Shown piece by piece: positions 1 through 64,000 of a stretch of DNA of 64,000 nt. The stretch is from Octopus sinensis (lineage: Eukaryota), in NCBI RefSeq assembly GCF_006345805.1, contig NC_043012.1, positions 14,880,001-14,944,000 of the forward strand, in the 5' to 3' direction. The notes below the pieces were generated by a model that saw only the letters and a program-made list of their open reading frames with translations, did no database searches and was not told where the DNA came from. Numbering within the stretch: the first letter of the stretch is position 1; the number at the start of each line of letters is the position of its first letter. The translations under genes and the position numbers were made by a program.

Positions 1-746
1 TGACCTCAATTTCAGATAAACTCAAACTTTAAGTATTGATCCTAATGTGAGTAGCATGAAGATTCTCCTAATGAGTGTAAATAAAATCTGGTTATCAAAC
101 TGGTCAAAAGATGCAATTGTTTCTAAACGAAGCTATGAGTAAAAGCTTTTGAAATTTAAATTTGTTATTTGATAGTTTAATTGGTATGAATAGTATAACA
201 TTCAATAGTATTTGTGTCTGTTTATTTTCCATTGTTCAGTGATTCATATATCTAGTATTTTTATGTAGACAGTTGTTTATATTTCAAGTAGTTTATTGCA
301 TTTAGGACAGCAGCTGGTCAAAATACAAGCAGTAAATTAGTTTTATTATTTTTTTCCCCTCTTTTTGTTGCGATACATTATTTATTCTAATGTAAATACT
401 TAGGAGAAGAATAGGATTAAAATTTGATTGGGTCATGGACTTTTCAATTTTGTTTAACACATTAATGCATAGCATCCAGAAAAATGGATCCAGGAAAAAT
501 TACCATTACTTGTTTCATACGTGTGTATAGTTGGTTTGTTTGTATGCAGCACCTACTCACTTATAGAGTACTAGTTTAGAGGCAGACTATACCAATAGTT
601 TACTTAACAGGCAATAGTAATTTTTCCTGTGTCCATTTTTCTGGACACTATGCATTAATAGGTTAAAGTCCACACTGAAATGTGAGTATGCATGCCTATA
701 CAATTCTCTGCATTATGTATGCATGCAGATGTGCAAAAATGTGCAT

Positions 747-894
747 TATATATATGTATGTATGTATGTATATATATGTATGTATGTATATATATGTATG
801 TATGTATATATATGTATGTATGTATATATATGTATGTATGTATATATATGTATGTATGTATATATGTATGTATGTATGTATATATATATGTATG

Positions 895-954
<60 letters not shown>

Positions 955-1052
955 TATGTATGTATATATATATATGTATGTATATATATATATGTATGTA
1001 TATATATATATGTATGTATATATATATATGTATGTATATATATATATGTATG

Positions 1053-1085
<33 letters not shown>

Positions 1086-1100
1086 GTATGTATATATATG

Positions 1101-1155
<55 letters not shown>

Positions 1156-1545
1156 ATATATGTATGTATGTATATATATATATGTATGTATGTATATGTA
1201 TGTATGTATGTATATGTATGTATGTATGTATATGTATGTATGTATATATGTATGTATGTATATATATGTATGTATGTATATATATGTATGTATGTATATA
1301 TATATGTATGTATGTATATATATGTATGTATGTATATATATGTATGTATGTATATATATGTATGTATGTATATATATATGTATGTATGTATATATATGTA
1401 TGTATGTATTATATATGTATGTATGTATTATATATGTATGTATGTATATATGTATGTATGTATGTATATGTATGTATGTATGTATATGTATGTATGTATG
1501 TATATGTATGTATATATGTATGTATGTATATATATATATGTATGT

Positions 1546-1579
<34 letters not shown>

Positions 1580-1662
1580 GTATATATATGTATGTATGTA
1601 TATATATGTATGTATGTATATATATGTATGTATGTATATGTATGTATGTATGTATATGTATG

Positions 1663-1701
<39 letters not shown>

Positions 1702-2053
1702 GTATATGTATGTGTATGTATATATATGTATGTGTATGTATATATGTATGTATGTATATATATATGTATGTATGTATATGTATGTGTATGTATATATATG
1801 TATGTGTATGTATATATGTATGTATGTATATATATGTATGTATGTATATATATATGTATGTATGTATATATATATGTATGTATGTATATATATATGTATG
1901 TATGTATGTATGATATATATGTATGTATGTATGTATATATGTATGTATGTATGTATGTATATATATGTATGTATGTATATATATGTATGTATGTATATAT
2001 ATGTATGTATGTATATATATATGTATGTATGTATATATATGTATGTATGTATG

Positions 2054-2086
<33 letters not shown>

Positions 2087-2249
2087 GTATATATATGTAT
2101 GTATGTATGTATGTATATGTATGTATGTATGTATATATGTATGTATGTATGTATATATATATGTATGTATGTATATATATATGTATGTATGTATATATGT
2201 ATGTATGTATATATATATGTATGTATGTATATATATGTATGTATGTATG

Positions 2250-2333
<84 letters not shown>

Positions 2334-2358
2334 ATGTATGTATATGTATGTATATATA
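747..2358. repeat. 1.6-kb compound microsatellite (TATG)n/(TA)n with an internal (TG)n block
   Basis: Near-strict pyrimidine-purine alternation with few phase breaks. Stop codons cannot occur in an alternating tract, which explains the 164-605 aa ORFs. Confidence 0.98.
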
Positions 2359-2568
2359 GTCAATCCAAACATGAACGAGCAAGAAAAAACAACAACGCAA
2401 GAACGTGGAATATGTAGAATGTTATTGGACAGTCAGAAAAGGAAAGGAAAGGAAAGAGGATTTCACGTTTTGAGTAGAAGCTCTTCATCAGAAATATAGA
2501 AAAAGTTCAAAGAAGGGAAGGCGGGGAAAGAAAATCTCCAATGATACACACATGGTCATATATTGAAA
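2359..2568 (-). mobile_element. Short Penelope-like/retrozyme-type fragment between two microsatellites
   Basis: Sits between (TATG)n and (TA)n tracts and carries a decayed hammerhead motif at 2460-2495. Family assignment is inferred from the hammerhead. Confidence 0.55.
2460..2495 (-). ncRNA. Degenerate minimal type-I hammerhead ribozyme
   Basis: Minus strand reads ATTT-CTGATGA-A-GAGC TTCT ACTC-AAAA-CG-T-G-AAAT. Stem I ATTT/AAAT and the core are intact, but GAAA has become AAAA and H17 is G, so it is probably inactive. Confidence 0.6.
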
Positions 2569-2854
2569 TATATATATATATATATATATACACACTCACA
2601 CTGTTGTTACTTATCTTCAGTGAGGTCAGCCATGATTAGGCAGATGTATAATCAAAGGTGTTGCAGCTAGGACTATCCTTCATTAATAATTTGTGTGTGT
2701 GTGTATTTATAAGAATCTTTCTTTATAAACCCAACCTTTTTTTATAAAAAAGGTTGGGTTGATATAAATTTTATGTGAATTGATATTTAACTCTGTTTCA
2801 AACAGTATGGAAGCAAACATCTGCACATTCATACACACACACATACATATCCAG

Positions 2855-3230
2855 TGTGGCTATGTGGCAAGAAACTTCTTTCTCTACCACTTGTTTCCAG
2901 GTTCAGTCCCACTGCATGGCACCTTGGACAAGTGTCTTGTACTATAGCTTTGGGCTGACCAAAGCCTTGTGAGTGGTTTTGGTAGAGGGAAACTGAAAGA
3001 AGCCTGTCGTGTGTGTGTGTCTGTCTGTCTCTGTCCCACCACCGCTTGACAAACTGTTGGTGTGGTTACGTCCCTGTAACTTAGCAGTTCGGCAAGAGAG
3101 ACCAATAGAATAAGTACCAGGCTTAACAGAAATTAGCACTGGGGTCGATTGCTTCGGCTAAAAATTCTTCAAAGTAGTGCTCCAGCATGGCCTCAGTCTA
3201 ATGACTGAATCAAGTAAAAGATAAAAGATA
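2855..3230 (+). mobile_element. tRNA-derived SINE family A (octopus OR-type)
   Basis: Head GGCTATGTGG..GGTTCAGTCCC, central GCACCTTGGACAAGTGTCTT, internal (GT)n and GACTGAATCAAGTAAAAGA tail. Many copies occur in the window. Confidence 0.85.
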
Positions 3231-3584
3231 TACCTGCATAAACATAACACACACTTGATAGGCTTTCTGCATTTTCTATTTGTCGGATTCCATCAACATT
3301 GGTCATTCTGGGGCTATAGTAGAAGACGACTTCCCAAGGTACCATGCAGAGGGACTGAACCCAAAACCATATGGTTGCAGAGTGAGTTTCTTAACTACAC
3401 AGCCATGCCTATATCTATTGTGCTGTATGTGCATGCACCCCACCTTCTGTGCATGCACATAGACACGCATGGACTGCATTGTCTTTGTCCTTCCTTTTTA
3501 AAGAGAGTTGGCTGCTGCTTTAAGCAGGTTGAGTAATCACATATAATCACATAGATCTATCGTTGGTTTGTCATATATACCTAT

Positions 3585-3901
3585 GGAGGCACATGGCCTA
3601 GGGGTTAGAGCACTGGACTTGCGGTCAAGGGATTGCGGGTTCGAATTTCAGACCGGGCGATGCGTGCGTTTACGAGCGAAACACCTAAGCTCCACGCGGC
3701 TTCGGCAGAAGGTAATGGCAAACTTCTGCTGACTCTTTCGCCACAACTTTCTCTCACTCTTTCCTCCTGCATCTTGCAGCTCACCTGCAACAGACCGGTG
3801 TCCCGTCCAGGTGGGGAACCTATATGCCAAGGAAACCGGGAAACCGGCCCTTATGAGCCAGGCATGGCTTGAGAAGGAACAAACAACAACAACAACAACA
3901 A
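3585..3901 (+). mobile_element. tRNA-derived SINE family D with (AAC)n tail
   Basis: A box TGGCCTAGGGG, B box GGTTCGAAT, (AAC)n tail. 13-bp TSD CATATATACCTAT at 3572-3584 and 3902-3914. Sister copy at 35616-35919. Confidence 0.92.
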
Positions 3902-5066
3902 CATATATACCTATATGGATCCCTTTCAGAGATATTTTCTTTCTAAGTTGAAGAATTCCAAGAAATGCAAAGTGAATGAAAGGGTGTCTGCCTCTTCTTA
4001 TTGTTTCTTAAAAGAGAACAACATGGCCTTCACTTCTTCTATAGCATTATCTTAAACAAAAAGCAATATTTTTTTTTTTTTTGTTTTGACATTGTAAATA
4101 GAATCTTTGTTGCATAGAGGGTAGTTTGAATTGGTGCCAAAGTAATTTGTCACGTTTTTGTTATTTACTTATATACTCATTTATATGAACAAATGACAGA
4201 ATTCTGGTTACTGCACTTTTAGACATATTCTCTGTCACTGATTTTATTTTGTTTTAGTTTTTTACTATATTTGTGCTTCTATTCATGTAGAACTGGCACG
4301 TATTATAAATTTGCATGGTGAATTAATCCAAATAAAACTTAATCTTGTGCAAGTAAAATTTATATAGCATCGTTTATTTATATTTGTTTTTGTTTTTTTT
4401 TTACCTAAAGTGAAACCATCCTTCTTCATTATTTTGGTTATAAAATCAATAACTCAATTTGTAACACGAACAATGTTGTCCTTCACCAGCTTGTAGTTCA
4501 CAAAAGATTTGTTCAGTAAAATTTAATGATCTGTGTGTGTGTGTGTGTGTGTTGGTATATGTATATGATTGTGTGGGTGTGTGAATTTGAATGAAGACAT
4601 TATTTTAGTGAGAAGAGCAATAACTTCTCTGTTTTTGGTCAGATAAAGACAATAATAATAATAATAATTTATGAAAATTTGTTTTATATTTATTTGATAT
4701 TCACTGCTTCAAGATTGATGTGAAACGGTTGACACAATGACACAAAACTGTACACTTATTGAAGCCAGTTTGCTTGTGTGTTTGATCTGAATACATATCC
4801 TATTAATTGTGTCTTGCCATTCGTTCCTCAGGGTGATTAAAATAACGACCATTAGTGTATATTGTTGATTCAACACAGTAACCCCCTACTAAAAACATTG
4901 TAACTTGTGTGTCGATGGAGTAGGGGGACACAACAAAAAATGACCTTGGTCTACTTCAGGTTGAAAATACATTAAGTTTACAAAGCACATCTTTTAAATT
5001 GCTGTATTTCTCGGAGAAGCTATTGTCCTTTAGATTCTAATTAGAATATTGTATATTTAGATTTAA

Positions 5067-5706
5067 CCCTTTAGCTCCTTCAGATTATTCTGTCGTCAAA
5101 TGTTCTCTGCTTATTCATTCACATTGTTTTGAGTTAATCATGCTTTAGCTTCGAAAGTTCAATGGTGTGATTGCTTATTTTTAGAATGACATTGTAGGGT
5201 AGGTGTGAGATACCAGATCTGGCTCTTTTGAATGTAAAACAGGGAGAATATTAGGCTAGATAGGGGTCAGTTTGGATCTTTTCGGTTTGAAGGGGGCAGT
5301 TTTTTAAAATAATTTCCACGTAACTAAACACTTTTAAACTCGTATACTGGTAGAATGTGTTTATAAAACATCTTTTACTCTTGGCTTTATTGAGAAAATT
5401 CTATAGTTTGTAAGATATTTGTTGTTTTTTTCCTTCAATTTCTGCAATTTCAACCAATCAATGATGTCTGTTGAGGTGAAAACATCCTGTGCCGTATGAA
5501 TATGTCCCTTGTTTATGAAACAGATTGGGTTTATTTACATTTCTGAAGAAAAAAAGATACCCTTCCCCCTAACCCTAACTCTAAAACAGATTGAAATGCA
5601 ATAGATCGATACTAGGGTCATAATTATGGGTGAGAATTTCATATGACACCACTAGAAAAAACTGCTGTTCAAACCGAAAAGATCCGTCAGTTTAAATGCT
5701 AAAGAG
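5067..5706. mobile_element. TTAA-flanked piggyBac-like MITE hosting a nested MITE
   Basis: TTAA|CCCTTTAGC ... GCTAAAGAG|TTAA. Same family as 12852-13070, 52463-52649 and 53506-53707. Confidence 0.8.
5274..5685. mobile_element. MITE with ~30-bp TIRs and 8-bp TSD
   Basis: TIR GGATCTTTTCGGTTTGAA..GCAGTTTTT at both ends. TSD GTCAGTTT at 5266-5273 and 5686-5693. Confidence 0.88.
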
Positions 5707-6069
5707 TTAAACAATAGCAACACTGAAAATAACATTTTTTTGAGGTGGATTGCTACTAAAGTATTGAGTTTTAGTTAAAATTGGGAGGATTTACCACTGA
5801 CACATCTGAAAGCTATCCTGAATCGGTTTTAGTTTATAGAATTACAGTTTCTAACTGGAAATGAAGTTGGCTCACAATTTAATAGATAGCAAAAATCTTA
5901 AAAATCAGATTCCTATTGTACGACTGTAAATATTTGATCCTATTAAATAATTAGATTTTATGATTAGATTTTGTTGACAAACTGAAAGGAGCCTATTACA
6001 CATATACTCACCTGATGTTTTATTCTAAAGCATATGTATATTGAGTTCTAATAATTGGTTATAGTATCA

Positions 6070-6300
6070 ATATGTTATATATATATTATATAAAATCTGT
6101 TCTGTCTGTCTGTGTGTGTGTGTGTCTTCTAGGATCTCGGGTATCCTCCATCCGATTGCGTTCAAATTTGATATGTAGATACTGACGGTATCAGGGTGTG
6201 TATAAGTCTTGAAAAAATTACAAAAAACGATTTCCAGGTGAGAATTCGATTGATAAAGCCGTGGGAACATGCGTTTGTACGTGCAAGTACATCAGTCGAA
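6070..6300 (+). mobile_element. Probable Helitron/Helentron-derived 5' fragment
   Basis: TA-rich start, (TCTG)/(TG) microsatellite, then CTCGGGTATCCTCCATCCGATTGCGTTCAAATTTG, resembling the 5' region of non-autonomous rolling-circle elements. Confidence 0.4.
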
Positions 6301-6454
6301 ATCCGTCTTTTGCTGGTGTCTCAAATTTAGGTTAAATCAGTGTTTCTCAAAGGGGAGGCCTATGGGAAGGTCGGACAAGTTGTTTTGAGAAAATTTGGTT
6401 TAAATGTTTGACAACTCAGCACTGTCCATTGGATGGGGGGGGGACGTTTTGCTC

Positions 6455-6489
<35 letters not shown>

Positions 6490-7084
6490 ATCATTAGTTA
6501 ATGTCTGTCTTCTATATTGGCATGGGTTGGGCAGTTCAAGAGAATCCAATGAGTTTGATAATTGCATTATGATCCAATGTCTTGGTTTCTATACTTGGAT
6601 GTCCTTCTTAATGCCAGACACCTCAGAGAGTAAATGAAAAAACCTTGCAATTTGTGAACAAAAATTCCTTCTGTGGCTGTTTAAAATCTGAAAAAAAAAA
6701 AAAAATAACAAGTAACAGAAATAACTCCAGTAATATCAGTTAATTGAAATTTATAGAAAATAAAGATGATGCTGTTCAGAGTGTTCTGAGGTTACCTGGT
6801 GAAAGTACAAAATTCACTCTTCACCACATCTTCATTTTCCAGAAATTTGGAGTAACTGCTATTGTCACCTTCACCTTAATCATTTCGATGTCCATTTTTC
6901 CATGCTTGCACGTATTGCATGGAGTTTACTGAGGTAGATTTTCTATGACTAGGAGCCCTTCTTGTCACCAGCTCTTATCTGTTCCCAAGCAAAGTAATAT
7001 TTCCCCCCTGGCCAGACATGTATTTGAATAATATTGAAAATGAATGACATTCATTTATATCAATCAAATGATTGTCAAGGCTAG

Positions 7085-7086
7085 AA

Positions 7087-7121
<35 letters not shown>

Positions 7122-7290
7122 GCATGCACACACAATGGGCTTCTTTCAGTTTCCATCTACCAAATCCACTCACAAGGCTTTGGTTAGCCTAGGGCTGTAA
7201 TAGAAGACATTTGGCCAAGGTGCCACACAGTAGAATTGAACCTGAAACCATGTGGTTAGGAAGCAACCTACTTAATCCACACAGCCATGC
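7085..7290 (-). mobile_element. SINE family A, 5' half
   Basis: Reverse complement of the family A head and centre (CTTCTTTCAGTTTCCATCTACCAAATCCACTCACAAGGCTTTGG). Confidence 0.8.
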
Positions 7291-7337
7291 TTGTACCTGC
7301 TATTATTTATGCTATCTCCCTTAATGCTTGTTTCTAG

Positions 7338-7397
7338 ATTTCAGATACTCCTGGAGGGAGTTTTTCTTTACTAATTGCAAGGAATGTCTCATTTAAT
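7338..7397 (+). CDS. Candidate 60-nt symmetric exon (ISDTPGGSFSLLIARNVSFN)
   Basis: Acceptor gcttgtttctag, donor gtaagt, open in phase 0-0. No recognised homology; could be chance. Confidence 0.25.
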
Positions 7398-8480
7398 GTA
7401 AGTTTTTCAACTCACGGTATTGCATATGTGAGATTTTAATGTAGGTTTATTTAACCTGGATAACACTTAAGTATTTTCCCCCCTCAACTTGGAACTCACC
7501 ACACACTCATACACATGCTTAGGCACAAACACACACACATGCACAGAAACGCGTGTTAGAAGAGTTACTAGACTATAAGAGTATCTCCTGCTTAGGCCTG
7601 AAATCACGTGAAGAAAGTAAATATACTAAAGTGCCCTGTAAGTGAAGCTATAAAATCCAGTCTCACTTTTGTAAGGGTTAAGGAACTTCTTCCCCCCCCC
7701 CACACTCTCTATCACATGTCTATCTCATTGTATTTATGTGAATAACAATACTCAAAACTTCAGTGGAACTTTCATCTCACTTATATTGGTTATTAAAGAG
7801 GTCAGTTTTATTCTACGGTGGACTAAGTATTAGACTATAATAAAGTTGATATTGTTTAGTAACGAGAGAAAGTGAGTGCACAAATGTGTGTGTGAGTGAG
7901 AGAGAGAGAGAGAGAGAGAAAGGGAAACGGTGATTGCGAGCTGCTGATGTACAATTGATGGCTGCTAAGTGCTAGTTTTAGTGAGTGCAGTGAGTATTGT
8001 TTCACCAGCTGCATAAAGTGCATCGTGTGGTATGGATTTTCTGTTTAGAGATTTCTTGTCTGTGAAGCAAGACATTTTCCATTGAAGACCAGTTTATGTT
8101 TACAATATCTGAAAGACATATATTCAGGTAAAATGCTGCTTAACCAGAGAACAAGGTAATCAGTGTTTGAACGTTATCTTTGCACAAGTTGTTTTTCTTC
8201 TTTTTTTTTCTTTTTTTTGCTTCTTATTTTCTTTGAGTTGTCCTTTTGCTATTTTATATTTGTCATTGAATGGAATTAAGCAGAGTTATTCAAATGAATG
8301 TATTTATTTATTTGTAAGTCTATTTTTTTAAATAAGTTTTGAATGAATCTGAAGGATGTGAATAAAATTCCTCCATTTCGTTCACATCTATCCTATGCAC
8401 TAATTTCTTTTGAAGAAAGAACCTTTTGGAAATGTTGGAACTTACTTCTGCTCATGACACGCAGATTTCCGTTTTATATA

Positions 8481-9860
8481 TCAGGTTGAGTCAAAAGTAA
8501 GCAACATTTTGAACCATGAAGAATTTGTACCAGATTTTTCCAGAGTTTTGAATATTTTTTAAGCATTTATTTGCAATTGTCTGATAATACAGACATAGAC
8601 TTGCTCAAATGCATCAATAAATTAACATTGATATTTTTTTTCATCATTGTTACATTCGTCTGAAATGGAACTGTCAAAGTGCGATATTCGAACAATTTTG
8701 GTATTCAACTTCAAAAAAGGATGTAAAGCAGCTGAAACTGCTCACGATATCAATGAAATGTTTGGTGAGGAAATGACCAGTGAGTGGTCAGCTTGAAAAT
8801 GCATTAACCCTTTTGTTACCATATTTCTTTTGAGATGCCCTGTGTTTCTTTCAATTAATATTAAATATAACAAAGAATTTAGTAAAATAACTTACTTATC
8901 ATTAAGCTAGTATTAGGAATATAAATTGGGACTAAGGATTGGTGGAAGATTTTAATTTAGAACTCATGAAAATAAGACGTACTACAGAGCCTGAGGCAGT
9001 TTCAGCTTGGTTAGTTTTGAAAGGTTTAAAGAATTTTGCAGTGGAGAACTGAGCCTTGGAAGTTGTGAGCATAGTGGACACTCATCTGCCATCGATGATG
9101 GTCAACTGAAGACTGTCATTGAGAAAGATCCGCATAAAACCACTCGAGAACTGGTAAAAGAACTTCAAGTTAGCCAGAAAACTGCCTGTAACCATTTGCA
9201 TGCAATTGGAAAATCAAAAAAGCTCGACAAATGAGTACCACATGATTTGAATGAAAATTAGAAAATGTGCAAATATGAAATTTGCTTCTTCTCCGTAACC
9301 AGACCAATCCATTTCTTGACCATATTGTAACTTGCAATGAAAAGTGGGTTCTGTACTATAATAAAGAACGTTCTTTGCAGTGGTTGGACCAAAATGAAGC
9401 ACCGAAAACTTTTCCTAAACCTGAACTCTTCAAAAAGAAGGTTATGGTGACTGTTTGGTGATGTACAACTGGACTCATCCACTGTAACTTCTTAAAACCT
9501 GGAAAAATCATTACTGCAGGAACGTATTGCCATGAAATTGCCAAATTGAATGAAAATCTGCTCCACTTCCGTCCCATAAGGGTCAACAGAAGAGGGCCAA
9601 TCATTCTTCATGACAATGCTCGACCACACGTTTCACTAATGACACTCCAGAAGTTGAGGGAATTTGGCTTCGAAGTTCTTCACCACCCAGCTTATTCCCC
9701 AAACCTGACTACCACTTTTTCAAGCACTTTGATAGTTTCCTGCAAAAGGAGTTCAAAAATCAAACCAATGCTGAAAGTATATTCAAAGAGTTCACCAGCT
9801 CCAGAACTCCAGATTTTTATATTACCAGAATAAACAAACTTGTAACTCATTGGCAAAATT
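8481..9860 (+). mobile_element. Degenerate mariner (DD34D) transposon, 3' end lost
   Basis: TA|TCAGGTTGAGTCAAAAGT left TIR. ATG at 8665 (MELSKCDIRTILVFNFKKGCKAAETAHDIN), then VPHDL, VTCNEKW, HDNARPH and HPAYSP motifs with stops and frameshifts. Confidence 0.93.
8808..9025. mobile_element. TTAA piggyBac-like MITE nested in the mariner ORF
   Basis: TTAA at 8804-8807 and 9026-9029. Removing the MITE and one TTAA restores the frame KCIKEFCSGE. Sister copy at 10116-10362. Confidence 0.85.
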
Positions 9861-10115
9861 CTGCTGCAGTTGACTTTGCCTTTCATCATTTTGAGGTCAA
9901 TAAAATTTGTACCAGTTAAGCACTGGGATCAAAGCAGTTGACTAGCTCCCTCCTCAAAAATTTCAGGCCTTGTGCCTGTAGTAGAAAGGAATCTTTTTAA
10001 CTTTTTACCTTGCTGATGGTACCTATGTACATGGCTTGCACAGCTCACAGAAATTACTAGCCACAAGTCACTGGTTTATGTCATCTGGGACATTCTTCAC
10101 CAGGGAAAGACTTAA

Positions 10116-10362
10116 CCCTTTCATTACTGAATTTATTTTGAGATGTTCTGTGTTTCTTTCAATTACTTTAAATATAACAAAGAATTTAGTAAAATAACTT
10201 ACTTATCATTCAGCTAGTGTTAGGAACATAAATTTTTTATGTTCCTAACACTAGCTTGTTAGTTTTTGTGACTTAGGTTTGGTGGAAGATTTTAATTCAA
10301 AACTTATGAAAACAAGACATTTGTACTCAGAGCCGGTTTCAGCCGGGTTGGTAACGAAAGGG
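10116..10362. mobile_element. TTAA piggyBac-like MITE with an internal fold-back
   Basis: TTAA|CCCTTTC ... GAAAGGG|TTAA, homologous to 8808-9025. Confidence 0.88.
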
Positions 10363-10471
10363 TTAATATTCACAATAATCTGTTTATTTTGTTTTCTGCT
10401 GAGTATTAAAGTCTGTTTGGCCTGCTTGCTCAAGTGTAATCACTAACAAATGATTAAAAAAAACCTTTTAA

Positions 10472-10686
10472 TCCTTTACCATTTAAACTGACCACATAAC
10501 TGGCCCAAATATTTTATCTGTTTTATGTTCAAACCAGTCAGACCCAGACTCTCACATCTACTCAGCAATGTCATTCAAAAAATAAACATTTGCATCATCA
10601 AAGCCACAAGACAATGCATGATTAATTTCAAAACAATGTGAATAAATAAGCAATACATTTGACAGAGTAACCTGAAGGTTAAAGGG
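10472..10686. mobile_element. TTAA piggyBac-like MITE
   Basis: TTAA|TCCTTTACCATTTAAAC ... TAAAGGG|TTAA. Confidence 0.8.
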
Positions 10687-11269
10687 TTAAGCAATCACTT
10701 TTTTCTCTTTAATGTTTGTAAAACATTGTTTGATATGTGGCAGGTGTAGAAAGGAAAATGTCAACTTGTAACTTTTTGACAATGATCGAGTAAGAGAAAT
10801 GTTTATTTAACATTTTTGGTGGTAGGAAGAAATTAAGGACCAATATTATGGCTGTAATATCCTGAAGCGTTTCAAATTATGATGGAAAATCTTCTTACCG
10901 TTCCTACACATTTTCTTCAGGTTTATACTTGTTCCTTTCCTGGACAAAATGGGTTTGCATCTCCTGCTGTAATCAATTTAAACTAAACTATAAGGAAACC
11001 TGACTCTCGTTTACAAACTGCACTTCAGGGCTGTCATAGACTTTGCCAATCTATTCCTGAGCCATATCAATCTACCTTCTATCCATTCTATCCAAAATAG
11101 TATCCATACAGACAGTGTATATTTGCATCCCGTGTTGATAACCTACATAATGGGAACCAAAATATTCAAAGATTATGTGTGAGAGGTGCAAATCATATCA
11201 GCAGACTGCTTCAATCTGTGAAGCCTTTATAACTTTATACTCCTTCAGCTGTTTTCAGTGATCTAAATC

Positions 11270-11720
11270 ATCATCATCATCATCATCATTTAGCATCCGC
11301 TTTCCATGCTGGCATGGGTTGGATGGTTTGACTGAAAGGTGGTGAGCTGGCAGAAATGTTAGCACGCCGGGCGAAATGCTTAGCGGTATTTTGTCTGCCG
11401 CTATGTTCTGAGTTCAAATTCTGCCAAGGTTGATTTTGCCTTTCATCCTTTCGGCGTCGATTAAATAAGTACCAGTTACGCACTGGGGTCGATGTAATCG
11501 ACTTAATTCCTTTGTCTGTCCTTGTTTGTCCCCTCTGTGTGTAACCCCCTGTGGGTAGTAAAGAAACAGGTTTGACTGAAACTGGTAAGCTGAGGGTTGC
11601 ATCAGGTTCCAATCTGATGTGGAATGATTTCTACGGCTGGATGCCCTTCCTAATGCCAGCCATTCCATGAGTGTAATGGATGCTTTTTACGTGCCACCAG
11701 CACAGGTGCTAGTTATGTGA
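11270..11720 (-). mobile_element. SINE family C (ATG-repeat tail), interrupted by a family B copy
   Basis: Reverse complement of the CATGC.AGCATGGAAAGCGGA..TAAA(TGA)n tail; sequence resumes after 11581. Confidence 0.75.
11338..11568 (+). mobile_element. SINE family B (Nin/Deu-like central domain)
   Basis: GGTGGTGAGCTGGCAGAA head and TTTGCCTTTCATCCTTTCGG.GTCGAT..AATAAGTACCAG domain. 13-bp TSD GGTTTGACTGAAA at 11325-11337 and 11569-11581. Confidence 0.9.
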
Positions 11721-11769
11721 CACTGGCTTCAACCAATGAATATAATACAATAATGACATTTTAAATCAG

Positions 11770-11965
11770 AGTAACTCCCTTTTATAAGGAGAGTTTACAA
11801 AAAAACAAAAGATGAAGACAGGTGGTGTACAAAACAAACAAGTGTATTAGTATAACACTCAGGAATAGAAAATGTCTTTTACGTTTCGGGCCTACGCTCT
11901 TCTACAGAAAGGGACACAGAAAAAACAAGGAGAGAAAAAAATGTGTGTAGTGGCTAACGATCTAT
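11770..11965 (-). mobile_element. Short Penelope-like/retrozyme-type unit carrying a variant hammerhead
   Basis: Homologous in opposite orientation to 22145-22340; both contain the hammerhead fold. Confidence 0.65.
11876..11911 (-). ncRNA. Minimal type-I hammerhead-like motif with non-canonical core CUGUAGA
   Basis: Minus strand reads CTTT-CTGTAGA-A-GAGC GTAG GCCC-GAAA-CG-T-A-AAAG: stem I CTTT/AAAG, stem II with one mismatch, palindromic ACGT stem III, H17 = A. Confidence 0.65.
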
Positions 11966-12512
11966 CCTTTTGATTCAAATACATTCATTTAAATAGCTGC
12001 AGTTTCAGTTTCCGTATCCCACAAACTTATCCGTGTATGTAAGGAAAGTTGTCTTTTAATGTCCACTTCTCCAAGCTTGCATGGGTTGGATAGGTTTTTC
12101 ATTGTCTGACAAACACAAACATAGAAAATTGGTTATCTTTGTTGTTTTGTATGTAATTTTTTGTTTCTGGAATGGTTTTTATTGCTGAATGCCTATCCTA
12201 TCACCAACCATTTCAGAGCATAAACTATCCTGTTAGCAGTGGAAACTTTCTCTGCAGCTAGATTAAAGTGTCTCCTCTCTCTTGCTCACCTAGATGTGTG
12301 TTAGCTGCTTATACCAAATTCTATATCCCACCCGCCCCTCTCTTTCCCCCTCTCTTTCACACACACACACACACACAAAGGTTTTTAAACTGCATGGCTT
12401 AGGGTTCGGTCCCACTATACAGCACCTGAAGCAAGTGTCTTTAATTATAGCCTCAAGTTGACCAATGCCTTGCGAGGAAATTTGGTTGACTTGATAGAAT
12501 GAAATAAATTTA

Positions 12513-12571
<59 letters not shown>

Positions 12572-12851
12572 GAATGTTTACAAAAACTATGCTGGTTCAT
12601 GGCTTTGGTCAGTGATGTCACCATTTGTGGTTGGCCTGTAACATTTGTTGACACTTTCTGTAAACAAATTATCCATTACTTTAACACTTTCAAATTCCTC
12701 TAAAATATAAACCTCCCTTACTTGAAAAACAGGCAAGTGTTGGTGACAGGAAGTGCATCCAGCTGTAAAAATCCTGCCTCACCTTTTGCCCAAGCCATGC
12801 TGGCATGGAACAACGGACATTAAACGAACTATCAAATGTCTACCTGTTTAA

Positions 12852-13070
12852 CCCTTTAGCATTTAAACTGGCCATGTCCGGCAGCCTGAATGTTCTGTTT
12901 TATTTTAAAACTGACCAGATCCAACCTCTCACACCTACCCTACAATGTCATTCTAAAAATATACAAACACACCACTGAAATCTCGCAGCCACAAGAGAAT
13001 GTATGATTCATTCAAAGCAACGTGAATAAATAAGCAATACATTTGACAAAGAAATCCGAATGCTAAAAAA
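12852..13070. mobile_element. TTAA piggyBac-like MITE
   Basis: TTAA|CCCTTTAGCATTTAAAC ... ATGCTAAAAAA|TTAA. Confidence 0.8.
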
Positions 13071-13324
13071 TTAAATGTCTTGGCCTTGAGGCAAGAAGCA
13101 CAAGTCATTCATTTTTTTTTATATTATGATTTATTTGGTAAACTCATTAGAAATATACTGGCAAGCTTGTTTACTATGATGCAGCGGGGAAACCATTCTA
13201 GAACTTGCAAACAAATTTTCAGCATATGTATGTGGTTTGTCAGATGTAATTCTGAGTATTGACTGAGTGAAATGTCATCTTTCAGTAAGTAAATTACTAA
13301 TGCTACAGCTTGTGTTGTGTAGTT

Positions 13325-13518
13325 GGTATATTTTGTACAATGTAAAGAAATGAATATATAAATAACACATTGGCGTTAGGAAGGGCATCCAGCTGTAGAA
13401 ACATTGCCAAATTAGACTGGAGCCTGGTGCAGCCTTCTGGCTTCCTAGATCCCGGTCGAACCGTCCAACCCATGCTAGCATGGAGAACGGACGTTAAACG
13501 ACGATGATGATGATGATG
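13325..13518 (+). mobile_element. SINE family C, 3' part
   Basis: AGGAAGGGCATCCAGCTGTAGAAAC ... CATGCTAGCATGGAGAACGGACGTTAAACGACGATGATGATG tail. Confidence 0.8.
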
Positions 13519-13861
13519 AATGATGTGACAGAAGTAATGTAACCCAGAACTGACAACATAAGTAATAATACACTACGTATATTTGATTAATCATTTGTCA
13601 AGCAGAATGGTGCAGCAGAAGCATGCTGGGCTCCTAACCCAGAGGTCTAGAGATCAAAATTACACTCTGCAAAGAAATGGATACTAATTTTGATATTAAT
13701 GCATCACAACTGTGTTACCTACAAATATACCAACCAGTACATGTATATATACCTACAAGGGTTAGAATAAATTATATAATTTATACTAACCCTTGTAGGT
13801 ATATATACATGTACTGGTTGGTATAATGTCAAAACAAGGAGGAACAGCACACACACGTGCA

Positions 13862-13863
<2 letters not shown>

Positions 13864-13947
<84 letters not shown>
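13864..13947. repeat. (AC)n microsatellite
   Basis: About 42 AC units seen directly. A similar tract lies at 12514-12566. Confidence 0.97.
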
Positions 13948-13950
<3 letters not shown>

Positions 13951-13984
13951 TGTGTGTGTATGATGAGCTCCCTTCAGTTTCTTA

Positions 13985-14200
13985 ATTCTTTATTACCCAC
14001 AAGGGGCTAAACAAGAACAGACAAACGGTTTAAGTCAATTACATTGACCCCAGTACATAACTGGTACTTAATTTATTGACCCCGAAAGGATGAAAGGCAA
14101 AGTCGGCCTTGGCGGAATTTGAACTCAGAACGTAAAGACAGTCGAAATACCGCTAAGCATTTCACCTGCCGTGCTAACGTTTCTGCCAGCTTGCCGCCTT
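13985..14200 (-). mobile_element. SINE family B nested in a family A copy
   Basis: Full reverse complement of family B; TTCAGTTTCT of the host recurs on both sides. Confidence 0.85.
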
Positions 14201-14879
14201 TCAGTTTCTGTCTACCAAATCCTCTTGCAAATCTTTAACCTAAAGTGATGCATACTGCGATTGAACCCCAAATCATAATGTTGGGAAGGGAGCTTCATAA
14301 CCACACGGCCATGCCTCCTCCATCTGTTATCATTCTTAATTTTTTTTTTTCATTTTACTAGAAATGTTAGAACACTGTACTAAATGTTTTACAGTCTATC
14401 TCTCTCATGTATATATATCATTTGCTTCCTTATGTTTTAAGTTCAAATTCTGTCAAGGTTGACCTTTTCTCTCTTTCTTCTTTAAATACCAGTTATAAAC
14501 TGCATTCATTTAATTCAATCAACTATACCTTTCTTGTCTTGACTAACTGACTTTGTGTTTATTATCATTGTTGTTATTGTTGGGCAACCAGCTGTCTGAA
14601 TCATTGGCACCAGACAAACTGCTTTGTGGCATTTCATCTCTCTTCATGTTCTTAGTTCCAATTTGGCTGAGGTTGACTTTTGCCTTTGTGGAAATAGATT
14701 ATTGTTATTAAAATGAAAAGCAGAAAATGCTGAGTATACCAAATGAAATATGTCAAATAACGAGTAGAGTAAATACCATTCCAAATTAGTAATTCAAAAT
14801 ATAATAGGTTTGCTTTGCTTATATACAATTTTAGGTTGTCTTTTTCAATAATTTGTTTTGAAATCTCTCTCTCCCTTTC

Positions 14880-14927
<48 letters not shown>

Positions 14928-15202
14928 ATGATAAATTTAACCTCTCTGTCTATATATCTACCCTCTTTGTAATGTTGGCAAATGAAATAAGTATAAAAAT
15001 GTACATTGTCCATTTAATTAAAAAAATTCTATATGTGGCTGAAGATTGCTTTACATTTTAAAACTGATAATACTTACAGTGTTAATAAAATGAAGTAGCA
15101 TGAAACGATTGTACTACACTACCTTGGATATCCTTGTTTTTATTTTTTATTTTATCTAGTTTCAGCTCATGAGCTGTGGCCATGCTGGGGCAGCTTATTT
15201 TG

Positions 15203-15251
<49 letters not shown>

Positions 15252-15255
<4 letters not shown>

Positions 15256-15785
15256 TTTGGGTAGAAATGACTTATGTCCCTCTTAGCGTGAGGCATTTAT
15301 ATGTAATAATGCCCTCTATATAATATAAATTAATATGTTCAATAAGAAAGAATTATTTTCGAAATTTTTCTCTTATGAGGTTTTTCACGCTATCTACCTG
15401 ATAATTTCTTGTTAAGATTCCTTATTAAGAAGTTATCCTTAATTGTTAAATTTATTCCGAAAAAACTTTTCCTACCCGAAATGCAGTTCGAAGAAGCCCG
15501 CCATTTACCGGATATATGATTTGTAAACTTCTCCATGTGCTTCGTTAGAGTAGAGCAGTTGGCTGTTCGACTTCGACGGTACTGGTCATTTATTTATGAT
15601 ATGTTCAGAATCAGTCTTACTGATGAGCATGGACGCGAAATCACAGGTGATATAAGACTAAATTCATTTTTTAAATGTCTTGCTTTGAAAAACTGCATTG
15701 GGTATGATTAGTAAAATTTTTGGTAGAAATGACTTATGTCCCTCTTAGCGTGAGGCATTTATATGTAATAATGCCCTCTATATAA

Positions 15786-15789
<4 letters not shown>
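15252..15789 (+). mobile_element. Terminally redundant 462-bp unit with a hammerhead ribozyme (Penelope pLTR / non-LTR retrozyme-like)
   Basis: ~76-bp direct repeats at 15252-15327 and 15714-15789 (period 462), flanked on both sides by (TA)n, with an intact hammerhead inside. Confidence 0.8.
15613..15659 (+). ncRNA. Type-I hammerhead ribozyme, intact core
   Basis: AGTCTTA-CTGATGA-GC ATGGAC GC-GAAA-TCAC AG GTGA-TA-TAAGACT: perfect 7-bp stem I, canonical CUGAUGA/GAAA core, 2-bp stem II, closed stem III, AUA cleavage triplet (cut predicted after 15652). Confidence 0.9.
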
Positions 15790-15838
<49 letters not shown>

Positions 15839-15839
<1 letters not shown>

Positions 15840-16461
15840 TAGCAGTATCGCCCGGCGTTGCTCGGGTTTGTAAGGGAAATAACTATATAAGCATTTTTAG
15901 AGAGTTATAGCAAAAAATGCATTAAAATGGAAAAAATATGATGGTAAATTTTTTTTTAAATCGTTGACTCATCGTAGACATTTTTAGAGAGTTACTTCCC
16001 TTATATAATAGCGAAAAAATGCATTAAAATGGAAAAAAAACGATGGTAAATTTCTTTTTAAATCGTAGACTCATGTAGACGCTTTCTTAGCCATTTCTGT
16101 TTTGCTGTCTTCAAGCCATGAAGTCGTTGTTCTAAAAGAACACTGGTCTCCTTGACAACGCATTACGACGTTGATTTCCTTACACTCCCTTCCCCACAGG
16201 TGCAGGTGTGAGCGTGGACGCCAACTCCGCCGCCATCGACACACGAAAAATTATGCATTAAAATGGAATAAAAAATGATGTTAAATTATTTTTAAAATCG
16301 TAGACTCATCGTAGACGCGCGCTAATATTCAGACGGGCTCGATATGAATCACGACTATAAGCTACCCGAATTTGGTTAAACTGCACCGCAAAGTGGGAGT
16401 AGTTAGGAATCTAAATCGAAGGGGACAGACACTCACACAACTACAGTTTTATATATATAGA
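15839..16461 (-). mobile_element. Non-autonomous Helitron
   Basis: Minus strand has A|TC 5' end at 16461, CCCGAGCAACGCCGGG hairpin and CTAG|T 3' end at 15839. Inserted in (TA)n; internal ~100-bp repeats. Confidence 0.85.
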
Positions 16462-16559
16462 TATACATAGCGCAGTAGTGGTGAGATGTGACAGCAAAGA
16501 AAAGCATACATTCACTCTCTGCATGCAATTAGACTCGGAAAGTTCGTGAGGAACCCATT

Positions 16560-16880
16560 GACCCAATTTGCTGACTTTTCCGATAGCACACAGGTGTCAA
16601 TGAATGGTTGAATGACCAAATCCAAGCTTCTCTGCTAGTTCCTCAACAGTTACGATGAGATTTTGTTCCACCAGGGTTTTCAGGATGTCCTTGTCGAGTT
16701 CTACAGATCTTTCAGGATGAGGCTCGTCTTCTAGGCTGTAGTTTATGGCTCGGGATTTCTGGAACACCATTGACACTGCCTTACGCTTATTGTCCAATCC
16801 CCATATACTGCATTAATATTTCTTGTAGTTTGCACACATTTATATTCTGTTATTCTTTTATATGTTTCAGCCTTGAGGTT
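16560..16880 (-). mobile_element. Mariner transposase 5' fragment
   Basis: Translations TTRNINAVYGDWTISVRQCQW and SLEDEPHPERSVELDKDILKTLVEQN..TVEELAEKLG match the mariner HTH region. Confidence 0.85.
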
Positions 16881-17156
16881 GTGGTCATGCTGGATCATGT
16901 GTGTGTGTGTGTGTGTGTCTATCTGTCTGTCTGTCTGTATGTATATATGTATATGTATGTGTGTGAACAATAATATTTTCAACAGATGTGTTGCAAATGT
17001 ATCTGATTCTTCTCAAGCTTCAATACTGTGTGTGTGTGTATGTGTGTGTGTGTATGTATGTATGTATATGTATGTATGTATGTATATGTATGTATGTGTG
17101 TATGTATGTATGTGTGTATGTATGTATGTGTGTGTGTGTATGTATGTGTGTGTGTA

Positions 17157-17187
<31 letters not shown>

Positions 17188-17364
17188 ATGTATGAGTGTA
17201 TGTTTACTTTATTACTAACACAAGCCACTATGGTTATTTAATGTAAAGTTTTCCTCAAATCACTCTCTCTCTCGCTATTTACTCTCTTCCAAGAACATTT
17301 TCACTCACTCTTAGCTCTTAGCTTCCATACATTTTACTCATGTATCTATCAGCGTCATAGACAG

Positions 17365-17677
17365 AATACTTTCAGTTTAGCCTTCCTCAAATCACTCTGT
17401 CGCTATTTACTTTCATTTTATTCGTTGCCCACTGTGTGTGTGCGTTTGCGTGTGGTGTAAACCAGACTAAGAAAAGCATTTGACACACACACCAGAATGT
17501 GAGTTTTCTGTAAATTTTGCTTAATTGGAGTTTAAATTTTAAAAACTGGACCTGGCATGACGCGATGCATTGTACTGTTAAAAATGCTAGGTAAATTGTA
17601 ATTGACGAAATCCTATATTGTAGATTTGTATAACTCCCAAAGGGAGGCAGATAAAATCTGCCTTTTATAATAAGAGA
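17365..17677 (-). mobile_element. Helitron family 2, 5'-terminal segment (copy 1)
   Basis: A|TCTCTTATTATAAAAGGCAG start on the minus strand with AGGCAGATAAAATCTGCCT hairpin. Near-identical to 18781-19093. Confidence 0.7.
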
Positions 17678-17705
17678 TAATAATATATATATATATATAT
17701 ATATA

Positions 17706-18089
17706 CTAGCAGTATCGCCCGGCGTTGCTCGGGTTTGTAAGGGAAATAACTATATAAGCATTTTTAGAGTTATAGCCAAAAAATAGCAAAAAAATGCATT
17801 AAAAATTGAAAAAGAATTAAGGTAAATTTTTTTTTAAATCGTTGACACATCGTAGATATTTTTAGAGAGTTACTTCCCTTATATAAAAGTGAAAAAAATG
17901 CATTAAAATGGAAAAAATATGATGGTAAATTTTTTTTAAATCGTAGACTCACGCTAATACCCAGAAGGGCTCGATATGAATCACGACTATAAGATACCCG
18001 CTTTTGGTTAAACTGCACCGCAAAATGTGGGAGTAGTTAGGAATCTAAATCGTAGGAGACAGACACACAACTTCACTCTTATATAAAGA
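17706..18089 (-). mobile_element. Non-autonomous Helitron, same family as 15839-16461
   Basis: Same CTAG/hairpin end (CTAGCAGTATCGCCCGGCGTTGCTCGGG) and A|TCTTTATAT 5' end; shorter interior. Confidence 0.85.
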
Positions 18090-18780
18090 TGCTTTTTTTT
18101 TTTCAGTCATAGAGTTAGATTTATGAAGGTCTTCAGTAGAAAATCCTTCGAATTCTGACTCGCTGCTTGATATAATGAAATTCGTATCCATTTTTTGTCA
18201 GAATTACAAATTTTGAAAACACAATAGGAACAAATTTCGGAAAAAAATCTCCCATAATTCACGGAATTAAAATTACACTTCGATTTTTGTACAGAACTGT
18301 AGTTGAAGTGTTTACGAAGTATAATACGTGTTTTCACAAATGTACTAAAGAGATTAGCTCTGATATTCTCATTTAAATATGAATAGGTAAATTCGGGCGG
18401 CTTGGTAACTATATATAAGTGTCGTCTGTTTATACATAAACACTGTTTACTAATAACAAACACACACGTGTTTGTATGTAGTTGTATGTGTATGTAGTGT
18501 ATATGTATGTGTATGCGTGTGTGTGAGGAATGACACGCACACACTCACGCACGCACACATGTACATCAATGCTTTCGGAGTGATATGTAAAATATTGAGT
18601 TTTCTCGAATTTTGTCTTAATTGGTGGTAAAATTGAAAGAAATTTTTTATGGCATCACCCACTGAAGTACTCTGAAAAATCTTAGGTAAATTCTAATTGA
18701 AGAAATTGTGTGAGGAGTAAATGGTTATGTATTTATTGTTTCTATTTGCTGTGTTTTTTTATTTTTTGAGTAGTGGTTTA

Positions 18781-19093
18781 AATACCTTCAGTTTAGTCTT
18801 CCTCAAATCACTCTGTCGCTATTTACTTTCATTTTATTCGTTGCACACTGTGTGTGTGCGTTTGCGTGTGGTGTAAACCAGACTAAGAAAAGCATTTGAC
18901 ACACACACCAGAATGTGAGTTTTCTGTAAATTTTGCTTAATTGGAGTTTTTATTTTAAAAACTGGACCTGGCATGACGCGATGCATTGTACTGTTAAAAA
19001 TGCTAGGTAAATTGTAATTGAAGAAATCCTATATTGTAGATTTGTATAACTCCCAAAGGGAGGCAGATAAAATCTGCCTTTTATAATAAGAGA
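18781..19093 (-). mobile_element. Helitron family 2, 5'-terminal segment (copy 2)
   Basis: 313-bp near-identical duplicate of 17365-17677 (offset 1416). Confidence 0.7.
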
Positions 19094-20432
19094 TAAATAG
19101 CAATAGTCAAAGTTCCTAGTATTGAACAAAATCACTATTCAGAAACTAGTATTCCCCAAAATTTCCAGGCAGCCTTGATTATGCTCAGATAATTTGGAGT
19201 TCTGTTTTTGTCAATGAAAAAAAGAGAGGAAATCACCTTCAAGCTGGCTGGTCTAAGTTTACAAATGCACATGGTTCTGTTTCCCGTGTACTTTATTTTA
19301 ATTTTTTTTTTTGCCTTCTGGGGTATGTGAAGGACCATTTACTGCAGTACTTTGGATCAGTAGTTACAGAGATTATGTCCCAAAAATTGGTGATCCACTG
19401 GCATTAAGATGGCTGTACCATTTGCCTCATTTTCTTTATGATGGCTGTAGAGGTGGTTTTCAGAAGGACAAGAGGCTGTTCAGAGGATACCTAGTACTGT
19501 CACCTCTGCATGTAAAGAGAGAAGCTCTCTTAATATTGCTGGAGGAGCAACTCTAGCAATGTGAGTGGCACATCAAAGTCCACCCCCCACCCCCCGCAAA
19601 AAAAAATTAATCATTTAATAACTCAAAGTCAAATAAAAGAATTTTCTTTTGAAACTGGAAAGGAGCATATTCTAACAATTAGGGAGCAAGCAATTAAGTT
19701 CCTAGACTGTATTGATGCAGCCTCCTTAAATTATAGTACAAATGGATTTTGAGATTAAAATCAAATTGTGATGGAGGATTTATTGCCATTGGCAACTGTG
19801 AATTGGCATGAAACATTAAGTCAGTCACTTCTTGTGACTCTCAGGACTTCAAACCTTCAGCATTTAAGCTGGCCGTATCCAGCCAATATATTCTTATTTT
19901 ATGTTGAAACAAACCAGATTTGGCTTCTCATACTTACCTTATAATGTTATTCTAAAGATAAACAATCACATCATGGAAATCTCAAAGCTATGAGATGATG
20001 CATGATTAATTCTGAACATTGTGAATAAACAAACATAACACTCAACATAGGAATCTAAATGCTAAAAGGTAAAAGTACCATTATCAAAAGTGTGGAGAAT
20101 GAAAATGTGTGCTGGCAGTAAGTTAGGGTGTCAATGCACCCGGGTGGCACGAGAAACATCGGAAGGAAGAAACTATTGTTGAATACGAACCAGCTTGTTG
20201 TGATTACTCCTGAGAATAGTCTATGGATGCACATCCATCTCCAGCAAATATTAAACAATGAAGCTGGAGAGAGGTTATGCATTGTTGCATGTTCTGGCAG
20301 CATGCATGTCATTCCTCTCAGTGTTTACCTGACAGCCTCACCAAGTTCTGAAAAGATTAAATGCAGCCAAGCATTTTGCCCAGTGTGCGAACAATGTCTC
20401 TCAGCTCACCACCTTATTCTTCCATAATAATA

Positions 20433-20932
20433 TCGTAAATCCTCGAGTATAATCCGCATTTTTTCCCCAAAATTTAAAGATTAAAATCCCTATATGAGGT
20501 TAAAAATGAGAATTATTTTCTAAGCAATGTCCGAGTCTCTATTTGCTGTCCAGCAATTTTTATTCAGACGCATTTTGTGATGCCGAGCACGAAAATACCT
20601 TAAGCTAAGCCTGAAAGCAATGAAGTCATAAAAGAATCATCCATAACTTACAATAAGCAACATTTATTAAACGTTATTACTGTTATTTCTTTATTTTCTA
20701 CAAACAAAATGCCCAAAAAAGCTACATGTTTGCATTATGTTATATATACAATAATAATAAAGGACATTACTGTATACAGTTTTACAAACCAAGGACGTTA
20801 TATAGACCTCCTTGACTCAAGTTAGAGAAGGGGTGCATAGTATACACAAGGTTTAGGTTTTTCAGAGGTACAGCCTCCTAAAAATCCCCTGCGTATTATA
20901 CTCAAGGGTGGACTATACTCGAGGATTTACAG
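20433..20932. mobile_element. Tc1/mariner-superfamily MITE
   Basis: TA|TCGTAAATCCTCGAGTATA ... TATACTCGAGGATTTACAG|TA TIRs. Confidence 0.88.
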
Positions 20933-20989
20933 TAATTAAAATGGTGATGTAGCTATTTTTCTTAAATATTTTTTTACTTTACTTTTCAG

Positions 20990-21049
20990 GGAACAAATCA
21001 AAATGCTAGTTTACATAATTCCAGTTATAAACCAAGGGAAAATATCTCT
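20990..21049 (+). CDS. Candidate 60-nt symmetric exon (phase 0: GTNQNASLHNSSYKPRENIS)
   Basis: Very strong acceptor (tttttttactttacttttcag) and gtaagt donor; open in two frames. Host transcript unknown. Confidence 0.4.
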
Positions 21050-21576
21050 GTAAGTGTTTCTTCTTTATTCTCCTTTACTCAACAGATATTAGGTATTTGT
21101 TTTAGTTAAAGATCTCATTAAAATTTAGCAGAAATGATATCCAAAGCAAGAGTCTGATTGCTTACAAGTAACAGCAATTTGGGTGAGTTGATGAGAAATG
21201 AAGGAAAACTTTGCAGAATTAAATTACATGTACGTACATGTATGCATGCATGTGCAGGGTGTCCAGGATAAATTTGACAGTTTGCATAAAAGGAACACAA
21301 TATTCCAGCCAAAAATAAATGCATTTAGAAAAAAAATAACAAATATCAACTAGGTTATGACTGGGAGATAAGGGTTTACTCAAAGTAGCTGCCCTCAGCT
21401 TCCACTATGACCTCCAGGGCCTGCCACATGCATTCTACATTGGGTCCCTGGGAAGATCTTCAAACACCTCCATGATCTTAGCTACCATTTTGGCTTTGGC
21501 ATTACAGGCAGAGCAGTTGGTGTTTTTCTTTAACCACACCCGACATATAGTAATACATGGAATTACAATGTATTTA

Positions 21577-21793
21577 GAAGGGGGTGCTGAAAGGTTCCTG
21601 GCTTTAAGGGTATTGCAAAAGGCCTGGTTGGAGGCCTAACCTTCCGAGTTCTTTTACAGGGCTTAGAAAAACTGAAGGATCACTGCAATAAGTGTGTGAA
21701 TCTGAGAGGGGAATATGTAGAATAAAATTATAATTAAGCGATTCTCCTGTATTTCCTTTTACCCAAAGCCAGGTACTTTTCAGCACCCCTTCA
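21577..21793. mobile_element. Mariner-type MITE
   Basis: TIRs GAAGGGGGTGCTGAAAGGTTCCTGGCTTT ... AAAGCCAGGTACTTTTCAGCACCCCTTCA, flanked by TA. Same family as 52977-53461. Confidence 0.85.
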
Positions 21794-22144
21794 TATAGGA
21801 CACTTTTCTCAATGTTTGCCTTCCATTTTACTTTTCATTTTCTCCCAATCTCATTTCCATTCAAATGGAACTTTGTCTACCATCATTGTTCTTTTCATTG
21901 AATCAGCCATAGTTTGTGCTATTATTTTTGTCACATTTTTCTGGTGGATCACTTCACTGTCCACTCTGGTTTCTCACAAAATAGGAAATTGAATTGTTTT
22001 TGCTTTGGTTTCCCACCTTTTATATCCTTTCACAATGTTGATGTCATATTGTTTAGTTGCTCACTATAACAAATTATTTAAGTATGTGTCCTAGTTTTAT
22101 TTAACATTTAATGTCTACTGGGTGGGCTGCAGATATAATAAAAT

Positions 22145-22340
22145 ATTTATTTTCTCTATTTTCTCCCCTTGTTTCTTTCTGTGGAAGAGCATAGGCTCGA
22201 AACATTAAAGACTTTATCACTTCCCGAGCATTATACTAATACATATGTTTGTTGTCTACACCACCTGTCTTCGTCTTTTGTTGTTGTTTTTTTGTGAATT
22301 CTCCCCTATAATATAATATACCTTTATACATTAATATTCT
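22145..22340 (+). mobile_element. Second copy of the variant-hammerhead unit
   Basis: Reverse-complement homolog of 11770-11965. Confidence 0.65.
22175..22210 (+). ncRNA. Minimal type-I hammerhead-like motif with core CUGUGGA
   Basis: CTTT-CTGTGGA-A-GAGC ATAG GCTC-GAAA-CA-T-T-AAAG: perfect 4-bp stem II and 4-bp stem I; stem III CG has decayed to CA. Confidence 0.65.
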
Positions 22341-22824
22341 GATCTCTGTTCCTTGTGAATATGCCCTGACACTTTGACACCATCTTTCTCCTGCTCTCTC
22401 TCTCTTGCACTCTTGCTCTCTCTCTCTCTCTCTGTAACCATGTATCTTCTCTACTGTAGTACACCTGTTTCTGTCCTCACTCTTGATCACACACTCTCTC
22501 TCTCTCTCTCTCTCTGTCACACTGTAACCTTTCATCATCTGACACAAGATCACCTCCTCCAATGCCCCATCCCCTCTCAAAGGATCTTTGTCTTGCAAGT
22601 TACTTGGTGACCCTTCCAGTGCTGGTGCCACATAAAAAGCATCCAGTCCACTCTGCTGTATGGTTGGTGTTAGGAAGAGCATCCAGCCATAAAAACCTTG
22701 CCAAAACAGACACAAAAGTCTGTTGCTGTCTTCTACCTGGCCAGCTTCTGTCAAAGCAGACATTAAACAACAATAATGATGATGATGATGATACATTATT
22801 TGGTGGCATATATCTCATTATCCT

Positions 22825-23190
22825 ATACTTATTTCAGTCATTAGACTGCGGCCATGCTGGGGCACTGCCTTGGAGAATTTTTAGCTGAATGAATCAACCC
22901 CAGGATTTCTTCTTTTTCTTTTTTAAGCCTGGTACTTATTCTATTGGTCTCTTTGCTGAACTGCTAAGTTATGGGTATGTAAACACACCAGCACCATTTG
23001 TCAAGCAGTGGCAGGAGACAAGTGCGTGTGCGTGCACATGCACACACCCACACACACATACATGCTGGGCTTCTTTCAGTTTCTGTCTACCAAATCCACT
23101 CACAAGGCTTTGGCTGGCCCAAGGTACCATGCAGTGAGACTGAACTTGGGACCATGTGGTTAGGAAGCAATCTTCTCACCACACAGCCAC
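22825..23190 (-). mobile_element. SINE family A
   Basis: Full-length reverse complement with internal (CA)n. Confidence 0.85.
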
Positions 23191-23863
23191 AAGATGCATT
23201 TTTCTCATCAAAACATCTCAAAAAGTTACCTTGTGTCCCAAACAAAGTCAGGCCTATATTATGTGCTTTAATACACTAAAAGTTCCTTTTTCCTCGGTAT
23301 ACGCTGCTGAAATTGAACTACGTTTAATATTCTCAAGTGTCCTTTATGCATCGAATACAGTTTATACTTTTTGTGTTTTTAACCTGAGTGGTAAGAGGCT
23401 TGCTTCCCAACCACATGGTTCCAGGTTCAGTCCCACTGTGTGGTACCTCAGACATTTAACTATAGCCTTGGGCCCACCAAAGCCTTTCCATTTTGCTAAT
23501 AACATTAGACCTTTCCCAAATATCACTCTCTTTTGCCTTAAAACAAGTTTATTCTCCAACCAATCCAGTCTATTAACAATAAATTGAACCAACAAGGTAG
23601 CTTATATTTGATTATTTGATGTCCTAAAAATAACAGCTAAGCCTCACTCAAATCACATATACCACCTTAAATATGCAAAGGACTGCATTAGACAATGTAG
23701 TCTTATAGATTTTTTGAAAAGACCACATGGCCACAACTGGAAAGCCTTTGATCCTAGCTTTGGTTGATTGAGGTTTAAAGGAACAACATTAACACTAAAC
23801 TAAGAATTGAATTTCTCTTGAAACATTTACAAAAAAAAAAAAGAAATTTAGTTTTCAGGCCTA

Positions 23864-24180
23864 TTCTCACCTATGATCATGAATGTTGGGTAATGACCAA
23901 AAGAGTATGATTGCAAATACAAGGGGCCAAAATTGGGTTCCACTGAAGGGTCTCTGGAATAACATTACTCGACAAGGTGTGTAACTTGGAGATCAGGGAA
24001 TCTCTCCAGGCTGAAATTCTGTTTCTCTACATTGAGAGGTCACAGTTCTGGTACTGCAGATGTATAATTAGAATGTCTTGGAAAGAATCACAAGATGGAT
24101 TCTTCAAGATGAGCCAATAGGCAGAAGATCTAAGGGCAGACCAAGAATGCGATGGTTGGATAGTATCCAGAATCACAGTT
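23864..24180 (+). mobile_element. RTE-clade LINE, degenerate C-terminal ORF fragment
   Basis: Translates as ILTYDHECWVMTKR..RVSGITLLDKVCNLEIRESL..IERSQ..GRRSKGRPRMRWLDSI, with stops and frameshifts. Confidence 0.85.
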
Positions 24181-26879
24181 AGTCACACCTAGGAATCCTG
24201 CTGAAAAGTATAATGACAATTGCTTCGGAGAGAACCCTTTGAAGTGCTTTAGGTCCCCCCCCCCATGTCCCTGCTAGGGATTGTGGGCAGAGATGGATTG
24301 AAACATCAGGCAAACGTTTCCCATTAAATTACACCTTATATACTGTGCCATTAAGCTATCTGTGATCTGCTTGCCTTTGTCAAGTTTGTTGTTTTAGGAA
24401 TTATGTTTTGGAGTATATAATCTCATCTAGCAAAGGTTTCTTTAATGCTTGTCTTGTTTAAGTAAAAAGTTCCCTCAATATTTTGACTTCATTTGTACTC
24501 AGTAGTTGTCCCTGTTGACACATTAGTTAGTAACTATGTTGCGGTGTTGTATTCCTGATCTGTAAGACATCAGTTCTACTTGCGTTACTACAACTGTATG
24601 TAAAGTCAGTATTTAAAATGGACCTTTTTGTTCTTTCACTGATCTCTGTCATTGAATTGTGGCCATACTGGGGCACCATTTTCTTGGGTTTAATTGATGA
24701 CTTTAGGAAAATTAAAAAGTAAAGTGGACCTGGGTGGTATTTGAGCTTTGAGTGTAAAAGGGCTGAACCAAATACTACAAGGTATTTTGTCTGACACTTT
24801 AATTCTGCCAGCAACCACCTGCAAAATACTTTATTAAAATGCATTTGGAAATGTCTGAATTTGCAGAACTGTCTAAACCACTTCTTGGAAAATAGGTCAA
24901 GAGGTAAAAGCTGGTCGGTGTTAACGTTTCCCAGCATCAGATACTATCATTCTCAAGTGGTGCTTAAATTCATTTCAGTAGGGGCTGAGTATTCAAACTA
25001 AAAATTACCCTCCTTAGAATATCATGCTGAAAGTTTCAAGGTAGGAGTGTTGGCCATTCTGGTCTTGTCATCAAAATTTAGGACACACCAAACTGAATTA
25101 AATACATGATTATATATAAAGTGCACGTTATCTAAATCCTGCAACTGGCGATATTTCATTTTAGTTTCTCTCATCTGATCTTGTCACTGTTTGAATTTTC
25201 TATGTAAAAGAATTTGTAATTACATTTATTCATGATATTTTGAGATAACTATTATGACTGTTAATATGTTCTTTTGTCATGTACCTTTAAATAATCTATT
25301 GTTTACATTCCATCTGTAAAATGTGAATGCATCTGTTGTTCAATGTATAACGACCTGGAATTCCTTGCCATTCACTGTCATGTGACCTTGTAACAATAGT
25401 GATAGGAATATATTCCTCACTCTATCGTTCTACAGAATTCTGATTCTATTTAATTTAGTTTCTGTTTTGTTTTCTCTTTGATTGACTTTCTAAAACTAAG
25501 CCTCTTTCATTGACTTCATGTCATATGGGTAGGTTTCTAAAACTCAGCTACTTTCTAACTACCAGTTAACATTTTAAGAATATGTAAACTACTCACCATC
25601 ATTAGTTCAATATCCACTTTACCATGCTTGCTCTTCCTTTTAAAGTCTAACCAAATATTTCGGTATGTAACTGGAACTGGCCATTTATGATTTTGTCAGA
25701 ACTTTTTTAATTGCCATTTTAAAGAGTTCCCAAAGCAGAGTATAACTAACATAAATTATGTTTAATGAAACCCTTCCTATTATCATAATATTCATATTAT
25801 TATGGTTCAGTTATACCTTTGCAATCTACTTGATCTGCAAATGTTTCTGTTCCTTTCAATTAGCCAATCTCAACATTCAGAAAATTGAAACTCTTAATTA
25901 ATTGAAATTGTATTAAAAAGAAACAACTTCTCATAATTTTACATCTGAGGAAAGGAAAATCTCATTTGCTTCTAATGTGAAATATCTGTCATTATGACAT
26001 CATGTTATTTCATTTTCATCCTTGAAATCCAAATAAAGTAGAATTATGCCCGTTTTCCATATCTTGCTTATAAATTTGTTTATCTTTTCTTTTCAATGGT
26101 TACAGGTATGATTAGTTGAAGCAGCCATTTTATTTATGCTACTGATGCTCTAGGAAGAACAATAAATATAACAGCTTCTTATTTTCCTTTCCTGTAATGC
26201 TGAGCTCTGACTTGGTAGAAGCCCACAAGATTATCCACCATTTTCCCAACAACCTTGATCCCCTTTTTGAATTTAATATTTCTGTTACCCATGGATACAT
26301 TTGGTCAACCTGAGGCTATAGTATTTTTGAGTTTTAAGTTTCATTTTTTATGATTGTAGGCAAATCAGTTGATGCTAAGCAGTCTGATCACAAACATTTA
26401 GATCAAAAATATCAAATTGATATAAACCTTTTTAGATACAAAAATAGACAATAAGAAAAACTGTAGCAGAAACTTCCTGAATGTCAGAGCATCTAACATT
26501 TCTCTACAGATGTAGAAACCTGAGGCTAATTCTACTTTGTTTGTTTTTCAAAACATTGCTTGATTCTAGGAAAACAGGAATGGTGACTGAAAGAGTAGGA
26601 CAGGTTGCTGTTAGAAGATCCATCCTAACCACAGGATATTATGCCTGTTGCATGAGGAACTCTACAGCCAGATATATGTTCATAGACTGTGTGTCAGTGG
26701 ATAGAAATGGAATCTACCAATATCTGGAAGTCTTATGAACAAGAATTTGGTTGGATAAGGCAAGCCTTATGTGAAAACTTCAAAGTTTGTAGCAAAGTCA
26801 GGAAACTAGATAGAAGATGATGGTGGAAGATTAAATAAATGAAAGAAATCTAGTAAGAATTTCTTTGAATGCTACTACA

Positions 26880-27256
26880 TTAGCTTGTCTTGTTTAAGTA
26901 AAAGCTCCCTCAATGTTTGAACTTCATTTGCATATACAGCTGTGTGCGTGCGCACATACACGCGAGTACTGTCCAAATCTCCGACCAATCACATGCAGCT
27001 AGCTGGCATTCAATTGGCATATCAAGTTTCGCGCATTTTGATTGGGTTTTGGATAGAAAATTCACAAAAAAAGTCACTTCTATTGATTTTTTAATGGCTT
27101 TGCGGGGTGACTGGGGAAATGTAAAGATGTGCACGACCACCCTTGGATGGTTTTGAATGACCATAGAAAGTGCGAGCCCTCTAACTGAAAAATTGTGGAT
27201 TTGTATAAAGGACACACACACACAGACAGACATCTTGCCATTTATATATATAGAGA
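26880..27256 (-). mobile_element. Non-autonomous Helitron (third family)
   Basis: A|TCTCTATATATAT 5' end on the minus strand, internal (TG)/(TCTG) microsatellite, degenerate CTAG end. A related 3' fragment lies near 24445-24500. Confidence 0.6.
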
Positions 27257-27481
27257 TTTGTACATATTGTTGATACATTAGTAAGTAATTGTGTTACAGC
27301 ATTAGATTCTTGAATGAAAGAATCAGCACATATGCTGAGCTTTGATAACCTTAGGAGGCCTAGCATAGATACGGGGACCACATGAAGAGGTCTTTAATTA
27401 AGAAACAACAACAAATCTATAATTATAAACACAAGCAGTATGATTAAAGCTCTTAATTTCTATTGCTTAACTGTCTTACAG

Positions 27482-27514
27482 GGAATGGATATGTGTTGTA
27501 GTTACTTGGTGGGC
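27482..27514 (+). CDS. Candidate 33-nt symmetric exon (phase 0: GMDMCCSYLVG)
   Basis: Branch-like CTTAAC plus ctgtcttacag acceptor and gtgagt donor; open in two frames. May be non-coding or chance. Confidence 0.3.
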
Positions 27515-28544
27515 GTGAGTTTAACTTGTAGTTCATTCAATTTCTCTCTCTCTCTCTTTGTCTCTTTGTGTGTATATGTAAAAGGGTCCTGAAAGTGTAT
27601 AAAACTGGAGTATTTCCAATGTAGTACTTATTTTGAGCTTCTGACTATCTACATTCTCAAATTAGAATTTTGAGGAAGATTGAAGTTCCACTGTTGTAGA
27701 GAATCCAGGCACATTTCTGTTAAATTCAATTTGTGGGTCTTATGAAGATTAATATGTAATCCAAAAAAGATGATGAAGAAAGAGTTTAGCTCATTTTTAA
27801 CCATTGGTTACAATTATTTTGGTACCGCTCCTTTTTTTAATACCATTATACATAAATATTTCATGAGGAAAGTTGTGTAATATTTGTGGTGTTTTTTTTT
27901 TCCTTCATTAGTGGCATTTCATCAGCCTTGCATCAAAAGATTCACTCTTATATTGGCATAATGTTCACATGGTTGGGAAGCAAACTTAATCACAGAGCCA
28001 CACCTATTCTGGTTCAAGAGGAATGAGAAAGCAGCATTACAAGCCAGAGAATAAATAATTAATCCAAGAATATTCCTGATATGGACAGCAGAATGAGAAC
28101 AATCTACTCCTGTGGATTTAATAAAGTATTAGGATAGGAAAAATTCCAAGGACATTTCTGAATGCATGAGAGCCCTTGAAGAAGAATGGAAGGGACAACA
28201 ACCAAAATGTTGTAACTATAACAGCTGGGATGCAGCTACTAGTTTGAATAGATAAGTGTATAATAAAGGCTGTAATAGTTAAGTGACTATTTCTATAAAT
28301 AACTGAATGCTGTTTATTACTATTTATACATGTGTAGGGGGCATAGAAGGGGTTTTCATTGTTTGAAATTACTATGTTGGATTAAATGTTTACTTGTTCT
28401 CTGCATATTGATCAAAGTTATTTAGATAAAAGAGAAAATGGAAAACTGTGTCCAGACACACTCAGTTTGCTGTGATTTTACCACTGCTTTATACTGACTG
28501 ATGTTATATTTGTCTTTGCATTATACAGTAGAATATATAGGGTG

Positions 28545-28775
28545 GGGAGCTGGCAGAATGGTTAGTGCACGCTGGGCAAAATGCTTAACGGTATTTTTCT
28601 GCCGCTACGTTCTGAGTTCAAATTCCACTGAGGTCAACTTTGCCTTTCATCCTTTTGGGGTCGATTAAATAAGTACCAGTTACGCACTGGGGTCGATACA
28701 ATCGACTTAATCCCTTTGTCTCTCCTTGTTTGTCCCCTCTATGTTTAGCCCCTTAAAGTAGTAAAGAAATAAGAG
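28545..28775 (+). mobile_element. SINE family B
   Basis: GGTGGGGAGCTGGCAGAA head to AGTAGTAAAGAAA tail. Confidence 0.85.
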
Positions 28776-29727
28776 TTGTTAGTGCACCACACTGGCTGCT
28801 TCACAGTATTTTGTCTGTCTTTAGATTCTCAGTTCGAATTCTGCTGTGGTTGAATTTGCTTTTCATCCTTTAGGGACCGATAAAATAAGTACCAGTTGAG
28901 CACTGGGGTTGATGCAATCGACTTACCCCCTACTCCAAACATGCTGGCCTTGTGCCAAAATTTGAAACCATTATAAAGCATAATTGTTAGCATACCAGAC
29001 AAACAGAGGCACACAAATATATACATATATGTGTGTATATATATATATTAATTATTTATTAATTTATATGTATGTATGGAGTGTTAGGTGTGATGTATGG
29101 AAATTGAATATTGAGAAGGAAAGGCGTGAGAATTTTGGAAAAAATCTTTATTTCTTCATATACGCTATGGGCTTCTTTCAGTGTCTATCTACCTAATCCA
29201 CTCGCAACGCTTTGGTTGGCCCGGGGCTGTAGTAGAAGACACTTGTCCAAGGTGCCACGCAGTGGGACTGAACCCGGAAACGGCCACTCCTGCGCCTTGT
29301 GTATGTATACACATACACACTCACACACATTTACACGCACCCACACATATATTTACACACACACACAGTGGAAGGGGAATAATACCGAAGATAGAGTAAC
29401 ACGCTTTTTTATTTATGCTTTTTGCAGCTTTGATAAAAAAAAAGTACACACACGCACACACGTATCCATGCGTGTGTACCATTGTTTGTTTCCGCCACCG
29501 TTTGACATCCGGTGTTGGTTTGTTTACGTCCCCGTAACCTCGCTGTTCGGCAAAAGAAGTGTATGGAATCGATTTATTATTAGACTAAATGTTTGAAAGC
29601 AATGCCTCAAACGTGTCTATAGTCGAAAGACTGAAATGAATTGTTAAAAAAAAATTAAAGATAGATAAGATATCCATGTCATTCTCGCAAATTAATTTTT
29701 AGCCTTGTCAATTGAAGTCGGGGCTAT

Positions 29728-29853
29728 GTCACGTGACCCGTTCGTTGTGAAGCATCGAAATGTGGTTGGGTGGTGCGAGTGGTGAGAGTTACCTGCCCCT
29801 GCGCATGAGGATCTGCTCTGAGCGGAAGTTGTCAGAATGGAAGCGAAAATGGC
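29728..29853 (+). promoter_or_regulatory. Promoter motif cluster of the RIM/Piccolo-like gene
   Basis: CpG-retaining segment with GTCACGTGAC (29728-29737, E-box/CLEAR palindrome), TGCGCATG (29800-29807, NRF1-like), GCGGAAGT (29822-29829, ETS) and AAAATGGC (29846-29853, YY1-like). Confidence 0.65.
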
Positions 29854-29953
29854 AGCTGGAGACAAAAACAATTTACCTTATGCATTGCCTGATCTTTCGG
29901 CGCTTACGGAAGCCGAAAAGCTTCAGGTGATGGCAGTTGTACAGCGAGCCAAG
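29837..29953 (+). CDS. Coding exon 1 of a RIM/Piccolo/Fife-family (Rab-binding N-terminus) protein
   Basis: MEAKMAAGDKNNLPYALPDLSALTEAEKLQVMAVVQRAK followed by the AAG|gtaggt donor (phase 0). The PDLS-LTE-E---V-AV--R motif matches the RIM/Piccolo/Slp N-terminal helix. Confidence 0.85.
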
Positions 29954-31071
29954 GTAGGTGAAAACCAAGAATATCATTATCCTATTCGATTCGTGTAAAT
30001 CGTTCCTTATCAAAGGCTAAGTAATCCCGTGCTGCTGTAATTTTCTTTCTCTCTCTCCCATGAAATTCTCCCGTTCTTTGCAGGATTCTTTTACCGTCTA
30101 ATTAATATCACCTGCTTTTTTCATTTTATTTATAAACATTGATAATGTTTAGTATTTTTGGTATTATCTTTTGTTTTGCTTTTTGTGTTCCATTCCGACC
30201 CATTCCTATCCGTTGATCGCTGGTAGCTCTGATCATTCCGTGCTACTCATTATTAATAAAACGCATTCTCCTTTCGTCCAGCATTTATGGAAACGAATGA
30301 TTTCTGATGTGTAAATTGCTTGATGGAATTCTTGGAAAGCTAAATGCGTAAATCAAATGTTCGGTGATGCTTATATCTCCGACCGTTTGTTGTTCTCCAT
30401 CTGCCCCTCCTCCACTTCGTTCCTCGCAGACAACAATTTTGCTGTCAACACATTCAAAAGTCGCCTCATTACGACTGCAAACAGAAATTTCACAATCTTT
30501 CATTATTCCACTAACTTTTTCACCAATTGTCCAAATACTTCGAAGCTGTCCTTTATTTTCTGCTTCACATTTATTCTCAACTTAGTTTTTTGTTTCAAGA
30601 TAAATTTTACTACCGAAGCTAATTTATGTATTGAGAAGTCAGATGTTTACTTCATGATATCCTATTGGAAGTTTATAGACCCATCAAATCACTATTACCA
30701 TCATCATAATTTCTATCACCATACTACTATTACTACTTACATTATTGGTCGTGAAAAGATTTTTTTTTTTCCGCTTTTTTTCTCATGCATATTTTCGTTG
30801 TTTCTTTGCTCTACACAACTTGCGATATAATTCTTAGTCTGCTTCTATCGATGCGCTCCAATTAGTCTTCTGCTAAGATCTACTCTGTCGCACACATTTC
30901 TTTCTCTATTCATTTTTTTTCCCTGTGTAGTTAATGTGATTGTACCTCTTACTGGTCATATATGGTTTTGTTGTTTAACTCCCACCCCACATCAAGTCAG
31001 TATTGCTGATCGTGCAAACCGATGATCGAAGACGTTCTATCCGTGACCATCTCGTAATATAGTGCATTTGC

Positions 31072-31111
<40 letters not shown>

Positions 31112-32225
31112 TGATAAATAAAAATATATGCATACATACAAACATATATGTACGTACCTACATCTACATGTATATATACATGCATATGTATATATATAAT
31201 GACGTTAGTGTATGATCTGAGAGAATGTTGCTGCTGTTTCTAGCAGTCGAGCTACCACAGAAACGCCTTCATTGGTTTTGACTAATAGTGTTTATTTATT
31301 CAGTTTAGACGGAAACTGGTACTGAATAGCACAAACAGACTGTCTAGTCTCTCAGCTTTACTAAATCCATCCATTCATTCATTATAAAACACATCACTTT
31401 CCTTTCTCTCTCTCGCATATTCAATTATCTACTGATTACCACAAAACTTTTCTTATTAACAATTAAATTTGATAAAAATCCAGACGATTAGTTATTTGAT
31501 AATCAAAATATACTTTTGTTTTTACATTTATTTATCGATTGAAATTAAAGGGAAACTTCATTATTACCATCGTTTTTCTGCTGCTAGGCGGGTTTTTTTA
31601 ATTTTTTTAAGTATATTGTTTAGTGGTAAGCAGTTGCGTTTAATTAACATCTATACTTTCTAATATCACTACTTATTAATTCTTTAATGAAACTGTCAGT
31701 GTTGATTTGTAAAGAGAACATGGATTACTAATGTTAAATTGAATAACTGCAATAAACGTAGCGTGAAATATTTCGCTGTAATTAATCTGTGTGTAATATG
31801 AATAAATATTATTAAGGAAGTTATTGCGGATTATTTTTGAATGCTTCAACTTTAGATGTCTGATCTAAGAAATGAGTCATTAATTCTTGAGAATATTTTT
31901 ATTTTTGTAGATCGTGACTAAGTGGGTGCTATATTCATTTTATTTACATATTAATTATAGATGTCAGTTGTTGAACCGAGAAGGATTTTTAGCTATTCAG
32001 TATTTTCTTTTTTGTAGTCTTTGAACTGGTTCAATCAGCAATCTTTTTCTCTGTTATCGCTAAAGATTTCGAGGCCCTGTTAGGAATTGAACTTGCGACA
32101 TGACAATTAGGAACAGATTGAATGAACTGGAAACTGATTGGCTGAAATTCTGTACAAATCAAAATAAAAAGCACAAAGAATTTTGGGGAAATATATTTCG
32201 TATAAGGAACTTCAATCTTTTATCT

Positions 32226-32621
32226 GTTACTTGTTTCAGTCGGCCATGCTGGAGCAGCACCTTGAAGAATTTTTAATCAAATTAATCACCTCCAGTACTT
32301 TTTTTTTTAAAGCCTAGTACTTATTCTATCGGTTTCTTTTGCTGAACCGCAAAGTTACGGGAACAAACACACCAGCACTGGTTGCCAAGTGGTGATGGTG
32401 GTGGTGGTGGGAGACAAACACAGGTACAAAGGCACACACACATATATATATATACATATATACGACTTCTTTCAGTTTCCGTCTACCAAATCCACTCAAA
32501 AGGCTTTGGTCAGCCTGAGGCTATAGCAGAAGACACTTACCCAAGGTGCCACGCAGTGGGACTGAACCCGGAACCGTGTGGTTGGGAAGCAAACTTCTTT
32601 CCACACAGCAACACCTGTGCC
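32226..32621 (-). mobile_element. SINE family A
   Basis: Full-length reverse complement. Confidence 0.85.
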
Positions 32622-33675
32622 TATGTTCTAAAATATTTTCAAAAATAATTTTACAATAAGTATTCCGTGACAAAACTATTGTTCAGCAGAACTACAAGTT
32701 GTATGGTGGTTCAATAAACCAGTGCCGTTAAAGAGGATTCATTCATAAAACATATTTCTAAATTATTTTTGTACTCGGCATATTTATTTGTTTACTTGAG
32801 TATAGTGCAGTTTTGAATATAATGTCACCTTTTGCCTTTTGTATATTTAAAAAAAAAATATTTATGTAATTTTGGCCTTGGTGCTTTTGTATTGAATTTC
32901 TTGCCTTACACATAAGTAAATGCAGTATGTTAACATTGTGTGAATGTGAACTTGCACAGGTGTTCAACTAATGCAAGCAAGGTAAAACAAATGCTTACTA
33001 TATGTTCAATGGACACTTAGCAAGTTATTATTATTATTTTTTTTTTTTTGCAATTATAAAATGAAAAATAGTAATATGTATAAATTTGCATAGATATGAA
33101 TATTTATATAATTATAAATAAATGTAGATTATATCGTTATAGATAATTATAATTTTGAGGGGATTCAATATTATTCGCTAGTTAACTGCAACAGCAAATG
33201 TATGCTGTACTTGTATTTAGGGGGAGAATAGAGGACATAAATCAATTTTGTTAACAATTAACATTTAATAAGTACATTCATTGTACAACTCTATCATACT
33301 AGTTTAAGCAGTCAGTTTGCACTATATTGTCAAACCATTTTTATAGTATTCTAAAGGATTGGAAATCAATCTCTGATTGTTTGTGCATTTACAAAGGATT
33401 AACAGAATTAGTGGATCAGTTATGTTAATTACCTGACCTAATTAACTCTAAAGGTAGTTCATATTAAGCGCAGAGGTTCTGATTTGATGAATGATTTAAA
33501 ACATTTCTGTTTGTATAGAGGATATCTGTTTACATTTAACGAACTTTGCTAGGCATCTTAATGACACCAGCATCATATATGAATGGGGTACTTTGACAGT
33601 AACTGTAGCTAGATAAGTTAGCATGGTTACTCTAAGCACTGATAAAATATCAGTGCTTCAATTCTCCAGCTAAGG

Positions 33676-33804
33676 CAGTGTTTCTCAACCTTTTTACCCT
33701 TGTGTAGCCCTTAAAATAAATTGCATGTCTCAAGGAACCCCTGCACAAAAAAAAATTATATACCGTATCTTTCTCAATTATTTTTCATCGTAGTTCATGT
33801 GGTA

Positions 33805-33862
<58 letters not shown>

Positions 33863-34051
33863 CTGGTGGTTATATTTTTTGATAACATAATAGGTTAGAT
33901 AGGATGATGTTTATATTACAATAACCAATAATATGTTGTGCGTGTATAGTAATATTATGATCATGGAATTAGCATTAGCTTATCTCACTCTTTCTCACGG
34001 AACCCCTAGGAACCTTTTGTGGAACCCAGAGGTTCCAGTTGAGAAATGCTG
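33676..34051. mobile_element. hAT/Charlie-like MITE with internal (TA)n(TG)n
   Basis: CAGTGTTTCTCAAC ... GTTGAGAAATGCTG termini; TSD not preserved. Confidence 0.7.
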
Positions 34052-34224
34052 CTCTGATGTATTTAGTATCTACTGACTCAATCTGCCTAGCTCTAAATTG
34101 TTATCATGGTGAGGTATTGGCATTAGTAGACTGGAAGTTTGCAGTGCAGAGTTCAAATCTTAATGGGCTTATACATATGATAAACCAGGTTTATTACATC
34201 ATTATCACATCAAAATCAAATTCA

Positions 34225-34680
34225 ATGACTGGCGTCTGTGCTAGTGGGGTGCAAAGAGCACCATACGAGTGTGATCATTGACAGAGCGGCTAACCGGTTT
34301 CCATGCCAGTGGCACTTAAAAGGCACCATTCAAGCGTGATTGTTACCAGCGTCGCCTTACTGGCACTTGAGCCCCGTGCTAGTAGAGCACCATCCGAGCG
34401 TGATCGTTACCAGCATCACCTTACTGGTACCTGTGCCGGTGGCATGTGTAAAAGATTCGAGCGAGGTCGTTGCCAGTACCGCCTGACTGGCCCCTTTGCC
34501 GGTGGCGCGTAAAAAGCACCCACTACACTCTCGGAGTGGTTGGTGTTAGGAAGGGCATCCAGCTGTAGAAACTCTGCCAGATCAAGATTGAAGCCTGGTG
34601 CAGCCATCTGGTTTGCCAGTCCTCAGTCATTCGTCCAACCCATGCTAGCATGGAAAGCGGACGTTAAACGATGATGATGA
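34225..34680 (+). mobile_element. SINE family C, long copy with internal tandem subrepeats
   Basis: Repeated CGTTACCAGCGTCGCCTTACTGGCAC-type units, ending CATGCTAGCATGGAAAGCGGACGTTAAACGATGATGATGA. Confidence 0.8.
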
Positions 34681-35059
34681 TTATGTTAAAATAGATTTAA
34701 CGTAATAACTGTTTGACAGAGAATTGAGGAAACCAAAAGTGGATTGTATATGTTTTTTTTTTTGTGTTTTTCATATGATTACTGAACCCTGTGTGGTTAA
34801 AAAATTTAATGAATGGAAAGTAGATTCGAATTGACATAGAAGAATTAAAACCAAGAAAGTGTTTTTAGATGAACAAGAGATCAATACAGTACACTTGTGT
34901 AGTAATGTTATGACTAAGTGGAAGGCGGCAAGTTGGCAGAATCTTTAAGATGCCAGGCGAAATGCTGAGCGGCATTTCATCCATCTATATACTCTGAGTT
35001 GAAATTTCACTGAGATCAACTTTGCCTTTCATCCATTCATGGTCAATAAAATAAGTACC

Positions 35060-35272
35060 TATTTCTTTACTACCCACAAGGGGCTAAACACGGCGGGGAC
35101 AAACAAGGACAGACAATCTGATTAAATCGATTATATCGACCCCAGTGCGTAACTGGTACTTATTTAATCAACCTCGGTGGAATTTGAACTCAGAACATAG
35201 CAGCAGACGAAATACCGATAAGCATTTCATCCACCACGCTAATGCTTCTGCCAACTCGCCGAAATAATTTTA
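35060..35272 (-). mobile_element. SINE family B nested in another family B copy
   Basis: Reverse-complement family B; host AATAAGTACC is repeated around it. Confidence 0.75.
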
Positions 35273-35615
35273 AAAAATAAGTACCAGTGGAGCACTAGGG
35301 TTGATGTAATCAACTTATCCCCCTCCCCCCAAATTTCTGGCCTTGTGTCAAAATTTGAAACCATTATTATGACTAAATGGCTAAATTAGTAGTGAGTGAA
35401 ACAACCAAGTGAAGAAAATTCTACATTCTACAAAATAGCAGAGGGAGGACTAAAAGACTAGATGAAACAGTTTAGTCACTTGGTCGGTACTTACATCATT
35501 GTAAATGGTAATGAAAGTAAATATTTGTGTCATGCCAGGCACTAGTGTGATAAAGTACTTTGTTTCCTCACTGTTATATATTTTGAGATGTCCAATGAAG
35601 TTAATCAGCCCTATT

Positions 35616-35919
35616 GTTGTTAGTTCCTTCTTGAGCCATGCCTGGCTCATAAGGGTCGGTTTCCCGGTTTCTTGGCGTATAGGTTCCCCACTTGGACAGG
35701 ACGCCGGTCCATCGCAGGTGAGGTGCAAGATGCAGGAGGAAAGAGTGAGAGAAAGTCGTGGCAAAAGAGTCAGCAGAAGTTTTGCCATTACCTTCTGCCG
35801 GAGCCGCGTGAAGTTTAGGTGTTTCGCTCATAAACACACACATCATCCGATCTGAGATTCGAACCTGCGATCCCTCGACCGCGAGTCCCTGCTCTAACCA
35901 CTAGGCCATGTGCCTCTGC
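35616..35919 (-). mobile_element. SINE family D
   Basis: 13-bp TSD AATCAGCCCTATT at 35603-35615 and 35920-35932; homolog of 3585-3901. Confidence 0.92.
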
Positions 35920-36315
35920 AATCAGCCCTATTAAGATCAGATACTTATTCCTATTGGTTATACAAATGAAAAGAAAGAATTAAATATTCTGCTTGACAGT
36001 CACCAAGTGTAAAAATTCTTCCAGGTACTTCAAATCAACAAAGTGGTTAGTTCTGGAAGTTTTCCAGAGCACTTTTGAGCTACATTTCATTGCCTCTAAT
36101 GCTTCAATATTTTGTTCGTTAGGAATGTACCCCGACCTATGGAAGTTTGCAACAGTGTTTTTCCATCTCCAAAACTAACTCATGTCTTTTATTTTGTCAA
36201 CTTTCAACATCTCAAAGCTAATGCATGTAATCATAAACAACCCCAAATATACTTTTGTGATTAGTCAAAATCTACAAAAGATAACCACTGAAGTGTGTCT
36301 GGCCCAATATACTAT

Positions 36316-36605
36316 ACATGAGGAATATTTGAAGGAAGCAATTGCCCCAGCTCCCCTTCAGGGTTGGCGAAAGCGATGTGGTGGACAATGAAAAACCTGG
36401 CTGATGACGGTCAAGGCTGATCTGGAACCCAACCTAGGCCCCTATATCTACAGCATTCGCCGCTGGCATAAGGAGTGGTTGGAGATCACGTGGTCGTTAG
36501 CCTCAGATCGCCAGGCCTGGTCGGCGTTTGTGAGAGATGCAGCATTGAGGATGAATGAAGCCAGCTCAACCCACCCCGGGTGAATGCTGTAAGAAGAAGA
36601 AGAAG
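36316..36605 (+). mobile_element. 5'-truncated RTE LINE 3' end with (AAG)n tail
   Basis: Translates as APLQGWRKRCGGQ*KTWLMTVKADLEPNLGP..LASDRQAWSAFVRDA. 10-bp TSD AATATACTAT at 36306-36315 and 36606-36615. Confidence 0.9.
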
Positions 36606-37389
36606 AATATACTATGCTCTCTTTTGAAGTTTCATTTTAGGAGATGCAGGAAGGATCAGTTTTAATGCAAACTCCTCTTTACGTACATAATATAGTTAAA
36701 ACCATGATTCACTAAAACACCATCAAATTGTATCCGTTTGCTAAGTCAGACAATATTTGAAAACCTCCGCTTTAAGCATTACCTCCCACATAAGTTCCTT
36801 TCCTCATTTAGTGCATAGCCCTTTCCTTAAAAGTATTTACCTTAAAAATGCTCTACCCCAATATTACATTGCATTGAAAAAAAATAACTCCTAGTACTGT
36901 CTTTATAAACTACCCCAAATGCCATGCCCCTTGTTTGAACTTGCTTTTTTTCTCACTTAATGCCACCCCTGATTAAATATACTTCATGTGACATTTGGGA
37001 GAAGCCTATTTAATTAGAGGTAGCTTCTAATTAAATACTCACACTGTCTCTCTAATCACCTTTAAACACTTTCTTTTCTAACCTCAACTCCTTACCTGCT
37101 CATGTTTCTTTGTCAAGCCTGAAGTTGTCAAGTCAAACATTAACTATATTAATTAATCCATTTACCTAATTAAGGTTCTTTGGCTTACTACATTCAGTAT
37201 GCTGGTGCCCACTTTACCATTAACTATATTGTGTTATCTTACTTTCCAAGTTCAAAAGAAATAAAGTATTCTATGCTTATGTCTCTATACATTTAAAATT
37301 TTTGTAAAATCCGGCATTTTGCCAGTGAGATTGTGTAAGGTTTGTGTCACACTTTAGAGATTATTTACAACTTTTAGTAGGCTGGTTTC

Positions 37390-37615
37390 TCTTTACTCTT
37401 TTTACTCTCTCTTTTACTTGTTTCAGTCATTTGGCTGTGGCCATGCTGGAGCACCACCTTTTAGTCGAGCAAATCGACCCCAGGACTTATTCATTGTAAG
37501 CCTAGTACTTATTCTATCGGTCTCTTTTGCCGAACCGCTAAGTTACGGGGACGTAAACACACCAGCATCGGTTGTCAAGCGATGTTGGGGGACAAACACA
37601 GACTCACAAACATAT

Positions 37616-37656
<41 letters not shown>

Positions 37657-37829
37657 CACATATATACAAGGGGCTTCTTTCAGTTTCCATCTACCAAATC
37701 CACTCGCATGGCTTTGGTCGGCCCGAGGCTATAGTAGAAGACACTTGCCCAAGGTGCCACGCAGTGGGACTGAACCCGGAACCATGTAGTTGGTAAGCAA
37801 GCTACTTACCACACAGCCACTCCTACGCC
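37390..37829 (-). mobile_element. SINE family A, young full-length copy
   Basis: CpG-rich and close to the consensus of the window copies. Confidence 0.9.
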
Positions 37830-39034
37830 TATTTCATTATTTCCGTACTGGCATTTGTTGGATGGATTATCACAGTCCAAGTCAACCCCTTTTCAGAGTT
37901 ATAGCTTTTTAAAGCAGGTTGGAGGACCATGTCATTCTGGTACCTTTCATTTGGCAGGGTTTTGATGGCTGGATACCCTTCTTCAAAGCACTTTGTAGGG
38001 TACACAGTGCATTTCATTATGGCTCCAGCACTAGTACGGTTGCCTTGTTCACCTACACGAATGAAGTCCTTTCTACTCAATGCTTCTCCTATCTCCATTC
38101 AAGGCAAGCATGACTGAAAGGAGGAATAGATGAGTATGGGTGTGATGGCTGAGCCAAGAAATAGAATGGAAAGGGAGGATGTAAAACAGGTGTCCATAGG
38201 GACCCTGGGGGTCCACCGACCCAATGTAATAAGTTGGGGGTCCATGGTAATTTTTCAGGTGCTATGAAAAAATTGTGCTTCAGACCAGTAAAGTTTATGT
38301 GCAGTAAATTGGTTACACATCCATTTCGCACAAAACATTTTGACAATTTTTATATGAGTCCTACTATTTAATTATAAAAATATAAGATTTTTAAAACATT
38401 GGGGCTATGGGGGTCTACCCGAGCAAAATAGGAATCAAAGGGATCCTTAGGTAAAAAATGGTTGAGAACTCCCCATGTAATAGAAGAGAGAATGTGATAA
38501 ATAGTTATGTGTTGGCAAGAAAAGGAGTTATAGACGAGGTGGAGAGTGATGTAAGCCATCGATGAGTTGTGTAATCTATGTCAACAGTATGAGAGAGAGA
38601 GAGAAGTTGAAGGCTAGCAATAATGATGAGAGAGCGAGAGCGAGTAAGTGATGTATAGTATTGAAGCTGGGTGATGGTGAGAGAGGATGGTTGGTATCAG
38701 TGAAGAGTGACATGGGTGGCAGTGGAGAAAGAATGATGATCAACCCTCCTCCCTTGTTACCGCAGCTATGATGCCAGCTGATGGTGGGTGGGGGACAACT
38801 AAATACAGACAGATTTATTGCCATCTTTGTTAATGTGAGGCCAAGCGAGAGTTAAGAAGAGTTTAGTGGAATTGATAGAAGACCTAAATATTAAATAAAT
38901 GTTCCAGCCTCCCTTATCATTACCAGTAGTTTAACAACTGTTTTTGCCATTCTTGCATGGTTGGAAAGATCTTCTGTGGTTCCAGGTGTCACCACTCATT
39001 ACAGTTCGTCTTCATAAGGATCAGCAATATACCT

Positions 39035-39265
39035 GTTTCTTTACTACCCACAAGGGGCTAAACACAGATAGGACAAACAAGAATAGACAAACGATTTAAG
39101 TCGATTATATTGACCCCAGTGCATAACTGGTACTTATTTAATCGACCCCGAAAGGATGAAAGGCAAAGTCGACCTTGGCGGAATTTGAACTCAGAACGTA
39201 GCAGCAGATGAAATACTGCTCAACATTTCGCCCGGTGTGCTAACGTTCCTGCCAGCTCGCCACCT
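39035..39265 (-). mobile_element. SINE family B
   Basis: Full-length reverse complement; ATATACCT occurs on both flanks. Confidence 0.85.
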
Positions 39266-40384
39266 TATATACCTTTAAATATACCTTTAAAAGGGAGATG
39301 TATATGATTCACTTTCAATTGGGGGATTTCATTCCTTTTTTTTTAAAGCAACTCAAAATTGCATATCCAAAAGAAAATACTGATTTTTAGTGATAGAATT
39401 ACAGAACAATAAAATTAGGGGTATACTGATGAGTTCCAAGTATTTATCTACTCGGTACAAATGGTATAGACATTCTCAAAGAAATAACAGATGTTGGATA
39501 CAAATGTAGCATGATTTTAAAGTGGAAAATACACAAAAATAGAGATAGATTTAGAGTTGAAATGAGTTAATTAGGTTAGGTTCGTTAAACAGTCATAATT
39601 GAAATGTGTATTAATGTACTGTAAATTACAAACCTATGCAACCCGTACTGGCATGTTAAAAATAGTCGTTCAATAATAAAGATGTTTGGGTTGGTATCCT
39701 TTTAGAGTTTACTATGAGAGTAGTAGCAGGTTTTTCATAGAGTAACGAATGTGATGGAAATTGTTCTGCTAAACTTGGCCTCATGGTCAAGTTCTACCCA
39801 GAAGTTTCAAATCTCAGTTTCAAGTTGAAATTATTCTTATCAGCATATTGATGAAATCCTTACAACTGGGAATTTTCAAAGATTTCATGTTAATCATCAT
39901 CATATGTCTGTTCCATGCTTGCATGGGTCCAAGGATTGCATCATGCTCCAGTTTCTACTTTGGCTGGATGCCCTTCTTAATGCCAACCACTTCATAGAGT
40001 GCACTGGATGTTTTTTTGTGCTACTAGCACTGGTGAAATTGCCATGCAGCTAGCAAGACTACAATTGCTGAGGTGGTGGAGGTGGGTGCAACTTTATACT
40101 ACAAGAATGAGGAGTAGAGAAGGGTAGGGTACCAGAGAAAAGGGCCAGAGCAGAATGGATTTCTTGCTGTAAAGGTGCAACATAACTAGTCACATTGTAG
40201 AAGTGAAGGGGGGAAGTAATGAGGTATAGCTGGAAAGTGCTAAAAAAAAAAAGTTTGGTGAGGTGTGAGATTGGATTGGCCTTCAAGGTTTCGAATAATT
40301 TGTAATTTTGCATGTCTGCTCAGATTACAAAATATCAAAGGTATTTTATATTCGTTTTCTGTGCTTCTATGGATTCAGTTTCTT

Positions 40385-40592
40385 ATTTCTTTATTGCTCA
40401 CAAGGGGCTAAACATAGAGAGGACAAACAAGGACAAAGGGATTAAGTCAATTACATCGACCCCAGTGTGTAACTGGTACTTAATTTATTGACCCCGAAAG
40501 GATGAATGGCAAAGTCGATTTAGGTGGAATTTGAACTCACAACGTAATGGCAGATGAAATACCGCTAAGCATTTCTGCCAGCTTGCCACCTT
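40385..40592 (-). mobile_element. SINE family B
   Basis: Reverse complement of family B. Further partial copies lie at about 40880-41105 and 41225-41345. Confidence 0.8.
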
Positions 40593-41920
40593 AATCCAGT
40601 TTCTATTTTCTCTTATGTTTATCCATAGCCTAATCTTTGTCATTATATGTTGTGAATATTTATATAAAATTTAATTGTTGAATTCACATTTTCTATTGAA
40701 TTTGGGATTCCATCTCTTTAAAATCTTTTCTCCTTGCAACTTGATGCTACTGTCAGTTCTCTTGCAGCTACCAAATTCCATTACACACTATCCCCTTACA
40801 ATTCTCTCTCATTCTCACAACATATAATGGCAGAATTTGTCAGCATGCTAACAATTGTGATAGCTTGCTACTTAATAATAATAATCCTTTCTACTATAAG
40901 TACAAGGCCTGAAATTTTGGGCAAAGAGGGTCTAGTTCATCACGTTCAACCCCAGTGTTTCACTCTGGTACTTAATTTATCGACCCCAAAACAATCAAAG
41001 GCAAAGTTGACCTTGGTGAAATTTGAACTCAGAGCATAAAGATGGACAAAATGCTACTAAGCATTTCACTCAGCATGCTAACGATTCTGACAGCTTGCTA
41101 CTTTAATAATGATAATAATAACTGGCTGGACCTGTGAAAAATTAATGGAAAACATAAAAAATGTAAGCATCTGTAAACAGTGTGCTGTTACCATGAGAAA
41201 TGTTTGTATATTATGACTGTCTGTCTTTACGTTCTGAGTTCAAATTCTGTTGAGGTTGACTTTACCTTTTGTCCTTTTGGGGTCAATAAATTAAGTACCA
41301 GTTGTGTACTGGGGTCGATCTAATCAATCGGCCCCCTCCCCACAAAAATTTAAAACCTAGAAAAGTATATTGTAACAGTTACAGAATATAGAAAGTAATG
41401 TAACACCAATGACTATATAATCCAACCAAAATATCTCAGTTACACAAACGTAAATGGAATTACTATTTAACCTTGAAATACATCGTACATATTCAAAGAA
41501 CCTTGGTTTAGTGGTATGGAACGTTCTTCTGGTATTCTTTTCTTTTACTTGTTTCAGTCATTTAACGGTGGCCCTACTGAAGCACCACCCTTCAGTTGAA
41601 GGAATTTGACCCCTGGACTTAGTCTCTGTAAGCCTGGTGCTTATTCTATCAGTCTCTTCTGCTGAACAGCTAAATTACAGGGATGCAAACACACCAACAT
41701 CGGTTGTCAAGCAATGGTGGTGGTGGTGGTGGTGGTGGGACAAACACAGACACACATATATACATACATATATATGTATATATATATGATAGGCTTGGAG
41801 GTAGTGGTGATGCTGGCTGGTGCGATTTTGTGGCTTGCTGGTATGCCAAGAGAGATCCAGTGAGTCCCTAACTGGTTCCCTGATCTTGAAGGTTAAATGA
41901 TTGTGTGGCGGTGGTCTTCC

Positions 41921-42600
41921 TTACAGTACTTCATGGTAGACAATATTTTGTGTGTATTTCACACCACATTTTTGGCCGTGTCTGTTATCCCATTTGAGTG
42001 TCATAACTCTTACTTTGATATTGTTCATAGCTCGTGCTCTTGAAAATGCAACAGAGAAAATACTGGTTGAGGCAAATGTATTCCAACTTTTTCAAATGTT
42101 TGCCCTTGAGCCTTATTGTCATTGAATATGCAAGTCGAAGTGGAAACTGAAGTCTGTTTAATGTGAATGGGATATTTGCATCACTTGGGCTAAGTTTAAT
42201 TCTGGGAATTAGAACTGCACGACCTTTGTTGAGGCCTGTTACCAATGATACCTCTGCACAATGTTCATCAAGTTTTTGCACTTTCATGTGAGTTCCATTA
42301 CCTAATCCTTGATTGATTGAAAGATTTCTTAGCAAAATAAAAAAGCACCTACTTTTAAGTTGAGGCGATGAGGAAGAATACTGGATGGAGTGAGTTTATG
42401 ATATCAAATGGATAGTTCTGAACCTCCTCTTCATTATTGCAGGACACTGAATCTGTGCTTAAGTACGTTTTAAGGGCCTCTGGTATAATATTAAGAACTT
42501 TTTCATTTATTGCAAGACTGTCAGAATTTTTAGGAGATAAAATTACTCGTTTTTCCATTTCTTCTGATGTGCAGTTGTTGAAAATTTCTGGGTACAAATG
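41921..42600 (-). pseudogene. Helitron RepHel Pif1-helicase C-terminal fossil
   Basis: ILSPKNSDSLAINEKVL..NYPFDIINSL, LRNLSINQGLGNGT..IPRIKLSPSD..FTLNRLQFPLRLAYSMTI, frameshifted KAQGQTFEKVG, and terminal NIVYHEVL* (stop at 41921-41923). Confidence 0.92.
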
Positions 42601-43624
42601 TAACAGTTGAAATGCAAAAGCACAAAATAATAAATGGATTTATGAATGAAAATTTGGTAAATGCGTTTATCTCCACCACACGACACTTATTGCAAACATG
42701 TTTTAACTAACCTAAACTATACACACATACAAATACATTCATATATATATATATGTCTGGAGTTGTAGCTGTAATTCAAAAGGGCCAGCTTTGTCATATT
42801 CTGTGTGAGGCTGAATCTCCCTGAGAGCTATGTTAATGTTATGCATGTCTGTGGAGTACTCAGCCATTTGTGAGTTAATTTTATCCTCGTGTGGTAATGA
42901 AAGGTGAAATTGACGGCCAATATTTGCTGCGTCTATGAATCTGTGTATCAACTTTTCTTTGGATTTATGTATCTCCCTTTCTCTCTTTCACTTTGTGTCC
43001 CTCTTCTCTCCTGCTTTTTATTTAACAATGTGTATATGTATCTCACTGTCTCTTTCACTCTCTCACTTTTCTCTCTCTCTCACTCTTTCCTTCTCTCTTA
43101 CGTCTTCTCTGAAACATTTAAGAACACAGAACGAACGCTGTCACTACTCATTGTCTCTTTCACTCTCTCTCTTCCTCTCTGTCCTTCTCTCTCTTGCTTT
43201 GCCACTTCTTTGAAGTAAGTGTGACGCACACAACAGGTACGTACAAAAACAAAAAGCATATTTTTAATATTATTGATAATACCAACAACAACAACAGTAT
43301 GTTCGATGCATTACTACACGTTTTTCAAGCTTATCTTCAAATTAACTACATTTTGCTTCTGTGTTAAAGAAATTACTTTGTTGTTACTCAACCCGCTACA
43401 AATAGCAGTTAAATCTTCCACAAATTAGTCCCCACCATCTTAAAAAGACACTTTGGATAATGGTGGATGGGGGCAGAAAAGCTGATCTTGGTTGGAATGC
43501 TTTTGATCATAGTTCACTCAGGGTTGGTGGGGGGGGGGTGCATTTCTAAACAGCATAAACAGATGGTCTCACAAACCTGATCTTATGGGCTGTTTTACTT
43601 TCAAGTTCTTTTATCTTCTAATTG

Positions 43625-43985
43625 TTTTAGTTATTGGGTTGTGGCCATGCTGGGGCACTGCTTTGAATGCAATAATCAAAGAAATGGACCTCAGTCCTTT
43701 TTTTTAAAAAACCTTGTACTTATCAGTTTCTTTTGCCAAACTTCAAAGTTATGAGTGATGTAAACAAACCAAAACAGGTTGTTAAGGGCTGGTAGGGAAC
43801 AAACACTGATGCACATGCACACACACACACACAATGGGGTTTCTATCTACCAAATCCACTCACAAGGCTGTGGTTGGCCTGGGGCTATAGTGACTGACAC
43901 TTGCCTAAGGGTGCTGCATAGACGAACTGAACCCCAGACCCTATAGTTGGGAAGCAAACTTCTCAGCCACACAGCTACTCCTATG
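43625..43985 (-). mobile_element. SINE family A, diverged
   Basis: Reverse-complement family A. Confidence 0.75.
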
Positions 43986-44589
43986 GCTTTCATACATTTT
44001 TCTATAAAGACGCATACATTATTAAGTTTTATTAAAGATGAGTAGTTGCACTTTAGGTACCAATCACAGTGAAGTGACATGGAAACTAATTGAATGTAAT
44101 AAGCAAACAGCTCCAATCAATACTTGAGAAATGGATGATGCTAATTAATTTTTTCTTTTTCCATTAAGATTTTGTCTCTTAATAGTAAGGAAGAGTCTCT
44201 TGTAAACAAGACTCTTGGACGCTGATCCATTCATTTCTCTCTCCCTCCCTCCCTCCCCTCTCCCCCTCTCTCTCACAGATTTTAAATGGATCTCCTATGG
44301 CTGTTTGTTTCTTAAAGACTTTGGTTGATTGTTAGTCTCCTTTTACCTGATTCAGTCTTTTGACTGTGACCAAGCTGGAGCACTGCCTTGATGGGTTTTA
44401 TTGAACAAGTCAATCCCAGTACTTATAAGCTTGGTACTTATTCCTGCCAGTCTCTTCTTGTTGAACTGCTAAGTTATAGTAATGTAAACAAACCAACACC
44501 AGTTGTCAAGCAGTGGTGATGCAGTAAAAACAAAATGCACATAGGTATATATATATATATTGTGGAAGATCTGATAAAATGGATATGTT

Positions 44590-44815
44590 TCTTTATTACC
44601 CACAAGGGGCTAAACATAGAGGGGACAAACAAGGACAGACAAACAAATTAAGTCGATTACATCGACCCCAGTGCGTAACTGGTACTTAATTTATCAACCC
44701 CGAAAGGATGAAAGGCAAAGTCAACCTTGGCGGAATTTGAACTCAGAACGTAGCAGCAGATGAAATATGGCTACGCATTTCGCCTGGCGTGCTAACGTTT
44801 CTGCCGGCTCCAGCC
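44590..44815 (-). mobile_element. SINE family B
   Basis: Full-length reverse complement. Confidence 0.85.
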
Positions 44816-47800
44816 TTATTTTTTGATTCCACATTAGCCTCCAGAACATTGATTTAAATACATGTAAATACCCTCTTGTAAGTTAGAGAATTAGTCCCTT
44901 TTGAGTCAGACCTCCTTAATTTAGTTACCAACATTAGATTCTGTAAGTACCACATCTACTTTCAAAACTAAATTGAATCAATATAATCCAACCCATGCCA
45001 GCATGGAAAGCAGACATTAAATGATTCTGATCAGAGACACTCATACAATGGGCTTCTTTCAAATCTACTAACAAGGTTGTGGTTAGTTCCGAGCTACAGT
45101 GGAAGACACTTGCCCAAGGTGCCACATAGTGGGACTGAACCCAAGACCACATGGTTGGTAAACAAGCTTCTTGCCACACCTTCACCTAAAGCCAAGTCTC
45201 TTTAACTTTTACTAATGTTTGCAGATCATTTCCAATTTTGTTTCATTCTATTAAAACCTGTTAATTTACAAAAAATAGAAAAATAAAAGTTGCTTCTTTC
45301 TCTTATATACACTTTGTGGCAGATGTCAGCTTTTCTATATTGTTTATGTTTTCATGTTTAACCGAATTGCTTTTGTTAAATAATAATGAATGGTAAATTG
45401 GCTGTTGCTCTAAAATGCCGAAATAACCACAGGATATATTTATAGTAAATAGAACAGTTGTCAGGATGTAATTTTGTTGGTAGAAGGGAACTGATAAAAA
45501 AGAAAAGTCTGCTGTAAAGGCCATCAAGTGTTATCTACTACAGAAATGTGTGTGTGATTTATTTATAGATAGATAGATACACACATGTCCATGGTAAAAG
45601 TAGTTGGAGTGTTATTTGAATATCATTGGAAAACTGCTTCTGGCTGACTCTAATTGACTATTTCTACTTCCATTCTTTGATTAATTAAAATTTTTCTTTT
45701 CTAATTATGTTTCTTACTCTTATTTGTCCTTTTGTGCTCTGAGTGATTACTTTAATGAGTAAAGACAGTTTCTTGTGTGTTGCTTGCTTTAGCATTCACA
45801 TTACTTTATCAAATGTAATGCTTATTTATTGACATTGTTTTGAATTTATCCTGCTTTCACTTGTAGCTCCAAGATTTCGATGACGTGATTTTAAAAATGA
45901 CATTGTAGGATAGGTGTGAAAGGCTGGGTCTGGCCAGTTAGAACATAAACAGGTAGAATAATTAGGCCAGATATGGCCGGTTGGTTTAAATGCTACTGTG
46001 TTATAGCTTTTCTTTTTATACCAGCTTCACTAATCATAAAGAAAACTTGTGTTCAACAAAGGCTAAATTCATATTTAATTCTTTCAGGTTTTAATGATTA
46101 GAACACTAATTAAATTTCGGGCTAATCAAGATTTTGGAGGAGTTTGGGAAAATATCTATAACTTTATATTTTAGCATATTATGTTGGTGTTGCTGACCAA
46201 CTAAAATCACATGAAATTTTAGTTTAAATCTGACTACTTTAGTACAGATGTAGTTGTTACTTAGTATTTATCATAGAAATTTTGAAAGCATTATTTATCT
46301 ATAGTTTTTTCATAGTGATTAATATATAGTTCAAAGTTATGGTGTATAAAACATTTATACACCTTAAAGGTTTCCTCTCGTAAGTAGCTACTATATTTAA
46401 GGTATAGTGTTAAAATTAGTAGATTTCTGAGTCTAGTTTTATTGTATAAGCTATACAAACATTGCACTTTGATTAGTTGTATCTTGGAATTATAGTGAGG
46501 AATTATAAAAAGTTTCATTATTAAAAGACAAAACATGGTTTTTAAAGCTGAATTTTCTTTATTGACTTTGATAGATAATTGATAACAAGTGTTTGTTCCG
46601 AGGTTGTGTGCTGAGAGTTAATGTAATTAGCTAATAAAAAAAAATAACGGAGGAAGTCAGCATAACTCAAAAAGAAATTAGAAATGATAATTATTAGCAA
46701 TTTTGATGCCGACCTACCTGAATCTGCCCTGATTCTATGACGCAAACTCCCTGTTTCAATATTCTCTTAATTGAAATTTTCCATTAGAATTTTAGGCTAA
46801 TTTGTTGCAAACATCAGCTTATCAAGCTATTTTAATAAATTATTTATTTTCAATTTTAAGATTTCAGAAATATAGTAACAAAAGGGTTAATGTAAATTCC
46901 AAAATTCATGAGAATATTTTTACATTTAAAAAAAAAAATTCAAGTTTAAATTTCTTTTGAATTTTATTTTTGGTTGTTTCTTAATGTTTTGATGAGTTGT
47001 CTTAGCTTTTGATGAGAGGAAATATATCAAGTGAAAATACAACTCTGTGTCAGCCCTTGTTCTCTTTCTATTCGGATAAAGCAGAATAGTATGACAGCAA
47101 CTAATTATCTACTACTAAAAATTAACACTGAAACATGTCTCTTTCAATTTGATCATAATTATTTGAATTACACCTTAGTATTTCATTTGTGTTGGTTTAA
47201 AAAGAAAATTGACGAAAGGTAGAAAGGTGAAGGTGAACAGGTAGAGGATTAGTATTATAGATAACTTTCCCTATCTTCAAGTAAAAGTAGATGAATTTAC
47301 ATAAAATAGAAATTCAAACAAAGACATCAATGCAGGATTAATGCCAAGATGGTTTTATTCCATTAAATCACAGAATGTGAAAATCTGTTCCTTTTGTTGG
47401 GCAGTAAAAAACCTGATGATGATCAACAACAAAAAGTTAATGTTGCATATAAAAAAACAAAAAAGCTTCAGTTTCTATTTTAAGAACTTGTTTAATGATG
47501 GCTTGTTAATTATAGATATGATATCACTATTTTCTGAAGTTCGTTAATGAAACGTATTTGTGTGTATATATATCTCAATCATCGTTTAACGTCTACCTTC
47601 CAAGCTGGTATGGGTTGGACGGTTTGACTGGATCTGGCCAAGCAGAAGACTGCACCGGACTTTTGTGTCTGTTTTGGCAAGGTTTTCATGGTTGGTTGCC
47701 CTTTCTAACACCAACCACCCAGCAGAGTGGATCATATATATATGAGAACTTGTTGCAAACAAACTTATAAGGGCTGGTCTCTTAGTTCAGAGCATTCAAC

Positions 47801-48930
47801 TGGAATTTAAGAAGTATAGGGTTTGATTTTCCATCTTCTAAACGATATTTACCTGATTTTCTAACCTGTCTTCAAAGCTATTCTGCGTTCAAGTATTCCT
47901 TTATTTTCTGTATTTATATATTTATTTATTAAGCTTTTCAAGAAAAGGGGTGATAGCGATTTTGAAGTTTTGGTCTATTGGCTATAGTCTGATAAAAGCA
48001 ATTAGGCTAAAACAGTGAAGTCATTGTCACCCGTTTTGTTATAAAAGCATAATAAACATGTACTTTACTGAAAAGCATTGAATATGTTTCCATTTTAATG
48101 TTAAATTGTTTTTGTTATAGCACAGAAACAAACGTGTGTGTTTGTATGTGTATGTATGTGTTTGTATGTGTATGTATGTATAGTACAGCACAAAGTGGAA
48201 GTTATTGAAACCAGGGATAATAATGCTTAAGAAAGGCGCTCTAAGCAATTGCAATAATTACGGAATAAATCTGCTGTCTGTTTTCTTACAAACTGTTCTG
48301 CAGTGACCTCCTTACCTGCTTAAAGAAGGTGGTTAATGAAGATCTATGATGGGAACCGGTGGGATTCAGGAATGGAGGGTTGTGAGTGAACAAATTGTCA
48401 TGTTTGGCAACATTGAATCATGAGTTTGAACAGTTGCCTTTGGTCGACTCTGACTTAAAGAAGGTCTTCAATGACATGCAAAGTGAATCTCTATGCAAAA
48501 CTGCCATGCTGTGTAGAGTCCCCACCCACCGCATCAACATTTTGAGGCCAGTGTAATAGCAGGTGTGTGAAGGTCACCAAACTGCTTTGTCGATAACAAA
48601 GGATTTCTTTTTTGATGTATTTCTAGTGGTGGCCAAGAACAACATGACTATGGTCTGTTGTTAATTAATTTAAGTTTGAAGCAAATATGAAGGTAAATGC
48701 TAATTAAAGATGGAAATTGATTTCAAGTTTTGGCACAAGGCCAGCAATTTTGACCCTCAGTACTCAACTTCTTCTTCTTACAGCATTCACCTGGGGTGGG
48801 TTGAGCTGGCTTCATTCATCCTCGATGCTGCATCTCTCACAAACGCCGACCAGGCTTGGCGATTTGAGGCTAACGACCACGTGATCTCCAACCACTCCTT
48901 ATTCCAGTGGCGAACGCCGTAGATATGGAA

Positions 48931-49021
48931 GCCCGCATAGCTCAGTCAGTAGAGCATCAGACTTTTAAGAACTGTCAATTATGAAATCTGAGGGTCGCAG
49001 GTTCAAGTCCCTCTGCGGGTG
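48931..49021 (+). tRNA. trnK: tRNA-Lys(TTT) with 18-nt intron at 37/38, probably a retrocopy/pseudogene
   Basis: Cloverleaf GCCCGCA..TGCGGGT, D stem GCTC/GAGC, anticodon stem TCAGA/TCTGA, TTT at 48964-48966, intron 48968-48985 with a C32:G(-3) anticodon-intron pair. Lesions: G18>A, C72>T and two T-stem mismatches. Confidence 0.9.
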
Positions 49022-49027
49022 ACAAGA

Positions 49028-49031
49028 TTTT
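49028..49031 (+). terminator. Pol III T4 terminator of the pre-tRNA trailer
   Basis: ACAAGA-TTTT directly follows the discriminator base, then RTE sequence resumes. Confidence 0.65.
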
Positions 49032-50090
49032 AGGCCTCCATATCTACGGCATTCGCTTGATCTGGAACCCAACCTAGGCCCCCATATCAGTACTCAACTG
49101 GTACTTATTTTATTAATCTCAAAGGGATGAAAGGCCAAATTGACCCTGGTGGAATTTAAACTTAGGACATGAAGATGGATGAAATACAGCTAAGCATTTC
49201 ACCCGGCTTTGCTAATGATTCTGCCAGCTCACTGCCTTAATTAAGGACAGAAACTGGACATTGACTGGACATGAATGAGTGAAAATATATCACAAATTAG
49301 TGGTTCACTTTGCAAACGCATAGTTTTGGATTCAGTCCTACTGCATATGGCTTTTTAGGCAAGTGTCTTCTACTATAACCCCAGGCCGATCAAAGCCCAA
49401 TGAATGAATTTGGTTCCAGTGACAGGAACAAAAAAAAATTAGAATTGTTAGTTGTGCATTAAAATGTCTCATAAATGAAATGTCATTGGCTGAAGACACC
49501 TGTTTAAGGTATTATGAAGACACCTGTTTAAGGTATTGAGCAGCTATGCTTTGTATGCCTTATTTGTAAGCCTCAGCAGTTAGACCTTGAATGCTTTTGA
49601 TGATTGAGTGAGGCTGCACTTATACTGAAAAACATCGGTGAAACCAAACTATGTACAGAGTTGTCTTCCATACTTCTTAATGGAAAGAATAGCCTTTATC
49701 AACTGATGTTTTTGAACTGTATATTTGAATAGAGTAGTTTTTTAATGTTGTTATACATTAGATCTAGTTTAAATTACTTGTACATTGATAGGTTGTTTAT
49801 ATTTTTGCATAGATGTATTCTGTCTGTTTATCTGTAAAACTAGTAACAATAATTGCCTTTAGAATTTGGTTTGTTTTAGGTTTTTTTTTTTCCTGCTTAA
49901 TTTTTGTTCCCATATTGAATTACTTTCAGCATATATTGGCTTCATTTATATTCTTCAAGTTTTACATAACCAATAGAATAAAATTCGGTTTTTATACTTC
50001 TACAGAGTAAACAATAATACTCTGGAGACTTAAATGTGGGATTTTATTTATGGACCATCCTAAATGAAATTTTTTTTTCTTGTTTTGCAG

Positions 50091-50122
50091 GAGTTTGAAA
50101 CTGTAGAAGAACGAAACCGACG
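50091..50122 (+). CDS. Coding exon 2 (32 nt) of the RIM/Piccolo/Fife-family gene
   Basis: Strong acceptor tttttttttcttgttttgcag and gtaatt donor. The phase-0 join to exon 1 gives ..QRAK|EFETVEERNRR, continuing the acidic helix seen in RIM/Slp N-termini. Confidence 0.78.
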
Positions 50123-50338
50123 GTAATTATAATTGGTTCTTTATTACTTGCTTTAATGAAAGGATATCAAGAGAACCTATTGTGATGTCAGCAGTGATGG
50201 CTGGTATTTCTTTACGTTGTGGCTTCTATTTGTTACAGACTCGTTTCCTTGACCATGAATATGTATTGAATCACTGGGTCCACACTGGGCAAGGCACCAG
50301 TCCCTTCCTGCTTCACTTCAGGTCAATTTGTCATTATA

Positions 50339-51617
50339 CAAGGTGGTATCAAAAGGTTCCTGGACTAGTTATGTTTAATAAAAAAATAACTTATTCACCC
50401 AAGCTTTTATATCATCTTCGAAATAGTCACCTTGTGCAACAATACACCAGTCCTACATTCCTGCTACTTTTGGAATCTGGCCTGGAAGTCATCTTCCGTA
50501 AGCAAGTTGAGGACCTTCTGTGATTTGCTCTGGATCTTGACAACAGTGTTAAAATGGTAACCTTTGAGCTGCATTTTCATCTTGGGAAAGAGATGGATGT
50601 TCACAGGTGCTAAATCTGGCAAATAGGGCGAGTGTGGAAGCGATACAATGTTGTTTTTGGCGAAAAATTCACAGGTGAGGAGAGCTTGGTGACTGGGTGC
50701 ATTGTTGTTGTGAAGAATCCAATTCTTTGTGCTCCATAGATCTGGTCGCTTTCACCAAATGTCCTCTCTCCAATGCTTCAAAACCTCACAGTAGAACTCT
50801 CGATTGATGGTCTGATTCAGGGGGGCAAATTCTTGATGTGCAATACTGTGGATATCAAAAGAAATGATGAGCAGGCTCTTCTTCAGTCATGTAGATGAAG
50901 GCCTCTTCCATTGTGATGACTGCTGCTTCATCTCAGGGTTGTACCTGTAGACTCAACTCTCATCACCAGACCAGTCATGATCTTTTGACATGAAAGATGG
51001 GTCATCAGTGGCATACTGACAAAGATCTTGACAGACTTTGACATGATGATCTTTCTGCTCTGGTCAGCAGGCAGAGGACAAACTTGGCAGAGACATGCTG
51101 CATGTTCAATTTAGACATTAGGATAGCTTGCATGGATCCATACAACACACCAACAACATCAGTAATGTCATTCGTTGTCCTCAGACAATCCTCATGCACA
51201 AGCTGATGAATTTCCTCCACATTTCCAGGGGTGACATTCACGGCAGGTCTTCCAGACTGTTTGTTGTCTTCTAGGGATGTTCTTCTACTTTTGAAGTGCC
51301 TGTGCCACTTGAAACATTGCAAACAACCAATTGCCTTGTCACCATAAGCTTGCCAAAGCCTGCTCAATGTCTCTGTAGCAGACTTCCCAAGTTTAACACA
51401 AAATTTCACGTTGGCTCTTTGTTCCAACTTCCTGTCCATGACAAAATTGCAGACTACAGCATACACGTGATCAGAAGAACACAAATTTCACAACTTGCAA
51501 AATAGATACAGTGATGTCAACACACTGCCCCATGAAGGTCACTGCTTGCATGCTACCATGTGCAGCCATCTGTTGTCGTGCCACAGAAACAGTCAGGGAA
51601 ATTTTGATGCCACCTCA
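50339..51617 (-). mobile_element. Full-length degenerate mariner (1279 bp)
   Basis: TIRs CAAGGTGGTATCAAAA / TTTTGATGCCACCTCA with TA on both sides. MDRKLEQRANVKFCVKLGKSATET..VSAKFV, then SGDES, HNNNAP and PYLPDLAP with stops. Confidence 0.93.
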
Positions 51618-52462
51618 TATTTTTTTAAATGCCACATATTTTTACAAATATATGCTGTTCACTATCTAGCTGTAGCATAACAGGATGGGAGAGGTAACGA
51701 AGGAGGGGGCAGGGGAACACAGTCTACCCCAGGTGGTGTTTTTATAGGGCAGCAAACTGTAGGGCTGTCCTGGGCAGCACACACTCTAGCTATCTCACAG
51801 CTATCAAGCTGAAAATTTGGCAGAAATGAATGGTCTGTTCAATGCCAAATGTCAAATTGAATAACAGATCATTTAGGTTGTCTACTACAATTCTGTAGCA
51901 TTTCCCTTGGGGAGCATTAAGTTTTGGCAGTTTGCACTTGGCAGGTTTTGCTTTCTATCAAATCTTCAAAGAGTGGCTTTATTGCAAATAACTTATTAGT
52001 TACAGTTAAGAGAAAAAAAAAGGGAAAGAAATAAGGTAATAAATACAAGACTGAACTAAATAGGTTTAGCCATTTATTCCACTTTAAAAGGTGTTGGATA
52101 GCTTGACCTTTTGTGACCCTATTTTCTGATGTTAATATACTGCCTTATGTTTCAATTTTAAGAATAATCAAGAATTATGAGAGGTTTGTGAATAACTAGG
52201 TTTTAGATTCAAAAAGGATCAAATTTACTTACTGAAATCTAATATCTGAAATGTAATAGAGATTTCAGTCAAAGATTTTCATTTAAATTTGAACAGACTC
52301 CAGAGGTTTAGGGTAGGCTGGTGTTGAAAGCGTTATGATTTAGTCTTTATTCCTAAATGGTTAGGGTCATGACTCACTTAGTATTGCTTGAAAATTAAGA
52401 GATGAACAAATTCCCTCACAACTTTTTAAAAATTCTTTTGTCTCATTTTGGGTTAATATAAA

Positions 52463-52649
52463 CCCTTAAGCATTCAGATTACTCTGTGAAATGTAATTTT
52501 TATTTACTCACATTGTTTTGAATTTATCGTATTTTATTGTAGCTTTGAGATGTTGATAACATTGTAGAGTAGGTGTGGATCTGGCCAATTTTTGACATAA
52601 AATCGGTAGAATATTTGGACCAGATGTGGCCAGTTTCAGTGCTAAAGGA
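52463..52649. mobile_element. TTAA piggyBac-like MITE
   Basis: CCCTTAAGCATTCAGATTAC ... GCTAAAGGA|TTAA. Confidence 0.75.
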
Positions 52650-52976
52650 TTAACATATTCCCTGGATATTCCTCTGAAGATCTGAGAAATATCCAGAAAA
52701 TATGTTGAATAGTAATCAATGCTAAAGCAAGACAAAAGAGATTTGAAAGGCCGTTAGGAAATATTTTCTTAATTAGACTAATTTTTATGCTCTACTAGAA
52801 ACCCATGCACGGATATACAGGTATTGGTAAACCAAGAAGAGCATAACTGGATGGTGGGGTCGGCCATGCATATCAACCTCCCCTCTGGCTTCAAAGGAAA
52901 GTTTTAACTACTCAGCCATACCTTCATGTATGATTCATTCAGAATATTTCAATTAAGGTCTTAAAGAACCTTTATA

Positions 52977-53461
52977 TGACAGGGTGCTGAAAAGTTCCTG
53001 GTTTTAAGAGTATTGTGAAAGGCCTGGTTGGAGGCCCAATCTCTCGAGTTCTTTTACAGGGTTTAGAAAAACTGAAGGACCACTGCAATAAGTGTGAATC
53101 TGAGACGGGAATAAAAGGGTAAAAAGCAAAGACCGCCTTTGGCTATGAATGACCATGGAATTGCACTTAGAAAGTTACCCTCTGAAGCTCAAGTACGGGC
53201 AAAGTTGTTTATAGAAGACCAGCAGTCGCCCATGCATACCGGCCTCCCCTCTCCACACCACCAGTGTTATCCAAGGGAAAGGCAAAGGGGCCAATACAGC
53301 TTGGCACCAATGACATTGCAACTCATTTCTACAGCTGAGTGAACTGGAGCAACGTGAAATAAAATGCGTTGCTCAAGAACACAACAGACAGCCCAGTTCG
53401 AGAATTGAACTTACTACGTTGGTCTTTTATCCAAAGCCAGGAACTTTTCAGCACCCTTTCG
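52977..53461. mobile_element. Mariner-type MITE with a nested retroposon
   Basis: AGGGTGCTGAAAAGTTCCTGG ... CCAGGAACTTTTCAGCACCCT TIRs, TA flanks, and an extra ~290 bp relative to 21577-21793. Confidence 0.8.
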
Positions 53462-53505
53462 TATTTAATCTCCTGTTCAAAATATCCATGTATTGTGTGA
53501 TTTAA

Positions 53506-53707
53506 CCCTTTAATATTCAGATTACTTTGTTAAATGTAATGCTTATTTGTTCACGTTGTTTTGAATCAATCGTGTATTATCTCAGCTTTGAGATATTTTG
53601 ATGATGTGATTGTTTATTTTTAAATGTAAGAGGCCGGGTCTTACTGGTTTGAACATAAAAAATGGAAGAATATGTGGGCAGATATGGTTGGTTTAAATAC
53701 TAAAGGA
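53506..53707. mobile_element. TTAA piggyBac-like MITE
   Basis: TTAA|CCCTTTAATATTCAGATTAC ... ACTAAAGGA|TTAA. Confidence 0.78.
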
Positions 53708-53927
53708 TTAACATTAGGCATTTAGTTGTATTAGTACTAAGAAATCTTCTAAGTTTGTAAATTTATTGATTTATCCAATCATGTAATGTTGTGTAGCCAT
53801 GAAATTTTGTGAGCTTAACATTTGTTGAAATTTGAATTCATAATGGCTTAGTGGATAATCTGTTAAGTTCTGCAGTAATATTCTTAATATTTCAATACAT
53901 ATTGGCATTGGATGTTGTGCTGACAAC

Positions 53928-54216
53928 AAAAAACCTGGCTGATGACAGAACAACGAAAAATCTGGCTGATGACAGTCAAGGCTGATCTGGAACCCAACCT
54001 AGGCTCCCATATCTACGGCGTTCGCCACTGGAATAAGGAGTGGTTGAGATCACGTGGTCGTTAACCTCAAATCACCGCTGGAATAAGGAGTGGTTGAGAT
54101 AACATGGTCGTTAACCTCAAATCGCCAGGTCTGGTCGGCGTTTGTGAGAGATGCAGCATTGAGGATGAATGAAGCCAGCTCAACCCACCCCGGGTGAATG
54201 CTGTCTCAAGTCAAGT
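53928..54216 (+). mobile_element. RTE LINE 3' end with two internal tandem duplications
   Basis: Same family as 36316-36605; (CAAGT)n tail; duplicated blocks 53929-53948/53956-53975 and 54025-54073/54075-54123. Confidence 0.88.
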
Positions 54217-55104
54217 TGTATCCTTAGGTAACACACTTCCTGATTTGATCTGTGTTCACATGGACTCAATATGAATGTAAAAACAACATAAGTTGTAATC
54301 ATTGATCAATTTGAAAACTAATGAGCAATTAAATAGCTTGATGTTTAGATTGTTTTGTTTTTTTTGACAGCTGCCTAGTGTAGCTGTAATGCTTGTTATC
54401 ATGTTGAACAGTCTAAATATATCCCTGGGTGTAATGATAATGAGGTGATAATATCAAGAATGAAATGTAGAAATCTTATGTTATGGAAAGACTGAACTCA
54501 CTGATTTGGTTGTGTACTGGCTTATTGGCTGAAAAATCAACAGTTCTATCTTCACTCACTGACATTTTTGTCTCTCTAACACAGCTGATTATATATTAAG
54601 AGTTAGTTATAATTTGTATAAGTAGAAGGAGCTCTGTCATAGGACAAATACTTGTAACCCTGAGCTCAGAGTTTCACACAGCTACAAAAAACAAAAGGAT
54701 GATGTGTGTACCCATATCATTTCCTATTTTCATTATATAACCTTTTCTGACAATTGCTAGGGTTTTCTCAACTCTTGGTATGAAATCAATAGATAAATTG
54801 GCTGATGTAAAAATATAATATTGTATTTTAATAATAATAATGATGATGATGATGATAAGCATCCACACAATCTCCATTGATTCACTCCCTTTCAAAGTGC
54901 TTGGGTTAACCAAAGCTATTGTAAAAGAGACTTGCCCAAGATATTATTCAGTAGGGGCAAACCTGAGACCTTGTGATTGATGCCAAGATAGGTCCATATA
55001 TCATCATCATCATGTCCACTTTTCCATGTTTGCACAGGTTGGACAGAATTTGTTGAGGCATATTTTCTATGGCCAGCTATCCTTTCTACTGCCAACCTTT
55101 ACTA

Positions 55105-55961
55105 CAAGGGAGCACCCAAAAGAAACCGGAATTTTCCACTATTATTTTATTCACTTAGTTTTACATATTTACACTTTAATTGCCTTCAAAGTATTCTCCA
55201 CTTGAAGCAATGGTCCAGGCACATTTTCCACTACTCGAAGCAGTGCTGGAACTCTTGCAAAGTGATGCCTTTTAACACTTCCATTGTTTTTTTCCTCACT
55301 CACCTCTTCCACATCTGCAAATTCCGTAGCACCAGTTTTTGTCACCAGTGATGACCTTCGAAAAAAGGTTCGAATCAACTTCCAACTGTTCTTTCAGTTC
55401 ACGACATGCATTCAGTTGTGATTGCTTTTGATCTTCCGTGAGCAAGCGAGGCACAAGTTTTGCTGCAACTCTTTTCATTCCTCACTCAAAATTCGTTGGC
55501 AGGAGCTCCAGGACACACCAGTTATATCAACAAGTTCATCAATTGTTCGGTAATGGTCCTCCAAGATCAATTCATGAATTTTCATGTATTCATGCAGGAG
55601 GTTGATGGTTGTCCTGAATGGGGTTGGTCTTCAAGTGACCAATCCTAAAGCATAGAAACCATTTGTAAACTTGTGTTTTGCTCATGGCGGCATCTTTGTA
55701 AGCTGTTTCAGCCACCGTTTTCACCAGCAGTAAACAGAATTTTGCAGAAGCACGCTGTTCCTTCATTTCAGCCAGCGCAAAAATTGAGGAACAGAGAAGC
55801 AAAACAAAGATCATCATGTGGCAGTATGACTCCACCCGACACTGCCATTTCGCAGACTGATGACTGAGGATGACATCAAGTGGCATCTAGTGGCAGAAAC
55901 CTGAACTACAACAGGCTTGTCCCACACAGAATGTTTCTGGTTACTTTTGGATACCCCCTTG
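55105..55961 (-). mobile_element. Internally deleted mariner
   Basis: TIRs CAAGGGAGCACCCAAAAGAAACCGGAA / TTCTGGTTACTTTTGGATACCCCCTTG with TA flanks. MKEQRASAKFC and MKRVAAKLVPRLLT..VITGD fragments. Confidence 0.9.
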
Positions 55962-57947
55962 TACATGTTTCCAAGTAAGGTATTATTTCCCCCATGGCCA
56001 GACATGTTTTACATGGTAAATTGACAGTGGAGGACACTGCTGTATGACGGGGACATTCATTTACAACTATAATGTGATGTCAAGATAAGGAGGTATTAAC
56101 TATTGTGCATGCACACACACACACACACACACATGCATATGATGGGCTTCTTTCAGTCTCTGTCTACCAAATTCACTCAGAAGGCTTTGGTTGGGCTAAT
56201 GTTGTGGTAGAAGACACTTGCCCAAAATACCATGCAGTGGGACTGAAAACTGAACCTGAAACCATATTCATCAAAATCTATTTTGGTATTGGATTTGTAT
56301 CTTAAACATTGATCTATGAAATGGTGTTTCACTTTGTGGATGACTGCTGTATGATATTAGTTACATAATCGTCTTCATCATTTTGACATCAAAATATAAA
56401 TATATATGAATATATAGAAAAGTTTATAGAACATTTCAAATAAACTCTTGATATAGATATTATTAAATTGACATAATTAATCTTAAATGAGTGTGGACTG
56501 CCAGTACAATGCCGAAAAATTATTAATTGGATATGATAGCATTTAAAAAGATGAATATTCTTTTCAGATATCATCTAAGATACTAAGGAAATTTCACCGT
56601 TACATTCTGTATACTGTATTTTTTTGCATTCTAGTCAACGTAGTATATAGTATAAATGTGTAGTGTAAACATCCAAACATCATCTCTATCTTTCCAAATC
56701 CTGCTGCATTTCACATGATGGTCCTCCACAGCTGCCTTGGTGTATTAATCAACCTACTTTTTTTCTGGCTGTAAATTTTTGTCTGAGAAATTCAACGTGT
56801 ATGCTAGAAAATATGATACGCTAACACACAATATTTTGCAAAGTTCAATGGTGAAGTCTGTCAGTTATAGAATGTAAAATTAATGGGAAACTTGGTTTCC
56901 AAACTTGAAGTGACTGGGAATTTGACAAACTGGTCTGACTACATTGTGCATACATAAAAACCTATATTAAACAGAAGATGATTGCCTGATGTTGATTTTT
57001 GACCTTTCATTATACAGTATTATTGATATTAATATATTAATTGAATCTATATTCCCGTCTCAAATACAGCCAAGTTTTTTTTTAAATCAATAGCTAAGTA
57101 GTACTGTTGTGAGCAAAGAAGCATGAATTCTAGAGCTGACTTTTTCTAATTTTTTTTTACTCTATTCAGTATTTTTCTTATTAAAGAGAAATTTGACATT
57201 TTAATAAATTTATTTTCCAAAAATTTCTACAGAGAATGCATCCACTCTAAACTTTTTTTCTCCAACTCTTGATCTAATACACACACACACACACACACAC
57301 ATACACACATCTTTGTCAGGAAGACAAGGCTGTGTGGTTAGGAAGTTAGCATTACAACTATGTAGTTTTCGTTTAGATCAACTGTGCAATACCTTGTGCA
57401 GATGTCTTCCACCGTGCCTTAAGGCCGACCATTATCTTGTGATTGGAAATTGATCACCAGAAACTCTGTGTGTGTGTGTGTATGTGTTTTTGCCAATATA
57501 TATTGGCAAAGGATGTAACCATTATTAAAAAAGCCAAATAACATTCTCTTGTTATTCGCTCCAAAAGAAATATAATGAATCAGTGATATCATTTAACGTC
57601 CGTTTTCCATGCTGGCATGGGTGCTTTTACATAGTGCCTGCACAGGTGCTTTTTATGTGGTACTGGTTATAGAGCTCTTACAGGCCAATCCTCTTCAGAA
57701 AGGGGAGGATGAGATAGGTAAATAAATAGATGAATAAATTAATAAAACCTTTCACAATAGAAATGGAAATCTTTTACTTGACTTGTTTACAATAGACTTT
57801 TTTTGTTTCATTGCTAATGTAGTTAATTTTAGAGTTGGGCTTCTCTAAATTTAGCACTTAGAGTAGTTGCTAAGATAAATGTTACAGCGATGCAGTGTGA
57901 CAAAAGAAAGGTTTGGTATTTTAGTTTTGTGACACTTTTTGACAGTA

Positions 57948-58331
57948 GGTGCAGGAGTGGCTGTGTGGTAAGTGGCTTGCTTACCAACCACGTGGTCATG
58001 GGTTCAGTCCCACTGCATGGCACCTTGGGCAAGTGTCTCCTACTATAGCCTCGGGCCAACCAAAACCTTGTGAGTGGATTTGGTAGATGGAAACTGGAAG
58101 AAGCCTGTTGTGTGTGTGTATGCTTGTGTGTCTGTATTTGTCCCCCCAACATCGTTTGACAACCGATGCTGGTGTGTTTATGTCCCCGTAACTTAGCGGT
58201 TCGGCAAAAGAGACTGATAGAATAAGTACTAGCCTTACAAACAATAAGCTCTGGCGTCGATTTGCTCAGCTAAAGGCGGTACTCCAGCATGGCCGCAGTC
58301 AAATGACTGAAACAAGTAAAAGAATAAAAGT
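57948..58331 (+). mobile_element. SINE family A, full-length
   Basis: GGTGCAGGAGTGGCTGTGTGGTAAG head to GACTGAAACAAGTAAAAGAATAAAAG tail. Confidence 0.9.
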
Positions 58332-59652
58332 AATTACAGAATAATTTAAACATTGTTGAAGTTGAACCAAAGCCTTTTTGAGATTCAAAAGACATGGGTA
58401 AGAATTTGAATACAACTGTTTCAAATTATTTCTATATTTGCATTATCGTAATGAGACCTATGTCCTTTCTTTCATTAAAATAGCTAGAAACTTGTTAATT
58501 ACAAAATCTATTTTAGTGACAAAACCTGGGGAAATAATTATCACTGAAGATATTTAATAAAATCTGTGATGAGTTGGTGGCTCTTACATCATCATTTAAT
58601 GTGTGTGTTTCATGCTGGCATGGGTTGGTTGGTTTGACGGCATCTTACAAGTCAAAGGATTCTGCCAAGCTCTATGCTTCGGCATGGTTTCCTAACACCA
58701 ACCCTTTTTACAGAATATACTGGGTGTTTTTCTACACGGCAGTGGCACCAGTAAAGTCACCAAGAAACTCGCAAGACAAGATTCCTCAACTTGGTTGGGT
58801 ACAGTATTGAAGAAGATGGCTTTATGTGAGGTAATGAGAGGTTAAAGTATGATAGAGGGACAGAAACAGGCATCTTGCTGTACAAGAGGTACATGTTTAC
58901 TCTGGTTGGAAAAGAGAGATGGTCGTGAAGACATCTTATGGGTGACCTTACATAAATTTGTGACGGAAGTTCTAATTTTGCCATGAGGGGCAGAAGTTTT
59001 CACACTCTGGTTACCTCTTTCTACTACAGCTATCAGCAACCAGAATCTGCAGACTCACAGAAATAGACTGGATTATGGAAAGAATAAAACATACCTTAAT
59101 TGCCACACTATGTCACCATACAATTAACCACTGCATGTCAGTGCATGCAGTATGGATGCCCAGCTTGGTGAACACATAACTGGAACAATAGTTTTGTGGG
59201 ATGCACCTAATCTTTCAGCTGACTACCTGTTGTCTATTACAGGTGTTTTCAGAGCTACTTTAGACCTCAGAAGATTTTACCATAGTCACCTGAACTGAAA
59301 GATTGCTGTTGCTTTGTTGTCAAGGTTGTTTTAATGGAAGTTTTATATTATAACTAGAGTTGAAGTAGCAGAAGAACTTTGGCTTCAATTGACTTCAGAT
59401 TTGAAACCAGTGGGAAGAACTTGGCTCTGAGGACTTTGCCTTGGCCAAGTTTGTTTTGAGTAATCTTCCATTCCACTTGGTTCTATTGTTCTACATTGGA
59501 AATGCTGCTCCACTGGAAACCCATCGTTGTTATCAACAGGTGTTACAAATTATATTCACCGATACATCATTATTAGCATTATATCTAACGACTGTTTGTA
59601 ATCTGCTGATATGAATCGGTTAGCTTTACAATTTATAGCATATTAACATATA

Positions 59653-60050
59653 TCTTTTATATTTCACTTGATTCAGTCATTAGACTGTGGTCATACTGGA
59701 GCACGGCTTTGAATTTCTTTCTTTCTTTTTTTTTTTAGTTGAATGAATCAACTCCAGTGCTTTAATTTTTAAAGCCTGCTACTTATTCTATTAATCTCTT
59801 TTGCGGAACTGTTAGGTTATGGGGATGTAAACACACCAACACCAGTTGTCAAGTAGTGATGGGGGACAAACACAAAGACACACACACACACACACAGCTT
59901 CTTTCAGTTTCCGTCTACCAAATCCACTTACAAGGCTTGGGTCAGCCCAAGGCTGTAGTAGAAGATACCTGCCCAAGGTGCCACACATGGGGACTGAATC
60001 CGGAACCATGTGGTTAGGAAGCAAGCTTCTTACCACACAGCCACACCTTC
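59653..60050 (-). mobile_element. SINE family A
   Basis: Full-length reverse complement. Confidence 0.85.
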
Positions 60051-63000
60051 ACCTATATATTTTAGTTGTGTGTTATTTTATTTGTTAGATTGTATGTTAT
60101 TTTACTGAATTAATTTATCTCATCTCTGGACATATATATATTATTTTGTGTAGTTTTCTCTTTAAATTGATGGTATAGTTCCACCCAGCATATATTATTC
60201 TATTGAGCAATATCCATACCATTTGGACAGAACAGAGAGATCCTTGGAAACCTGTGAACTACTAATTTTGCTTCTTCTCTAATTTTGTATTGGAGTCTAG
60301 GTCATGAATTAGAATTTTGACTGTAGATATAGCTAATCCTGTGTCATTTTAATAATTCAAAGTAGGTCACATATGGCTCCCTCTTAAAGCCTATGGCTTT
60401 ATTTTTTTATTTAACTTACCGTTTCATAATTTTTTTTTCTACCAGACTATTCATGTATTCATAAATTCTCCTTCTCTCAGCAAATATTGCTCATGGAATT
60501 TTGATAAATGCTTTCCAAGGTCAATAGTTGCAGCATTCAATTTTAATATTTTTTTTTGTAGCTTGTTTGCAATGTTTTAGTTTCTTTACATTAAATTGAA
60601 CACTCACAAACTCAATCATAGTTATGTGATTGCTAATCTCTCTCTCTCTTTGTTTTTCAATCGACATACTAAGATTAGCTGGCCACCACTCTCTTAATAT
60701 CTTGTTTGTATTTTGGCATTAATATCCTGTGCTTTTTGTCTCATTTGCATATTCTTAATTCCTCCGAATTAAGATGGTTGTCAGGAATGTGACACTATTA
60801 ACACTATAATGTCAGGTTTTCAGTGAAATGACAAAGTTAGTAAAGGAGATAGAATAAGAGTTACTCTCAGATAGAACTGTAGTATCCATGAGGTCTTTAG
60901 GATTAATAAGGTAGTTATTTCATTTATATTGCTATTGGGCGGTCTGGGCAATATGTTTAGTATGAGTTGTAAGATGATAAGAGAAGCAAGTACATCAGTT
61001 GTGAAGCAATGGAAATGGTAAAGGAAACCGGATCCATGGCAGTTGGCTTCATCTTTGTCAAGTTGGACAGCATTTAAAAACTTGATATACTCTAAAATGT
61101 CACTGAGTAGTATTCTGGTGTAGTGTGTGTGTGTGTATATATAATAACAAAATAATAAATGAAACATATGCATATATACATACATATATGTACATACCTA
61201 CATCTATATGTATATATACATGCATATGTGGTTACAGGACACCAAAAAAAATGTAGAACACAATGAGAAACGAAAACATAAAAACATATAAAAACAAAAC
61301 CATGGAAACGGACTTTTTTCAAACAACATAAAAAGAGTACAAGACATACAACACAAGGAATATTCCCCTGCTTCAACTACTCCGTGCTATTTGTGTGTGT
61401 GTGTGTGTTAGAGGTTTAGCTGATCAGAGCTAGAGTATTTTTTAGAATCAAAGTGAAATTCTAACCTTTTTAATTTGGTTGTGGGAAGCTGTGAACTATG
61501 CAGTGTCTTTATCTGAAGTGTGTGCATGCATACACACACAAAAAAAAAAAGTCCAAACAATAGCTGCCGTCACTTGCTAGCAAGTCCCTTGCATTCACTA
61601 ATTGGTTTAGATCCCTATATTGTTGTGATTAGATATTGACACCCTCTCGGTCCTCTGACACTTAACCCAGTGGAGTGTTTGAGGATGCAGCAGCTAGAGA
61701 GAAGGTAAGAGCTGCACCAGCTACTAGCAGGTACTCATTTTCTACTAAGTAGATTGGTGCATGGTAAAATGAAGTGCCTGGCTCAACTATACAATATGTC
61801 ATCCAGTGAAGTAATTGAATCTAACCTTATGTGGAGGTGCATGACCAAATGGTTTGGGTGTGTGTGTATATTCTCTTATTCTTTTCAGTCATTTGACTGT
61901 GGCCATGCTGGGGCATCACCTCAAAGAGTTTATGTTGAACAAATGTCCCCGTAACTTAGCGGTTAGGCAAAAGAGACTGATAGAATAAGTACTAGGCTTA
62001 CAAAGAATAAGTCCTGGGGTCGATTTAGTCGACTAAAGGTGGTGCTCCAGCATGGCCACAGTCAAATGACTGAAACAAGTAAAAGAGTAAAAAAGTATAG
62101 ACAAAACAATCTGTTAGATAAGCTGCTAAGATTGAATATTGAATGTTTAAATTTTAGTGGCATTGAGCAGATGAGAACCGTGCTGATAGGTTTCTGTAGA
62201 CTGTTTAGAAGAAGATCTTAAGAGGGAAATGTATATTGGAAAAGATAAAACAAAGACTTACCACAGCAAAGTTCAAGTAAGATAGACATTAAGGCCAAAG
62301 ATGAAAGAATCGGTGTTAGATAGTCTGACAAGCAGATAAGTTGTGTGTGTGTGTGTGTGCACGCACATGCATGAGCATGCATGCTTGATTGGAAAGCAAT
62401 ATTTAATGATTACTTAGGATTACATTACTTCCTTAGCAAATAGCTAGCTTTTACTGATGTAATTTTAGTTTATCTTCATGGAACATATTGTTATAAGACA
62501 GTTAATCACTTTACACATAGCAATGAAGTGATGCAAAAGTTGTCTTGTTTTGTAAACATATGATGAAATTAAGGATTATGAACTTAGTAGTACTAGAAAT
62601 ACAATTGGCTAGTGGCATCTATACTATAATAAAGCTGCTTAATATTAGTTATGAGCATGCAACTTTTATTAAAAGAAACTAGTTATTAAACTCTGCACTG
62701 TCTAGAGAATTCATATAAATTCCAATATTAATATATATTTTTATCAAAATGTGGTTTTATGCTTCTTTTATTACTGAAAATTTCAACTGTGTGCTAACCA
62801 GGAAACTAATTCTTATTCACTCTTACATAGGTTTTCTTTTTTTTTTTTTACTGTCTCACAGTAGTATCCCTTTTCTTCTATTTCCTTGCAACATTCTCTC
62901 TCTCTCTTTCCACATTTTCATTGTTTACAGCTTCTATTTCTGTTAGTCTTTCTATTTCTCTGTCCTTATAACATTTTTCTCTCTCATTCTTATCCTCAGC

Positions 63001-63208
63001 AATTTTTTTTTAATGTCTTTCTCCTTTCAGTCTTTGTCTTACTTTCCTTACAATACTCTCGCTATCTCTATATTGCTATTAATTCAATCGTTTTCATTAA
63101 AAATAAGTGATTACAAAGTTTTACTTTGAGATTATTTATAAACATTTTTGTGAATATTTTTATACTATATTTATCATATCAAAATTACTTTAAAATTTTT
63201 CATTTCGA

Positions 63209-63262
<54 letters not shown>

Positions 63263-64000
63263 CAGACATGCACATTACAGCAGTTTTGTACAAGCAAACA
63301 TGACATACACTATCAGATAACCGTGAGAGGGCAGTTTACTGTTTGTATTGTAAATAATGCCAGGAAATGTGGTCATAGTAACCTAAGATAGTTGAAACTG
63401 TGATATTGGTTATAGATTAAATAGACCATTTAATCTATGCCAACATGATAAAATAGCTGTTTTTCCCTCAATATTTTATGGACAATTGAGGTTAGATAAA
63501 CATTTAATTTGTTGTTTCTCTTGTTATAAAGGAATTTAGTCTCAAAGAAGCTTTTTTTTTTATGTGTAAAAATCAGTTTTGTTTTTTATACTTCTTGTTT
63601 TTGTTTTATTAAGTAAATTATTAATAACGAGCGAAGTAATTTTTTTTCTCTCTCGTTTGTTATTGGCTTATGAAGTAAAATAGCTGCTGCCCGAACAGAT
63701 GGAGTAGTTTGGAAAGATGCCATAGTTGTCTTTGAAATTGGTTTCAGTGGAACAATCATATTGATTGTTTTTTATTGTTACTATTCTGTCTTTTAGAATA
63801 TGGACATCAGGGATAAAACTGTTCTGAGAAGACTTTCTCTTTTTGACCTATGAAAGTATTAAGTTACAAAGTCAATGATTCTCTTGTAAAACCAACATTT
63901 TGTGATATGCACTGTAATCAATTAAAATGAATATTTTGTTGTTACTTTAAATGGCTTATCTGAAAGCAAAGGATGCAGTTTAATATTTTATGTTTTCTTC

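What the first reader, a model, noticed from the sequence alone, without database searches (positions are those of the whole stretch)
48758..49099. RTE retrotransposition event that captured a whole unspliced pre-tRNA by template jumping
Seen, between 12-bp TSDs: antisense RTE 3' end (48770-48928), AA, complete intron-containing tRNA-Lys in sense (48931-49021), its trailer ACAAGATTTT, then two short sense RTE pieces (49032-49056, 49058-49087). The two RTE orientations meet at the same CCATAT point, as in twin-primed 5' inversions. Established: L1 twin priming, U6/L1 chimeras, and R2 RT jumping onto RNA 3' ends. Inference: the second-primed cDNA copied RTE RNA, jumped once within it, then jumped onto the oligo-U 3' end of a nascent Pol III transcript and read it to its 5' end. 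Retention of intron, trailer and a 2-nt leader implies capture of nuclear precursor RNA before TSEN/RNase Z processing. This is a snapshot of how tRNA-LINE fusions (SINE precursors) could form with an RTE enzyme.
Basis: partly seen in the sequence, partly recalled or inferred. Interest (0 to 1): 0.85.

Follow-up and report, generated by a model that had tools for sequence, protein, structure and literature searches.

The report
RTE insertion carrying an unspliced pre-tRNA
A single jumping-gene (RTE LINE) insertion in an octopus-type genome also contains an RNA-derived copy of an unspliced, untrimmed lysine tRNA precursor, a rare but explicable by-product of a known copying mechanism rather than a new kind of element.

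Summary
A 318-bp block (48770-49087) lies between perfect 12/13-bp target-site duplications. Eight paralogous copies of the host SINE in the window are continuous across the site. The block contains a 149-nt antisense RTE 3' end with its (AAG)n tail and a sense tRNA-Lys(UUU) with an 18-nt intron at position 37/38. It also holds the trailer ACAAGATTTT and two sense RTE fragments.

The best reading is one RTE target-primed event with a twin-primed 5' inversion, whose second cDNA ended by copying an unspliced, 3'-untrimmed pre-tRNA.

- The "2-nt leader" is not established. AA plus the tRNA's first GCC can be read as RTE sequence (a 24-nt inverted repeat), so the RNA may have been 5'-processed.
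- The internal jump is equivalent to a 43-nt tandem duplication; a neighbouring copy has two such duplications.
- The tRNA is a decayed pseudogene, with three CpG transitions at near-invariant positions.
- The geometry cannot yield a SINE.

Antisense tRNA/LINE-1 chimeras attributed to twin priming were published in 2026, so this is a variant of a known kind.

I could obtain neither the source gene, nor an orthologous empty site, nor the genome-wide copy number.

The parts
48757..48769 (.). Left target-site duplication (T)CAGTACTCAACT
   Evidence: 13-nt direct repeat with 49087-49099. A single copy is present in 8 paralogous SINE copies.
48770..48779 (-). Complement of the RTE (AAG)n microsatellite tail. 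It is in register with the CT at the end of the TSD, a 2-nt priming microhomology.
   Evidence: Sequence. Copy A ends in GCTGT(AAG)n at 36586-36606.
48780..48928 (-). Antisense RTE 3' end, 149 nt: C-terminal coding sequence, stop codon and 7-nt UTR. This is the first-strand cDNA arm.
   Evidence: 95% identical to 36444-36602, E=4e-69. Translates to ..HIYGVRHWNKEWLEITWSLASNRQAWSAFVRDAASRMNEASSTHP(R)*. 3 private substitutions in 148 columns.
48929..48933 (.). Ambiguous junction AA+GCC. It is either RTE cDNA (RTE has GGC-YY-CCATAT) overlapping tRNA bases 1-3, or 2 extra/leader nt followed by the tRNA 5' end.
   Evidence: The BLAST match to copy B runs to 48933. The inverted-repeat arm is 48910-48933. 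Alignment.
48931..49021 (+). tRNA-Lys(UUU) retro-pseudogene, anticodon 48964-48966. A and B boxes are present. G18A, G51A and C72T are all CpG transitions.
   Evidence: Rfam 48.9 bits; ARAGORN -i. Comparison with 114 environmental intron-containing tRNA-Lys(UUU) genes. Intact genes score 62 bits.
48968..48985 (+). 18-nt intron at the canonical 37/38 position
   Evidence: ARAGORN -i. Length and the AG start are typical of 114 natural genes, whose introns are 11-29 nt with mode 18-20.
49022..49031 (+). 3' trailer ACAAGA plus the Pol III terminator TTTT. The last T could also be the T of RTE CTAGG.
   Evidence: Sequence. In natural genes the T4 run starts 4-7 nt after the discriminator in 71 of 114.
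49032..49056 (+). Sense RTE fragment 1, equal to copy-A positions 36436-36460, 131-155 nt from the RTE 3' end. It forms the inverted repeat with 48910-48933.
49057..49057 (+). One extra T between the two sense RTE fragments (untemplated nucleotide or slippage)
   Evidence: Sequence compared with copies A and B.
49058..49087 (+). Sense RTE fragment 2, equal to copy-A positions 36418-36447, 144-173 nt from the RTE 3' end. It abuts the right TSD and marks the second priming site.
   Evidence: 97% identity to 36418-36448 and 53983-54013, E=7e-9.
49088..49099 (.). Right target-site duplication CAGTACTCAACT
48718..49242 (+). Host cephalopod-type SINE copy interrupted by the insertion (SINE sequence is 48718-48769 and 49100-49242)
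   Evidence: The joined flanks align without a break to 8 other copies in the window. The same family is present in Octopus bimaculoides locus L123.
36317..36606 (+). Comparator: 5'-truncated RTE copy A with an (AAG)n tail, used as the coordinate reference
53925..54206 (+). Comparator: 5'-truncated RTE copy B with 27-bp and 50-bp internal tandem duplications

Best explanation
One target-primed reverse transcription event of an RTE-type LINE, inserted into a SINE copy in an octopod genome.

Shown:
- The 318-bp block is one insertion with a 12/13-bp TSD.
- The plus strand next to the left TSD is cDNA of the RTE tail and its last 149 nt.
- The strand next to the right TSD is antisense to RTE positions 144-173, then to RTE 131-155. 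It then runs antisense to a complete tRNA-Lys(UUU) transcription unit, from the terminator U-run back to base 1, intron included.

Inferred:
1. After second-strand cleavage, the 12-nt 3' overhang primed on the same RTE RNA just where the first cDNA had arrived. This is twin priming.
2. That second cDNA re-copied about 25 nt after a 43-nt backward slip, or copied a template that already carried such a duplication.
3. It then switched to the oligo-U 3' end of an unspliced, untrimmed pre-tRNA and ran to its 5' end.
4. The two cDNA 3' ends were joined at a GCC/GGC microhomology, or after addition of two A's.

The captured RNA was a nuclear precursor. It had been cut neither by the splicing endonuclease nor by RNase Z. 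Whether RNase P had already removed the leader cannot be told. The copy has since decayed and is a tRNA pseudogene. It cannot act as a SINE.
For: - TSD and inverted repeat.
- Eight paralogous empty sites.
- RTE identities and coordinates.
- The RTE fragment is the C-terminus of an ORF. It matches the extreme C-terminus (965-1014 of 1024) of a protein with APE endonuclease plus RVT_1 domains.
- tRNA and intron.
- Intron length and start, and the distance to the T4 terminator, are typical of 114 natural intron-containing tRNA-Lys(UUU) genes.
- The 12-bp TSD fits the RTE-clade peak of 10-12 bp, and inversions go with TSDs of 10-20 bp (PMC4245944).
- tRNA/LINE-1 chimeras are mostly antisense and are attributed to twin priming (PMC13174262).
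- Decay is similar in both parts: 3 of 148 columns in the RTE arm and 3 CpG transitions in the tRNA. This fits simultaneous insertion.
- Copy B shows that short tandem re-copying occurs in this family.
Against: - There is only one locus and only paralogous empty sites. I have no orthologous or allelic empty site, no reads and no source gene.
- The three overlapping RTE pieces differ at the two pyrimidines after GGC (TT, CT, CC), although one RNA should have given identical copies. Later C-to-T changes or RT errors must be assumed.
- Microhomologies at the priming and jump sites are only 1-3 nt.
- 5' inversions have hardly been seen outside L1.
- Both the direct arm and fragment 1 end within 1-7 nt of the same RTE position (about 155 nt from the 3' end). 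The model does not predict this.
Confidence: 0.68

Rival explanations
1. The template was already a chimera: a tRNA-Lys precursor joined upstream of RTE position ~155. It could have arisen by RNA ligation, by Pol III read-through of a genomic tRNA-RTE fusion, or as a low-copy SINE-like family. Ordinary twin priming on that RNA then gives fragment 1, trailer and tRNA as one continuous inverted cDNA. Only the 30-nt fragment 2 then needs a jump.
For: On the plus strand the tRNA, trailer and fragment 1 are contiguous and in the same sense, as in U6/L1-type chimeras. Fragment 1 and the direct arm end at almost the same RTE coordinate, as expected if RTE sequence in the template began there. RNA ligation is one of the proposed routes to LINE-1 chimeric insertions listed in PMC13174262.
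Against: No second copy of the tRNA or of the tRNA/RTE junction exists in the 64-kb window or in 20 kb of O. bimaculoides. Copies A and B continue as RTE upstream of that coordinate. The TTTT terminator would normally stop Pol III before the RTE part. A UUUU-OH end is not the usual ligation substrate (own knowledge).
Confidence: 0.12
2. DNA-level capture. While the broken TPRT intermediate was repaired, repair synthesis or end joining copied or inserted a piece of a genomic tRNA-Lys gene between the two RTE cDNA ends.
For: A genomic tRNA gene also carries the intron and trailer, so their presence alone does not prove an RNA template.
Against: The captured piece starts within 0-2 nt of tRNA base 1 and ends inside the T4 terminator. 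Those are the ends of the transcript; a random DNA fragment would rarely have both. The source gene could not be retrieved, so shared flanks could not be checked.
Confidence: 0.08
3. Nested independent events or an assembly artefact. Either an inverted RTE insertion was later hit by a separate tRNA retrocopy, or the contig is mis-joined across repeats.
For: The region is repeat-rich, with about 25% of the window multi-copy even within itself. Read support could not be examined.
Against: No direct repeats flank the tRNA unit (left ..GATATGGAA, right AGGCCTCC..). A second insertion exactly at the inversion point is improbable. The TSDs are perfect and the flanks rejoin precisely into the SINE consensus. 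Decay levels of the parts are equal.
Confidence: 0.05

Closest known systems
tRNA/LINE-1 chimeric insertions (PMC13174262, Cell Genomics 2026)
   Same: tRNA and LINE sequence share one TSD-flanked insertion. The tRNA is antisense to the LINE 3' part, and twin priming is the proposed cause.
   Different: Those are human L1 events and mostly carry half-length tRNA pieces whose breakpoints resemble tRNA-half cleavage sites. Here the LINE is RTE-type in a mollusc. The tRNA is a complete unit with intron and 3' trailer, so it came from a precursor. Two extra RTE fragments lie between the tRNA and the TSD.
L1 twin-priming 5' inversions (Ostertag and Kazazian 2001, cited)
   Same: Direct and inverted LINE segments lie within one TSD. 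The inverted segment starts at the point where the direct one stops (4-11 nt overlap). The TSD of 12-13 bp lies within the 10-20 bp range of inversions.
   Different: The LINE clade is different. In cell assays 5' inversions were seen almost only with L1 in human cells. Here the inverted cDNA continues onto a foreign RNA.
U6/L1 and other small-RNA/L1 chimeras made by RT template switching or RNA ligation (PMC4476161; PMC13174262)
   Same: A Pol III transcript ending in oligo-U is copied after a LINE template within one event. Inside the inverted part, the tRNA lies 5' of sense RTE sequence, as in U6/L1.
   Different: U6 is sense to the L1 3' end and is made during first-strand synthesis. Here the switch happened on the second-primed cDNA.
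R2 reverse transcriptase end-to-end template jumping (Bibillo and Eickbush; own knowledge, not retrieved here)
   Same: Jumps onto the 3' end of an unrelated RNA need little or no homology and can add extra nucleotides. This matches the 0-1 nt homology at the U-run, the extra T at 49057 and possibly the AA.
   Different: That is an in vitro property of R2. No biochemical data for an RTE enzyme were found or tested.
tRNA-derived SINEs with RTE tails and RTE-derived bodies (Kojima 2018, PMC5786205)
   Same: The same ingredients occur: a tRNA, RTE sequence and the RTE machinery. Cephalopod SINE bodies (Ceph-domain) contain RTE 5' sequence.
   Different: A SINE needs the head and the RTE 3' tail in one orientation and no terminator between them. 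Here the tail is antisense and TTTT follows the tRNA. No second copy was seen.

Membership tests
RTE-type LINE insertion made by TPRT | Flanking target-site duplication of the clade's usual length (10-12 bp) | tested here: met
   12/13-bp perfect TSD. The clade peak of 10-12 bp is quoted in PMC4245944.
RTE-type LINE insertion made by TPRT | 3' end with a short UTR and a simple-repeat tail abutting the TSD; 5' truncation | tested here: met
   Stop codon, 7-nt UTR and (AAG)n lie directly against the left TSD. Copies A and B are 5'-truncated in the same way.
RTE-type LINE insertion made by TPRT | Encodes a single ORF with APE endonuclease and reverse transcriptase | tested here: inconclusive
   Only the last 63 codons are in the window. 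They match the extreme C-terminus of a 1024-aa APE+RVT_1 protein on a 3.6-kb contig, and other RVT_1 proteins. No full-length copy was examined.
RTE-type LINE insertion made by TPRT | Placement in the RTE clade by RT phylogeny | not tested
   No RT domain of this family and no named reference set were available. The clade label rests on architecture and tail type.
Twin-primed 5' inversion | Direct and inverted LINE segments inside one TSD pair, with no internal TSDs | tested here: met
Twin-primed 5' inversion | The TSD-proximal end of the inverted segment maps to where the direct segment stops | tested here: met
   The direct arm covers RTE nt 1-149 (or 154) from the 3' end. The inverted fragment 2 covers nt 144-173, with nt 144 against the TSD.
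Twin-primed 5' inversion | Empty pre-insertion allele showing that all parts arrived together | not testable with these tools
   Only paralogous SINE copies were available. The only orthologous contigs found (L124-126) are 70-78% identical and cover another part of the window.
LINE/small-RNA chimera from an RNA template | The small-RNA part is bounded by the ends of its transcript, with no flanking genomic DNA | tested here: inconclusive
   The 3' boundary lies inside the T4 terminator and the 5' boundary lies 0-2 nt before base 1. The source gene was not retrievable, so shared flanks could not be excluded.
Unprocessed pre-tRNA as template | Intron at 37/38 and a 3' trailer to the U-run are retained | tested here: met
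   These features are typical of 114 natural genes.
Unprocessed pre-tRNA as template | 5' leader retained | tested here: inconclusive
   AA can be leader, untemplated nucleotides or RTE sequence. The RTE reading gives a 24-nt inverted repeat reaching tRNA base 3.
Functional tRNA gene | Intact cloverleaf and conserved tertiary bases | tested here: not met
   G18A, G51A (breaks the 51-63 pair) and C72U. These positions are 113/114, 114/114 and 109/114 conserved in natural genes. The score is 48.9 bits against 62 bits for intact genes.
tRNA-derived SINE | tRNA head and LINE 3' tail in the same orientation, and multiple copies | tested here: not met
   The tail is antisense to the tRNA and a terminator follows the tRNA. 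There is no other copy in the window or in L123. Genome-wide copy number is not testable here.

The most novel reading that the evidence does not exclude
In cephalopods the RTE reverse transcriptase regularly switches onto nascent, oligo-U-ended Pol III precursors. These precursors are hardly modified and so can be copied full length. Such events would both seed tRNA-headed SINEs and disperse complete tRNA transcription units (internal promoter, intron and terminator) as retro-copied tRNA genes. This locus would be the first recognised footprint.
Probability: 0.1. Interest if true: 0.7.

Novelty: new variant of a known kind. Interest (0 to 1): 0.42.

Why it matters
The locus is a natural record showing that a non-L1 LINE enzyme can do two things in vivo. 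It can prime from both sides of its target break, and it can switch onto an unrelated Pol III transcript. The retained intron and trailer identify the captured RNA as a nuclear precursor, which places the reaction next to nascent tRNA. They also give an unusual case of a retrocopy that keeps an intron.

The case supports template switching as a source of tRNA-LINE junctions beyond mammals. It is nevertheless one decayed locus whose geometry cannot give a SINE. It is worth a genome-wide screen, but it is not a new mechanism.

Tried and rejected
Rerunning with -i found it.
2. A word-index protein search with the RTE C-terminal peptide found nothing. The exhaustive HMMER search did find relatives.
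3. Source gene. A pattern for intron-containing tRNA-Lys(UUU) was scanned in metagenome and prokaryote-genome contigs. It returned more than 120 environmental eukaryotic genes but none with this intron or acceptor stem; the best match was 65 of 73 exon positions. They served only as a yardstick.
4. Orthologous empty site.
   - I screened 173 non-repeat ORFs by eye.
   - I found one exon-like ORF (29838-29954) and searched with it.
   - The only relatives are 1.2-2.3-kb Logan contigs at 70-78% DNA identity that cover 29.5-31.9 kb. They are too distant and too short to reach 48.7 kb.
   - No same-species sequence appears to be in the protein collection, and the protein searches are now exhausted.
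5. 20 kb of O. bimaculoides (L123) shares SINE and other repeat families but has no RTE copy and no tRNA.
6. An RNA fold of the RTE 3' region, made to look for a pause structure at the junction cluster, was no more stable than shuffles, z=+0.38. The pre-tRNA fold was also not informative, z=-1.5.
7. I considered and rejected a model in which the pre-tRNA 3' end primes second-strand synthesis on the first cDNA. That would give a sense tRNA-RTE product, not the observed antisense arm.
8. I considered and rejected the idea that the tRNA belongs to the host SINE. Eight paralogues lack it.
Full report
**What is there.** The window is AT-rich, repeat-dense eukaryotic DNA. It shares SINE and other repeat families at 75-87% identity with Octopus bimaculoides chromosome sequence (L123), so it comes from an octopod.

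Reading 48757-49099 on the plus strand gives the following:
- (T)CAGTACTCAACT
- TCTTCTTCTT
- 149 nt antisense to a repeat that occurs twice more in the window
- AA
- a 91-nt tRNA
- ACAAGATTTT
- 25 nt and then, after one extra T, 30 nt of the same repeat in sense
- CAGTACTCAACT again

The tools confirm each part.
- Rfam finds one RNA gene in the whole window, a tRNA at 48931-49021 (48.9 bits, E=2e-7).
- ARAGORN with introns enabled calls tRNA-Lys(UUU) with an 18-nt intron at 37/38.
- The repeat finder returns the 13-nt direct repeat and a 24-nt inverted repeat, 48910-48933 / 49033-49056.
- BLAST within the window gives 95% over 159 nt (E=4e-69) for the antisense arm, 97% over 31 nt (E=7e-9) for the distal sense piece, and 88-92% over 24-26 nt (E=5e-4 to 2e-3) for the proximal one.

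**It is an insertion.** The flanks belong to a cephalopod-type SINE. When the flanks are joined with one TSD copy, eight other SINE copies in the window align straight across the junction..gaccc-cagtgcgtaactggtactta... These are paralogous empty sites. They show that everything between the repeats, tRNA included, arrived at a staggered break of 12-13 bp.

**The repeat is an RTE-type LINE 3' end.** Copies A (36317-36606) and B (53925-54206) are 5'-truncated.
- Copy A ends in GCTGT(AAG)n.
- The last ~190 nt are coding..KTWLMTVKADLEPNLGP.IY..R.W.KEWLEITWSLASDRQAWSAFVRDAALRMNEASSTHPG*. Only 7 nt lie between the stop codon and the repeat tail.
- The peptide matches the extreme C-terminus of a 1024-aa protein with APE endonuclease and RVT_1 domains on a 3.6-kb contig, and several other RVT_1 proteins.
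- A single ORF of about 1 kaa, a minimal 3' UTR, a trinucleotide tail and a TSD in the 10-12-bp RTE range (PMC4245944) all fit RTE.
- I did not place the family in the RTE clade by phylogeny.

**Junction anatomy.** I number RTE from its 3' end, with nt 1 the last T of GCTGT.
- The direct (antisense on plus) arm covers nt 1-149.
- Fragment 2, next to the right TSD, covers nt 144-173, with nt 144 touching the TSD.
- Fragment 1 covers nt 131-155.

The strand that starts at the right TSD is therefore cDNA in this order: RTE 144 to 173; one extra nucleotide; RTE 131 to 155; then the pre-tRNA from its U-run to base 1. After that it continues as the complement of the first cDNA.

The point where the direct arm stops and the point where the second cDNA starts coincide, with a 4-11 nt overlap. 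This is the signature of twin priming. The left junction is in register with the tail repeat (..CAACT|TCTTCTT, 2-nt homology). Homologies at the other joints are 1-3 nt.

First, at the relevant point RTE reads GGC-YY-CCATAT. The variants are copy A CC, copy B TC, fragment 1 CT and fragment 2 CC. The plus-strand ..ATATGG-AA-GCC.. can therefore be RTE cDNA running up to and overlapping tRNA bases 1-3. BLAST extends the match to 48933, and the inverted repeat found by the tool includes these bases. The "2-nt leader" is thus one of three readings, the others being untemplated A's and RTE sequence with C-to-T changes. A 5'-processed, 3'-unprocessed, unspliced intermediate is just as compatible. From general knowledge of the La-dependent pathway, where RNase P usually acts before RNase Z, it is a common species.

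Second, fragment 1 followed by fragment 2 is exactly what a 43-nt tandem duplication of RTE nt 131-173 would look like. Copy B carries 27-bp and 50-bp tandem duplications a few dozen bases away. Backward re-copying is therefore a habit of this family and need not be treated as a special jump.

Third, the tRNA is dead. I compared it with 114 distinct intron-containing tRNA-Lys(UUU) genes recovered from environmental eukaryotic contigs.
- Positions 6/67 and 7/66 differ in a compensatory way, which looks like a genuine lineage variant.
- It also has G18A, G51A and C72U at positions that are 99%, 100% and 96% conserved.
- All three are CpG transitions, and one breaks a T-stem pair.
- Intact genes score 62 bits against 48.9 here.
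- The RTE arm has 3 private changes in 148 columns. That level of decay is similar and fits co-insertion.

**RNA or DNA template?** The same 114 genes show that the captured unit is a normal transcription unit.
- Introns are 11-29 nt (mode 18-20) and half begin with AG.
- The first T4 run lies 4-7 nt after the discriminator in 71 of 114 genes. Here the intron is 18 nt, begins with AG, and the T4 run lies 6 nt after the discriminator.
- The copied piece begins at base 1 (or -2) and ends in the terminator. Those are the ends of the Pol III product, which a random DNA fragment would rarely match.

This favours an RNA template. Proof needs the source gene, which I could not reach.

By inference, a full-length cDNA is also easier to make from a precursor than from mature tRNA-Lys(UUU). 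The anticodon-loop and other modifications of the mature tRNA block reverse transcriptases (own knowledge). This may explain why the human L1 chimeras mostly carry tRNA halves.

**Comparison with what is known.**
- Template switching of LINE enzymes onto Pol III transcripts (U6/L1 and others) is established.
- A 2026 catalogue reports 21 human tRNA/LINE-1 chimeras, predominantly antisense and attributed to twin priming (PMC13174262).
- 5' inversions have been seen almost only for L1 (PMC4245944).
- RTE sequence is known inside SINE bodies, including the cephalopod Ceph-domain (PMC5786205).

The present case adds a different clade and phylum, a complete precursor with intron and trailer, and serial template use on the second-primed strand. 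It is not a SINE precursor as it stands. The only RTE 3' tail is antisense to the tRNA, and TTTT separates the tRNA from the sense RTE fragments. The same switch during first-strand synthesis would give a head-tail arrangement, but that product would still carry the terminator.

**Unexplained.**
- The three overlapping RTE pieces differ at the two pyrimidines after GGC.
- The direct arm and fragment 1 end within 1-7 nt of the same RTE position.
- This could mean a preferred stop or an RNA end near nt 155. It could also mean that the template was already a tRNA-RTE chimera, which is the main rival explanation.

**Verdict.** I rate it a new variant of a known kind, of moderate interest, and worth a genome-wide screen.

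Limits: there is one locus. I have no orthologous empty site, no reads, no source gene and no genome-wide copy number.

Noticed in passing
window 29838-29954 (+): Likely first coding exon of a host gene: MEAKMAAGDKNNLPYALPDLSALTEAEKLQVMAVVQRAK followed by a consensus donor AAG|GTAGGT. From memory the motif resembles the N-terminus of Rab-effector/RIM-type proteins. The RTE/tRNA insertion would then lie about 19 kb downstream, probably in intron 1. Orthologous Logan contigs (L124-126, runs SRR11869391/84/94) keep the peptide at 95% identity, but their DNA is only 70-78% identical.
   Followed up: partly
window 53923-53975 and 54028-54123: RTE copy B carries two internal tandem duplications (27 bp x2, 50 bp x1.9) inside the C-terminal coding region. 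This suggests frequent backward re-copying by this family's reverse transcriptase, or later slippage.
   Followed up: partly
window 36450-36458 and 36582-36590: Perfect 9-nt complementarity, ACAGCATTC / GAATGCTGT, between the region where all the junctions cluster and the very 3' end of RTE. It extends to about 15 bp in the predicted fold. In the consensus two pairs are G-U. The overall fold is not more stable than shuffles, so any role in enzyme recognition or pausing is open.
   Followed up: partly
L121/L122 (contig CBDBEG010000035.1, labelled MAG Rubritalea sp.): A 14-kb contig binned as a bacterium consists of a 1054-bp tandem array. Each unit carries three eukaryote-type tRNA genes, one of them an intron-containing tRNA-Lys(UUU). 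This is almost certainly eukaryotic contamination of the MAG.
   Followed up: partly
L001-L120 (metagenome contigs): Intron-containing tRNA-Lys(UUU) genes with an identical anticodon arm are very common in marine and freshwater eukaryotic contigs. An intron in this isoacceptor is therefore widespread outside fungi.
   Followed up: partly
window 747-2358: A 1.6-kb (TATG)n / 18-mer microsatellite block with strong GC skew. It produces long spurious ORFs on both strands.
   Followed up: no
window 51005-51484 (-) and about 9000-9900, 55000-55400: Decayed mariner/Mos1-type transposase relics (HTH_48-like N-terminus; 53-61% identical to O. bimaculoides 'GVQW3-like' proteins).
   Followed up: partly
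window 48757 and 49087: The host SINE copy has an extra T before CAGTAC that the paralogues lack. It makes the repeat 13 nt long and overlaps the last T of the RTE CATAT, so the exact second-strand nick is uncertain by 1 nt.
   Followed up: no
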